Assembly: GCA_951406725.2 (NCBI GenBank)
Contig: OX597818.1
Span: 64,418,001-64,482,000, forward strand
DNA from: Octopus vulgaris
Lineage: Eukaryota
Length of the DNA stretch: 64,000 nucleotides
Direction: 5' to 3'
The position numbers were made by a program, and so were the translations under genes. This document shows positions 1-64,000 of the stretch, piece by piece. The first letter of the stretch is position 1, and every line of letters starts with the position of its first letter. The notes under the pieces are model-generated. The model saw only the letters and a program-made list of their open reading frames with translations. It was not told the DNA's origin and did not search any database.

Positions 1-13
1 ATACATACATACA

Positions 14-88
<75 letters not shown>
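1..88. repeat. (ATAC)n/(TA)n microsatellite
   Basis: Directly visible tandem repeats. Confidence 0.97.
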
Positions 89-89
<1 letters not shown>

Positions 90-224
90 TATTTACTACT
101 TACCACTTGGTTCCGGGATTATTTCCACTGCATAGCACATTAAACAGGTGTCTTCTACTTCGGCCTCGGGCGACAAGACGTGATCGGATTTGTCCGACAG
201 AAATGATAGCAAACCGCCCTACCC

Positions 225-1185
<961 letters not shown>

Positions 1186-1768
1186 ATATATATATATATA
1201 TATATATATATTATGTACGCAACGACCTGCATACCACTATACATCCGGTATTATTGATATTGAAAGTAGTAACAGGAAAAACCTCAAACAAAATGGTAAT
1301 ATTATTGAGAATGAGGAGAATGGTTTCCTTGAAATCCTCTTTGAAACCCCCAGTATCTCAAACGTGTTTGAGATCGCTATTTATATCAGCAAATATCATA
1401 TCGAGTAAAAAAACAAACACCTGGAAAAAATTATATTTGTAATGTTTGAAGCCAACTGTGCATTGGAAAGAAGACTGTTTTTACTGTTTCTAATTTTCTC
1501 TTCGATCCAATCGTCGATATATTTCCTTTCTTTTTGTTTATAATTGAGATTTTTTTCGCTACTGTATGATAGAATCCATAAAAAATACGGGAAGTGTAAT
1601 GTCAATTATGTATATTAACAATAGGGCAAATGGAAAATGCTCCGAGGAGTATTCTGCGCTGCATGAAATATGCATTATCTTTCGTGTAATAAATAACCGG
1701 ATTATTTGATAACATTAGCCTCAGCTGCTTTACATATGTGTGTGTATGTGTTTATGTCTATATATACG

Positions 1769-1856
<88 letters not shown>

Positions 1857-3129
1857 TACATATATATATATAACTATATATGTATATATGAATATATATA
1901 TATGCATCTGTTTTCGTGTGTATATAAGTACGTATGCATGTGTATATAAAACCATGCACTAGATATAGAACAAATTTTGCATGTGTTTCATTTATTGCTG
2001 CTTAATATTCGGCATGCTGTCATATATTTTGTTGATAATCTCACTAATAATTGTCATTTTTTATTGTTAATTTTCCTTTTTAAAGTTGGCAATAAGGTAG
2101 GTTTTCTTGGGTTTTATTTTGTATTTCCAAAGCTACGCATATTTCAGCTTTGTCCTACACAAACTATGGCAATTTTACCGTACCGTTAATATTTTCACCC
2201 TACTTATACAATATTCTAATCATGCACCTTTTTTTAGATGTACTTTACTTCTCGAAATCATAAAGAAATTAAATCATGAAATAAAATAACTGACAATGTA
2301 GAAGGAATACAAATGTCGGTGAGCCGGGGGGATCGATAATACACCAGGCAGAAGGATTAATGACATTTGTTATGTTTCCGTTCTGAATTTAAGCTCTACT
2401 GTTGTCAGCTTTGCCATTTATCCTTTCGGTGTGGGTAAAATACGTACCAGTTAAGCACTAGGGCCTTGTTTCATAATTTGAAACCTGTATAAGAAGATAT
2501 ATATGAGGCGTTAAGCGAGCAGAATCGTAACCACATTGAGTTAAATGCTTCGTGACATTTTGTCCCAGTTCGACATTGATATTTTTCTTTTCGGAGTCAA
2601 TAATTCAAGTAAAGGTTGGTCATTGGGTTCGATTACATCGATTTTCCCTTCTGCCACGAAACAGCTGGTCTTGTGTCGAATTTAGAAATCGATTTTTTGC
2701 TCCATTAGACAGGAATTATAGCACCAACTGTTTCTTTTATTTTTGCAGGATCTCTTTGACCATTGCAACAAAGGCAGGAATTTATCCAGAAACCAAATAG
2801 CTAAGTTGTTAGCACATGAATAAATACACTACCTGAATCCAAGTAAAGTGAGGTGGCTTTTTAGTAGGCGACGCGTTAACATAACTAATCACTTCAAACA
2901 GTCAGAAGAAATGTGGGACAATATATTGTCTAAAGTTCTAGTCGTCTGGCTTAATTCTGTTGGCTGCGAAATGATGCAAGGCGTATTTGTTGCGTGATCG
3001 AATTCCTCTTAGAATATACATATATATATATATATATATATATTCAAATCGCAATATATAAACTCAGGTAGTTCCCTAATACTCATAAAATGGCTCCATA
3101 ATGTATTATTCTACATATATACATTTATA

Positions 3130-3385
3130 GTTGGAATGTGCAAGCAAAAATAGCATAAGACGAAGTCAGGTGTGTAAAAAACTAACAGATGTATTAGTTT
3201 AACGTTCGGGTAGTGAGAAAGTCTTTAACGTTTCGAGCATACGATCTTCATCAGAAAGGAACACAGAAATAAGTAGAGAGGGAAAATAGAAAATATTTAG
3301 TGGTTAACGATCAATCATGGTGAATGCCGGACAGAAGTGGTCAGACAGGAGAGCTAGGAAGAAGGGGAGATAAAAAAGTAGTTTT
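3130..3385 (-). mobile_element. Short hammerhead-bearing repeat, family H (copy 1)
   Basis: Minus strand CUUU-CUGAUGA-A-GAUCGUAUGCUC-GAAACGUU-AAAG at 3223-3258; homologous to five other copies in the window. Confidence 0.7.
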
Positions 3386-4122
3386 AAAAAAAGTAGTTTT
3401 AAAAAATGATGCTTCCCAAATGATCACATTTATACTACGATACATGATAAAGTGATAAACGATACATGATAAAGCGATAAAGAATGTATCAAGTTATAAA
3501 CGACGTGAGAAATTCTATAATAAAATTTATTTATTTCATTTTTGCATCTAGTTTGCAATATTCTATATGAACATAAATCCTCTCATTGGATACATCGAAA
3601 TTTATCTAACTATAAGTAAATTCAAATATCACAACAAATTTTGTCGTAAATTATAGAAGCATATGCGAATCATAAATAAATTACTTACATGCCTGCAATA
3701 ATAGAAAAAGTCCTCCAAATCAAGCAGAAACGAAGCTACGTGATCAGGTGAAAGAAAAATAGTTAAATATACTAAAATCTCGGTTGTGGCTTTAGACGAA
3801 CGGAAAGGCAATATTTAAATAGAATGTTAAAAGACGTGTAAGACAATGAAACTGAAATGAATATCCTTTTATCAGAAGATTGTCTAACAAATGGAAGGGA
3901 ATTTTCATTGATATAATTAAAAGTAACAAGTAGATCTTAATAGTATTATAAAAGTAAAGTGATATATGCATTATTCAAAATCCAGACAATAAAAGATTGG
4001 AAAAATAGAGAAAAATAGAGAAAACTAATAATAACTAACTGAAACAAGAGAAATATGAATAATATTAAATTAAATTGGCTTTTAGAAATTTGAATATATA
4101 AGTCAATATAAGTCAATATATA

Positions 4123-4615
4123 GGCGCAGGAGTGGCTGTGTGGTAAGTAGCTTGCTAACCAACCACATGGTTCCGGGTTCAGTCCCACTGCGTGGCATCT
4201 TGGGCAAGTGTCTTCTGCTATAGCCCCGGGCCGACCAATGCCTTGTGAGTGGATTTGGTAGACGGAAACTGAAAGAAGCCTGTCGTATATATGTATATAT
4301 ATATATATATATATAGATAGATAGATAGATAGATAGATGGAGAGAGAGAGAGATATGTGTGTGTTTATGTGTGTGTGTGTGTGTGTTTGTGTGTGTGTGT
4401 TTGTGTGTGTGTGTTTGTCCCCCTAGCATTGCTTGACAACCGATGCTGGTGTGTTTATGTCCCCGTAACTTAGCGGTTCGGCAAAAGAGACCGATAGAAT
4501 AAGTACTGGGCTTACAAAGAATAAGTCCCAGGGTCTATTTGCTCGTCTAAAGGTGGTGCTCCAGCATGGCCGCCGTCAAATGACTGAAACAAGTAAAAGA
4601 GTAAAAGTAAAAGTA
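4123..4615 (+). mobile_element. tRNA-derived SINE family A (CORE-like body, internal microsatellite), full length
   Basis: A-box-like GTGGCTGTGTGGT, B-box-like GGTTCAGTCC, CTTGGGCAAGTG motif, (AGTAAAAG)n tail; many homologues in the window. Confidence 0.9.
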
Positions 4616-5228
4616 AGTATACATGTAAATTGATTTTGAAATTTATGAAAGACAAGAAAAAACTTATATAAATTTATAATACAATTTTCTAAAATGAGAA
4701 GGGAGAAGTATTAAAATATTCATAAATAATTATTAGACATTATTGCTATGAGAAGAGGATAATCATATATTTACGCTTCATAGAGACAGAGTTTACGAAA
4801 TATAACGTGTGATATCAACAACAAAAATATGAACAACGTTAAAAGAAATATTAGGTGTTCAAATAAAAAGCAAAAAACAAATAGAGAATAAGTTGTTATA
4901 TAGGATAAGATTAATACAACTTAGTACTGAAAATTGGCGTAGATTAAAGTATATGAAATAAATATATGGAAAAATATGTCAATATGCATTCATTAAAATA
5001 TTGTACGAAAAATATAAATATTATTATAATAGAAGAAAAACTCAAAAAGATTTCCATACCTAAAATTCGTATAAACATTGTTAGTATACAAATAATTTCA
5101 AAATATGAATTACAATTATATTAAACATGGTGGAATTCACAATATAAATATTTCAATATTATTACTAAAATTAGAAATAATTACTTTTAGTAAGAAGTGA
5201 AATAGCAATAAACTTAAGGCAATAGACA

Positions 5229-5285
<57 letters not shown>

Positions 5286-5471
5286 GTAGTTCAATTTCGT
5301 CATTGCTTTAAACCATTTTTTGTATTATTGTGTAATTCCAGATATGAAAGCCACTTATCTATTATGAAATATGCTAAAATAAATTAGGTATACATGCTTC
5401 AACTTTCGAAACAATTTGCCTCGATATTTGAAATTTATTATTCTTAAATAAATTTCATCGTGCTCTTACTC

Positions 5472-5525
<54 letters not shown>

Positions 5526-5557
5526 TATATTTAAAGCAGCAGAAAATTCAACAAAAT

Positions 5558-5595
5558 CTGTTGCTCTGAGTTTCTCGTTGCCGTTCATCAGACAG
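5558..5595 (-). ncRNA. Minimal hammerhead motif (U16.1 mutated, GCA triplet)
   Basis: CUGU-CUGAUGA-ACGGCAACGA-GAAA-CUCAGAG-CA-ACAG. Confidence 0.6.
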
Positions 5596-5867
5596 TCTTT
5601 GCTAGAATGGAACCGATATATCAATTCAATCTAGACTCTTACAAACGCTACACCTTTAAAAAAAATGGACTTGTTTGATTGGCCCTTTAGAAATAACGGT
5701 CAATCTTCGAGCGATAAACAAAAAAGCTCAAAAAAAGACTTTTGTTTATCGCTCGAAGATTGACCGTTATTTCTAAAGGGCCAATCAAACAAGTCCATTT
5801 TTTTAAAAGGTGTAGCGTTTGTAAGAGTCTAGATTGAATTGATATATCGGTTCCATTCTAGCAAAGA

Positions 5868-5905
5868 CTGTCCGATGAACGGCAACGAGAAACTCAGAGT
5901 AACAG
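5868..5905 (+). ncRNA. Minimal hammerhead motif (core CCGAUGA)
   Basis: CUGU-CCGAUGA-ACGGCAACGA-GAAA-CUCAGAG-UA-ACAG; stem I CUGU/ACAG; stem III ACUC-A-GAGU. Confidence 0.6.
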
Positions 5906-5975
5906 ATTTTGTTGAATTTTCTGCTGCTTTGAGTACTCTTTTTTCCACCTTGTTTCACATTTATGTGTTTACTCC

Positions 5976-6060
<85 letters not shown>

Positions 6061-6143
6061 ATATATATATATATATATTTATATATACACGTTTATATAT
6101 TTGTTTTGCAAGATTCTTGATGTGAAATCGTGTGTTGAAACAG

Positions 6144-6499
<356 letters not shown>

Positions 6500-9400
6500 A
6501 AATAATTCACGGTAGAAAATGCTAAAATAATTTTATGAAAAATACTTCGGTACCGGTTTCAGTCATTGAGATTTTTAAAACTAAGTATGGAAAACAATTA
6601 AAGTTTGGAAGAATTAAAAGAATATTTGTATAGTATTCAAATACAAGGGACATTTTCATTGTTTCTGTCTGTCTCTGTACGTACACTTTGCTCTCTCTCT
6701 CTCTTTCTCTCTCATATTCATTGCTTGACTCTATTGAATTACGTGCAAGATTATTTTGGAGAGTGGATATTTCAATTCGAGCACTGTAGAAATTAATCCT
6801 CATTGAATATCGAGGGATATGATATATTCTGTAAACCAAGGAAAACTTGAAGGAATCTCAACATGCGTCTGAATAGCTTCGCTTTTATATCATTCATGTC
6901 TTTTTCGTTTTACGATGGGGTATTTCTTTTCTCACAGTAAGGTATATCTTAATGACTCGAATATCTGCTGATATTAAGTGTAATTAATTATATCTGTTCA
7001 GCAATTAACATTTTTATGCATGTTGCTCTCCCGCGTTTCACTTATGGTGTTTGTGTGTGTAGGTTCATGTGTGTGTACGTATGTGTGTATGTCACCGGAG
7101 CTATTAATGTAATTGGTGGCAATCAAACTCATATTCCTGGCATCATTATCAACGTCCTCATCGTCATCATCATCGTCGTCGTTGTCCTCACCGGTGTCAT
7201 CTTCATCGCTATCATCATTATCATTACCACCGCCATAATTATAATTTAAATTTGATATACATGAGTCAAAAAGTATGAAATGGATTTTTTCTGATAGTGT
7301 AATTTTTCAACTTCTTTATTCCACCTTAAATTGTACAAAAAGAAACGCTGATAATGACAGGGCGTTTAAAATACTGAATATAGTTATTCACTCTTTTGAC
7401 TCAAACGTGTATCTAAGGTTTCTTACTAGTAACTTTTGAATTTATGATGTGCAACTTGGCAATCACTTCTATAGAATCATCTTTACCGTTTTCATTTCGT
7501 GAATGCATATAAGATTTTCTATTCACCTCTTATAGACGACTTTTAAAAGCATTGTATTGCCTTAAATTGTTTTTACCCAACAATATCTACACACAAAATC
7601 TATGAGAGGAGTGAGCCATTTCCTTTAATGGAATTTTGAAAACCAGGAAATGGTGGGCATAAATGACGGAATGATTCCGACCGGAAAATATTGTTCAATG
7701 CTGTATTCTACAATTTCGAACAGTTTTCTTTCACATTTGACGTGAAGTGTACGATGGAACAAGATCTCCTGCTGCCTTTGCAATTTAATATAATGTCTCT
7801 TTTGCCATGTTGCCCTCCTATCGTGATGGCTTCAATCCCATTTCATTAAAATATGCTGAACGGAGAGGCATTTATTTCATATAGTAACTCATATCAATTA
7901 ATAGCAGTAGGAAATTGTAATGTCGATACAAACATCAAATATTGAATACATATAACTGCTGATATAGCTACTCTTTTCAAGGCCAATATTTTTAATATTA
8001 AAAGCCAGCCCAAATATTGATCCTGCGGAGATTGCATCCTCTTATAATGCTATGCCTTTTAGTCCCCAACAAAATAAAGCAGCAGAAACCGGAACTTTTC
8101 ATTAAAATGGGAATGAACTGATCACTCTTGTAAATTTTACAATGGGCATTGAATGTGAATAAAAATTCCCATGAATCTTGTTCTATGATAAGTAATTTGG
8201 AAAGGGTTAAATGATGGCTCTCCGCCAAGCATTTCTGGATTACTGAGTTATAGCAGTAAGACGCTACCTTTCAAAATCCACACCAGCTTCAACAAATTAT
8301 AAATATTCAGTTGAAATATAATAATACAGAAACCTTCTGATTTTCTACGTAACAGAAATACATTTTCACAGAAGCAGATGTCACCCAGGATAAATTATAC
8401 CCTGTATATCTTTCTAAATCCGATATCTAGCCTCGATAATTAGGCGTGGTTATGCTGTACTGGTGTCTTGCATTGTGTCTATGGTGCAACCTGTTCCTTA
8501 GTATTTTCATCAAGGCCATCCTAGCGTTTACAATCCACTCCTAGTTGCCTACTTGCAGCCGTTTTGCCAGTTCTTTGTTCAAGTTGAATGTTTTTTTATT
8601 GGGGGGGGGGTCAAACACTTCCGTTGAAAGTAAAACTCACTTTCAGCTTTGGGCTCAACTGCATACAGAAATACAATTTTTATCGTGGTAGCTATAAGAA
8701 CTTGGATTGTTTATTGTTCCAGTTCATCCGTGTCTTCTGCCCCTACTTCATGCGTGAATTACTGAGAAACGGTAATTCAAAGGGGATGTGATCATTTGGG
8801 AAGCATCATTTTTTTAAAACTTTTGTAATAATGAATAACCTTAATTCATAAAAAAAATGAAGAAATTTGCTTTTAAATATCAATGCACTTTCATGACAGA
8901 AAAATTGGCGAATGTTTTGCAAATGCTAGCATCGTTTGTGTGATTGGGGTAGGATCAGGAAATGTTAAGAATGTATGAAAATGTGAAGAATGTGTAGGCA
9001 TTAAATCTACCTATGCACCCTTTTCAAGCCTAGCCAGGGTCATGGGCCCGTCTCGAAGCAAGCTGACAGAAACTATATCTAAATATATCCAAATAGAAAT
9101 TTTGCAGTACACCTCAAGACACGTGAGACTGAAAATTCTCATAGAGTAAGGGACAGTCCGGAAGTGAATGGTATTGATATGTATGTATATATGTGTATAT
9201 ATGTGTGTGTATGTGTGTGCGTGCGTGTCTCATGCGAGTATGAATGATCTTATGCTAATAGGCACATGTATGTGGGTGGGTGTGCGTGCATGTGTATGCA
9301 GGTACATGCGCGCTTACGCGATTTCTATGCGCATATTTCTTTCCTTACTTGTTTATTTTCTCCCCTTCGGTTTTTCCCCCTTATTTTACGCTCATTCTAA

Positions 9401-9578
9401 TAGCTCTTGTCTTAATAACGGTCAATTACATAATAATTTCCCTTTCTTTAACGGTCATTTTCATACCATGTTTTCATTGCCTCGATAACTGAAAAGAAGC
9501 CGAAGTAGTGTTCCTCCCCGACATCCGAATCTCGGTGTCTTATTATGGCAATCGAGTAATTGTCACATGTTATATTAC

Positions 9579-9638
<60 letters not shown>

Positions 9639-11752
9639 TTGCGAGGTGTGTGCATGTGAATGTATGTAAGTGTCTACATGTAGATAATGCTGGTATAAAA
9701 TAAAATATATCTTAGCAATTTATAACCTTTAATTAACATTCTTCATCTCACTTGAACGCCAACTGTCGCGGTTTGATATTTCAGAGCGGAAATATTCAAA
9801 CCATGCACTATTTTAAGTTCGCTCAACATATTTTTATATTCTGCATTCTGCAGTTAGCCCCTTTTATCATTTTTCAAGTGGATATTTTATTCATACGAAA
9901 TCGATTTGATATATATCTAGCATAGATTAGTATTTGTTTCTTTCTTCTCCGTTTGACTACATTAAATGAATTTTTGCATATCGAACTAATGTAACGAACG
10001 GACACTTTGAAAGAGAATGTAATTGTAGCTTATATATCTGAAATATGCTAATTATCCTCCCTCGAATACTCGGCATCGCATAAGAAATCGTATTCTGTTT
10101 TAAGCTGAATATCTTATACCCGAAGTTGTTGAGTGAAACGCAACTCATCATGTGAGGTTAATGTAATCAACATTTCATAATATATGCGTAACAGGGTAAA
10201 TAACATTAAGCGGATCTAGGTTATCGCTTTAAATATTGTCGTTCGATTCCTCTATCCTGCTTGTTTACAAAGTTACATTAAGTGACATTAAACCCGTTTT
10301 GAAGTTCGCTTAATATACAACGCTAGCTCAGTCTGCCGTTTAAATATATTTAACATTTATCAGTAATGTTAATAACATGGTTTGTCAATTATCAATTTAA
10401 ACAATATGGTTTCCATGAAACATGTGATATATATATTGAACGGAATACACACTTTTCGGTTGATAATAACTGTTGATATATTCTGTAAAATGGTAGACGA
10501 AAACAAAAATAACGAAATGCCATTTTTATGTCGTTTTGTTTCAAGAAATACATTTTATGGATTATCTTAATGTATTTTCCTTTAAAAAATAGCATTTTCA
10601 TCTTAGGAAAGGTAAACATTTTACAAAGGAATGTTTTCATAAGTATATAATTTAAATTGATGCAAGCGAAATGCATTGTTTAACACTCAAGGTATCTTAT
10701 GTTGATTCAAAAGCTTCAGATATATGTTACAAAGTTTGTAAAATGATCTGGAATAAAATATTAATAGTATAAATCAAGTAGTTTTTCCCCATAAAGATTG
10801 AAGCGGGTGCAAAACGCAATGGACGGTAAACAAAAGTAGTATTAATTTCAAAACACGTACTTCAAGTAGATTGTGCATTAGTTAAGAAATAGAAATCTGC
10901 TACAATCCGATTTGGGGCTTTGTCCCTTCCATCCCTGCAAATTATAAACCATTAGTGACATTTCTCCATTCTTTTTGACTCTGGAATGACTTTTCCGTGT
11001 GTCTCTCGGTAGATCCCGTTTGTCAGTCCTATCATAGCATCCATCCACGTTCAGCAATTTTTAGTGAATTCTCTAAGCTTCTTTTCTTGTAGGTTTCAGG
11101 TCAGGTCGTAATTCGGGTCACAGGCTTCTTAAATCAAGGCTTCTCTATCTCACCTTGCACTTCAAGGCTGTCAGATTTTCATGCACCGTATCCAGTGTTT
11201 CTCTAGGAAAACCCTTTCTCTTAGTCCCCCTTGTTACACTTGAATATTTATATTTTCTTAATATTTTGTAGGTAAGGGCGTTAGATCTATGTTGTTTATC
11301 TCTGAAAAAAGATGGGCTATAAATAGCTTGACCTCTCTCATCTGACTTGAGAAGTGCTTCAACTCCGCCGTTGTACTTCTGAGAGTCATTGAAGCGCGAA
11401 CGCACGCATTCACACATAGTATACTCACACAAACATATAATAAAACACACACAAACATATACCAACACACACACACACACACGTAATTCACACTACAAAT
11501 ATGTCTGTAGGTTGTGGCAAACAGTTTCTGACTACAACCACACCATCCTCAATTGCCATGCTTCCATTCACGTCTCTTCTTTGTAGTCAGAATTATCTTA
11601 ACGTTATTAGTACTTCATGCCTCATACACATATCGTGAACTGTAAAATATTAGAAGTACAGACATCACTTTAAGCATTCATGTAATAATTCAAGAGGTAT
11701 TTCAATTGATTCTAGACTGTGATAAAACTACCAAGATTTACGAAATATAGTA

Positions 11753-12150
11753 GGCGTAGGAGTGGCTGCGTGGTAAGTAGCTTGTTTGCGAACCACAAAG
11801 TCCCGGGTTCAGTCCCACTGTGTGTCACCTGGGGCAAGCATTGTGAGTGGATTTGGTAGACGGAAACTGAAAGAAGCCCGTCGTATGTATGTATATATAT
11901 GTATGTGCGTATATGTTTGTGTATGTTTGTGTACCTGTGTTTGCCCCCCCCCCCCCAACATTGCTTGACAACCGATGCTGGTGTGTTTACGTCCCCGTAA
12001 CGTAGCGGTTCGGCAAAAGCGACCGATAGAATAAGTACTAGGCTTGCAACAAATAAGTCTTGGAGTCGATTTGCTCGACTAAAGGCGGTGTTCCAGCATG
12101 GCTACAGTGAAACGACTGAAACAAGTAAAGAGTATAAAACCAGAGTATAA
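11753..12150 (+). mobile_element. SINE family A, small internal deletion
   Basis: Colinear with 4123-4615. Confidence 0.9.
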
Positions 12151-13353
12151 AAATATCATGGAGACATATAAGCAGTAGAGGCGATAAGCAGGAATAGCGA
12201 TATTCGCATATTCTAAATTTTATTCATGAAGATATGGATAGTATCACACACACATGTATCTTCGGAAATTTAATTCTTAAAAATATGCCAATAGAACACC
12301 AACGTACAAACAAGAATATCCGCACTGATTATCCATTTATGAGGAAGTAGATCTGCCTCGCTGATAATATTGCAATAGAAATGCAGAAAGGGAAAGATAT
12401 ATTACAGCCGTTATCACGTGTGAGCAATATTTATGGTTAGTAATATATTATTTCAAACACTGAATAGAATCTGCAGGTAAAGAACTATTGAATGTGTTCC
12501 TGAGAACTTAAGCACCTACAGCTTGGCTTTGATATGATGGAATAAAAAAAAACCATAAACTTCGGTTGATATATCTGGATAATTTGTGAAGTGAACTGAG
12601 CACTTTTGTAACTCTGAGTAAATCTTATTGATGTAAAGAAAGTAAAAAATTGGTTATGGGAAAAGTTTTTTTTTGTGAATTTGTCTTAGAGTGTGTATGT
12701 GGTGTGTGTAAGTGTGTATGTAGTGTATGTGTGTGTGTGTGATGCGTGTGAAAGGTGTGCGTGTGTGGATGTCTGTGTGCGGTTTCCTTCTCTTTTATGT
12801 GGACGTATTTGGAGTGTGTGCTATGTAAGTATAAATTAATGTGTGTATGCATGTGGTGTACACGCGTGTGTATATGCATGTGTTTGTGTGTGTTTGTTTA
12901 TGTGTGTCCATGTGTTTGTGAGTGTGTCTGAGTCTAACTATTTCATTGGATGAAACATAAAAATATATACACTGGAGTGCATATTATACGACAGTTACTG
13001 CATAAAATGTGAAGGCGCATGGCATGGGAGTTTGTGTGTTGGAATACCATTATGGAAGTCAAATTTAATTAAGATACGTAAAAATATATTTTCATTAACA
13101 TTTATTTGTGGCATTCTATAGTTATATTGAAAATAGTTTAATATTCAATTCAAAGGATGTACAATAATTTTTTCCTCTTCGTACTGTACATATTTCATTA
13201 ATTTCACAAGGAAATATTTTCGTGTATATGTGTAGCTCTGTTTTTTCTTTTGTGCGTGCGTTTTAGAACATATGTTCATAATATCTGGCAGTGCGCATGT
13301 GTAGGTATATAAATATTTGTGTATGTGTCTATGCGCGTATACATACATATATG

Positions 13354-13435
<82 letters not shown>

Positions 13436-13442
<7 letters not shown>

Positions 13443-13738
13443 ATCATGTCACCGACCACTCTATCAGATGTTGTTACACATCGCTGGTCAAAATGCGCTT
13501 TACATTGTTTTAGCCTGCAAATGACGCCACGCCGCTGGCTAAGCGAGCAAGCCAACAGAATAAAGAGTAAAAGTTGCGGCGAAAGAGTACAGCAGGGATC
13601 GCCACCCCCACCCCTGCCGGAGCCTCGTGGAACTTTAGGTGTTTTCGCTCAATAAACACTCACAACACGCGGTTTGGGTATCGAAACCCCGATCCTACGA
13701 CCGCGAGTCTGCTGCCCTAACCACTGGGCCATTGCGCC
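13436..13738 (-). mobile_element. tRNA-derived SINE family B (alternative 3' tail)
   Basis: Head GGCGCAATGGCCCAGTGGTTAGGGC...GGTTTCGATACC. Body shared with the 20145 and 53687 copies; tail differs. Confidence 0.85.
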
Positions 13739-13782
13739 TGCACATATGTATATATATATGTATGTTTATAATACACACACAT

Positions 13783-13832
<50 letters not shown>

Positions 13833-14338
13833 TTATATACATGCATTACATACATATATAAATACATTGATATCAACAAACGGCGATTCCCCAGAAAAAC
13901 ATTATACAATAAAAGTAATAATTTAGATTCCAGTGACAGAAAGATAATGAAAATCTTGTAAACACTAAAAGCAATTGGAATAAACATACCTATCAACTTG
14001 TTTATGAAATTTACAATATGTATAACCTAATTGAATATAAATGGATATAAAAAAGGCAATAATTATTTCGAACCAGCAATTTTGTTTTCGACTGCAGATG
14101 CTACCGATATAGAGTAGTATATGTACTGTAAACATACAGTATATTTGGGTATCGATTCTCTGCTATTATTCATTCATTACTAATCCTTATAGCATGATTT
14201 TGTTAATTTAAACCGTGTTAGGCTCATCACGAATTGGTCTGGAATGACATGGTAAATTGTCAAAGATTCTGAACTACAATGGCACGCTCGCATGATCATC
14301 TGCAATGCTCAATTTGACATATCGATTTCATCGATATG

Positions 14339-14573
14339 CGACGATTTCATCTCAATCGAAGGAGAGGAGCTTTCTCCGTCCGGGTTGCGGATCCGTGGAA
14401 CAAGCTGCCAGACGAGATGGTGAAGATGCCGACGACCGCTTTGTTCAAAGCCTCCCTGGACCTCAAGTGGCCTGAACTCTTTACATGAACACCACCCTGT
14501 ACTTAACTCCATGTCCCCCTACATGGCCTTGCTATTTGCTTTTGAGCCAAATTAACTAACTAACTAACTAACT
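14339..14573 (+). mobile_element. 5'-truncated CR1-like LINE 3' end with (CTAA)n tail
   Basis: Translates RRFHLNRRRGAFSVRVADPWNKLPDEMVKMPTTALFKASLDLKWPELFT* (stop 14486-14488), typical of a CR1/L2-group ORF2 C-terminus. Possible ATATCG target duplication. Confidence 0.8.
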
Positions 14574-14789
14574 ATATCGGAGCGAAAACAATTTTTATTA
14601 TGTATTTTGTCACTCGTACATATGAGATTTTGTGCAGCAAACACCCAGCATAAATGAGGATAGATGGATTTTTGGAAAGGTTAATTCGTACACATATGTA
14701 TTTTAAAATATGATTCACCACTACACTTGCATAATATATATGTGTATACACACACACACACAGACATATATATATGCACGCTCACACAC

Positions 14790-15500
14790 ACAAATGGCTT
14801 CTATACTGCTTCCGTCTACCAAATTCACTAGTATGGCTTCTTTTGTGGGTTCAGGTCTATAATAGGAGTCATTTGCCCGTTGCACCGTGCTGTCAAAGAT
14901 AGCCTCTTAACCACACACCCATGCATGCTCTTACTGAATGAAAAATTTGAATTGATTTTCCGATTAAAATATTCACAAATCAGCGCACGGATGTCTGAGT
15001 GGAAGGAATTTTGCTTCCCAACCACGTGTTTCGGTATCTAGTCCCACCACATGACGCCTTGGTCTGGATTTTTTACTATACCCTCGAACCGACCAAAGAC
15101 GGAAATTAAAAGCTCATCGCACACACACAGGTACACACACACACACACACACACAGGTACACACACACACACACACACACAGGTACACACACACACACAT
15201 TTATACGTATCTACGAAATGCTAAAGCACGAAACTCTCACGACTGGCGCTACTTTATTGCTTTTGCTAAATATGTATGTTAGCATCTGTATGATTTGGTG
15301 TTTGTTCTCCTCCAACCACCGCTTGACAATTGTTTTTAGTGTATTTATGTCCACGTTAACTAGTGGTTCAGTTTAAGTGATATATAGAATAAATATCAGA
15401 TTTTAAAAATATAATTCCTGGGTGCAATTCATTCTGCTAAAATCTCTTCAAGGCCGTGTTCCATCATTACTATAGCGTAATGACTGAAACAAGTAAAAGA
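14790..15500. mobile_element. Two degenerate SINE family A remnants (about 14790-14930 minus, about 14990-15500 plus)
   Basis: Residual matches TTCCGTCTACCAAATTCACT, GCTTGACAA, ATGACTGAAACAAGTAAAAGA. Confidence 0.65.
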
Positions 15501-16678
15501 TTTTTAAAAATCTAACCTTCTTCAATAAAAAACCTATTGTGATAGACCATGGTGTATGACGATTAAAACTCGATACTTAAGCGAGAACTTCAAAAGATTC
15601 TACAGTCTATCGATTATTACTCTTCAGTATTGAGTGGCATAAGCAAAGTTTAGAGCTTATTATCTTTAACTAATGTCTTAAGTGAACATTTTTTCGGCAG
15701 GACAATTTCATATAATTTTGTAGTATGTTTCCTTTAATATTGCATTAACAATTTTAAAATGTATTTGTATATATCCATGTCTTGTTCAGTGGACGCAATG
15801 AGGAGCAAAATACTTTGGAGACACTTGATAAACTGTTCTTCAGGTATTAGAAAATATGTGAATTTATGAAGATACATTGATCCTTGAAATGAAATGGTGA
15901 GCAATTATAATTTCTTTGAAACAACTATCCATATATATTCTACATTAGAATTTCAATAATTCACTTTCGTATGAAGAATATCAAAAATTGGGATTCTTCA
16001 TTTGCGTAGTTCTGAATATTCCAGTTCGAATAAACCACAGTTTATCGATAGATTTAGCTAGTCTGACTACGTCAATCAAAGTATTTTGTGAATTCCATTT
16101 AAACCTAAAATAATGTCCATATTGCTAAATAGATCTTTGCCGTACTGCGTGATTGATGGTGCCATGGACAGCTTATTTGGTATTCCGTTCGTGAGCATAA
16201 TTCATCTATTAAATTAGAATTCGTGACCCCAATCGGATATAATTATTTGCTCCCTGGTTTCGAAAAGAAAAAGAAAAAAAAAACAGAAACATAATAATCA
16301 ACGATCAGCTGTATGACTTCTCTATCTGTCACCGAGATTAAAATCTTTAATTACGATATCACGCACATTTCTCTAATGACGAATTCATTCCATAAAATTT
16401 AAAGAGAATTTTCAAGTTATGTGTTCTACTGTTGCGAACACAAGTACTAGTCATTACCTGTTCTGCCAAATGAGTTTAGCATATATAATGATGATAAGCT
16501 ATTTACCTTTCGCAAAAGAGTTGAACATAATCTGCGGCTTAAAATTCTTATAGTCAATCCTACAAAAAATATTGTTTCCAGCAGAAAGAAATTTACCTGC
16601 AAACGAATACAAAAGCACAATTACCGACACAGATTTCGTACGAATATACGTTAACCCATAGAAGAGAACAGACACATT

Positions 16679-17112
16679 TTCGGTTTGAACGGCAGTTTTT
16701 CCTAGCGGTGTCATATGAAATTGTCACCCATAATTATGACCCTAGTATCGTTCTATTGCATTTCAATCTGTTTTAGGGTTAGTGTTAGTTAGGGTTAGTT
16801 TGGTTTAGGGTTAGGGGTTGGGGGAAGGGTATCTTTTTTCTTCAGAAATGTAAATGAACACAATCTGTTTCTTAAACGGGGGACATATTCATACGGCACA
16901 GAATGTTTTCACCTCAATAGACGTCATTGATTGGTTGAAATTGCAGAAATTGAAGGGAATAACAACAAATATCTTACAAACTATAGAATTTTCTCAATAA
17001 AGCCTAGAGAAAAAGATGTTTTATATACACATTCTACCAGTATACGAAGTTTAAAAGTGTTTAGTTACGTGGAAATTATTTTAAAAACTGCCTTTCAAAC
17101 CGAAGAGATCCC
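16679..17112. mobile_element. MITE with about 28-bp TIRs and internal TTAGGG-like repeats (copy 1, left tip eroded)
   Basis: TTCGGTTTGAACGGCAGTTTT ... AAAACTGCCTTTCAAACCGAAGAGATCCC; second copy at 20251-20618. Confidence 0.85.
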
Positions 17113-18994
17113 ATTTCTATTCTATATTAAAAAAATTAGAATGAAATAATTAGTAATGAGCTCGTTTCAATATGTTTGAAAATACATTAGTGGGTTTTCT
17201 TACTAAATAAAATTTTTTATGACACGTCTTCTCCCAAATTATTCTACAATCGTATGTTTCAAATCACAACCTCATACACAGATACACAAACGCACACACT
17301 CATACACACACACGCACGCATGAACACGCACACGCACACACATACACTCACATACGGCATAAGATAATTCTACCGAGGTTTACTTTCGTTGATCGTTGAC
17401 AGTTCTCGTCTCTGAAAGGAAACTTTCTGGTGATATATACTGAACATAGATAATTAAGAAATTAATTATTATTGTTCTTTACTTCAGAAATGAAATTCAT
17501 ATAACTGTAATAATGCATGTGAATCCTGCTGGCGTTCTTTCAAAAATATTTGTTCAAAATAACAGTCTTCTATATTACGGAGTCTGCATGGATTATATTT
17601 GAAAATGTCTTATCAGAAATTACGATTATTCAGCATCGCTACACATGTATAATTGAGATCTTGGCATTTTCTTTAATTGCAACTCGTTTTTCTGTCATAG
17701 TGCTTTGGGATTTCATTGTGTAACTTTAAGTTCTGAAATGTAATATTTGTATAAACATAGAATGTTGAAGTACAACGGATTATTTATCGAAAATGCGTAA
17801 CGATGCTAAAATAAAATGCTAGAGATAATTTTGAGCAACCAATACTAGACCAAAAATCCACCTTCCAGTAATTTATTCGATGTAACAATTTTCAGGGACC
17901 TTCTTAAGTACATGCACGCATATAATTTGTTGTGAAATCAGTAACATTAATGTAACATTAATCATTTACAAGTGGGTAGATTTTTGCAATGCGCTGCATT
18001 TATTAAAATAAGTCACTTTAACCGGTTGGTTCGTAATTTAGCTAATAAAAATATATGATCCGCAAAATATAAATGAATCCTGATGTAAAAAAAAAATGCG
18101 CGTGTAATTTTATAAGAAACATACAATTTAAGCTCTTTTCCTACTAATACAGGGAATGCTAATCATCGTCCGCAGATACTGAACGTCTTATTCGTCGAAG
18201 GCCACACAATCAGAGGAAAGAAGTATTGGCTGTATTTATGTGAATGTAATCGATATTGGTTTAAATTTGAAAATAATAATTTACGCTGATTATTATTTGA
18301 ACATTGAAATGTACTTTCCTGCATTTTCCTTCAAACATCTCCAAAAGTAATTAAAATTCTGAGTTTGAAAGAAATAAGAAAATAAACCAGTCAGGTCACT
18401 TATCATTCATATATGAATTCGTAATAACCCAACTGGTGATATTTGTCAGGCATTCTATGGTCATTAATAAATTATATCTGAAATGTGCTTCTAAGTAAAG
18501 TAACTACCATTTGGAGATGATACACTATTATTCTAACAGTTACGATTTAAAGTTCAAAGAAACGATGAAATATTACTTATATGAGACGGAAACCGCATTT
18601 CAATAACCACACATTTTTCAATGAGCTTAGACATGAAGCAGTTGTACGTTTGGTACAGAGGCACACAGGCATAATTCCAAATTTATTCGAATTACGAATA
18701 TTGATTTGAAACTTTATGGTATTAGAATTATCCTCTCAGACACTGGGACACATTGAATGTAACTATTTATTTTCTAATTACGCACATTAATAAATGCATA
18801 ATGCGAAGAAGAGAAAACTGTAAATCTAACATAAACTACAAAACAAAATGAAATAAAACAGCATTTCATATGTGTGTGTGTGTGTGCATGTAATTCTTTC
18901 TCTCTATCTCTCTCAATATATATATATTTATATATATATATACACACACATATATACATACAAGCACACATACATAGTCTGTATATATAAATAT

Positions 18995-19275
<281 letters not shown>

Positions 19276-19316
19276 ATATATATATATACGTATATATATA
19301 TAGAGAGAGAGGGAGT

Positions 19317-19348
<32 letters not shown>

Positions 19349-19395
19349 CATACAAATAAATATATAGATTGACAGACCACTAAGTATATATATAT

Positions 19396-19450
<55 letters not shown>

Positions 19451-20144
19451 CATATATATTTATACATGTATATATATATATATATATATGGATAGATAGA
19501 TGCCGAAAAGTTAATGTCTACTGCATCTAAGCTAGAGTTAGAACGTATGGACTGGAATCGATTTGCACTCAACATGTATAACTAGGATTAATTGTTATTT
19601 CGAAACTTTGAAATTAAAATGATATCATTTAAGATGTGCTATAAATGCGTTATTAATAAAATCCAGTCGCCGTAAAATCTGATCAATATCGTTTTCTTCC
19701 GGTTATTATTCCCTGGAGAAATTAATTAGTTATATCTCAACTCTGTGAAGAATCGATGATGTTTTACTATGTTCCAAATGTTAATGAAATTCGGTCCTAA
19801 CAATGATTTCTTTATCAGTTAAAGAGACATTGAGACGTCTCCATATTTGGAAAGACCTATCATTGCGAAGCAAATAAACACATAAATATAATTTATGTTA
19901 TCGCTTAGCAAAGTTTAATATTGGTATTATCGCCTTTAATAGATAAAGTTACAAATGCTAAATTTGCGTAATGTATCTACAATTATGATGTAACAGATAT
20001 TAATACGTTAGAAGTCCTTATGAAGAAACTTTACGTAACACGCCAATTATTTAATTCACTCGCTTCTGGAATGAAATTAAGATAGTTCTATTTGATTTCT
20101 AATGAGTACTGTAAGCTATCTTTAAACGCTAAATTACTCAGTTG

Positions 20145-20866
20145 TTGCGACGATGAGGTTTCTAGTTGATCGGATCAACGGAACAGCCTGCTCGTGAAAT
20201 TAACGTGCAAGAGAATGAGTACTCCAGACACACGTGTATACTTAACGAAAGGGATCTATTCGGTTTGAACGGCAGTTTTTTCTAGCAGTGTCATATGAAA
20301 TTGTCACCCATAATTATGACCCTAGAATCGATCTATTGCATTTCAAGCTCTTTTAAGTTTAGGGTTAGTTGGGGTTAGCGGTGGGGGGAGAGTATCTTCT
20401 TTTCTTCACAAATGTAGATAAACCCAATCACTGATTGGTTAATATTGCAGAAATTGAAGAAAAAAGACAACACATATCTTACAAATTATAGAATGTTCTC
20501 AATAAAGCCAAGAGAAAAAGATGTTTTATAAACACATTCAACCAGTATAGGAAGTTTAACATTTTTTTAGTTAACCTAGAAATTATACTAAAAACTGACG
20601 TTCAAACCGAAAAGATCCTAGCGTAGTTCTCGGGGAGATTCAGCGTGAAACAGAATGTGACAAGAAACAGGAAGAACATGGCAGAAGCAGAAAGTGTGAG
20701 AGTTTTGGTGAAAGATTACAGCAGAGTTCGCCACCACTCCCTGCCGGAGCCTCATGGAGCTATGAGGTGTTTTCGCACAATAAACACTCACAACATCCAG
20801 ACTGGGAAGCGAAACCACGATTCTACGACGGCGAGTCCACTGTCCTAACCACTGGGCCACTGCGCC
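20145..20866 (-). mobile_element. SINE family B interrupted by a MITE
   Basis: Colinear with 53687-54042 once 20251-20618 is removed. Confidence 0.85.
20251..20618. mobile_element. MITE copy 2, nested in a SINE, probable 8-bp target duplication
   Basis: TIRs GGGATCTATTCGGTTTGAACGGCAGTTTT / AAAACTGACGTTCAAACCGAAAAGATCC; flanks TAACGAAA / TAGCGTAG. Confidence 0.85.
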
Positions 20867-21110
20867 TCTAAAATTCTGATGCGCTAGTTTATATGTAATA
20901 TATATGATATATAATTTGTATGGATGAACTAACATTCAACATTTCTAAGCTACGAAAGTACGCAAAGCTCTTAGAAAAACCCGATTTCAGTTTCCTTTAA
21001 AATTTCTTTTGTGGAAACCCTCAAAGAAAATATTTTTTCAGTAAAAAATTCTTGGACATGAAAAACCATGTCCTTTGTAATATTTTATTTATCTCAAATT
21101 TCATTTCAGA

Positions 21111-21188
<78 letters not shown>

Positions 21189-21192
21189 TATA

Positions 21193-21550
21193 GGCGTAGG
21201 AGTGGGTGTGTGTTAAGTAGCGTGCTTAAGAATGACATGGCTCTAGGTTCAGGCAAGTGTCTTCTACTATAGCCTCGAGCCGACCAAAGCCTTGTGAGTG
21301 GATTTCGTAGACGGAAACTGAAAGAAGCCTGTCGTATATATGTATATATATATGTGTGTGTCTGTGTTTGCCCCCCGCCCCAACATCGCTTGACACCGAT
21401 GCTAGTGTGTTAACGTCACTGTAACTTAGCGGTTCGGCAAAAGAACCCGAAAAATAAGTACTAGGCTTACAAAGAATAAATCCCGGTGTCGATTTGCTCG
21501 ACTAAAGGCGGTGCTCTATCATGGCCACAGTCACATGACTGAAAAAAGTA
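21193..21550 (+). mobile_element. SINE family A
   Basis: Colinear with 4123-4615. Confidence 0.88.
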
Positions 21551-21635
21551 TAATATATATACGCATATATGTATATATATTTATGTATGTATATCTATGT
21601 GTGTGTATAAATGTAAATACATCTACATACACACA

Positions 21636-21722
<87 letters not shown>

Positions 21723-21853
21723 GTGCACAGGCATACATGAATGAATAAAGGTTAGCTTTAACGTCCCTATTCTTATAATATACGTATGTTTGTGTGTGTG
21801 TGTATACATGTACGTATATTTATATAATCTCTGTATCTCTCCCTCTGTGTATA

Positions 21854-21887
<34 letters not shown>

Positions 21888-21902
21888 CATATATATATAT
21901 AC

Positions 21903-21933
<31 letters not shown>

Positions 21934-23279
21934 CATATATATATATACATATATAAACGGGGCAAGAACGCAAAGATTCAGACAGATGATACAAAAAAGG
22001 TACAAGAAAAAAACAAGGGCGGATCTTTCGGGGTTTTCCTTCCTCAGTCGAGTTCCGTCTTAGAAAAGTTGGATACCTTAACGTATAACTGTCATATTTG
22101 GTGAAAACAGCTTTATACTCGATCATTCGTTTCGAAAGAAGCTTTTCAATATTGATCACTCAAATATACTTTCTAAAATTGCACTAGAAATATATATTCT
22201 ATAAAATACTGTAATCATTTTTGGGGAAAATATAATTTTTTATTTTATTTGTAAACGCCTTTTTATATATCTTCTCTGTGTTTCTATTCACTCTATGTTG
22301 ATTTATTTATCTATAATAAATATATTTTCTGCATAGTATTAGCAATTATGAAGAGCGATGTTAAAATATAAACTTTAAAAAAAAATACCTTTATAGAAAG
22401 AAAACACGAGAGAACTTTATTAATATAATATTTATAGAGATACAAAAATTCGAATATCATTTTCGAATTTGATTCTCACCAATTCTATGAAGAAGTCAGT
22501 GAAATTTTTTTGCTAGTCGGCAGTTAACATTATCGAAACTAATTTACCACAATAATTTTGGTTTATGTGGTGCATATATGCATTGATAGGCATATAGAAA
22601 ATAACATCAATTCTTCCTGAAACACGTATTTACGATTTCCTTTAAATTTAGAAGTCATTTCCCCAGATACGGTCGCATTACAGCGTTTAGGTCTTACGTC
22701 AAAATAAATTAACAACATCGTATGACATTGAAATAAATGCAGGCGTTTTAAATAAATGGTTATTGCTATTATGAATTGTTTAACTTGTGGTAATATTTTT
22801 TTAATATTTATAATAGCATCGTCATATTCCTTACACGCACATCATGAGTGGAAATATAATTATCTTTCTACTAAAATTTACTCACACGTAGCATATTCCA
22901 GAGCCTGACACTAATTCAGTTTTTATCCAAACTGAAAACTGCTAACCTTTTTTAAGATGATCGACACCGAGCTACATTTTGGAATACTAAATTGAGAAAA
23001 AGGTTTACCTCAAAATTTATAGTAAAATTATTGGAGAGTAAGTAACGTAACCAATCAAGTTTAAATCAAAATAGCTTTTTTTTTTTTCATTTTAAAGCAG
23101 AATATATTCATCTCAGCATCAATATTATAAGAAAGCATGAAGAATTACATAGTTTTGGTCCCATGAATAAAAAATTTCTATCAGAAATGTTGTGTGGTAA
23201 AATATGGAAAAAACATGAGGCACAAAGCTGGACATAAGTATAATTAACTTTTTACACACGCATGCGCACCTTTGTTTTG

Positions 23280-23548
23280 GCATCACCACTACTTCAATAT
23301 CTCCTCTTCTTCCTAGCCCATCTGTCTGACCAAATCCGTCCAGCCATCGGATCGATTGGTAGCCACTAAAGCTTTTTTTATCCACTCTTTGCTTATTTTC
23401 TCATGTTCCTTTCTGTTGAAGAGCGCAAGCTCGAAATGCAAAAGAATTTCTCACCTTCACGAGCGTTAAACTAAAACACCGGTTAGTTGCTTATACACCT
23501 CTCTTCGTCTTTTCACAATTTTTCTTACTTTTTTGTAAATTACAACTT
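23280..23548 (+). mobile_element. Hammerhead-bearing repeat, family H (copy 2)
   Basis: CUUU-CUGUUGA-A-GAGC-GCAA-GCUC-GAAAUGCA-AAAG at 23409-23444; 3' end abuts (TA)n. Confidence 0.7.
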
Positions 23549-23579
23549 TATATATATATATGTATATATATATATAATA

Positions 23580-23960
23580 GGCATGGGAGTGGCTGTGTGG
23601 TAAGTAGCTTGCTTAACAACCACATGGTTCCGGGTTCAGTCCCACTGCGTGGCATCTTGGGCAAGTGTCTTCTGCGATAGCCTCGGGCCGACCAAAGCCT
23701 TCTGAGTGGATTTGGTAGACGGAAACTGAAAGAAGCCCGTCGTATATATGAATATATATATATATGTTTGTCACCAAACATCGTTTGATAATCGATACTG
23801 GTGTGTGCACGTCCCTGTAACTTAGCGGTTCGGCAAAATAAACCGATATAGAATAAGTGCTAGGCGTACAAAGAATAAGTCCTATGGTCGAATTGCTCGA
23901 CTAAATGCGGTGTTCTAGCATGTCCACATTCAAATGACTGAAAAAGTAAAAGAGTAAAAG
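23580..23960 (+). mobile_element. SINE family A
   Basis: Colinear with 4123-4615. Confidence 0.9.
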
Positions 23961-24045
<85 letters not shown>

Positions 24046-25919
24046 CGAAAATCAACATTTTATAGCTACGTAAAGACAAAGGCCGAAAGTTTTTAGATTT
24101 TGCATCTAAGTTGCCATAGCGTTGATAATTAATAACGAAAAGTTTTTAAAATTTCATTATATTTCTAACTCATTCATATTATGCGTCTGCAAATCTCTGC
24201 CACTTAGCACACATTATTATTACATTAGTATAATGTTTCGTTAAAATCAATATACGCATTAATGATACGGTTGATGAAACTCTTCTATGTTTTTGAGTTT
24301 CCTGTATGTTGTAAGTATGAATTATATTTACATCGTATATGATTTTTCTTCATTTTCTTCAACTGACTTATTTCTGTTTCATAAATATTTTCATGAAATA
24401 CGAATACCAAATTGTGCATGTGCACTGGCCATTGAATTACTCTCTGTTATTTTATTGTTTATAACCAGTAAGTCCGTGTCTCTAATTTTCCTCAATTCCT
24501 ATTATAAACTATTATTTACGAAATATTATGCAGATCACATACACGTAACAATTTTGATATGGTCATTTTGTATGTAACGGTAGCAACAATTTTGAATAAA
24601 CGTTGTGTTTATATAATTACATTCTAAAAACGCCTTCATTAAAAAGAAAACCTCTTTCTCCACTCACATTGTCGATCATGAAATGAACATTTTATTTATG
24701 TAAATGAATATATTATCAGAGACGATATCAATGGAAATAACGTGTGGTCTAAGGCATTTGCTTGATTAGATTCCATGCAATTATTCTTGGAGGAAATTAA
24801 CTGTAGAATACTAAAGCAAATAACCAAAGATATGACTAAAACTTATTCCTTGTTTGAAATGAATATTTATTACCGGACGTTATTATGCTAACATGAAAAG
24901 ATCCAAAAATTAATACAAGAGAAACTATTTCTCTCCTCTACTCAGACTTTTCATATTTTATTACTCATTTATTCTATGAATAATTTAAAATTTGTTGATG
25001 GGAAAGAAATTTTATGAAATTTGTGAAAGCAAATTTGTATAGCTAGTATTTTTGTTCAACTTCCACAAAGGCGTCAAAATTTGCATATAATCATCGACCA
25101 GCATGAAGTATGTCATAATGTTAAGTCAATTGAAGCAAATGCTTGTATGTGGACATGACATTATTATAGGACTTATTCAAATATATTCTACCAAATAAGT
25201 TTAAACGTTGCCTGCATTTATCACCTAAGTGGCAATAAAAACATAATACTATTGCATACAGCAGGTTCGCTATATCTATAAAGCGTTCATATCTAAAATT
25301 ACATTAATATGAAGATATGGAGCAGTGAATATTGTTTATAGGTATATAAATATTGCTGCTATAAAGTAAGATATTAAAATGAAGCATATATGGATTCCTG
25401 ATATACAGTTGAGATTAGAAGGTAGTAAGAAATGGCTGGAAGTATTTGTGGATCTCTTCTATTCATCTTTATAGATTGCATAAAAAGAAATGAAGTACTT
25501 ACACTAACGATTGCAGTTTATCCCTGCTTGTAGCATTACGTGTAGTAAATATATAAATTTCAATAATATAGTCTAACCATTGCCGGTCCAAGTACTTTCC
25601 ACTCAAATTGTATTCCGACATGTAAATTGATATTGTTTATATTCACTGCATACACATACCACAGATAGTGCATGGTATATTTCACATCACGTACCCTACA
25701 TTCTGCTTCTAATTTTCTTTCAGGGCCTTCTATCTGCACAACGGTACGTTATACTTTACTATAATATATATGTATATATCAATATGAACCACGAAGAAGA
25801 TTACTATGACGCTATGCATATTAGGTTACTTACGAGAGCTTTAAACATCTCAAGGAATGGACCTACTGACAAAAGCAGAGATTTAGGAACACATCGCACT
25901 CATCTCCATTTATATACCT

Positions 25920-26146
25920 ATTTCTTTACTGCCCACAAGGTGCTAAACATAGAGCGGACAAACAAGTACAGACAAACGGATCAAGTCGATTACATCGACC
26001 CAGTGCGTGACTGGTACTTAATTTATCGATCCCGGAAGGATGAAAGGCAAAGTCTACCTCGGCGGAATTTGAACTCAGAACGTAAAGGGAAACGAAATAC
26101 GGCTATGCATTTCGTCCGGCGTGCTAACGTTTCTGCCAGCTCGCCC
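25920..26146 (-). mobile_element. tRNA-derived SINE family C with 16-bp target-site duplication
   Basis: Perfect TSD CTCCATTTATATACCT at 25904-25919 and 26147-26162; head GAGCTGGCAGAAACGTTAGC...GAGTTCAAATTC. Confidence 0.92.
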
Positions 26147-28471
26147 CTCCATTTATATACCTTAACGCAGAATAGAAGGTGCAGAAGACTCCAATTATGC
26201 TGAATAGCAGGCTTATACTTCAAATATATTTTTTATGGGATGCCTTATAGTTTAGAATTACCACGGAGGACAAAGAACATACAATTGCTTCGATGAATAT
26301 AATAGAGACATGAAACATTAAATTAAAGCTCTATAAGAGGCAATAGGAGACAGCAGTTCCTAAGGATGCCCTGTAAAGAGAATCTGTGATGAGGTGGTTG
26401 GAAGAAGCATTCGTATTTTCTAGGAGGATACTGTGATCAAGTTCTACTTTGTAGGAACAGTAGATATTAGCGTAAGATTTTATAAGATTTGCTTTATGCG
26501 TATCATTCTCTCTCAAGGCGTCGAATGATTTTCTTCAAATCACTGTTGTGACTATATTGAAACTACAGCGCCTATCATTTATATGCAGTACCCAATAATT
26601 TGAATGTTAATGACAATTCCAAGCGAGTAGTTGACAAGGTCAACATGATTTTGATTCCTATGATATACTTTCATAGCCTTTCTTGGCAAAGGTACAGTTG
26701 CGATAAATATTCTTTCACGCTACGGGAGGGTTTCATAATCTGGATTAGCGTGACAGAATAGCAGGGAGTTTGAGCAAAATATATTGTGCAGTAAGGTTAT
26801 CTTAAAAGGAAAGCTTCCCAACTTTTAATTCTGAAATCAATATCAGTAACGAATGTGTCCGTGTATATACTTGGAAATGAATTTGAAATGAAATATATTG
26901 ATATTTGCTTGCGTAGAAAATGCGTTCTATGACATAGCAACGTGTAACAGTCATTTGTAAGTAACGTTTTAGGATGTACGATTGGGCAGAGAAAGAATGT
27001 GGAATATGGAGAAATATAACGCTTAATGCTGTAGAAGTGGTGTTTTGACAAGGAAAAGCAGTATCCACAGATTTGATATGGAAAGGAGCAGTCAACCGTT
27101 TTTGAGGAGCAAGAACTTGATTCAGTTTTGTCGCCAACAAAATTTAGAAAAGTAATGTAATATGAGAATCCGAACAGGATTGTATGGACGTTATACGACA
27201 CTGTTATGCTGCTAGGGTTAGTAAACACCTACGTTCTGAAATATCCTCTCAACCTCTCCAGTCCTTTGATGCATACACGAGAAGAGGATACAAACGTCGA
27301 TACATGTACTCTCGCAACAAACGCGAATAATATACCCGAAATCGTATCTTTAACAAATCGCAATAACCGCGGGTCTTCGCACTTTTGAAACAGTGGAGTA
27401 CAGAAGAAAATATATGAAACGGAAACATCTGCAGAAGTGGGGATTGGAAATGCTTCTAAAGGGTAAATGAAACTTAACACCCACGCAACGTTTGCCACAA
27501 TGTCGAATACGCTGTTTGTATCGTGCTTCTTACAGAATTTATGCGTACTGACTAGGTTTCTTTCTGTAATACTATTAATTGTCCATAGCAACGGATACTA
27601 TATCGGAAGCCATAAGAGCGTGAACTGGTATTTACACATACAGAGACCATTCGGAAATGCAGCTGGTACAGTGGTCAAGCTACGAAAAGTGCTTGAGTCG
27701 GTCGAGACAGAGCAGCTGGGCGTCTTAAAATATTTATAGACTGTGTTTCTGTAAAATTCAGTGTTAAAGAATTTGGGTATCATATTTAGTAAATAGAGTA
27801 CTAAAGAAACATTTTGCATTGGGAAATTTACTGAATTCGGATAGAAATTGATGCGTTTGCTATGATTAGTGATACTAAACATAACTCCCGTAGGTAACTT
27901 CATAGATAAAAGGATTGCCCTCATTAGTCGCCTATATTGCAATTATTGTGGTATCACAAATGTGGCTTGAATATTGAGACATGTATTTTCTTCTATAATA
28001 TTTCGCTGTTATATCATACCGTGTTTCAATACATATAAATGTAATAACTGCATACCTATTTCATCTTGATGCAAACAAACTAATATCACAGGAGAACAAG
28101 CCTGAACATAATAACGTCTGCTGAGTTTGATTTTGCTCTTGGTTTAGGCAAAAATTGGCTCATTTTACCACGTCGGAATATTTTGTACAGCTTAATCACT
28201 CAAGAAGCACAACTGTATTGTTTGTCTATAAGCAATAGGGCTAGTCATTAGCTTTCATTACTTTATTGATATCACTGGGGATCATTTTAGTAAATATTTC
28301 TAGTTTTTTTTTCCTTTTTTAAAAATTATCCACAACTAATTTGATGGAGCTGTGTTCAGAATTGCCCTCACGAAATTTTTATCATATGAAGTTACTTCGC
28401 TAAAAAGGAATCATTTTTTACCATCAAACTTTTAATTTTGCTATAAAATGCTTTAATTATATAAACTAATA

Positions 28472-28713
28472 TTGGGTTGGTGCATAATTATTGCGGATTT
28501 ATTTCCAGCAAATTTTATTCAGTAAAAACAATAACAATATTTAATAAAAACATCTTTAAATGACTGTCTGACCGTCTGCCAAGTAAATGGGAAGCAATAG
28601 TTGAAGGGGATGGTGAATATGCTCCCGGAATAATCATTTAAAGATGCTTTTGTTATTGTTTTTGTTGAATAGAATTTGTTGAAGAAAAATGCAATAACTA
28701 TGCACCCAGCCAA
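28472..28713 (+). mobile_element. Internally deleted mariner (MITE-like)
   Basis: TA flanks; TIRs TTGGGTTGGTGCATAATTATTGC / GCAATAACTATGCACCCAGCCAA; retains the transposase C-terminus DRLPSKWEAIVEGDGEYAPE*. Confidence 0.85.
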
Positions 28714-29464
28714 TACAAACTAATCAGTACATATCTATTATCAAATATATTACACAAAATGTTTAATTACAATTTTTGGAAAATATTGCTTGCATCACGC
28801 CAGTCTCGTTGCAGAGAACAGCAGTAGCCAACCATCATATCTACGTTCCATTTGCCTTGATACCTAGACTCCATTGCTTCGGTAACTTGGTAAAATCAGT
28901 CCCCTTCCTCATCAGGTGTTGCCTTAGGATTTTCAGGAGAGCAGTTCTGATGAATATGCAGGAAATGCACTTTATTACTTATGTTGTACCCCATCGAACG
29001 AAAAATAAGACAAAACTTGAACCTTTCTGCTAAACCATTTGAAACTGTTATTGTCTCAATGTTTCCGAATTCGTTCAACACAATATATGGGATTTTCAGG
29101 TTTTCTCTTTCTCAGCAAAATTCCATACGAAAGTTAGCTAAGATTTCTTTACAAATTCTGGGATTTGGATTTTGTTTCGCTGCCTAGGTAATGTGTAACA
29201 CCTGAAAAATAATAGAATACTTCGGGACTGTTTTTTTTTTGCCCTTTCTCTTCCCACAACTGGCAATAATTCTGAAATACAAAAGCACATATTCAAGCCA
29301 GTTGTTACCTGGAACATGGGGCAAAGCATGTTCAAAATTGTCAGCAGTTATAAAGTAAGCAAATACAGATACATGGAGGCAAAATTCTTGAAAGAGTATA
29401 CATGACCTGAAGTTAATCCTACAGTTCATTAATTATGTTCCAGAAAATGTGACCTTGCTCTATA

Positions 29465-29505
<41 letters not shown>

Positions 29506-30802
29506 ATTGATATAATAAGGATGAAGTCAATATACCAATTTTCGTAAGTCATGTGTACTGGTGCAACAAAAAATAGGTCATGCGATTTCCAGTAATAGTC
29601 ACTCTAGATCAAATCGGGATTCATTGTATCTGCGGACAAATTCCACAAATATGACAGTTGTACGCTGTCAAGAACCACAGAAATCTGTTTATTAATTTCT
29701 TATTGCACAAAGAAATTTGTTTTGATTACTATATATTATTTTTTTATTCTGTTTCTGGATTAGTTCTTCCATTCCTTGAAAAAACCCACATCACATTTTC
29801 TTATTTAGCCACATACACCCTGCATTCTTTCACAGACGAGAAAATGAAATATTTCGGTGTCATTGCAGCCATTTGTGGACTAAGAAACATCATTCTCATC
29901 GTATCTATATTCAGCATCACGGTCTTATACATTATAATCACACATAATTTTCTTCATCATCAATATCGTTTTCTGTATTATCTAAAACAACCTCTATTTT
30001 GTTCTAGAAAGATCAATTTTCTAACGTGTCGCTAACTTCAGCATGCAACATCAATGGTCAGACGATATTCACTGCATGAAAACAACGTTATGTAAAACCT
30101 AAAACAGATAACATATTTCTCTTGTCGTAAACATGTCTAAATGTTCTTTATATTCTTAATCCATACTTTAATACGTTTTTGGCTTTTACATTATATTCAA
30201 TATATTATCTGAATTTATTCACAGTTAACCAGCATGACATGTTTCATATTTTACTGATAACTTAGTAACCTTTAATATTAATGCCAGATCACTCGGTTCT
30301 CTTGACAATAGATGTTAGTTTTTTTCTCTTTCAAATGTATTAAAGAAGATAAACATTTCACATTGCCGTGACATATCTTAGAACAACTTTCATTTCCACC
30401 ATTTTTTTTTTATTAAATATATATCACCATCCATTGTATTGATATAATTGCTTAGAGATATATCATGGAGAGATTATTATATTTTTTTATTAATACGTGG
30501 TTGTCTACCTTGATATCCACTAAAACATACAGTATAATATTATATTATGATAAATTTTAAACTTCGTTCATGTCGGTTCAGCCTTAATATTTGGTAGGGA
30601 AACGATACACTAGTTCTTAACGTTACCGTTTCTATTCCACTTCCAAGAAGATGGCCGTTCCCTTCAAAATTATTTTTAGCCGGATTTGTTAAGTGGAGGG
30701 ATTAAAAATCTTTTCAATGTAGGATAAAGATATTTCTTTCTCGATTGCCGATAAAATCATTATCATAAAAACAATGTAAATGTTAAATATATGCAACTTA
30801 GA

Positions 30803-31033
30803 AAGGCGGTCAGCTGGCAGAAACGTTAGCACGCTGAGCGAAATACTAAGCGGTATTTCGTCTGCCGCTACGTTCTGAGTTCAAATTCCGCCGAGGTCGA
30901 CTTTGTCATTCATCCTTTCGGGGTCGATAAATAAAGTAACAGTTACATACTGGGTCGATGTAATCGACTTAATCCCTTTGTCTGCCTTTGTTTGTCCACT
31001 CTATGTTTAGCCCCTTGTGGGCAATAAAGAAAT
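30803..31033 (+). mobile_element. SINE family C with target-site duplication
   Basis: Homologous to 25920-26146; TSD ATATATGCAACTTAGA / ATATATGCATCTTAGA. Confidence 0.9.
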
Positions 31034-32659
31034 ATATATGCATCTTAGAGAAGATAATAGCAATTTCCTTCTTAATTTTTGATTCTGTGTTTGTAACTTA
31101 AACGTCTATGTTTAAATAGAGACCAAAATAAGCCGAGCAGTAACGAAAGTAGTTGCATATAAATAAATTTAATATATTAAATAATACTTATTTTGAAAAA
31201 TTTCCATAGTATTTAATTTTACAAATATCTTGTATTAATTTATCTTTTACCATCAAATTAATTTAAATGCAAATATGTAATTAGATTTTCTATATGCAAT
31301 TGATTTATTACATTAATTTAATGTTTGCATTAAAAAATAAACGGGATCCAATTAAACAATTTCTGTGTGAATTAAGTAAGAATCTTGTACTTCATTCTCA
31401 TTTATAAAAAGTTACGTTGAATAGATATTAATTTTTTTAAAATTTTTAGTTGTGATGTGCGTTGTTATACACACAAGCAAACGCACACACACAAACACAC
31501 ACACACACACACACATATACTACGTATATATATCTTGGAGTTTAAGTTCGAATCATTTGAGGGCTACTATCTGTTTTCTATCCCGAAAATCTCTGGATCT
31601 CATCTGATGACTATTATATACATATCCATATGCATACATGTATATGTGTGTATGTGTAAGAACGTGTGAAGCAGATAAACTCTAATTCATATTAAAATTC
31701 CTACGCACGTTTCAACATTATGTTCGATTGATTGGCGCCCTTCGTTTGATGTGAATTCTCGACAGACCGGATCCTCAAGGAACACTTTCTTGTGTTGTGT
31801 TACAAACAGCCGTATTTATAGTTGTCAGTAACTTGGACAATAAAGCAAAAATCTTGAAAATCCGTCGTTACACATTTCAAATATCTATCGAAGGGATTAA
31901 AATAAGAACTTTATTGGGAAAATTCGAGTAGCAGCACTTAAATTAACGCATTCCTCGCCAGGCCTTAAATATATCTTTATGTCAAAGAACATGTAAACGA
32001 AGTTTGAAAGAGAAACATAATATATATATATATATATTGTGAACATAAATAGCGGAGCAACTCCGTTCAAACTACACACATTTAGGTGTTTGCACACACA
32101 TACGATCAGATATGATCCTTGATCCGGCAAGTAATCTCAACGAGGCATAATGACCTTCCAATACTGAGAGTATATAAAGTCACATCAGCTAGGTTAATAG
32201 ATTCCTTGCTCCAGGCATTAATAGTTACTTTTTCCTTGAAATACTTTGTAAGAACAACGTAAATTTAGAAATACATTCGACAATTTGTTTGTGAATTGTG
32301 GTTCATTGCATAAATCTAGTACCTTTCACACAGCTCGTTTGATTCTCATATTTGGGGGTTTCTCTTTGGGGCTTTCTCTCGTATCGCCTGAACACAAGAA
32401 AGGCGCAAACTGTGTATTCGACTTTTTCGGAGCAACAATATATAGCTTGCAGCGATAGGTATTCAGAAAGAACGGGTTGTTTTACAAATAACATTACAGT
32501 GCATAGTTTTACCTCCAAAAATTGGTGGCAAATTAATCGGGTCGTTGACTAAAATGTTAGAGTCCATGTACGAGTATGATGCTTAAAACGTTTAGGTATG
32601 TTATGTTTTTGGTATATTCAGAGTTTTGGCTTAAAATCTCGACAACTCTTCACATGAGA

Positions 32660-33050
32660 ATTCCAAGAGAGATGGACAAAATACTGACTAGGGACCTCGA
32701 AGTACTGGCCTTGATAACATAAGTACTATGGGGCATGAAAAAAGTAAACTTGACACAAGTGTTAATTGGAGCTTTAGGAGCTGATTCCAAGGGATTTGAA
32801 AATTATATTAAGAGTATTAGAGCTGCTGTCAAGCGGGAGGTGATCCAGATGACACCGGTTTTCGGTACAGCTCGCATTCTAAGGGAAGGATTGACACATT
32901 GAGTTACAGGTGAAGACACTACTTGAAAACATTGGTGATTCGTGATGTCTGCTTTCAGGTAAAGAATAAACAGTAATTAATTACTATCCGTGGGTCTTTT
33001 ACAATGATGATGATGATGATAATAGTAATAATAATAATAATAATAATAAT

Positions 33051-33085
<35 letters not shown>
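32660..33085 (+). mobile_element. 3' end of an R4/Dong-like non-LTR retrotransposon ending in (TAA)n
   Basis: 32726-32902 translates LWGMKKVNLTQVLIGALGADSKGFENYIKSIRAAVKREVIQMTPVFGTARILREGLTH*, resembling the R4/Dong restriction-like endonuclease C-terminus; followed by (TAA)n. Confidence 0.75.
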
Positions 33086-33086
<1 letters not shown>

Positions 33087-33144
33087 AACAACAACAACAA
33101 CAACAAATCTAATCAACAACATGTTCCTTGTAAGGGTAGTAATT

Positions 33145-33400
33145 ATTCTATCGGTTCTTTTGCCGAACCGCTACGTTACGGGGACGTAAACACACCGACA
33201 TCGGTTGACAAGTAATGATGAAGGGGCAGGCAGACACACACACATATATATATATATATATTTCCAACGGGCTTCTTCAGTTTCGTCTATCAAATCCACT
33301 CACAAAGATATGCTGCGCCCGAGTGCCACGCAGTGGGGAGCTGAGCCCCAAACAATGTTGTTCGGAAATATGCTTCTTACCACATAGTCATGCCTGCGCT
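33145..33400 (-). mobile_element. Degenerate SINE family A
   Basis: TATTCTATCGG..TTTTGCCGAACCGCTA..CAAATCCACTCACAA matches the family. Confidence 0.75.
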
Positions 33401-33409
33401 TGTATATAA

Positions 33410-33452
<43 letters not shown>

Positions 33453-33633
33453 TATTAGAGACAAAACCACTATTTTGCAAAACAAACAAGGAAAGACTTA
33501 ATCAATACATAAAATTTTAATAAATAGTCAAAAAAACCGCCACTACAATCGTTTCTTGTCTTGATCGACAATCTTATTTACAAGTCAGTTTCAAATTACT
33601 TCATAATTTGAAACTGACTTGTAAATTGGAAGT

Positions 33634-33676
33634 CCACCTGAAGATTGTCGATCAAGACAAGAAACGATTGTAGTGG
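33634..33676 (+). ncRNA. Type I hammerhead ribozyme, unit 1
   Basis: CCAC-CUGAAGA-UUGUC-GAUCAA-GACAA-GAAA-CGAUUG-UA-GUGG; all core positions and stems present. Confidence 0.85.
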
Positions 33677-33740
33677 CGGTTTTTTTACAAGTCAGTTTCA
33701 AATTACTTCATAATTTGAAACTGACTTGTAAATTGGAAGT

Positions 33741-33783
33741 CCACCTGAAGATTGTCGATCAAGACAAGAAACGATTGTAGTGG
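33741..33783 (+). ncRNA. Type I hammerhead ribozyme, unit 2
   Basis: Identical to unit 1. Confidence 0.85.
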
Positions 33784-33849
33784 CGGTTTTTTTTTACAAG
33801 TCAGTTTCAAATTACTTCATAATTTGAAACTGACTTGTAAATTGGAAGT

Positions 33850-33892
33850 CCACCTGAAGATTGTCGATCAAGACAAGAAACGATTGTAGTGG
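33850..33892 (+). ncRNA. Type I hammerhead ribozyme, unit 3
   Basis: Identical to unit 1. Confidence 0.85.
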
Positions 33893-34066
33893 CGGTTTTT
33901 TTGACTATTTATTAAAATTTTATGTATTGATTAAGTCTTTCCTTGTTTGTTTTGCAAAATAGTGGTTTTGTCTCTAATAATATTTTATAATATTTTACTA
34001 TAAAATTGGATTTAATCCTAAATCTGATTTTTTTTCCCTGTAAATTTGGATTTATTCCCTAATATT

Positions 34067-34136
<70 letters not shown>

Positions 34137-34604
34137 GCATACATGCATACATACGTACATACTTATTTGTGTGTGTGTGCATAATAAAGCAATGGTCCGG
34201 TGTTGCTGAAGTCCGATGCATTGCAAACGTGTTATATTATTATATGATATAGCATGATTTTGGAAGAAATGAACTGATTAGCCAAATGTTTTACGTGAAA
34301 CACATAAATAGATGCAAAGATTTGACTGGAAATGGAATTTGCTTCTTGGTGAAATGTAAATTATTGTGAAGAATGCTTCATTTGTTAAAATATTCTAGGT
34401 AATGTTTTACGAAATAATATTCTATTAGATAATACAACATATATGAAATTGAGTTTGGAATGCTAAATTAAATACATTAATATAAACACGTCATGATTTA
34501 ATGCAAAATAATTTCGTATAACTATGTGGACGTCTTTATAATTACACGCACTCACACACACAAACACACACATATACACGCACACACGCATATATATATA
34601 TATA

Positions 34605-34815
34605 ACGGGAAGCTTTATGAAAATAAACAAAAAACGAAGGCAGGTGGAATACAAACAAACAATTGTATTAGTATGACGCTCAGTAATATAAATAAAACAA
34701 GTCTTTTACGTTTCGAGCCTACGCTCTTCAAAATAAAGATACACAGAAAAGAAACACGGAGAGAAACAAGGAGAGAAAAAAAACGCGTGCAGAAGCTAGC
34801 GATTCAACATGGCGA
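34605..34815 (-). mobile_element. Family H repeat (copy 3, degenerate core)
   Basis: UGA-A-GAGC-GUAG-GCUC-GAAACGUA-AAAG at about 34703-34738; 3' end abuts (TA)n. Confidence 0.65.
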
Positions 34816-34824
34816 TTCTGGCCA

Positions 34825-34992
34825 GAAGTCCCACTGTGTGGCACCTTGGGCCAGTGTCTCCTACTATAGCCTGGAGCCGACCAAAGCCTTGTGAGTGGAT
34901 TTGTTAGACGGACACTGAAAGAAGCCCGTCGTATATATGTAGATATATATGTGTGTATTTGTGTTTGTCCCCCCAACATCGCTAGACAACAG
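34825..34992 (+). mobile_element. Partial SINE family A
   Basis: Body and start of the tail match the family. Confidence 0.8.
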
Positions 34993-35361
34993 ATATATAT
35001 ATATATACGCACACACGCCCACCCACACACACACACAAATATACACATGTATATATTGCGTTTCTCTGTTAAATATATTTCTAACACAGCAAATCCATAA
35101 GAGATGTTATCTCAAATACTTGGGTACCTGGTTATTCGTATTGTGTACATATTAATGATGACACATATGAGAAGGACAGCTCTATGAACGTGGATAATCT
35201 ATGAATGTGTGTCCCTAACTGATGCAATGTAATGTCGTACAACACCTACTCTTCCCCGAAAATGTCCATAGCTATCTTGTGTGTATTCATACAATATATA
35301 TGTGCGTGTGTGTGTGTCTGTGTCTGTGTCTGAGTGTGGGAGGGGGCGCGTGCGTGTGTTC

Positions 35362-35398
<37 letters not shown>

Positions 35399-35654
35399 AA
35401 TATAGATATATTTGTATATATATATGTGTTATATATAACTGTATGTATATGTGTTTGCGTGTGTGTGCTTAGGGATATACTATATACCTATTATATATAT
35501 ATATATGTATGCATATATATATATACACAAATATATATATTTATATATTTGTATATATACATGTATATATAAATGTATGCATGTATTTTTGAGTGTGTGA
35601 GCTTAGAGATATACGATATACCAATCAGATATATATACATATATATATATATAA

Positions 35655-36039
35655 TACGTAGGCTATGTAGTAAGTAGCTTGCTTACCAACCACATGATTT
35701 CCGATTTCAGTCCCACTGTGTGACACCTTGGGCAAGTGTCTCCTACTATAGCCTCGAGCCGACCAAAGCCTTGGGAGTGGATTTGTTAGACGGAAACTGA
35801 AAGAAGCCCGTCGTATATATGTAGATATATGTGTGTGTATTTGTGTTTGGCCCCCGAACATCGCTTGACAACAGATGGTGATGTTTATACGTCCCCTTAA
35901 CCTAGCAGTTGGGCAAAAGAAGCGATTGATTAATTACTAGGTTTACAAAGAATAAGTCCTGAGGTCGGTCTGCTCGACTAAAGGCGGTGCTCCAGCATGG
36001 CCACAATTAAATGACTGAAACAAGTAAAAGAGTAAAAGA

Positions 36040-36040
<1 letters not shown>
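35655..36040 (+). mobile_element. SINE family A
   Basis: Colinear with 4123-4615. Confidence 0.88.
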
Positions 36041-36087
<47 letters not shown>

Positions 36088-36259
36088 CAACAATTGAGGG
36101 TAAAATTAATTAATTATTAATCAATTTCACCAAGTGTTCAGTATGCAAAGGGGCCATTTAAGGCGAATTCAAATTATTACATTATATAATTATATATATA
36201 TAATTATATAATTATATATATATAATTGATCAAAATAAAAACATGATGCCAAGGATTCA

Positions 36260-36337
36260 GCGGTACATATGTTTCGGGCCTTTATTAGACAGATTTATAA
36301 CAATGCATAATGTATGTCTGTGGCCTTCTTCAGCCGC
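36260..36337 (-). ncRNA. Type I hammerhead ribozyme (left arm)
   Basis: Reverse complement of 36869-36946. Confidence 0.82.
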
Positions 36338-36868
36338 ACACAACAGCTTCCACAAGGACATGTGTTACATCAAAAATTCTTGGTTGGGGATGCAAATCCT
36401 CTCATTCGCGTACGACATAATGCGGCAACAGCATAGAATTGAAGCGTCCATCTCTTTCTTCTCTCAATGTAGAATGAGAAATTTGGATGTTGAAGTAATG
36501 TAAATAAATGAATACATATATAGACGTGAAGATGGAGGGGCGAGAATTCAGGACGAGGGATAAAATATGTATGTATAAAAAGTGTAAGTATAGAAAAATA
36601 TATATATTTTTCTATACTTACACATTTTATACATACATTTTTTATCCCTCGTCCTGAATTCTCGCCCCTCCATCTTCACGTCTATATATGTATTCATTTA
36701 TTTACATTACTTCAACATCCAAATTTCCTCATTCTACATTGAGAGAAGAAAGAGATGGACGCTTCAATTCTATGCTGTTGCCGCATTATGTCGTACGCGA
36801 ATGAGAGGATTTGCATCCCCAACCAAGAATTTTTGATGTAACACATGTCCTTGTGGAAGCTGTTGTGC

Positions 36869-36946
36869 GCGGCTGAAGAAGGCCACAGACATACATTATG
36901 CATTGTTATAAATCTGTCTAATAAAGGCCCGAAACATATGTACCGC
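36869..36946 (+). ncRNA. Type I hammerhead ribozyme (right arm)
   Basis: GCGG-CUGAAGA-AGGCC...GGCCC-GAAA-CAUAUG-UA-CCGC; palindromic stem III ACAUAUGU; GUA triplet. Confidence 0.82.
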
Positions 36947-37053
36947 TGAATCCTTGGCATCATGTTTTTATTTTGATCAATTTACTCCACCACCTACACC
37001 ACCAAACGGTATACACAGGTGCTTATAATTATCAAGTACTCACCCCGAATTTC

Positions 37054-37114
<61 letters not shown>

Positions 37115-37180
37115 ATATGTATATGATAGATAGATAAATTAGAGATTAAATAGATAGTTGAACATTGCTATCTAGATAGC

Positions 37181-37212
<32 letters not shown>

Positions 37213-38286
37213 CAGACAAACAGACAGACCGACAGAAAGACAGATAAAACGAATATTTATTACATGCAACATATTTCCGTTATATTTTGCAATGCAGTTA
37301 ATTAGAAGCAGAAATGGTTCAGTTTCTTTGTACCAAACGAAAGAACTTTGAAAAAAACATCAACATGAGTCTACCAACAAAACGTCTCTCTTTTCAATAT
37401 GTAGTTCACTCGTTACAATTTTTTTCTAAATTTTTACATATTTTACTCTCTTCGTATTTTGTTGCACTTTTCAAAATAATATGGTTGAGGAACATTTCGT
37501 AAAAAAAATATTTCAAAAATATTGAATGATCTTTAGATGGAAAAAAAATGGTTTCAATTTTCTATACATTTGTTTTGATATTGGTCTTAATACAGAACAT
37601 TGGTTGTAAACATTAAACATATTCCGATAGGAATTGTGGGAAACCGATATTTGATTCAAGACCAATAACGTTATAAAAAATCTAAATAAAATATAAACAT
37701 ATTACAATGATATATAGAAATATTTGTTTGTGCGCTTGATGTAACCTCGCCTAATTAGTATGTGAAAATAGGATTTTTTTTACTTATTATAGAAATGATA
37801 ATAAGAGGCAATATCATTTTTCTTTTTCTTATTTAATGTAAATTGAGGAAATATATGCAGATTTAGTAAACAATTGTATGGCTAGAAAGTATAAGAAAGC
37901 AAGTATAAAACACCCGTACAAACACATGAATCGCACAAATCAACACGCATATATACACGCAGTTTTATCGTAAAGTGTGTATATCTTTCAATATGTGCGT
38001 TATAATTTGTGTGTTTAAGGGAGCATTGACTAATGTTTATGGAGCATTTTATCATTATAGATTTGCGGTCTGATTTGTTTGGTCAAAGTCGTGCTTTGTT
38101 TCCTTGACGAAGGCAAAGACCTGACAGGTTACTCCAATTATCAATGCTTTAGAGATCCACTAAAATCCAATAACATTCCGTCTCCGGATATGTCTTAAAG
38201 TATGAAAATGTTAGAATTTTTCCAATTGAATTATCCACCTAAAACACTAAACGAAAGCATTGTCCTACATACCGAGTGAAAATTAA

Positions 38287-39507
38287 CACTGGGCAACAAC
38301 AAAATAATTTCATCTGGTGCCTGGAATATTTCAATGAATTCCTAAGTGATTTTTCCTGATAAATTCAAAAGTGACTTCAGTTTTATTTCTCTATCTGGTC
38401 TAGTTTTCTTACTAGAAATGTTAGAGTATTATATTCATACAAGAGGCATATAACAATGGGCAAAACATTTTGCTTTTTCTCTGGCGCCTTGAATATTTCA
38501 ACGAATTCTTAAGTGATTTTACCTGCTAAATTCAAAAATAAATCTATCAGCTCTAGTTTTCGAACTAAACGAGATGGAGTAATTATTTTATTCATACAAA
38601 AGGCATAGAGTATGAATAATTAAAGTAAGCGTGACACAAAACCAAACGAGTACAAATGAAAACTGAAAATGCACAGATTTAGCTAAGATTTTTGTCAGAA
38701 TATTCAAGGAATAAATTTGCGATTTTTTGTTCACCGTGAATATTGAGCAACAGGAGTATCTCGCTTTAAGCACCAGCAATAGTCTGCCATCATTACAGCG
38801 TCCCAACGTCCTTGGTACGGAGTTTCCATCTCCTTGATATCCTGATGGAATCGTACGAGATTTTCAGGAAAACAATCAAGATGACTAACATGATAATGCA
38901 TTTTGATGCTCATATTCGCGCCAATATCACGAAAAGTTAGAATCAAATTGGTAAAAAAGTATTTATAGTTTTCACTTTTGTTTCTCAAGGAAATTTTGCA
39001 AGATTAGGATAGACATGTGTTTGTCATTTTTTCCGGTTAAGACCCTTCAAATTTGAATTATTAAAATACCTATCGAGCACGTGATAATAGCGCTCCCGTC
39101 ATATCATTGGTATAGCAAACATCATACTTTTCCTTCTCCCTTTAGTCCATTGTCGCAAATGTTCTGTACATTATTTGCAGTCACTGTGCAGTGCCCAATT
39201 TTTATCTTGGTCTCCCAGCTTAGAGAAGTAATGCAACACTTTCTTGAAGAGGAGATCTTGTTCATTTTCAATTGCTTAGTTCACCACAACATCTAAAAAG
39301 TATGGAAACAGAAAAAAAAACTTAGAATTAGTATAAGGTAACCAACACTGCGTACTAGACGTACTCGCATAATTAGTGACTATAGGGATGTTCAATTACT
39401 TAAAAACTAGATCTGGCCAGAATGAGGGTTACATTTGGATCCTGGGGACTGACTTTGTATAGGAATGACGTCTATTTCTTAAACACCAAAAACCTTGTAG
39501 ACCAGAG
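38287..39507 (-). mobile_element. Degenerate Chapaev3-like (CMC superfamily) DNA transposon
   Basis: Ends CACTGGGCAACAA ... TTGTAGACCAGAG with TAA duplicated on both sides; about 165-bp subterminal direct duplication; transposase remnant inside. Confidence 0.72.
38731..38988 (-). pseudogene. Transposase C-terminal remnant
   Basis: GANMSIKMHYHVSHLDCFPENLVRFHQDIKEMETPYQGRWDAVMMADYCWCLKRD matches the HLDxFPENLG...ERFHQDI...ADYCW motif; the segment before RFHQDI is deleted. Confidence 0.8.
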
Positions 39508-40354
39508 TAATATTAAGCTACGTTATATTAAAATACGAGCTGCTAATAGTTGCTTGCTATTGAAACATAATTAATTAGGTTTTTATAACGTGTCTTGTGT
39601 CTCTAAAGAATCTTCAGTCATTAGACACAAGTTTTGTTCTGTTTGAAATTAGGACGCTCGTATATGAGAAACTAGGCGGGAACAAGAGAAGTTAGTTGCT
39701 AAAAGTGTGATGAAAAGACAATAGTTGCGGTAAACGAAGTAAAATTAGAATTAAGTCGCCTTTGATTGTAGAAATAAAATAACTAGTCTAGATTAATACA
39801 ATGTGGAGGGTACAAAGACTGCTAAAGATTTGCTCAATATAGAGAGAGTGGCGCAGGGACTTTCAACAAAATAACTTTGTCCATATGCTTGTATTTGTTG
39901 AACATTTCTTATCTAAATATCAGTAATGTTGTAGAATGCTTGTATAAGCAATCGCTTTTCCTAAAAAACAAAGTGCAAACTTTCATCTACGAATAAGTGG
40001 AATATCTTACATCCTTTTTATATAAGGCATAGATTTCTCCTCTAATTTCCACCAGAAAATATGTAGAGTACAGTTGGATTTCAAACTTGATACATGAATA
40101 GCTAACTTAGGGGCACTAATTTTGACAATTTGTCAGAAAGAAGTGCGGTTGTTTCCAAAACTTCTTTTAATTTGCCTTTGCCTAAAGTGATGCAACTTTT
40201 CATTTCTTATATTTTACATTGGAACATTCTTGTGACTTCTATTTCAGGGATGGTTGGGTTATATATATATTATTCAAAGGAATTCTAACTCTTTTTTTTA
40301 TGTTTTATTTATATTCATTATAATATTAATGTAGAATATGGAATATATAGTGTA

Positions 40355-40405
<51 letters not shown>

Positions 40406-40968
40406 TATACATAGTAAAATGAAATGAAGGTATTGATTGTCTTATTGAATAGATGAAATATTGAATATCAAATATTTTATATATATATATATATATATAT
40501 AAGGATATGACCGTTATTTAAAATACCGATCGTATCAAATGGCTACCATGGAAATATAAACCTCAGAGGAAACTGCAACACATAGTTTTCTTTATAAGGA
40601 ATAAACATTAATACTTATACTGGCTTGTAATCCATTTCATCATTTGAATAGTTTCAGGCTCTGCGATGGTAGAATCGTTAGCACGCGGGCAAATTAATTA
40701 ACGGCATTTCGTTTGTCTTTAAGATCGGAGTACAGATTCTCTCCTGGTGCTGTATGAATATTTGCTGTGGCTTTAGAATCAAGTTTTTACTGATATCTTA
40801 GTGAACAGCTCGCGGTCTCTAAGCGAGGAAAATATTTTGGCAAATAAAATTTAAATGTTGAAGTGAATCTAACGGTTTTTCTGTGGTTTTAAATGGCTAA
40901 TAAACAACTTCCACGCTGCAATTGTTTTTGTTTCAGCACACGATCCCAGATCAGGACACTTGCTATGC

Positions 40969-41000
<32 letters not shown>

Positions 41001-44000
41001 TACATTTCTAAATATATATGCTTATATTTGTGTTTCTCGAGGTATTAAAGGTTGATTGATTGAGACTATCTCCGTTTCTAGCTCAGCATTGTTACTTTGA
41101 GAGTAATTTTAATGGTATCTTTTTGACCTCCGAATATATTCTACTACAGAAAAATTATGCGATTATTATTTTTTTTATTTCGTTCATATCGCTTTGAAAG
41201 CCAACACTTTAGTAGCTGTCTATGTTTAAACGCAGAATGATTTGTATTTATTTGTAATAATCGTATTATATGATGTATAGATTTCACACGTAGGGTATTA
41301 ATATGCTTAGAGAGCTTATTGAAGCATAAAATGTTATATACATATCCCTCAGAACTCCCTTTTTTCATATGTGGTAATTAAACTAGAAATGTTTTGATAT
41401 CTTTACATGTGCATTGTTAATATCTCAAAGACTCGCGTTAGTAGTACCGCTTAAAATTTAAATGCAATTTTATTATTATAGATATGTTACACATAAATTT
41501 CGCCAAATACTTGATAAAATTGCATACACTGATGCGCCACTCTGTCTCTCCCTTGTATTAATACGATGCTTGTAATTATGTCTCGTGTCACTTTAATTTT
41601 CCCTTCTTAACAATAATTGCATTAATATTAAGGTTCTTCGTTAATACTTATAGATACCCAATAAGTTAATCTATGTTTTATTGTTTATTAGCGATATGTC
41701 AGAGATAATAATGAAAAAAAATTGCACTGTAATCCCTGCTTGTATATAATTCAAGTAATAACTGGAATTATGATCCTAACACGGAGCTTGTAGTTATATG
41801 GAAAATGTAAAAAATACTAAAATTCTTAGATATGACGTTCGATCACATTTTTGTGTTATTTGTAGTGAATTGAGTTCATTAATATAACAACAACTCTGCG
41901 GTGCAAAGCTAGAATAAAACATGTAATTTCCGTCACAGAAGTCTGGTCTACCATGCAATTTACGTATTTATGAGTTCAATTCAATTTTAAACGAGAGAAA
42001 TAATTTTCTGGAATTTAGCTTCCAAGCTATTCTTTGAATCTATATTTAAATATAACTGATAGTTCATCTAATGCAAATGTTTGCATGGAATTAAATAGAA
42101 ACAAAGCTACGCATTTTTTCCAGATAATACGATGGAATTGAACGTATTGATCAGGCATAGTTATTCAGTCAAATTAGTAAAGATTTATTACTTTGAATAT
42201 TATAATTCTATTTATCTAGGATTAAATATTCTAAATCGGGTTAACCTCATTCGATTGAAACATTGTCTTTTGAAATACAGATAATGAATATCTTATAATT
42301 TTTATTTAATTATCAAGCTCGATATTTTGAAAATTTTATATGTGAAATAAAATAGATAATTTTGATATCTCGTTGCAGAAATAAACCTGCGACGAAATGC
42401 AGCACTAATTATCAACGTCACATTCTAAAAAAATGTTAATAATACCTCTGCAACATTTTAATTTTTAGAGGTATTGAATATATTGTATTTCAAAAACGAT
42501 ATCGTTACATTCATAATCTGATATACAATGCATAAATGTGATGCAAATGCATGCTTAGTTAACAGACGATGTTGAAATGGTAAAACTGAGAGAGTATACA
42601 TTGTGTCAATGTCGAATAGCATAGCGTAGAGTATCTCTCAGTATGGTATATTGTGTATATAGGTTGTAGATAAGGATTGAGCAGCAGCACGTCACCAAGA
42701 GAGGTAAATCCATGCTTTTTAACGTCATCGTGAATCGCTGGACTGAGGGATCTTTTAGTTATTCCAGGCCTGATTAGTTCGGAGCAACTTAACGGATAAT
42801 GACTATGATGAAGTTTGAAACAGAATAATGAATCTCTGCTCGCGAAAATAGAGGTGTGAGGAAGTCAGTCGAGAAAAGAGAAAGAACATGGAACAGATGA
42901 TGATAGACTCTTTTATATAATATTGCATAGCCACCATAATTGGCGTAGTTTTTGACGCAACAGTTTGCGGAGTCAGAACTCAGAATATGAGTGAAAAGCA
43001 TGTGTTTTTTTCAGAATTCAGACAATCTTCCAGCTAGTTTGACTGCATAATTTCCTATCCGGATTCTGTCTGTAAGTTCCAGAAAACGTTGTCAAGTGTT
43101 GACAATTTGAGATACACACTATACTGAAGAACATGTACGAAATCATTAAGTTCTCTTTGAACAGGTGAGCATTGTTTACATGTGATCTTTGCCGAATATT
43201 ACATTCATGTTTTGGAAGAATACAGCTGTAAGACAAATCATGAAAAAGATCAGTCTGTCCATTCTCATTTTGCTGGGATGTAGATGCAGTTCCATTTTCT
43301 ATGAGGGTTTGAGTGGAAAACGCACAAATATACTGAATTAGAAAAAAATTTTGTTTGGTTTATATCGTAATTCATACTATTTTTAACTGAAGTGCTGTTT
43401 GCAAAAATTAGGATTAGAGTTTCCAACGTAAGGCATACGGAAATGAAATTGTTGCCACGCTAAATTCCTTGTAGTAATTCTCAAATGGATAATTCATAGA
43501 ACAGTCTATAAATCTTCAGGATAAATGTTCTATACTGTATTTCTATGAGGCACATTTGGTAACTTCCTCGTTCTGCCAGAATCGTAAATTTTCGAAACTT
43601 TATTTGCAACGAAATGGGAATATGCATCTTTATCATGTGTGTGTATGTGCATGCGTGTGTCTATGTGTGTGTGTGTGTGTGTGTGTGTACATATGCACAC
43701 ACAGGCACACACATATATATCCTTTAATAAGCACAATATGATTTTTATGAAACTAATAGTAACACAAAAAAACACATTGTGATTATTAAAAGGTATTGAT
43801 CTACCACCAGATGGAGTACGTTTTTGTTGATCTTACCGTTATGGAACAGTACAGTATGTGTGTGTTTGTGTGCATCTATGTGTGCGTGCGTGTGTGTGTG
43901 CTTCTGTGTGTATGTGTGTGTGTGTTTCTAAAAACACTGTGGTTGTAGTGTACTAACAATGGTATTTCTAAGACAGGAGAAAGAATCGCTATGCGGTCAG

Positions 44001-44754
44001 AGACTTAAGATATATTGAACAGAGTTGGATATGTAATATATGAGAGCTACCAACGGATTCTTCCCAATCTGGGACTTTTCTGATTGGCAAGGAACTCAGC
44101 AAAAATGAATATATTTTGGAAAGAGATTTAAAGTTGACGATACTTTTCAAGTGTGGAGTATGAGTTGAATGATATACATTTACCTTTATCTTCACTCGTC
44201 TCTGTAACTGGTGTATGGTTATGGTGGAGCACTGCAACGAAAAGTTTAATCTAAAGAAGCAGCCTTTACGCTCGCGGGCTGTAAAGTAACGAACAGCGGT
44301 TGTCAAGTGCCGGTAGTTTGATGAACATTCGCACGTTTCTATATAAACGCGTACGCACAGACAGACACAGATATAAATACAAACACAGATACAATCATAG
44401 ACACACGCAGATACAATTACACACACATCCATGCACACAGTTTTACGACGGATTTCTACAACATCTAATCAAAAGTCATTTATCAATCTATGGTAATAGT
44501 AGAAGTTACTTGTTCGCTTTGACGCCCACCAGGACGGAGCCCAAAAGCAAATGGCTGCAGTATATGGCGATAAAGCACCATTCGTTACTATGTAAACATG
44601 TCTGCGCCTATATACATAAAAGTGTGTGTGGGTGTGTGTGTGTTTTAAATTTGGAATTGAGATAATTCCAGATGAAAAATATATACGGAGTGGATGTTAG
44701 GTAAAAAAAAAACTTGCTTCCAAACCACGTGGTTCTGGGTTCAGTCCCACTGCG

Positions 44755-45311
44755 GATCAAGTTTGCTAAAAGCCATATTGAATGGATGGACATGTCAAAA
44801 CTTCTTTTGACCAGACGGAAAGAATTATGGTAGACGCCGTCCAATTGAAAAGTTCAATCCTAATTATTTCAAGAAAACAGCGCAAGCGGGAGGTGGGCCG
44901 CATTTCTGAAAGAGTTCTTACTAAAAAGCCAAAAAACTTGTCCCAATTATATTATGATATTGTAGATGTATGGGCGAAAATTCCGAGAGATTTTTGTGCT
45001 CATTTGTCGGACTCCATGTGCTGTGGTTGTAAGGCCGTAATTGATAATAATGGCTATGGAGGTAGATGCTAATAACACATTTGTGTTCGTTGATCATTTG
45101 TGAATTGTCAATGTAAGCACATCAATGTTGGTACGGTTTTAAAATTCTTGTTACGACAAATTTTAATTGTTTGAATTAATTGCGTACTAAAATGATTCAA
45201 ATTGTAGAAAGATATATAACGAATATTTCATTGGAAAGAGAGAAAAATATATACATACAATGTAAAAGAACGGATAGAACTGTCGACATCAGTCTTAAAC
45301 TTATTTTGGCC
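44755..45311 (+). mobile_element. Tc1-like transposon remnant
   Basis: KKPKNLSQLYYDIVDVWAKIPRDFCAHLSDSMCCGCKAVIDNNGYGGRC* resembles a Tc1 transposase C-terminus. Confidence 0.72.
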
Positions 45312-45860
45312 AGGTAAGTAGCTTGCTTACCAACCACATGGTTCCGGGTTCATTCCTACTGCGTGGCAGCTTGGGGAAGTGTTTTCTACTATGTGCTAGG
45401 GCCAACTAAAGGTTTGTGAGTGAATTCGGTAGACGGAAACTGAAAGAAGCCCATCGTAAATGTGTGTGTGTGCGTATGCTTGTGTATCTGTATTCGTCCC
45501 CCGAACATCGATTGACAACCGATGAATAAGTACTAGGCTTACAAAGAATAAGTCCTGGGGTCGATTTGCTCGACTAAAGGCGGTGCCCCAGCATGGCCGC
45601 AGTGAAATAACTGAAACAAATAAAAGAATAAAAGAATAAAATAATATATATATATATGTATGCATTTGTGCGTCTCTGTCCACTCAACATCTCTTGACAA
45701 CCGATGTAGGTTCGTTTACGTCCGCGTCATATCACGGTCCGGCAAAAGGGAGCTGATAGAATAACTACAAGGCTTACAAAGAATATGTCCTGGGGTCAAT
45801 TAGTTTGATTAAAAGGGGTGCTCCAGCATGGCCGGATTCAAATTACTGAAACGAATCAAA
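45312..45860 (+). mobile_element. SINE family A (5'-clipped) plus a second, older tail
   Basis: Family match 45312-45645; diverged tail 45670-45860. Confidence 0.82.
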
Positions 45861-46547
45861 TAATACTAATGGTGACACAGAGTATCTGGCTGCACCAACA
45901 ATTATTGAAAGTATAATTTCACGCATTCAAATTTCCGGACGTACTTTTGTGCCTCGCAATAACTTATGAAAACATAGTTCTTACACATAAACATCATTAA
46001 TTAAAGATAAGAAATATAGATTTCTTTGGGGTTTTTTTTCTATATTTTTGAATTTAGTGAATGTTGATTTTATATAATTTCTATGCGAAGTTTGCCAATA
46101 TCTTTGAACGTTCTATGTGATATCTGCCAGTAATTTTTGTTTCATCTGCAACGCGCACGCCAATCAAAGAATCTTGGACCAATTGATCAAGGAGAATATG
46201 TTTGGTAACGGAGAATGTTAATTTGTTTTTAATAGGGAAGAAAAAAATGTGGCAGAAGAATGAAATGTTTTGCCCAAAGAATATTTCACATAAAGATCAA
46301 TAGAGTTACAGAGTGAGGGGTGGGGAGGTATTGCTCATGTGATGTTTTGGGGTTTGGGAAGAAGGCATTTGGTCTGAAAGATTAATGTTTCCGCGCATAG
46401 CGTGGGTGGTGGTGGCGGTTGTTTAAGTGATTATGGTTTTACACAGTTCAAAATTGTTTGGAGTAAAAACGTGCGCACATCCTTTACTACGTGTTATTCC
46501 TTACTTCATTAAGTCAGTAGACTGCAGCCAAGCTGGGGATCCACTAT

Positions 46548-46978
46548 ACTCTTTTTAACTCTTTTACTTGTTTCAGTCATTTGACTGCGGCCATGCTGGA
46601 GCACCACCTTTAGTCGAGCAAATCGACTCCAGGACTTATTCTTTGTAAGCCCAGTACTTATTCTATCGGTCTCTTTTGCCGAACTGCTAAGTGACGGGGA
46701 CGTAAACACACCAGCATCGGTTGTCAAGCAATGCTAGGGGGGACAAACACAGACACAAACACATACACACACATATAAATATATATATATATACATATAT
46801 ATACATACATATATACGACAGGCTTCTTTCAGTTTCCGTCTACCAATTCCACTCACAAGGCATTGGTCGGCCCGGGGCTATAGCAGAAGACACTTGCCCA
46901 AGATGCCACGCAGTGGGACTGAACCCGAAACCATGTGGTTGGTTAGCAAGCTACTTACCACACAGCCACTCCTGCGCC
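46548..46978 (-). mobile_element. SINE family A, full length, young
   Basis: Very close to the reverse complement of 4123-4615. Confidence 0.92.
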
Positions 46979-47306
46979 TATGAACATTTTAAGTCGAACG
47001 GATCTTTCCAACCACTCATGCATTTTCCCTTAAGCCCAATACTTATCCTGTCGACCACTATGTCCGAACTAAACACACCAAGAACGGTTGTCCAGTAGTG
47101 GTGGAGGACAAACGCAGACACAGTTAGACACAATCACACACACACGCGCATGCACGCACGCACACAAACACACACAAAACGCACAATCACACACACATAG
47201 GTATGTCTATTTTCCGTTCAGTTATATGAAAAAGTATTTGACAATAAAGGTTTCACTCACAGGAACATTGAATGTAGTGTTAATGTTGTTCTTGTCTGTA
47301 GAACAA

Positions 47307-47363
<57 letters not shown>

Positions 47364-47424
47364 ATCTGTCTATCTATATACACACACACGCACATAAACA
47401 CATATATATGTGTGTGTGTGAGTG

Positions 47425-47596
47425 GGTTTGACAGCCGATGTAGGTGTGTTTAGATCACCGTAACCTAGCGGTTGGAAAAAGATACCGGTAGAATAAGTAC
47501 TATGCTTACAAAGAATAAGTCCTAGGGTCGATTAGTTCGACAAAAGGCAGTGCTTAAGCATGGCCGCAGTTAAATGACTAAAGCAAACAAAAGAAT
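47425..47596 (+). mobile_element. SINE family A tail
   Basis: TTGACAGCCGATG...AGAATAAGTACT...CATGGCCGCAG. Confidence 0.78.
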
Positions 47597-47604
47597 ATAT
47601 GCAC

Positions 47605-47792
47605 ACAGATTAGCCACTACACACATTTTTTTCTCTCCTTGTATCTCTCCTTGTTTTTTTTCTGTGTCCCTTTCTGTAGAAGAGCGTAGCCTCGAAACGC
47701 AAAATATATTTTCTATTCCTGAGCGTTATACTAATACATCTGTTTGTTCTTTACACCACCTGTCTTCGTCTTTTCTCTTATTCGTAAACTCT

Positions 47793-47795
<3 letters not shown>
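47605..47795 (+). mobile_element. Family H repeat (copy 4)
   Basis: CUUU-CUGUAGA-A-GAGCGUAGCCUC-GAAACGCA at 47670-47704; 3' end abuts (TA)n. Confidence 0.7.
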
Positions 47796-47868
<73 letters not shown>

Positions 47869-48064
47869 GTACGTATATGTGTGCGTGTGAGTGTGTGTAT
47901 GTAGTCCAGGCAAGGGTTAGTAATAAAAAGCTTGTTTCGCAGCCACATAATTCTTGAAACTGTTCCGCTGCGTGGCACAAGATCGAGAGTATTCTACTGT
48001 AGCGTCGGTCCGGTTAAAGACTTATAAGTGGACTCGTCAGACGGAAACAGAACCACGCCTCTCG

Positions 48065-48101
<37 letters not shown>

Positions 48102-48108
48102 ATGTGTA

Positions 48109-48139
<31 letters not shown>

Positions 48140-48140
48140 A

Positions 48141-48393
48141 CGGTGTGAATTTACAAAAAAAAAAGACGGAGACGCTTGTGTAAACAACAAACAGTTGTAT
48201 TAGTTTAACGCTTGGGAAGTGAGAAAGTCTTTTATATTTCGAGCCTACGCTCTTCGACAGAAAGGAACACAGAAATAAACTGAGCGAGAAAATAGAAATA
48301 GATTTAGTGGCTAGCGATCTATCATGGCGAATGGCGGACAGAGGGGTCACATAGGAGAGCGAGGAAGAAGCGGAAATAACAAAGTAGTGGTGA
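48141..48393 (-). mobile_element. Family H repeat (copy 5)
   Basis: CUUU-CUGUCGA-A-GAGC-GUAG-GCUC-GAAAUAUA-AAAG at 48229-48264; lies between (TG)n and (TA)n. Confidence 0.72.
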
Positions 48394-48395
48394 TA

Positions 48396-48456
<61 letters not shown>

Positions 48457-48723
48457 TGATATCCCGAATAAGAGGAAATAAACAGACACAATAAAAAAAA
48501 TGGATTTAGATATTTATGTGTGTGTGTGTCTGTCTGTCTGTCTGTGTGTATGTGTGAGTGTGTGCGTGTGTGTAATATACATTAGTTGTGTCTGTTTAGC
48601 TATCAACGCTATTTTATGTTCCCACTACTTAGTTGTACAGTAAAAAGAAAAAAATCTCGTGGCGGGGGTGATTCTTTCAACTAAATATTTTTCATTGTTT
48701 TCAGAAACACGCAATGGATTATA

Positions 48724-49262
48724 CAGTGACCCCTCGTCTGTCGTGGGTGTTATGTTCCAAAATTCCCCGCAATGGGTGACAATCCACGAAGCAGAAATTG
48801 TACTGTACTCTAAATTTTTCGTTATTATTATCTTTATAATTTGTATGTATTCATTTCATCATATATACAAAACAACACCACATACTCGCCTCCGGAGTTT
48901 CGTTTTCCATACAGTATATGCGAATCTTTGTTTACTCCTTTACGTATTTTCTCTTGATATATTTTAATTAATGTGTTATGCAAAGCAGTATTGAACAGTA
49001 TTGTTATTTATTAACTTATTCATTTTTAGTTGTGGAAATGCACATTTTACCACAGAAATAATTAAAATCTAAAATATATGTAAATACCTATCGGCTCCAG
49101 AAACCCGCGATATAATGAGAATAAATTTAGACACACATAAACACACGCACACACACATATGTATATATTTATTAGCGATATAAATTAATATATATTAGCC
49201 TGAAAAAACCGCGATGTACTGAGGGCGCAATAAGGAACCCGCGACGTTGCGAGTGATTACTA
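48724..49262. mobile_element. Tigger/pogo-like MITE
   Basis: TA-CAGTGACCCCTCG ... CGAGTGATTACTA-TA with repeated CCGCGA subterminal motifs. Confidence 0.62.
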
Positions 49263-51775
49263 TATGTATATAAGTTCATATATATATACATATATATTAG
49301 GGTGAAGAAAAACGTTAGGCAGTAACTTAGATAAATATTTGTAAGAGTAACAATAGAATAAATTAGGAAATACAGCAAGTGGAGCAAATATGATTTGGTA
49401 GCTGAAGGCGACATTGTATATTTGTGATTATGGAAATAAGATTTCAATTGAAAAACTAGTTGTCAAATAAAGGATATTATGAGGTGAATACATTTTAGAT
49501 AGACAGGAGATCGATATCGATGAATAAGTGTCAGAGGGAAGCATTAAGATGAAGAATGTCAGGAGGCAAGCAGAAATGTTATAGCTTGAACTTGTGATAT
49601 ACTGACAAAGGAAGAACAGATACTCAGAGGTATTAAAATAATTTGTCGAGAAAGACCCTAACGAAAAAGGGTCGACGGCTTCGGCAGTAAAGCCCTGATG
49701 ACCAAAACATTAAGATGTTATCATCACATTTCCAATGAAGTCCTGCATGTAGTCATGCATCAGCCCGCAGCTTTCCGCATCATAGATATTCATCGCATGC
49801 TTATCCTCTTCCTTCGGTCAAATAATCTTTACTGGGCCTTCCTCTGGTTTGGCGCAGCAGCTGCGGGTTAGAATTTGATTCATGTAGAGTTTCAGAGACT
49901 CAATTCCAGCTTCGAGAATGCAGAATGGTAGACACAGGACCGTCAGTGATGCGGGGCACTGGTGGATCTGCTCGGCCGCACGCACGGAGACACCTTTGAA
50001 ACCGCTGACCAAGGATGACCCAAGCCACATCAAACAACTACAGAGAGTGTGTGAGAGACAGACAGAGAGAGAGAGAGAGAGAGAGAAAGAGCGAAAGAGA
50101 GTGAGTGTGTGTGTGAGATAAAATGAGAGATTTTGGAAGAAATGAAATACTTCGAAATGGTACGTAAGATTCAAGAGAGAATTTCATGATGTTTTACCAT
50201 TTCATATTTTACAATCATCCAGTGAGACGAATGACAAGATTCCATTTTTATCGCTTTAACCCGGAAATTCTTTAAAAGATGCTACACAAAATATATTTAA
50301 TATCATTGTCTCCCTAGAAATGAATAAATCTAAGTCCTCGTTGGATATTTATAAATTAAATATAAGGAATAAAAAAAAACACAAACATTAGAAGATTTTC
50401 CAACATATTCCACTTTCAAACTGCAAAGCATTTCGGTTGTTTAAATAAGTATAGAATATTCTTTTTTTAATTAGAAACACTAAAAATCATTCAAAATATG
50501 TAACAATAGAGATTAAAGTGAAGAAACGGAATTTTACAAAAGCATTGTTGAATGGGAGCAATGACGAAAAAAAAAAAAACAAGATGTAAACAGGAAATTA
50601 AGAAAATATTCCATGGAAGATTGAACGATGGCAAATATAATAAGACTGAAACCCTTTTATATGAATACAAGACACATTTATATCTTTAACGTGAGCTCTA
50701 AAGAGGAAAAAGGAAGATAGAAAACAAAAGAGTGGTAGGATACACATAAAACCGTCACTAGTACTCTTATGAAATTGCTGCCCCTGTGGTGAAATTTGGA
50801 ACCGTTACATCACTTCAAAGTGATGCATTGGAAAGATGGTAGTGAATAGATTACATCTCTGACGTAGATCTTCAGTTTAAATCGATTGTATCAGCCCGAA
50901 TATATGACTGGTATATTTCTATCGACCACGAAAGAAATGCAGTGAAAGTCAACCTCTGCGGAATTTGACCGTTAATGTATAATTATTTTCGAAACTTAGG
51001 CACACGGTAAGAAGTTTCGGGGGAGGCGCTAAGTCGAATAAATCATCCCCAGTCCAGTCCTCAACAGATATTATTTTACCGATCCTAGAGGAGTAATCGC
51101 CAAGTCAGCAACGGCAAAATTTGAACCCATAACGTAAAGACTGACAAAATGCTACCAATGATTTTGTAATGCAGTATGATCGTTTCAAGCGATTCTATTT
51201 AATCGAAAAACGCAACCATTACATCAAATTAAATGCTGAGCAATCCTCAGCTGCATAAATATATAGAATGAAATTAAATTAAAACAGATGGCTACATTAA
51301 TAGAATTTTATCTAAAATCATTAAGATGGTAAAGAGTTAGACAAAGAACATGCTGTTTTCACTTCAGCTTAGAAGCTACTAAAGTATCAGGAAGAATGAC
51401 TTGTTAAAAATCTAGCTGGTTACTGTTTTTATTTTTGGGTCAGACTTGTTTATCAAATCTTTGTATATCAAAATATAAGGCCAAGGAACAAGGAGCAGTC
51501 TGTTTGGAAAGGGGCTGAGGGAGTCGACAGAAATCATAGTGGGTATAGTCATGAAATGATCAAGATTAATTTGAAGCAATATCATGAAATTTCGTAAAGG
51601 AATTTTAAATCAAGATGTTATCTCCCAGTTAAAGGGGCAAGACTCTAGCAAACCAATGTTGATAACGCAGGGGAAATTTTATCATGGGGTACTATAGTTG
51701 AATATTTTAAACGATTTGTATAAAGTTAAAATTTAGGGTTATAAAGAAGATTATTAAGAAGAACATTATATATAT

Positions 51776-51945
51776 AGTAGAAATTTACAGAAAAACAAAT
51801 TACGAAGACGAGTTTATAAACAACAAGCGGATGTATTAGTTTGACGCTCGGGAAGGTAAAAAAGTCTTTTACGTTTCGTGTCTACGCTCTTCGACAAAAA
51901 GGAACACGAGCAAATACAGAGAGAGAGAGAGAATAAAACGAGACA
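51776..51945 (-). mobile_element. Family H repeat (copy 6)
   Basis: UUGUCGA-A-GAGCGUAGACAC-GAAACGUA-AAAG at 51866-51901; 3' end abuts a short (TA)n. Confidence 0.65.
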
Positions 51946-52734
51946 ATAGTAAGAGATTTATGTACGCATGTAACCATTGATATGTTATGAAATATACTGA
52001 ATTGTGCGTGTAATAAATTGTGTTGAGCTAATCCGCAAATTTATCTGGCAAGAGCTGGCAAGATTTTTGGAATGCCTATCGGCATTTCGTTTCTTCTCAT
52101 GATCTGAATTCCCATTTCCCACAGAACGACTTTATCTTTCATCCTTTTGGTGTCAATAATATTTGTCCCAAATGCGGACTTTTGCCGACGTACCCGACCA
52201 AATCACGCAGAGGAAAATGCTGGCCTTGGGCCAAAATTTGCAAAGTATATAACCCGCACAAACACAGATACACACACAGGAAAGTATGTACGTACGCTTT
52301 GATATCTGTACATTTATATACATTAGTAACATGGTACGTATTAAATTTCGAAGTACGTTTTAGAGAAATGCTTATATACGAAAAAACTTCTTGCTTTAGA
52401 AATACGTAATCGGATCGGATTAGATATTAATTCGAACGGATTCATTAAAGTAAATCAGAAAAGAGAGATGTTATACAGAAACTATTATTCTGGAGTAGGC
52501 CGTTCACATGATATGAAGGAGTGATAAAGCTAAAAAGAACATGGATGTAAAATAGTAGTACATGTGACACGGCGATTCATATACCACAATCAAACGTAGG
52601 AATTACTCACGTATTTATATTCGCTTCACTTTTCTTGTCCATTTTTTCTTCCAAATGGAGAGTTCTTATCTCAAGTGCTTCGAAGATATGACTCATGATA
52701 GTATGAATTGCTTTGTGCATATGTATATTTGAGT

Positions 52735-52976
52735 GTATGTATGTATGTATGTATGTATGTGTGTATGTATGTATGTATGTATGTATGTATGTATGTATGT
52801 ATGTATGAATGTATGTATGTATGTATGTATGTATGTATGCATCTGTGTATGTATGTATGCATGTCTGTATGTATCTGTGTATGTATGTATATATGTATGT
52901 TTGTATGTATGTTTGTATGTAAGTATGTATGTATATATGTGTACATGTAGGGATGTAAAATGCATGTGTATCTATC

Positions 52977-53008
<32 letters not shown>

Positions 53009-53167
53009 AATAGAGAGAGAGAGAGAGAGAGACGATGAGAGGGAGACACACAGAGACAAAATGAGATTGAAGGAGAGACACCGATAGAGAGAGGGGCCGA
53101 TGTATATATAAATAAATATATACGAGGATAGATATATGGATAATTAGATAGACAGATAGATAGATAT

Positions 53168-53260
<93 letters not shown>
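52735..53260. repeat. Compound (TATG)n/(TA)n/(GA)n/(GATA)n microsatellite block
   Basis: Directly visible; source of the 251-aa spurious ORF. Confidence 0.95.
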
Positions 53261-53263
<3 letters not shown>

Positions 53264-53686
53264 ATGGACTGACAGGTAGAAGGATAGATGGAAGCATAAA
53301 AAGAGAGCGGGAGAGAGGGGGGAAAGAGGGAGATGGAATCTTTAAACTTTTCCCCATTAAGATGTGAAATGTAAAATCATATCCATCCTGGTGTTGGAAG
53401 CTCGATTTCTCTAATGTTAACTGCATCTATACGGCCACATATTGTGAAGAACTAAATCTGCCCAAATTATTAATTGATTGTGGAGCCCCCAGAAACAGCT
53501 GTTGAATTATGAAACCTTTGTTCTACGCCTTTTCTATCTTTTCTATCTTTTATACTCTCAGTAAGTTGGACCTATTAATTTAAATATCCATGTATTCATA
53601 TTTCAAAATGTATCATTCGTAAGTCTGCGCCTTTTGCTTTCTCTCATTTTGCATGTATATGTATATACATATTTTACATCTGTGTA

Positions 53687-54042
53687 GGGACAATGGCCCA
53701 GTGGTTAGGGCAGCGAACTTGCGGTCGTATGATCGCGTTTTCGATTCCCAGACGGGGTGTTGTGAGTGTCTATTGAGCGAAAACAACTAAAGCTCCCCGA
53801 CGTTCCGGCAGGAGGTTTTGGCGAACCCTGCTGTATTTTTCACAACAACTGTCTCTCATTCTTTCTTCCGGTATTTTAAAGGACCATCCTTGTCACAACC
53901 TGTGTCAAGCTGAATCTATCCGAGAACTACTTTAAGGGTACACGTGTCTGTCGAGCGTTCAGCACGTTTATTTCATGAAGAGGCTGTTCCGTTGATCGGA
54001 TCAACAAGAACCATGGTCGTCGCAACCGACGGAGTGCCCCAA
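53687..54042 (+). mobile_element. SINE family B
   Basis: Head CAATGGCCCAGTGGTTAGGGCAGC...TTCGATTCCC; colinear with 20145-20866. Confidence 0.85.
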
Positions 54043-54954
54043 TATTGTATATTTCATACCCACTGTAATATACTTAATATATTTGATATATTTACTGTAA
54101 CTAATTTCCTTATCCGCATATTGCCTCTATATATATGTGAATATTTATGCGTGTGTGTCTTTGTATCTGTGTTTGTTAAACACAGATACAAAGACACGCA
54201 CACATAAATATTCACAATATTGACAAACACACTCCATCATAATAACCGGTGCTGGTGTATTTACGTCCCCGTAAATTTGTGATTCGGCATAAGAGAGCGT
54301 TAGATTAAGAAGTAGGGTTAAAAGAAAAGTGCTCGGGTCAATTTGTTCGACTAAAAGCATTCAGAGAGGTGCCATAGCATGGCCGCGGGCAAATGACAGA
54401 AATAAGTAAAAAGAAAAAAAGAAAGAAGATATATATGTGTGAGATGAGCGCGCATGCGACTCTTTATCTCTGTACTAGAATATGTATAAATTGGTAGAGA
54501 TAGAAAGAGAGAGAGAGGAAGAGAGAAGAGAGGGCAGACAGACAATCAGATACAGAGAGAGGCATATCCGAACATGCTTCCCCTCGCGTGCACACAAACC
54601 CATTCATACGCGTGTGGAGTAGGGAACATCACCGTACACATCAGTTTATTTGTTTAGGCATACAAGTGGAGCATTGCTTCGAGTAAGTGAATGCCATTTG
54701 CGATGATTTTATTCAGAAATGCATGCATTTATTCTGAATTATACTTGAAAATATTTCTTTATTCGAGTGTTAAAATAAATAGCATTTAAATGCAAGGAGA
54801 TATCAGTGAAATTGGGATTTACATCAATGCCTTCATTCAAAACAAACATTTACTCGCAAGCTGAAGAAGCAGAAGCATACAGTATTCCATATCTCTTCAG
54901 TTGGAATCAGGTAGATTCTTCGTAAAATGGAAGCGTCGGTGTGTGTGCGTGTTC

Positions 54955-54994
<40 letters not shown>

Positions 54995-55047
54995 GTTCGT
55001 TTATAAATATGCATATATATTTATATATATATATATATGTATAAATG

Positions 55048-55106
<59 letters not shown>

Positions 55107-55670
55107 GTGTGTCTATGTATACATATATATATATATATATATGTATGTATATGTATGTGTATGTTTGATGTGTGTCTAAAGTTAAATATATATTTTTTTA
55201 ATAGGGAAGAGTATTTACATATATAAATATATAGGCATACGAACACGAATAAACGTACATACACACTCTTATATACGTGTGTGACGGTGGGTTGATGGTG
55301 CTTTTGCGTATGTATGGGAAATATTTGTATGAAGCTATGAATACACGTCAACATGTACGAACAAAAGCTGCTTTTCTTGGAGATGCATTTATTTAAGATA
55401 CACGAGTAATGCATGCATAGGATTACGCTGATTGCTCCTACCATATACGACATAAACCAGCAGGAATTGTTTTCTGGTTCTTTATCTACAATTCTGCATT
55501 TTTATCCAGGCATACATATTCGCTTACATAGGATCATTAACTTACAGACGGAGATATCTACTTACGTACATACTTATCAAAATACGCGCTTGCTTCCATT
55601 TTTCCACACACATACACCAGTTCACACACTCTAATTCATTCACTCACACAAACACACTTGAAGGCAAATG

Positions 55671-55727
<57 letters not shown>

Positions 55728-56779
55728 GCACATATGTACATATATATTTATTATTGGAAAGATAGTTTAGAACAAACGTTATGCATCCATTTACATCTAA
55801 AATTATTTTTCACAATATGCAGTGGTGTGTTCATTTCCAATTGTGTTAAGTTCTGTGTGTGCCTGAGGATGGCTTTTGTGTCTAAATGATAAAACCGATA
55901 TATAATCTATTTTATTATTATAGGGAATTAATATCATTTACTTTAAATCGACTCTCGATATAAGAATGGAAATTACATTTAAATTGGATTTCGGTTAAAT
56001 ACATCCATAATTCTCAACTTGTTCGAAATGGATCATATTATAAAAATAGGAAATGCTAATAGCTTAAATTTCCTTGCAGAATGATACGATTGTGTTTCAA
56101 TATAGACTGGAATGTATGCATTGATATACGAAAATATATGTGTACGTATCCTTGTGTGTATGTCTGTGTGTCTGTGTGTGTGCGTATTTAGACAGAATGA
56201 TACTCTTTATGACTCACATTATGATATTCTATATCTACATCGTATAACATTGTGTTATTTTGTATTATTATTTTAAATAAATTTAATTATACATTTTTAA
56301 AATGCTGCAAGATGACGAACCGAATCAATTTATTGGGATATTTTCGTTTTTTATTTTTTATACATGAATTTCTTTAGTGGATTTGAAAGTTGCATATTTT
56401 ATTGACCGATTTATAAGAAAATATGCATTCATAGAGAAGAAACTCCTATTTTCATATCATATAATATCACAGAAAGCTAAACATTTTAACATACAGTGGA
56501 ATATCTGTCATATCAAATACATATCATACCTCCATTCTGGGCTCCTGGATATACACGTATATTAGAAAGTGCAAACCTGCCCAAAAGGAATCAAACATTT
56601 TTTGCTATTCCCATCAGACAGACTGTGATTCGTAACATAATGGTGACTAAAATGTAGCCCGCAACAAAAAGAAATTAAACAAAAACCAAACAAAACTACA
56701 ATTTATAAAATTAAATACGTAGATACGTAAAAATATTCCTCTAGCCGTCATATGAACCTAATCAGACAGAAACATAAAA

Positions 56780-57028
56780 ATAAATGCACCCTTTTAAAGC
56801 CTAGCCAGGCTCATGGGCCCGGCTTCCCGGTTTCAATGGCGTATATGTTCCCCAGCTGGACGGGACGCCAGTCCTTCGCAGGGTTACTCATTTTTGCCAG
56901 CTCAGTGGACTGGAGAAACGTGAAATGAAGTGTTTTGCTCAAGAACACAACGCGTTGCCCGGTCCAGAAATCGAAACCACAAACTTACGAACATGATGCA
57001 GACACCCTAACCACTAAGCCACGTGCCC
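56780..57028 (-). mobile_element. tRNA-derived SINE family D (V-domain-like body)
   Basis: Head GTGGCTTAGTGGTTAGGG...GGTTTCGATT; AACCCTGCGAAGGACTGGCGTCCCGTCCAG resembles the V-SINE domain; the tail also occurs at about 9012-9050. Confidence 0.75.
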
Positions 57029-58072
57029 CCACTCGACAGAAACATACTCTATGTATAATGTGCTTTGTAACTCGTGCAAAATCTATAGAGTTGTATAGGC
57101 GAGCATCACATTTTAATTCTGCATTTGAATATTTCTTGACATACTCCTTGCAATGAGCCTCAGTTCTCTACGATATATGGTCATCTAAATTCTTTAAGAT
57201 GTTTGCTTTCAGATTTCATATATTGTCCCTAATTTTCCACCGTTTATTTCAGTATCCAGTGGGAAGTTTGCAGAATTGGTGAGTGACAGCCTCTAACCTA
57301 GAGTTGTGCTTAGTAGACGAGTTCTTCTAAGTAGACAAGCAGTGTCTCCTCGAAATCTTTAAAAATTGAGTATGCTGCTATCAATTCCTTCCTGTATGTT
57401 CCTTAGCTGGAACAAATGCAGCAGTTCTTAAATAATAAATAAATGACGAAAAATATTGTGACAAATAATTATATATCAGAAAGAGCCAGGAAATTGAAAA
57501 GACAACAGGTTTTATTTATGAAGAATATAACATTTTTAGCAACAAACATTCTATAAATAGGCAGAGATTCAGTAAATGACGCAAAAAAGAGAAAAACAAA
57601 TAACAGAGGTATATATAAGATGCATTCACCTGTATATATTTGGATATTTTCACGTTTTTGTCCGTAAGTTGAGCACGTCAATCAGTGGAAAGTTATGATT
57701 CTCTGGTGTATAAAAGATCCGTCACGACAATTTTAATTTGTTCTCAAACAAAATCACTAGTTTTTCACTTTTAGGGTAATATTTTCATATCCACTTCAAT
57801 GTTTTTTTCCCCGTACTTCTAGTATGGTCTATATTTAATTATCCGTTGTTGAAAATTGAAAATTCGATGTTTATGTTCATTTATTATGCCAAATATATTT
57901 GGATGATTTCATCAAAATTCCGATTTTCATGTTACAAAAATATACAATCCTTGCACGATGTGCGCAGAATCTGGTTTCTATTGCTTTGGGTATATCTCCT
58001 TATGATTTAAAAAACATTTTCTTTTGTGCATTTTCCCTCGTTATGGGGTTGATAGGCATAATAAAAGGAATT

Positions 58073-58321
58073 ATAGAATCTGATATTTGATCAGTATCGA
58101 TTATAAAAATATATATTTAGCGAGAAATAATTAAATTTTTCAATCATAATTACGTAATATGTGAACATTTTTGTCGTTCTGGTGCCGGTCAATTCTCAGA
58201 GAAACTTGAAAATACTTCAGTTGTACTACTTAGGACACACATCAAATTATAAAGTAATTACAATATTTCCACTATTACATCTGTTTCTTAAAATATATAT
58301 TTATACATGAATAATCTGAAA
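58073..58321. repeat. Left outer arm of a long inverted duplication (partner 62174-62422)
   Basis: About 250 bp with few mismatches to the reverse complement of 62174-62422. Confidence 0.92.
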
Positions 58322-58358
58322 GACATGCATATTATATATATATATATATATATACAAA

Positions 58359-58438
<80 letters not shown>

Positions 58439-58804
58439 AGAAGAACAAGTCAACATCATCGGTAACTACTGAGCCGCAGGTTTTATGTCGGAGTTATCCC
58501 AGTTACCTGAGTTACCGTCTCCTAGAAGGATGCCCTAACAAAGGCTAACAGTCCTTCACTCCCAATAGTTTAACCGCGCGATCGGGTATTCAGTCCGTTT
58601 ATTTCTATGTCCCGGTGCATGATATAGCCTTAAGACATTTATTGCATCGCCGTTGACTCTCAAGAGTTCCTCCGCCTTTTGACGGGTTATGCTTTTCATC
58701 CCGCAGGGTGTCCAATAAATATCCTCCTCACCAAGCAAGCTTGGTGGAGTTGCCAGTTTCGTTGCCGACGACCCGACCATGCAACATACATACATACATA
58801 CATA

Positions 58805-60050
58805 CGAGGGACGTTCAATAAGTAATGCCTCTGACCCACTTGCTCTAGCTGAAATTTTGATGTGCAATCATTTATATCTCTATAGAGTAAGTGGCAAATT
58901 ACAGCTCTGAATTAATTGTGGTTTCTGATTTACAGGTGTTTGAACCGAGTCAAGTGTGAAATGGAGCCTGTTGAGTGTCGAGCAGTGATCCGGTTTTTGT
59001 ATTTGAAATGACGCACACGACGGGAGACTTTTGATGAAATGAAAGTAACTTATGGTGATGACGCCCCATCATATGACCTTGTAAAACGCTGGCATCGTGA
59101 ATTCAAACATGGTCAGAACTCTGTGGAAACAGCTCCCAGATCTGGTCGCCCCTTCTGCCATTGATGAGGCATCTGTCCGTCAAGTTGAGGCTGCCATTTT
59201 GGAAGATCGACGCATAATTATTCGCCAAATAGCCCATGAGATCAAGATTAGTACCGGGTCTGTGGAAACTATCATTCATGACCATTTGCATATGCAAAAG
59301 GTGTTTGCCAGATGGATTCCCAGGTTGCTCACGCCTTTCCTGAAGCAAGAACGCGTCGAGTGCTCGAGGGTGAATTTGGAGATGTGCCAAGAAGATGAGT
59401 CAAAATTTTTCAAAAGACTGATTACACAGGATGAAACCTGGGTCCATCACGATGATCCAGAGACCAAAGCCCAGTCAATGCAGTGGAAGCACCGTGACTC
59501 ACCCCCTCCAAAGAATGCAAGGGTGCAGCCCTCCGCTGGCAAGGTCATGCTCACAGTCTTCTGGGGCCAGGACGGGGTAGTGATGACAGATTTCCTGGCA
59601 AAGGGTACCACAATTGCAGGAGACTATTATGCTTCACGTTTGAGGAAATTAAGAGAAGCTATCAAAATCAAGAGGCGGGATAACGCTCCGGTCCACAACT
59701 CGCTTGTCGCCAGATCAGAAGCACAGGCGTATGGCTATGAACTCCTCCCCCACTACCCTACTTTCCTGACCTTGCACCCTTTGATTTTCACCTCTTCCCA
59801 GTCATGAAGTTGTTTTTGAAAGGAAAGCGTTTCCCAGATGATGCAGCCTTGATTTCTGAAGTCACGTTCAGGTTGGAGGACCAAGCTGGGGTCTTCTACA
59901 AAAACGGTCTCCAGAGCTGCATCAAGCAATGGGAGAAATGCGTAACTCTGGGTGGTTCCTATGTAGAAAAAGACTAATAACTGTACCAAGTTCCGTTGCT
60001 CTACTGCTATGGGAAGTGGGTCAGGGGCATTACATATTGAACGCCCCTCG
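58805..60050 (+). mobile_element. Mariner element, near full length, inactive
   Basis: TIRs CGAGGGACGTTCAATAAGTAATGCCTCTGACCCACTT / AAGTGGGTCAGGGGCATTACATATTGAACGCCCCTCG; TA on the left flank, TG on the right. Confidence 0.95.
58961..59977 (+). pseudogene. Mariner (DD34D-type) transposase pseudogene
   Basis: Starts MEPVECRAVIRFLYLK* (stop 59009-59011). Motifs PRSGRP, WIPRLL, TQDETW, DNAPVH, PDLAPFDFHLF and end GGSYVEKD*. Frameshifts and a deletion before DNAPVH. Confidence 0.93.
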
Positions 60051-60185
60051 TGCACAAATATATGTAACGTATTATTTTATAAATAAATTTCCTCTGTTTA
60101 CATAATATTGAGGTCTCATTCTTTCTTTTGTTATCTTACCGTTTTTACCAATATATATATAGAGATATATATATATATCTATCTA

Positions 60186-60234
<49 letters not shown>

Positions 60235-60779
60235 GTATATATATCTTTTAGATATATTAACTCCATAATATATACAGCTGACATACTATACATGATATAT
60301 ATATATATTATATATTATATTATATCATATATGAAAATTAAATATCTTTCAACGAAAGGTTAGTGCAGGCCATGTCTAACGTAATAACACCACCTATTAG
60401 GATTATCTAAATAGCTGTACCATTTGAAAAGGAAATGCTGCAAATAAGTTGAATAGTTGGCAACACGCATATAGTCAGGCGAATGTATGTGTATATTTGT
60501 ATGTGTATGTATGTATGTATGTATGTATTCATGTTTGTATGTATTCTTGTATGTATATATGTAGCTGCCCATCTGTGTGAGTGTGCGCACGTGTATGTGT
60601 GTTTCTGTGTGTGTGTGCGTGTATTATCCTATTCTTTTATTTGTCTTACCGGTTTCAGCTCGAAGAGGGGTCATGCTGGGGTATCGCTTTTCAGTATTTT
60701 TGTGTCTCCTTTTTATATTGTTTCTCTTCTGAAGAACAGATTTAGAGGGTGCTGATCTTCTTTATGCCTCCTGCTATGA

Positions 60780-61150
60780 TGGGGGCTAACTTGGAATTTC
60801 AGAAAGAAATTTGTCCTGGTGCCTTATGAACCTTTTCATATCCACGAAATGTAGATCTGTTAGATTTCTTGGCAGGATGTTGTCAGTAGAAGCCAAAGCG
60901 ATAGCAATACTGGGACCTTATATGAGATGAAGAAGACAGTATGGTGGGTATATTTCAACGCGGTCCAGTTCAGTGGTTGTTATAGATTTTCATTACACAC
61001 TTGGCAACTAGACCTCCTACTGCCTACTTTTCTTGCCTTTTCTCCAAGGAGTAGATATTCAGTTCTTGTTACCTCTCCAAGTAGCTCTTCTGTTGCATCA
61101 AGTCAAACTTATTTTCGTAGTGACCTAAAGTGCTGCAATGGCTTTGGCGC
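60780..61150 (-). mobile_element. Degenerate CR1-like LINE ORF2 C-terminal fragment
   Basis: Minus-strand pieces QELNIYSLEKRQEK and NILPRNLTDLHFVDMKRFIRHQDKFLSEIP. Confidence 0.62.
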
Positions 61151-61166
61151 TATACGGCGACAATAG

Positions 61167-61218
<52 letters not shown>

Positions 61219-61329
61219 ACATCCTCTCGTCTCCATCTTTAACTTTTTGTTGTGTTTTCTATAGGATACTTGTTATATAATTCTGAAAACACAGCTTATC
61301 CATGTAGCCTTTTCATATTCGCAAAATTT

Positions 61330-61770
61330 TTACAGCAGTATGCTAACTATGAAATATGAAGAATCTATATTAGGAATTGAACTTTGGAAAACTCCAAAGT
61401 AAAGGATGACCACACTATAAGCTTCATAATTCATACAAGTTTATGAACTTGGGCCATACAACCCCAACTCATAACACATAAATACACTGCGACACAATTT
61501 CATTTCCTCAACAGGCCCTGCCCTATTAAACATATTCCTAAAACAGATCAAAGAGGCAAAGAATCCCATTAGCTTTACATGGAATCGCGACAAATTTCTT
61601 CAAGGTATAACAGACAATCCAACTATACCTCAGACAACAAGAACTCCCTACTCGAAAGGGCCATGTTACCACAAAACTTGACTTTAAAAGGATTTAGAAA
61701 ATCCTAAAAGGTGGTGTTATTACGTTAGACATGGCCTGCACCAACCTTTGGCCAAAACATATTTAAGTTT
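61330..61770 (+). mobile_element. Degenerate CR1-like LINE 3' end
   Basis: TLRHNFISSTGPALLNIFLKQIKEAKNPISFTWNRDKFLQGITDNP followed by a 3' UTR-like segment. Confidence 0.62.
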
Positions 61771-62007
61771 TATATATCATATAATATAATATAACTTATA
61801 TATAATGTGATATATAATAAATATTTATTTCATGTATAGTATGTCTGCTATATATTATGGATTTAATATATATAAAAATATACATACATACATATATATA
61901 TGTATATAATCATGGGAAGAGAGGGGAGATAGAATGAGCGAGAAAAAGACAAGCAGGCAGAGAGTCAGACTACCCTATGAACATGCGTATCGATCAAAAT
62001 GTATATG

Positions 62008-62422
<415 letters not shown>

Positions 62423-62755
62423 CATTGAAAACACAGTTATAATGAACACCGCCCATCAAACAAAAATAATACATAGAGAAATCGTTACCTAATTGGAAAT
62501 CATTAATTAGAAATTTTATCTTCGTTCAAGCTTTGATAACGTTTTTTGGCAAATTATCTAATTGGTGACGTCAGACATGTATGTAAATTTGCTAAAAGTA
62601 GAAATATGGAAACCACATTTTCGAACATTCTTCTTGTCAACTAACTATGTATCTGATCTGAGTTTCCATACTATTACAACGGTTTGATATATATATATAT
62701 ATAGATGGATAGATAGATAGATAGATAGATATAGACAGATACACACAAACACACG

Positions 62756-62814
<59 letters not shown>

Positions 62815-62821
62815 TGATGTG

Positions 62822-62854
<33 letters not shown>

Positions 62855-62856
<2 letters not shown>

Positions 62857-63095
62857 TGTCTATAATTTCACCTCAGACCTACGGCCGTTTTTCTACACTG
62901 TTATTATTGACAGCCTCCTATGATATTGCTGTGGGGTCGCCCTAGGGAAAAAAGTTACAATATCTTATCCGATGACACTCCCGGACCTTAAGTAAGGCAT
63001 GTGTAAAATTTGAATGAAATTGGTTGTGTAGTTCTCGAGTTTTAGGGAAACACACAGACAGACACACATTCTCAGTTTTATATATATATATATAT
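62855..63095 (+). mobile_element. Possible non-autonomous Helitron-type remnant
   Basis: 3' part AAATTTGAATGAAATTGGTTGTGTAGTT...ACAGACAGACA...TTTTATATAT resembles the ends of Lep1/HINE-like elements. Confidence 0.45.
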
Positions 63096-63099
63096 ATAA

Positions 63100-63443
63100 T
63101 TAATCAATATAGGGTGGCAAAAAAATTTTGTAGAATTCTTTTGCCACCAGCGGCCTAGTAGGAAAAAAATTAAATAGTCATAAACCATTTTTAAGTTCAA
63201 CATCACAATCAAGGAACGGCCATAATAGGCCATTCACCCACTAGAAATAACAGCCAAAAGCTTCAACCGCAAAATAACATCAATTCCGTAAACCAGGAGA
63301 AAATTAAAAACAGGAGAAAATTAAAAACATTTACGTTTTTAATTTTCTCCTGGTTTACGGAATTGATGTTATTTTGCGGTTGAAGCTTTTGGCTGTTATT
63401 TCTAGTGGGTGAATGGCCTATTATGGCCGTTCCTTGATTGTGA

Positions 63444-63445
<2 letters not shown>
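63100..63445 (-). mobile_element. Fold-back element between (TA)n tracts, no hammerhead core retained
   Basis: 111-bp perfect inverted arms 63201-63311 / 63335-63445; 17-bp duplication at the apex; unique tail on one side. Confidence 0.7.
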
Positions 63446-63494
<49 letters not shown>

Positions 63495-63577
63495 CACCCC
63501 CATACATGTAAATATGTACATGTTTTTGCTTGTATATGTTTTTCTACGTATATATATGTATATATTTGTACACATAC

Positions 63578-63643
<66 letters not shown>

Positions 63644-64000
63644 CCACACATGTACATATATATGTGTATATATATGTGTGTTTGTATGTATATTACGCAC
63701 CTGCCATTCAAATGCGCATCCATCTTCAAAACATTACATTTGACATACCGTTGTCAGTGCTACCATTAATAGTTGAATGTATATTGTCAGTATTATTTAA
63801 TCAATCTTGTATATAGAATTACTAAAATTATTATTGTCTGCATATGATATTAGTGTGTTGAGATATACCTCTTCGTAATATTAATACACTTCTATATACA
63901 ATAAATCATTTACTGTTATATATCATACGTGCAGATCCTTCCGATTAGTGAATAAAATATTATTCGTATTCCTACAGGAATATCGATGCCATCTCTGCTG

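What the first reader, a model, noticed from the sequence alone, without database searches (positions are those of the whole stretch)
33443..34069. Three identical intact hammerheads in tandem, each preceded by a 20-bp hairpin, inside a fold-back
Seen: units start at 33579, 33686 and 33795 (107/109-bp period, differing only in T-run length). Each has a perfect hairpin TACAAGTCAGTTTCAAATTA-CTTCA-TAATTTGAAACTGACTTGTA, then CCAC-CUGAAGA-stem II-GAAA-CGAUUG-UA-GUGG. Inference: adjacent units could pair their palindromic stem III in cis as a double hammerhead and release 107-109-nt monomers able to circularise, as retrozyme or satellite-type multimers do. The array could come from rolling-circle reverse transcription or repeated template jumping at the T-run.
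Basis: partly seen in the sequence, partly recalled or inferred. Interest (0 to 1): 0.88.

Follow-up and report, generated by a model that had tools for sequence, protein, structure and literature searches.

The report
Stuttered copy of spliced Penelope RNA
The three self-cutting RNA motifs in a row are real but occur as an array only here: they are likely a copying stutter in one of hundreds of short, intron-less copies of the front end of a Penelope-type jumping gene, and those copies suggest that such elements are copied from ordinary spliced messenger RNA.

Summary
In detail: three identical hammerheads (107/109-bp period), 22-23-bp hairpins and 133-bp perfect outer arms, inside (TA)n. One DNA run gives 2.0x flank depth over the junction, closer to three units (2.13) than two (1.53).

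It is not a retrozyme family. The hammerhead core has 989 exact matches in the genome, but the tandem junction occurs only here. The element is the 5' end of a Hydra-type Penelope-like retroelement; a copy with RT and C-terminal GIY-YIG was found. It is inserted head-to-head, as is usual for this family, and the hairpin is the centre of that palindrome.

The element is spliced. A 23/27-nt first exon starting at an initiator-like site is joined to the hammerhead exon: 453 exact spliced junctions from two donors, against 310 unspliced acceptors. The template was therefore likely spliced sense mRNA, read through an uncut hammerhead. This argues against the published antisense-template model.

The trimer likely arose by fold-back plus two re-primings at the U7 run during insertion (0.6); later DNA slippage is the main rival (0.25). 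A cis double hammerhead is predicted to fold, but cleavage, transcription and circles are untested.

The parts
33403..33446 (.). (TA)n target microsatellite, left side
33443..33598 (-). Left arm: inverted copy of the spliced element, from the short end (element position 175) to position 6. A 14-nt deletion between 33575 and 33576 removes stem I 5' strand and CUG of its hammerhead
33576..33626 (+). Hairpin 1 (23 bp, loop CTTCA): the head-to-head junction of antisense and sense first exon
33598..33686 (+). Sense copy 1: first exon, hammerhead exon up to the T7 run
33634..33676 (+). Minimal type I hammerhead 1; predicted cut after 33672
   Evidence: sequence motif; activity untested
33680..33687 (+). 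Junction 1: T7 run joined to antisense first exon; found only at this locus
33684..33732 (+). Hairpin 2 (22 bp): repeated head-to-head centre
33741..33783 (+). Hammerhead 2; predicted cut after 33779
33787..33796 (+). Junction 2: T9 run joined to antisense first exon; spanned by a contig of run X3
33793..33841 (+). Hairpin 3 (22 bp)
33814..33840 (+). First exon of the parent element (23 nt plus GTAA, the downstream-donor form); starts at the A of an initiator-like TCACTTC in the parent
   Evidence: initiator consensus recalled
33841..34069 (+). Second exon (pLTR with hammerhead) and tail; 99.1% identical over 229 nt to the sequence after the AG acceptor in L038
33850..33892 (+). Hammerhead 3; predicted cut after 33888
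33990..34069 (+). 80-nt tail on one arm only; lies between the family's two fixed ends (33989 and about 34069), inferred to be reverse-transcription start sites; about 60 nt upstream of the ATG in L038
34062..34133 (.). (TA)n target microsatellite, right side

Best explanation
This is a young, non-coding, head-to-head copy of the spliced 5' end of a Hydra-type Penelope-like retroelement in (TA)n, whose centre was likely repeated twice by the reverse transcriptase during insertion. Shown: parent element, exact splice junction, two fixed ends, junction unique to this locus. Inferred steps: (1) the parent's promoter makes an RNA starting at ACUUCAU, and a 1.1-3.6-kb intron is spliced out upstream of the hammerhead; (2) the RT-GIY-YIG protein nicks (TA)n and starts cDNA at two internal sites, about 175 and 255 nt from the 5' end, copying through the uncut hammerhead; (3) the right-hand cDNA reached the RNA 5' end, folded back for 22-23 nt, re-primed with its AAA end on the U7 run after the hammerhead, did so twice, and was then joined to a left-hand cDNA that had stopped at position 43. 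The array would be a dead end unless read through by an outside promoter. If it is transcribed, units 1 and 2 are predicted to form a double hammerhead.
For: Parent: L038 has tail, ATG, RT (P0001) and C-terminal GIY-YIG (P0002), then a long 3' region ending in the same pLTR and tail. P0001 hits P0011 at E 7e-77 and P0002 at 1e-33; P0011 is nearly the Hydra-2_Amil protein printed in the supplement of PMC8557442 (compared by eye). Splicing: long copies have first exon | GTAAGTATGT ... TTTTAG | ATTGGAAG. Exact genomic junctions: 348 for the first donor, 34 for the donor 4 nt downstream, 3 of them here, 71 for the GAAA variant whose first donor is dead and so must use the second (predicted before the search), against 310 unspliced acceptors; all reversed controls 0. 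Architecture: 29 of 44 distinct short loci are -/+ head-to-head pairs; arm ends are 39 short, 39 long and 3 other of 81; 67 of 81 arms start within 12 nt of the initiator-like A (loci picked by searches that required the first exon, so the starts are biased). Single event: both jumps (position 27) and the left-arm deletion (after position 28) fall at one point, and units and arms have no substitutions. Jumping is a family habit: L078 and L079 restart internally after reaching the 5' end, L079 three times. The T-run is a junction hotspot: 55 of the first 100 of 350 listed copies begin there (read by eye, no downstream control). Two internal RT starts that define the tail, and use of uncut RNA, were shown in vitro for an anole element (PMC11167929).
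Against: Sequence alone cannot separate jumps during insertion from slippage just after it, and TTT microhomology fits both. The fold-back-and-jump pattern is seen once; L078 and L079 jump without fold-back. T7 versus T9 could be a consensus error. Arms nearly always share the rare splice form and SNPs (site 68: 23 of 23 pairs agree; splice form differs in 2 of 18 pairs), so step 2 with two separate RNAs is not the rule and one arm may be copied from the other. The 80-nt tail is longer than the 30-40 nt in print. No intact parent ORF was seen: L038 is frameshifted and other long loci are partial.
Confidence: 0.6

Rival explanations
1. Same spliced head-to-head copy, but the 107-bp centre was duplicated afterwards at DNA level (slippage or repair at the palindrome using TTT microhomology, then unequal exchange): the birth of a minisatellite.
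For: The repeat is bounded by T microhomology and sits at a hairpin-forming centre. Local amplification of a PLE end by unequal crossover is the model put forward in bioRxiv 10.64898/2026.07.22.740005.
Against: Needs two duplications and a deletion at one point within the short life of a copy with no substitutions. Only 1 locus shows this among hundreds of similar palindromes.
Confidence: 0.25
2. Rolling-circle reverse transcription of a ~108-nt hammerhead circle (non-LTR retrozyme).
For: Tandem complete type I hammerheads meet the working definition of a retrozyme in the 2026 preprint. The double-hammerhead fold is the lowest-energy fold of the trimer. A circular template was proposed for PLEs (PMC4209133).
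Against: No source array: the junction is unique. The two other loci with the same hairpin centre are single pairs of the other splice form. The periods differ (107/109). Both flanking arms hold sequence that is not in the circle.
Confidence: 0.05
3. Assembly or library artefact: a palindrome-induced false repeat.
For: Palindromes cause chimeric reads (general knowledge). No listed contig spans the whole array, and the T7 junction and the left-arm deletion were not seen among the listed pieces (most pieces not shown).
Against: An independent-chemistry contig in X3 carries the T9 junction and hairpin centre at 2.01x flank depth.
Confidence: 0.06
4. The short first exon was joined by DNA deletion in a non-autonomous master copy that then amplified, not by splicing.
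For: A few master copies could account for many identical junctions.
Against: The junctions fall exactly at GT..AG, in two forms 4 nt apart, each matching a GT. The GAAA promoter variant shifts to the second GT (71 matches). Both forms occur on both SNP backgrounds. In L013 the two arms carry different forms.
Confidence: 0.04

Closest known systems
Hydra-clade Penelope-like elements (Craig et al. 2021, PMC8557442)
   Same: RT plus C-terminal GIY-YIG, DKT, CxCX5C linker, CxxC and CxH motifs, hammerhead in the pLTR, (TA)n target, inverted 5'-truncated copy and one-sided tail.
   Different: KWK instead of RWK; 80-nt tail; a kilobase 5'-UTR intron inside a long, internally repeated pLTR; hundreds of spliced copies. 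It is not the curated Hydra-1_Obim, whose protein and hammerhead differ; four probe strings from this family had 0 hits in that supplement.
PAc, Poseidon element of the green anole (Frangieh et al. 2024, PMC11167929)
   Same: Two fixed ends downstream of the hammerhead that define a tail; copying through an uncut hammerhead; AT-rich target.
   Different: Here both ends lie upstream of the ATG, not inside the ORF, and are 80 nt apart. The evidence is genomic, not biochemical.
Penelope of Drosophila virilis and rotifer Penelopes (PMC2377424, PMC3846280)
   Same: Internal promoter, short first exon, 5'-UTR intron just upstream of the hammerhead, head-to-head palindromic junctions.
   Different: Those are described as keeping the intron after transposition, with an antisense template proposed as the reason. 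Here 453 exact junctions have lost it.
Metazoan non-LTR retrozymes (PMC7229834; bioRxiv 10.64898/2026.07.22.740005)
   Same: Tandem type I hammerheads with a palindromic stem III able to act as dimers; derived from a PLE pLTR.
   Different: One locus, not a family. The unit is 107-109 bp against about 300 bp, carries an antisense fold-back, has a minimal hammerhead, and there is no evidence of RNA.

Membership tests
Hydra-clade PLE (parent) | RT with C-terminal GIY-YIG endonuclease in one ORF | tested here: met
   L038:1030-3545 in two overlapping frames; matches one-ORF relatives P0003-P0012. The local Pfam copy gave no informative hit.
Hydra-clade PLE (parent) | DKT motif; CxCX5C linker; CxxC and CxH in the endonuclease | tested here: met
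   SDKTRN in P0001; CTCRDKSNC, CYLC and CRH in P0002 (definitions)
Hydra-clade PLE (parent) | N-terminal RWK motif | tested here: inconclusive
   KWK at the aligned place; relatives have RWR or RWK
Hydra-clade PLE (parent) | Hammerhead in the pLTR; insertion in (TA)n | tested here: met
Hydra-clade PLE (parent) | Placement in the Hydra clade on an RT tree | not tested
   No tree built; tie by similarity only
PLE insertion structure | Inverted 5'-truncated copy and a tail at one end | tested here: met
   29 of 44 short loci are -/+ pairs; tail 80 nt rather than 30-40
PLE insertion structure | Intron kept in transposed copies | tested here: not met
   This copy and 450 other exact junctions are spliced; 310 acceptors are unspliced
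PLE minimal type I hammerhead | CUGANGA/GAAA/NUH core, 4-5-bp stem I, palindromic stem III | tested here: met
   definitions
PLE minimal type I hammerhead | G10.1-C11.1 pair closing stem II | tested here: not met
   U-A in the sequence; conserved G-C stated in PMC4209133
PLE minimal type I hammerhead | Self-cleavage | not testable with these tools
   Indirect only: L038's ORF strand starts at the predicted cut; 6 of 100 listed copies start at or next to it
Non-LTR retrozyme | Two or more tandem units, each with a complete type I hammerhead | tested here: met
   definition
Non-LTR retrozyme | Same unit dispersed as a family | tested here: not met
   Junction 2 of 2 matches here; 4 close same-strand pairs genome-wide, with 3 different junction types
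Non-LTR retrozyme | Monomer of about 300 bp with a canonical hammerhead | tested here: not met
   107-109 bp, 4-bp stem I (PMC7229834 passages)
Non-LTR retrozyme | Transcribed, cleaved and circularised RNA | not testable with these tools
   No RNA holder listed; only contigs available

The most novel reading that the evidence does not exclude
This locus is a retrozyme caught at birth: a Penelope-like RT turned a spliced 5'-UTR copy into a hammerhead trimer in one insertion, freeing two ribozymes from the antisense arm so that read-through RNA is cut and circularised into a 107-109-nt circle. The family also gives genome-scale proof that Penelope-like elements copy spliced sense mRNA, so intron retention is only a by-product of starting reverse transcription in the downstream pLTR. 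The spliced-sense-template part alone I put at about 0.9; the active-circle part is the weak link.
Probability: 0.1. Interest if true: 0.75.

Novelty: new variant of a known kind. Interest (0 to 1): 0.5.

Why it matters
The array itself is a one-off by-product. The value lies in the family. How Penelope-like elements keep introns is called unexplained in PMC8557442, and PMC3846280 proposed an antisense template to explain both intron retention and head-to-head palindromes, leaving the test open. Here hundreds of head-to-head copies carry exact GT-AG junctions from two donors and start at the initiator-like site, which fits only a spliced sense template. With internal RT starts, one simple model follows. 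Starts in the first pLTR give short, spliced, dead copies. Starts in the downstream pLTR of a read-through RNA give long copies that keep the intron. The copies also map promoter, splice sites and RT starts without experiments, and the trimer shows one way a PLE end can become a tandem hammerhead array. My searches listed no paper on spliced PLE copies, but the library lacks most subscription papers, including the 2003 intron paper, which I did not see.

Tried and rejected
Rfam at gathering thresholds: 0 hits.

Pfam: no informative hit on 4 parent ORF pieces or on 3 relatives. PDB: none. Protein search among longer proteins: none, wrong length class.

Sigma-70 scan: at chance level and not suited to an animal.

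Host gene: 24 of 88 long frames scanned, only a mariner-type transposase found, so whether the locus lies in an intron is unknown.

Expression: no RNA holder listed. Two runs guessed to be RNA hold family pieces, and none of the listed pieces bridges a junction, but 585 pieces were not shown. This is no evidence either way.

Pile-up of 5' ends at the hammerhead cut: weak. Of the first 100 of 350 rows (by eye), 55 start in the T-run or GAC, 6 at the cut, 1 just after it, 19 inside the hammerhead, and 19 are indel variants.

Empty-site or polymorphism check: impossible, contigs break at (TA)n.

One search used a wrong ambiguity letter (0 matches) and was redone. Search of earlier notes by sequence and by place: nothing.

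Full report
Observation. The window is AT-rich, microsatellite-rich animal DNA from a 2.8-Gb genome. The three units, the hammerheads and the 133-bp perfect arms are as described. The hairpins are 23, 22 and 22 bp. A contig of DNA run X3 spans the second junction and the hairpin centre without a mismatch at depth 119.2, against 59.2 on the unique flank. The ratio 2.01 is nearer the 2.13 expected for three units than the 1.53 for two. This is supporting, not final: contig depth is no copy number and X3 may be the assembly's sample.

Family. Below, element position 0 is window 33814. The hammerhead core has 989 exact matches in the genome. Of 44 distinct short loci taken are a minus-strand copy followed by a plus-strand copy. 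Arms end at two fixed places, about 175 and 255 (39 short, 39 long, 3 other of 81), and lie in (TA)n. So the fold-back and the first hairpin are the ordinary head-to-head junction of this family. This matches the inverted copy plus one-sided tail described for Penelope-like elements (PMC8557442, passages; dual hammerheads on opposite strands in PMC4209133, part 1).

Parent. Thirteen loci with distant or multiple hammerheads were fetched. [quoted passage not shown] Window 33841-34069 is 99.1% identical to it. The protein has DKT, CxCX5C, CxxC and CxH as defined for the Hydra clade, with KWK for RWK (section 11 of PMC8557442). It matches P0011, which by eye is close to Hydra-2_Amil in that paper's supplement. 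It is not Hydra-1_Obim. No tree was built.

Splicing. In long copies the first 23 nt of the short element sit 1.1 to 3.6 kb upstream, followed by GTAAGTATGT, and the rest begins after TTTTAG (15 first-exon copies in 7 loci). Exact genome-wide counts: 348 junctions at the first GT; 34 at the GT four bases on, the form in this locus; 71 from a promoter variant GAAAGTATGT whose first donor is dead (a prediction made before the search); 310 unspliced acceptors. These are arm counts from exact patterns, not locus counts, and are lower bounds. The first exon begins at the A of TCACTTC, an initiator-like motif (consensus recalled), and 67 of 81 arms start within 12 nt of it (biased, since the searches required the first exon). 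L073/L074 is an exception that extends about 27 nt upstream. The layout parallels D. virilis Penelope (PMC2377424, passages). PMC3846280 (discussion read) proposed an antisense template to explain intron retention and head-to-head palindromes and left it open; spliced head-to-head copies argue for the sense mRNA. PMC11167929 (parts 1-2 of 4 read) showed two internal RT starts defining the tail and use of uncut RNA, which fits the two fixed ends and the intact hammerheads here.

The trimer. Read along the bottom strand, the locus is antisense 255-0, sense 6-27, antisense 88-0, sense 6-27, antisense 88-0, sense 6-28, sense 43-175. Three breaks fall at one point, just past the splice junction, where the strand ends in AAA(T). 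Twice it resumes at the T/U7 run, and once it joins a left arm that lacks 14 nt. With no substitutions in units or arms, one event at insertion is the simplest reading: fold-back of the finished cDNA, re-priming on U7 twice, then end joining. Weak rU-dA pairing would help (recalled). Two other loci show restarts after the 5' end: L078 once, L079 three times. The T-run is the commonest listed 5' junction (55 of 100, by eye, no downstream control). Slippage in DNA after insertion cannot be excluded.

Not a propagating retrozyme. The T-run-to-antisense junction has 2 matches, both here. Only 4 same-strand hammerhead pairs lie within 10-160 nt genome-wide, 2 of them here. The same hairpin centre occurs at two other loci, both single pairs of the other splice form. 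The locus meets the pipeline definition of a retrozyme in bioRxiv 10.64898/2026.07.22.740005 (parts 1 and 3 of 5 read), but not the family, size or RNA features in PMC7229834 (passages).

Could it cut? The lowest-energy fold of 33576-33900 contains the full double hammerhead of units 1 and 2 (-122.2 kcal/mol, against -119.0 with one monomeric fold enforced). Its ensemble share with every pair enforced is only 0.018. In the whole-element RNA the left arm takes one hammerhead and the share falls to 0.008 for units 1-2 and 1e-8 for units 2-3. In ordinary head-to-head copies both hammerheads would be locked in double-stranded RNA, so this locus is unusual in leaving two free. Against activity: the U-A pair at 10.1-11.1, low activity of minimal dimers and trimers (PMC4209133 part 2), cleavage in only 1 of 9 frog dimers, and no upstream promoter in the copy. 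Hints that the family's hammerhead cuts in vivo are thin: L038's ORF strand starts at the cut, and 6 of 100 listed copies start there.

Results against my reading. The arms almost always agree in SNPs and splice form (site 68: 23 of 23 pairs; splice form differs in 2 of 18). One RNA, or copying of one arm from the other, is therefore more usual than two independent RNAs; L013 shows that two RNAs can be used. No intact ORF, no RNA evidence and no spanning long read were available.

Literature coverage. Nine searches were run. None listed a report of spliced PLE copies or of this family, but the library is incomplete. PMC8969392 was seen as passages only. The preprint's supplements were not opened and could list similar short arrays.

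Verdict. The feature is real. It is a one-off rearrangement of a spliced retrocopy of a Hydra-type Penelope-like element: new variant of a known kind, interest 0.5, most of it from the family-level evidence on the template of PLE retrotransposition.

Noticed in passing
window 36224-36982: A second near-perfect palindrome (arms about 380 nt, 98-99%) in TA-rich DNA, with a different type I hammerhead on each strand (36869-36946 +, 36337-36260 -; palindromic CATATG stem III). Likely a head-to-head end of another Penelope-like family.
   Followed up: partly
window 59085-59807 +: Mariner-type transposase fragment, Pfam PF01359, E 9.6e-24.
   Followed up: no
L038:795-796: The ORF-bearing strand of a near full-length copy starts at the predicted hammerhead cut, with one base of ambiguity; a possible trace of cleavage in vivo.
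   Followed up: partly
L013 (G000:C23:11309780-11310128): The two arms of one insertion carry different splice forms from different promoter variants, so two RNA molecules served one insertion; L017 looks similar.
   Followed up: partly
L033-L045: Long copies are multi-kilobase palindromes whose 3' region holds 1.2-1.7-kb internal repeats, each with its own first exon and donor; some nearest copies have a dead first donor.
   Followed up: partly
L038:2442-3545: The linker between RT and endonuclease carries a long asparagine-rich stretch, like the N-rich inserts described for rotifer Penelopes.
   Followed up: no
window 33119-33261, 34827-35009, 35709-35891, 35815-35957: Copies of common short interspersed repeats flank the element; not identified.
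   Followed up: no
L079 (G000:C26:1976262-1979415): A diverged subfamily (about 90% identity) whose hammerhead changes the stem II loop and one stem II pair; its left cDNA jumps three times.
   Followed up: partly

Follow-up and report, generated by a model that had tools for sequence, protein, structure and literature searches.

The locus lies within a stretch of 64,000 nucleotides of Octopus vulgaris DNA (GenBank assembly GCA_951406725.2, contig OX597818.1, positions 64,418,001 to 64,482,000 of the forward strand), which we analysed as a whole and call the window; all positions given here are counted from its first base. From left to right, there is a (TA)19.5 tract at 36047-36085, a left block at 36086-36171, and a TA-rich target stretch at 36172-36227 that includes a 22-bp tandem duplication (36181-36227). 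Two arms follow. The left arm, on the minus strand at 36224-36602 (379 nt), is an inverted, 5'-truncated copy without a tail, and the right arm, on the plus strand at 36603-36982 (380 nt), is the main 5'-truncated copy, non-coding by the tests run. They are joined head to head at a (TA)4 junction (36599-36606). The main copy alone continues into a 71-bp tail (36983-37053, plus strand), beyond which a (TA)12.5 target tract forms the right end at 37054-37078. The insertion proper is 36224-37053. The final four bases of the TA-rich stretch are common to the end of the left arm, possibly as microhomology.

The left block is a fragment of a separate dispersed repeat, homologous to 814-883 (blastn E 8e-6, with none of 500 shuffles as good). 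The original prediction held that the two outer tails differ, and their sequences do; the two are not equivalent, however, as the right one (36983-37053) continues the element and the left one (36086-36171) is another repeat. The likeness between left block and right tail is marginal, being matched by 14 of 500 shuffles, and is not significant given 16 comparisons. When the 166 TA-tract flanks in the window were compared, no further one stood out for a shared terminal motif. On the minus strand, the repeat at 36086-36171 and 814-883 has a degenerate pair of hammerhead-like core motifs that fails the consensus.

Symmetry and age of the arms

The locus had been described as a spacerless palindrome of about 760 bp, with a handful of differences between its arms and (TA)4 at its centre, and this description holds: only 4 of 380 alignment columns differ, and there is no spacer at 36599-36606. 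The differences are three substitutions (36338/36868, 36566/36639 and 36581/36624) and one 1-nt indel (36477/36728), which leaves the arms 99% identical, with a 5' end common to the base. Exact inverted matching extends over at most 140 nt, whereas 300 shuffles gave no match longer than 20 nt. As (TA)4 is self-complementary, a fold-back loop of 4 nt would appear as a zero spacer. The 3' end of the left arm lies 40 nt beyond the hammerhead cleavage site.

Long palindromes are a known class of artefact. A sequencing or assembly artefact built from fold-back reads would be in keeping with the fact that short homopolymer runs adjoin the indel as well as two of the substitutions, and inversions in Penelope-like elements (PLEs) are reported to trouble assemblies (PMC8557442). 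The palindrome is set between two different unique flanks, however, in a window without N; its arms differ at four positions, and it ends at the same type of boundary as three unrelated elements. We consider an artefact very improbable. With the calibration taken from PMC13282606, 3 substitutions in 379 positions give an age of 1.1 My (0.2-3.2), on the assumption that the arms were identical at birth and have undergone no gene conversion.

The AT content of the palindrome centre is 75-90% (within 60 bp). An AT-rich centre favours hairpins, which would suit a palindrome made after insertion, whether by fold-back in replication or repair or by collapse of a spacer, but such a process would have no reason to halt, in each of four unrelated elements, just where the element ends next to a TA tract. 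A fold-back DNA transposon with an acquired hammerhead would have terminal inverted repeats, unlike the asymmetric ends seen here. Origins of these kinds seem to us most unlikely. Extrusion of a cruciform from the symmetric AT-rich centre is plausible from the sequence. In human palindromic AT-rich repeats, a centre of this kind is a property tied to cruciform extrusion (PMC1851657); the octopus palindrome resembles those repeats in its length of several hundred bp and in its centre, and differs from them in its origin and in that its arms have persisted until four differences had arisen.

Hammerhead motif and predicted folding

Each arm carries a type I hammerhead motif. In the right arm it occupies 36869-36946 on the plus strand, with C3 at 36873, G12 at 36931, the stem III palindrome at 36934-36941 and H17 at 36942; in the left arm it occupies 36260-36337 on the minus strand, with C3 at 36333 and H17 at 36264. 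H17 is A in both arms, and every core base is present. Applied to shuffled sequence, the hammerhead descriptor gave a match in 2 of 20,000 arms and in none of 40 windows. Stem I is 4 bp long, and stem III is an 8-nt palindrome of which just 2 bp form in the monomer. The long stem II of the original prediction is there as an insert of 51 nt, although its pairing is interrupted, running as 4 bp, an 8-nt bulge, 5 bp and a weak 3 bp. At position 10.1/11.1 there is either an A.C apposition or bulges, with A.C in the best-energy register.

None of the Rfam hammerhead families matched at its gathering score, and none was among the 60 matches at E<=10, which were mostly miRNA-type models placed on the hairpin, all under their own gathering scores. 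The hammerhead that had been called intact on both strands thus has a complete core by motif, but lacks an Rfam hammerhead match and is intact by motif only. There is a single motif per strand, and the two lie 540 bp apart. What had appeared as two hammerheads is one motif duplicated by inversion, and because the copies are on opposite strands no transcript holds both.

Metazoan PLEs have been reported to carry dual minimal hammerheads on opposite strands, 100-700 bp apart, in which helix I is short, a base is added after A9 and helix III is palindromic (PMC4209133). The octopus motif resembles these minimal, dimer-dependent hammerheads in its 4-bp helix I, its extra base after A9, its palindromic helix III and its opposite-strand pair at a distance within the reported range. 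It differs from them in the 51-nt stem II insert with interrupted pairing and in the A.C at 10.1/11.1, and its 8-nt helix III palindrome resembles the less minimal variants in the same report. In predicted folds, the 86-nt motif of the right arm forms a hammerhead whose stem III is 2 bp long, the left-arm monomer misfolds, and for two copies of the 86-nt motif the predicted minimum is a double hammerhead, at -38.2 kcal/mol versus 2 x -13.2 kcal/mol. With 111 nt of context, stem I is disrupted, and the hammerhead fold lies 4.6-8.0 kcal/mol above the predicted minimum. On these models, the motif is a dimer-dependent type I hammerhead. Single minimal PLE hammerheads were reported not to cleave in vitro (PMC4209133) and an anole PLE ribozyme required its protein (PMC11167929), so that non-cleavage of 36860-36955, the segment put forward for a cleavage assay, is not valid as a refutation.

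Read-through transcription from either side yields the antisense arm before the sense arm. RNA of the whole palindrome is predicted to fold at -681 kcal/mol into a duplex of about 374 bp, and forcing the ribozyme raises the predicted energy to -553 kcal/mol; sense and antisense are predicted to pair at -165 kcal/mol. These values agree with the expectation of about 380 bp of read-through dsRNA in competition with the ribozyme. Because the antisense arm is made first and the motif is buried in the predicted duplex, the hammerhead is probably silent at this locus, and self-cleavage within 36224-37053 appears unlikely. A transcript of the palindrome, if made, would be a good ADAR substrate under the general rule for such substrates (PMC5625713, PMC9068888).

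Class assignment and other inverted elements in the window

Published accounts of PLE insertions report strong 5' truncation and, in many cases, a truncated copy in inverted orientation on the 5' side together with a tail of 30-40 bp at one of the two ends; several PLE clades target (TA)n (PMC8557442). The Neptune clade has also been tied to microsatellite targeting (PMC8557442). In the supplement to that report, Penelope-13_HM is listed with an attached inverted copy, a (TA)n target and a hammerhead on each strand, and PLEs of Octopus that insert in (TA)n are listed (PMC8557442). At head-to-head junctions in PLEs, palindromes are abundant and have been read as self-priming (PMC3846280). In O. 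vulgaris, 190 PLE families are reported to make up 6.83% of the genome, 31 of them recently active (PMC13282606).

The octopus element has this layout: from left to right, a TA-rich target, a short inverted copy, a main copy with a one-sided tail of 71 bp, and (TA)n. Near its 3' end lies a type I hammerhead whose helix I is short and whose helix III is palindromic, inverted 5'-truncated copies are joined head to head, and insertion at (TA)n, as in the TA-targeting clades (Neptune, Hydra and Naiad), is seen in the tract at 37054-37078 and the TA-rich stretch at 36172-36227. We are highly confident that this is a PLE-type insertion made in a single event. The assignment to PLEs is by structure as read from the sequence; the element is not an autonomous one and is not placed in a clade. 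It is a further example of the published inverted-copy layout, ordinary and not unique. The retrotransposition origin given in the original prediction is supported, although the prediction missed that this is a known PLE layout and that it recurs in the window.

Comparison with particular PLEs brings out both likeness and difference. The element resembles endonuclease-bearing PLEs such as Penelope-13_HM in its head-to-head copy, junction palindrome and one-sided tail (PMC8557442, PMC3846280), and Penelope-13_HM in particular in its (TA)n target and in carrying on each strand a hammerhead close to the 3' end (PMC8557442). Unlike the PLEs in those two reports, the octopus copy has no ORF, the whole insertion is palindromic, and the tail exceeds the 30-40 bp given in the literature; other elements in the window have tails of about 42, 75 and 100 bp. 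The junction palindromes of rotifer PLEs are 18-38 bp, compared with an unbroken symmetry of 380 bp here (PMC3846280). The (TA)n preference and the hammerhead near the 3' end are also shared with Hydra-clade PLEs, including Hydra-1_Obim, and in several Hydra-clade rows of the published table a 4-bp stem II is flanked by a single extra base on either side, as is the case here; the hammerhead of Hydra-1_oBim itself, however, differs in sequence, and its loop 2 is short (PMC8557442 and its supplement). Non-LTR retrozymes are likewise non-coding, with a type I hammerhead, and probably PLE-derived, but are built of same-strand tandem units from which a monomer can be excised, unlike the opposite-strand motifs of the octopus element (PMC7229834; bioRxiv 10.64898/2026.07.22.740005).

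Three other assignments within or near the PLEs were considered and set aside. A non-LTR retrozyme does not fit, as there is one motif per strand and no tandem array over the arms. An autonomous PLE does not fit, as the arm and tail ORFs have no Pfam match and the frame at 36594-36833 has no homologue. Membership of the Naiad clade does not fit, as a full core with three stems is present and Naiads are reported to lack a canonical hammerhead (PMC8557442). Outside the PLEs, a MITE or fold-back DNA transposon was rejected, as the element extends 71 bp beyond the inverted repeat at one end and not at the other.

We scanned 330 of the 573 stop-to-stop ORFs of at least 45 aa in the window against Pfam, low-complexity ones being excluded. 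No reverse transcriptase or GIY-YIG domain was found in the copy or elsewhere in the window among these 330 ORFs, nor was any host exon. Only a mariner transposase scored above the curated cut-off, and five weak matches fell below cut-off. The mariner copy, at 59012-59807, is broken (Transposase_1, E 9.6e-24; HTH_48 below cut-off). A sequence search with 36594-36833, one of three sense frames in the arm, found no relative, the other frames having been covered by Pfam only. A repeat-derived ORF at 4106-4534 has 91% identity over 30% of the query to 'Hypothetical predicted protein [Octopus vulgaris]', one of two matches, which bears out the coleoid (Octopus) host that had been suspected. A scan of GTDB with an 18-mer from the locus gave 14 loci, against 17 expected by chance, with a longest match of 24 nt, and a bacterial promoter scan, with a model not suited to animal DNA, was at chance level. 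Of the papers listed in our literature search on hammerheads, octopus and Penelope, none describes the focal family; the cephalopod background is given in PMC6962438 and PMC8967140, and the available text of a further cephalopod source (PMC9989829) does not mention Penelope.

The window holds 99 inverted pairs within 3 kb, and we examined the 25 longest. Five of these 25 pass as non-microsatellite, at least 97% complementary and with a spacer of less than 300 nt: 520-984, 5528-5935, 33443-33989, 63201-63445 and the focal pair, 36224-36982. By blastn, the focal arms are unmatched by the other four. Four of the five consist of a short arm followed by a long arm that has a tail on one side, the whole lying between (TA)n tracts; their tails are about 42 bp (5528), about 75 bp (33443), 71 bp (36224) and about 100 bp (63201). 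The pair at 520-984 lacks this order. Hammerhead cores are present in four of the five (36224, 5528, 33443 and 520), and 63201-63445 has no canonical core. In all four tailed elements the short arm directly adjoins the TA-rich target, with the 4-nt overlap at 36224. Because four of the five pairs have the layout and four carry hammerhead cores, the inverted layout is a habit of an element class in this genome and not a one-off.

The individual elements vary in detail. At 33443-34068, three tandem units of 107-109 bp, each with a full hammerhead and a perfect hairpin of 22-23 bp (5-nt loop) at the unit start, lie behind a 133-bp perfect inverted arm, with TA tracts on either side. This looks like a retrozyme-like array within a PLE-type inverted insertion and, unlike the focal element, could by its sequence undergo cis-dimer cleavage. 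The element at 5528-5977 has 196-bp arms, a 16-nt spacer and a 42-bp tail, each arm with a different core or stem change; its hammerhead is similar to Hydra-clade rows in the supplement to PMC8557442. At 520-984, with 101-bp perfect inverted arms, a long-stem-II hammerhead is complete on the plus strand (C3 at 905) and cut off in stem III on the minus strand (599), and the 263-nt spacer holds a segment homologous to 36086-36171. The element at 63099-63445 has 111-bp perfect inverted arms, a 23-nt centre with a slipped 17-bp duplication, a one-sided tail of about 100 bp, TA tracts on both sides and no canonical hammerhead, and is possibly a Naiad-type end. Elsewhere in the window, a solo minimal hammerhead core on the minus strand (3044-3270, C3 at 3254) belongs to a fragment that ends at a TA tract, and a 90-bp low-complexity palindrome at 54131-54220 (90%) and a 76-bp inverted pair at 6144-6397 (91%) are possibly MITE-like.

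Formation of the palindrome and double-stranded RNA

How PLE tandem and inverted structures form is still called undefined (PMC8557442). The original prediction offered two routes, namely fold-back priming during reverse transcription and head-to-head insertion into one TA tract. The second would require that a short element whose 5' end is fixed had inserted twice, as separate copies, and the (TA)4 at the centre would suit it, as these elements target TA tracts. The identical 5' ends and 99% identity would be needed twice, however, the tail is on one arm only, and there is no TA tract at the centres of the other inverted elements. Because of the common 5' end, the identity of the arms and the lack of a TA tract at the other centres, a single event is far likelier, and we give two insertions hardly any credence.

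Fold-back is the likelier of the two routes offered. Fold-back predicts short spacers, and for that reason the loop-sized junctions in these elements argue for it: 0 nt at 36224, 16 nt at 5528, a 6-nt loop following the slipped duplication at 63201, and the 5-nt loop of the unit-start hairpins at 33577, which we count with the short junctions. The zero spacer at the focal locus needs no special cause because (TA)4 is its own complement, and self-priming has been proposed earlier for PLE palindromes (PMC3846280). Our preferred interpretation, on which our confidence is evenly balanced, is that the locus holds the non-coding 3' end (pseudo-LTR and hammerhead) of a TA-targeting PLE, doubled head to head by fold-back of its cDNA. 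The endonuclease of the element would have nicked a TA-rich site, and reverse transcription, starting from the tail, would have broken off prematurely after some 450 nt. The newly made DNA, terminating in (TA)4, would then have folded back and been copied outward, and resolution of the intermediate at the boundary between pseudo-LTR and tail would have left just one of the arms with a tail. On this reading the hammerhead would be a passenger, suited to dimer action in tandem PLE transcripts. Counted against this account are the lack of reverse transcriptase and GIY-YIG domains, the 71-bp tail, the missing Rfam call, the layout of 520-984 and the coreless 63201 element.

For the fixed end of the short arm, a second priming event is a simpler account than fold-back. 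Both target strands might be nicked in one PLE event, each then priming cDNA from a different start site on the RNA, with truncated cDNA ends annealing via (TA)4; the tail would correspond to the segment that separates these start sites. In purified form, the anole PLE protein is reported to cut and extend both strands and to start at two sites that delimit the tail, and it is predicted to be a dimer (PMC11167929); the application to inverted copies is our inference and goes beyond the claims of that report. Double priming would explain both the one-sided tail and the short arm adjoining the TA-rich target in four of four tailed elements. Independent truncations should seldom fall within 0-23 nt of each other, yet they do so in three of the four, an objection that falls if each enzyme copies to the same RNA 5' terminus and runs off there. 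We hold double priming tentatively, as a credible possibility, and retain fold-back as the preferred reading.

Whichever route was taken, the product bears on dsRNA in this animal. Octopus is reported as exceptional in its near-perfect dsRNA potential (4.4e-3 of loci) and has the strongest hyper-editing signal reported in the same study (PMC5625713). In frog the potential is explained there by palindromic Harbinger elements, and Penelope is heavily edited in lizard; the available text names no source for octopus (PMC5625713). By an ungapped version of the measure in that study (PMC5625713), 1743 (2.9%) of 59,950 window positions lie in near-perfect hairpins; three inverted elements with hammerheads account for 1180 of these, microsatellites for 489 and other sources for 74. 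The elements at 520 and 63201 lie in the excluded margins. The share of 1180 in 1743 is biased, as the window was chosen for the focal element; without the focal element, hammerhead-bearing inverted elements supply 570 of 1133 hairpin positions. One window is insufficient for a genome-wide claim, and we judge it rather unlikely that octopus owes its near-perfect dsRNA potential and hyper-editing mainly to inverted PLE ends in its genome. Our search, which did not extend to most subscription journals, found no literature linking the two.

By itself the locus carries little weight, as one of many PLE-type remnants in a genome of which PLEs cover about 7%, though the element is a clean case of the PLE inverted-copy junction. 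If the link is true, every insertion would build its own hairpin, a self-made trigger for ADAR or RNAi that also silences the ribozyme of the element. If such palindromes supply most of the perfect dsRNA in octopus, the insertion chemistry of a transposon would be tied to a strongly hyper-edited animal.
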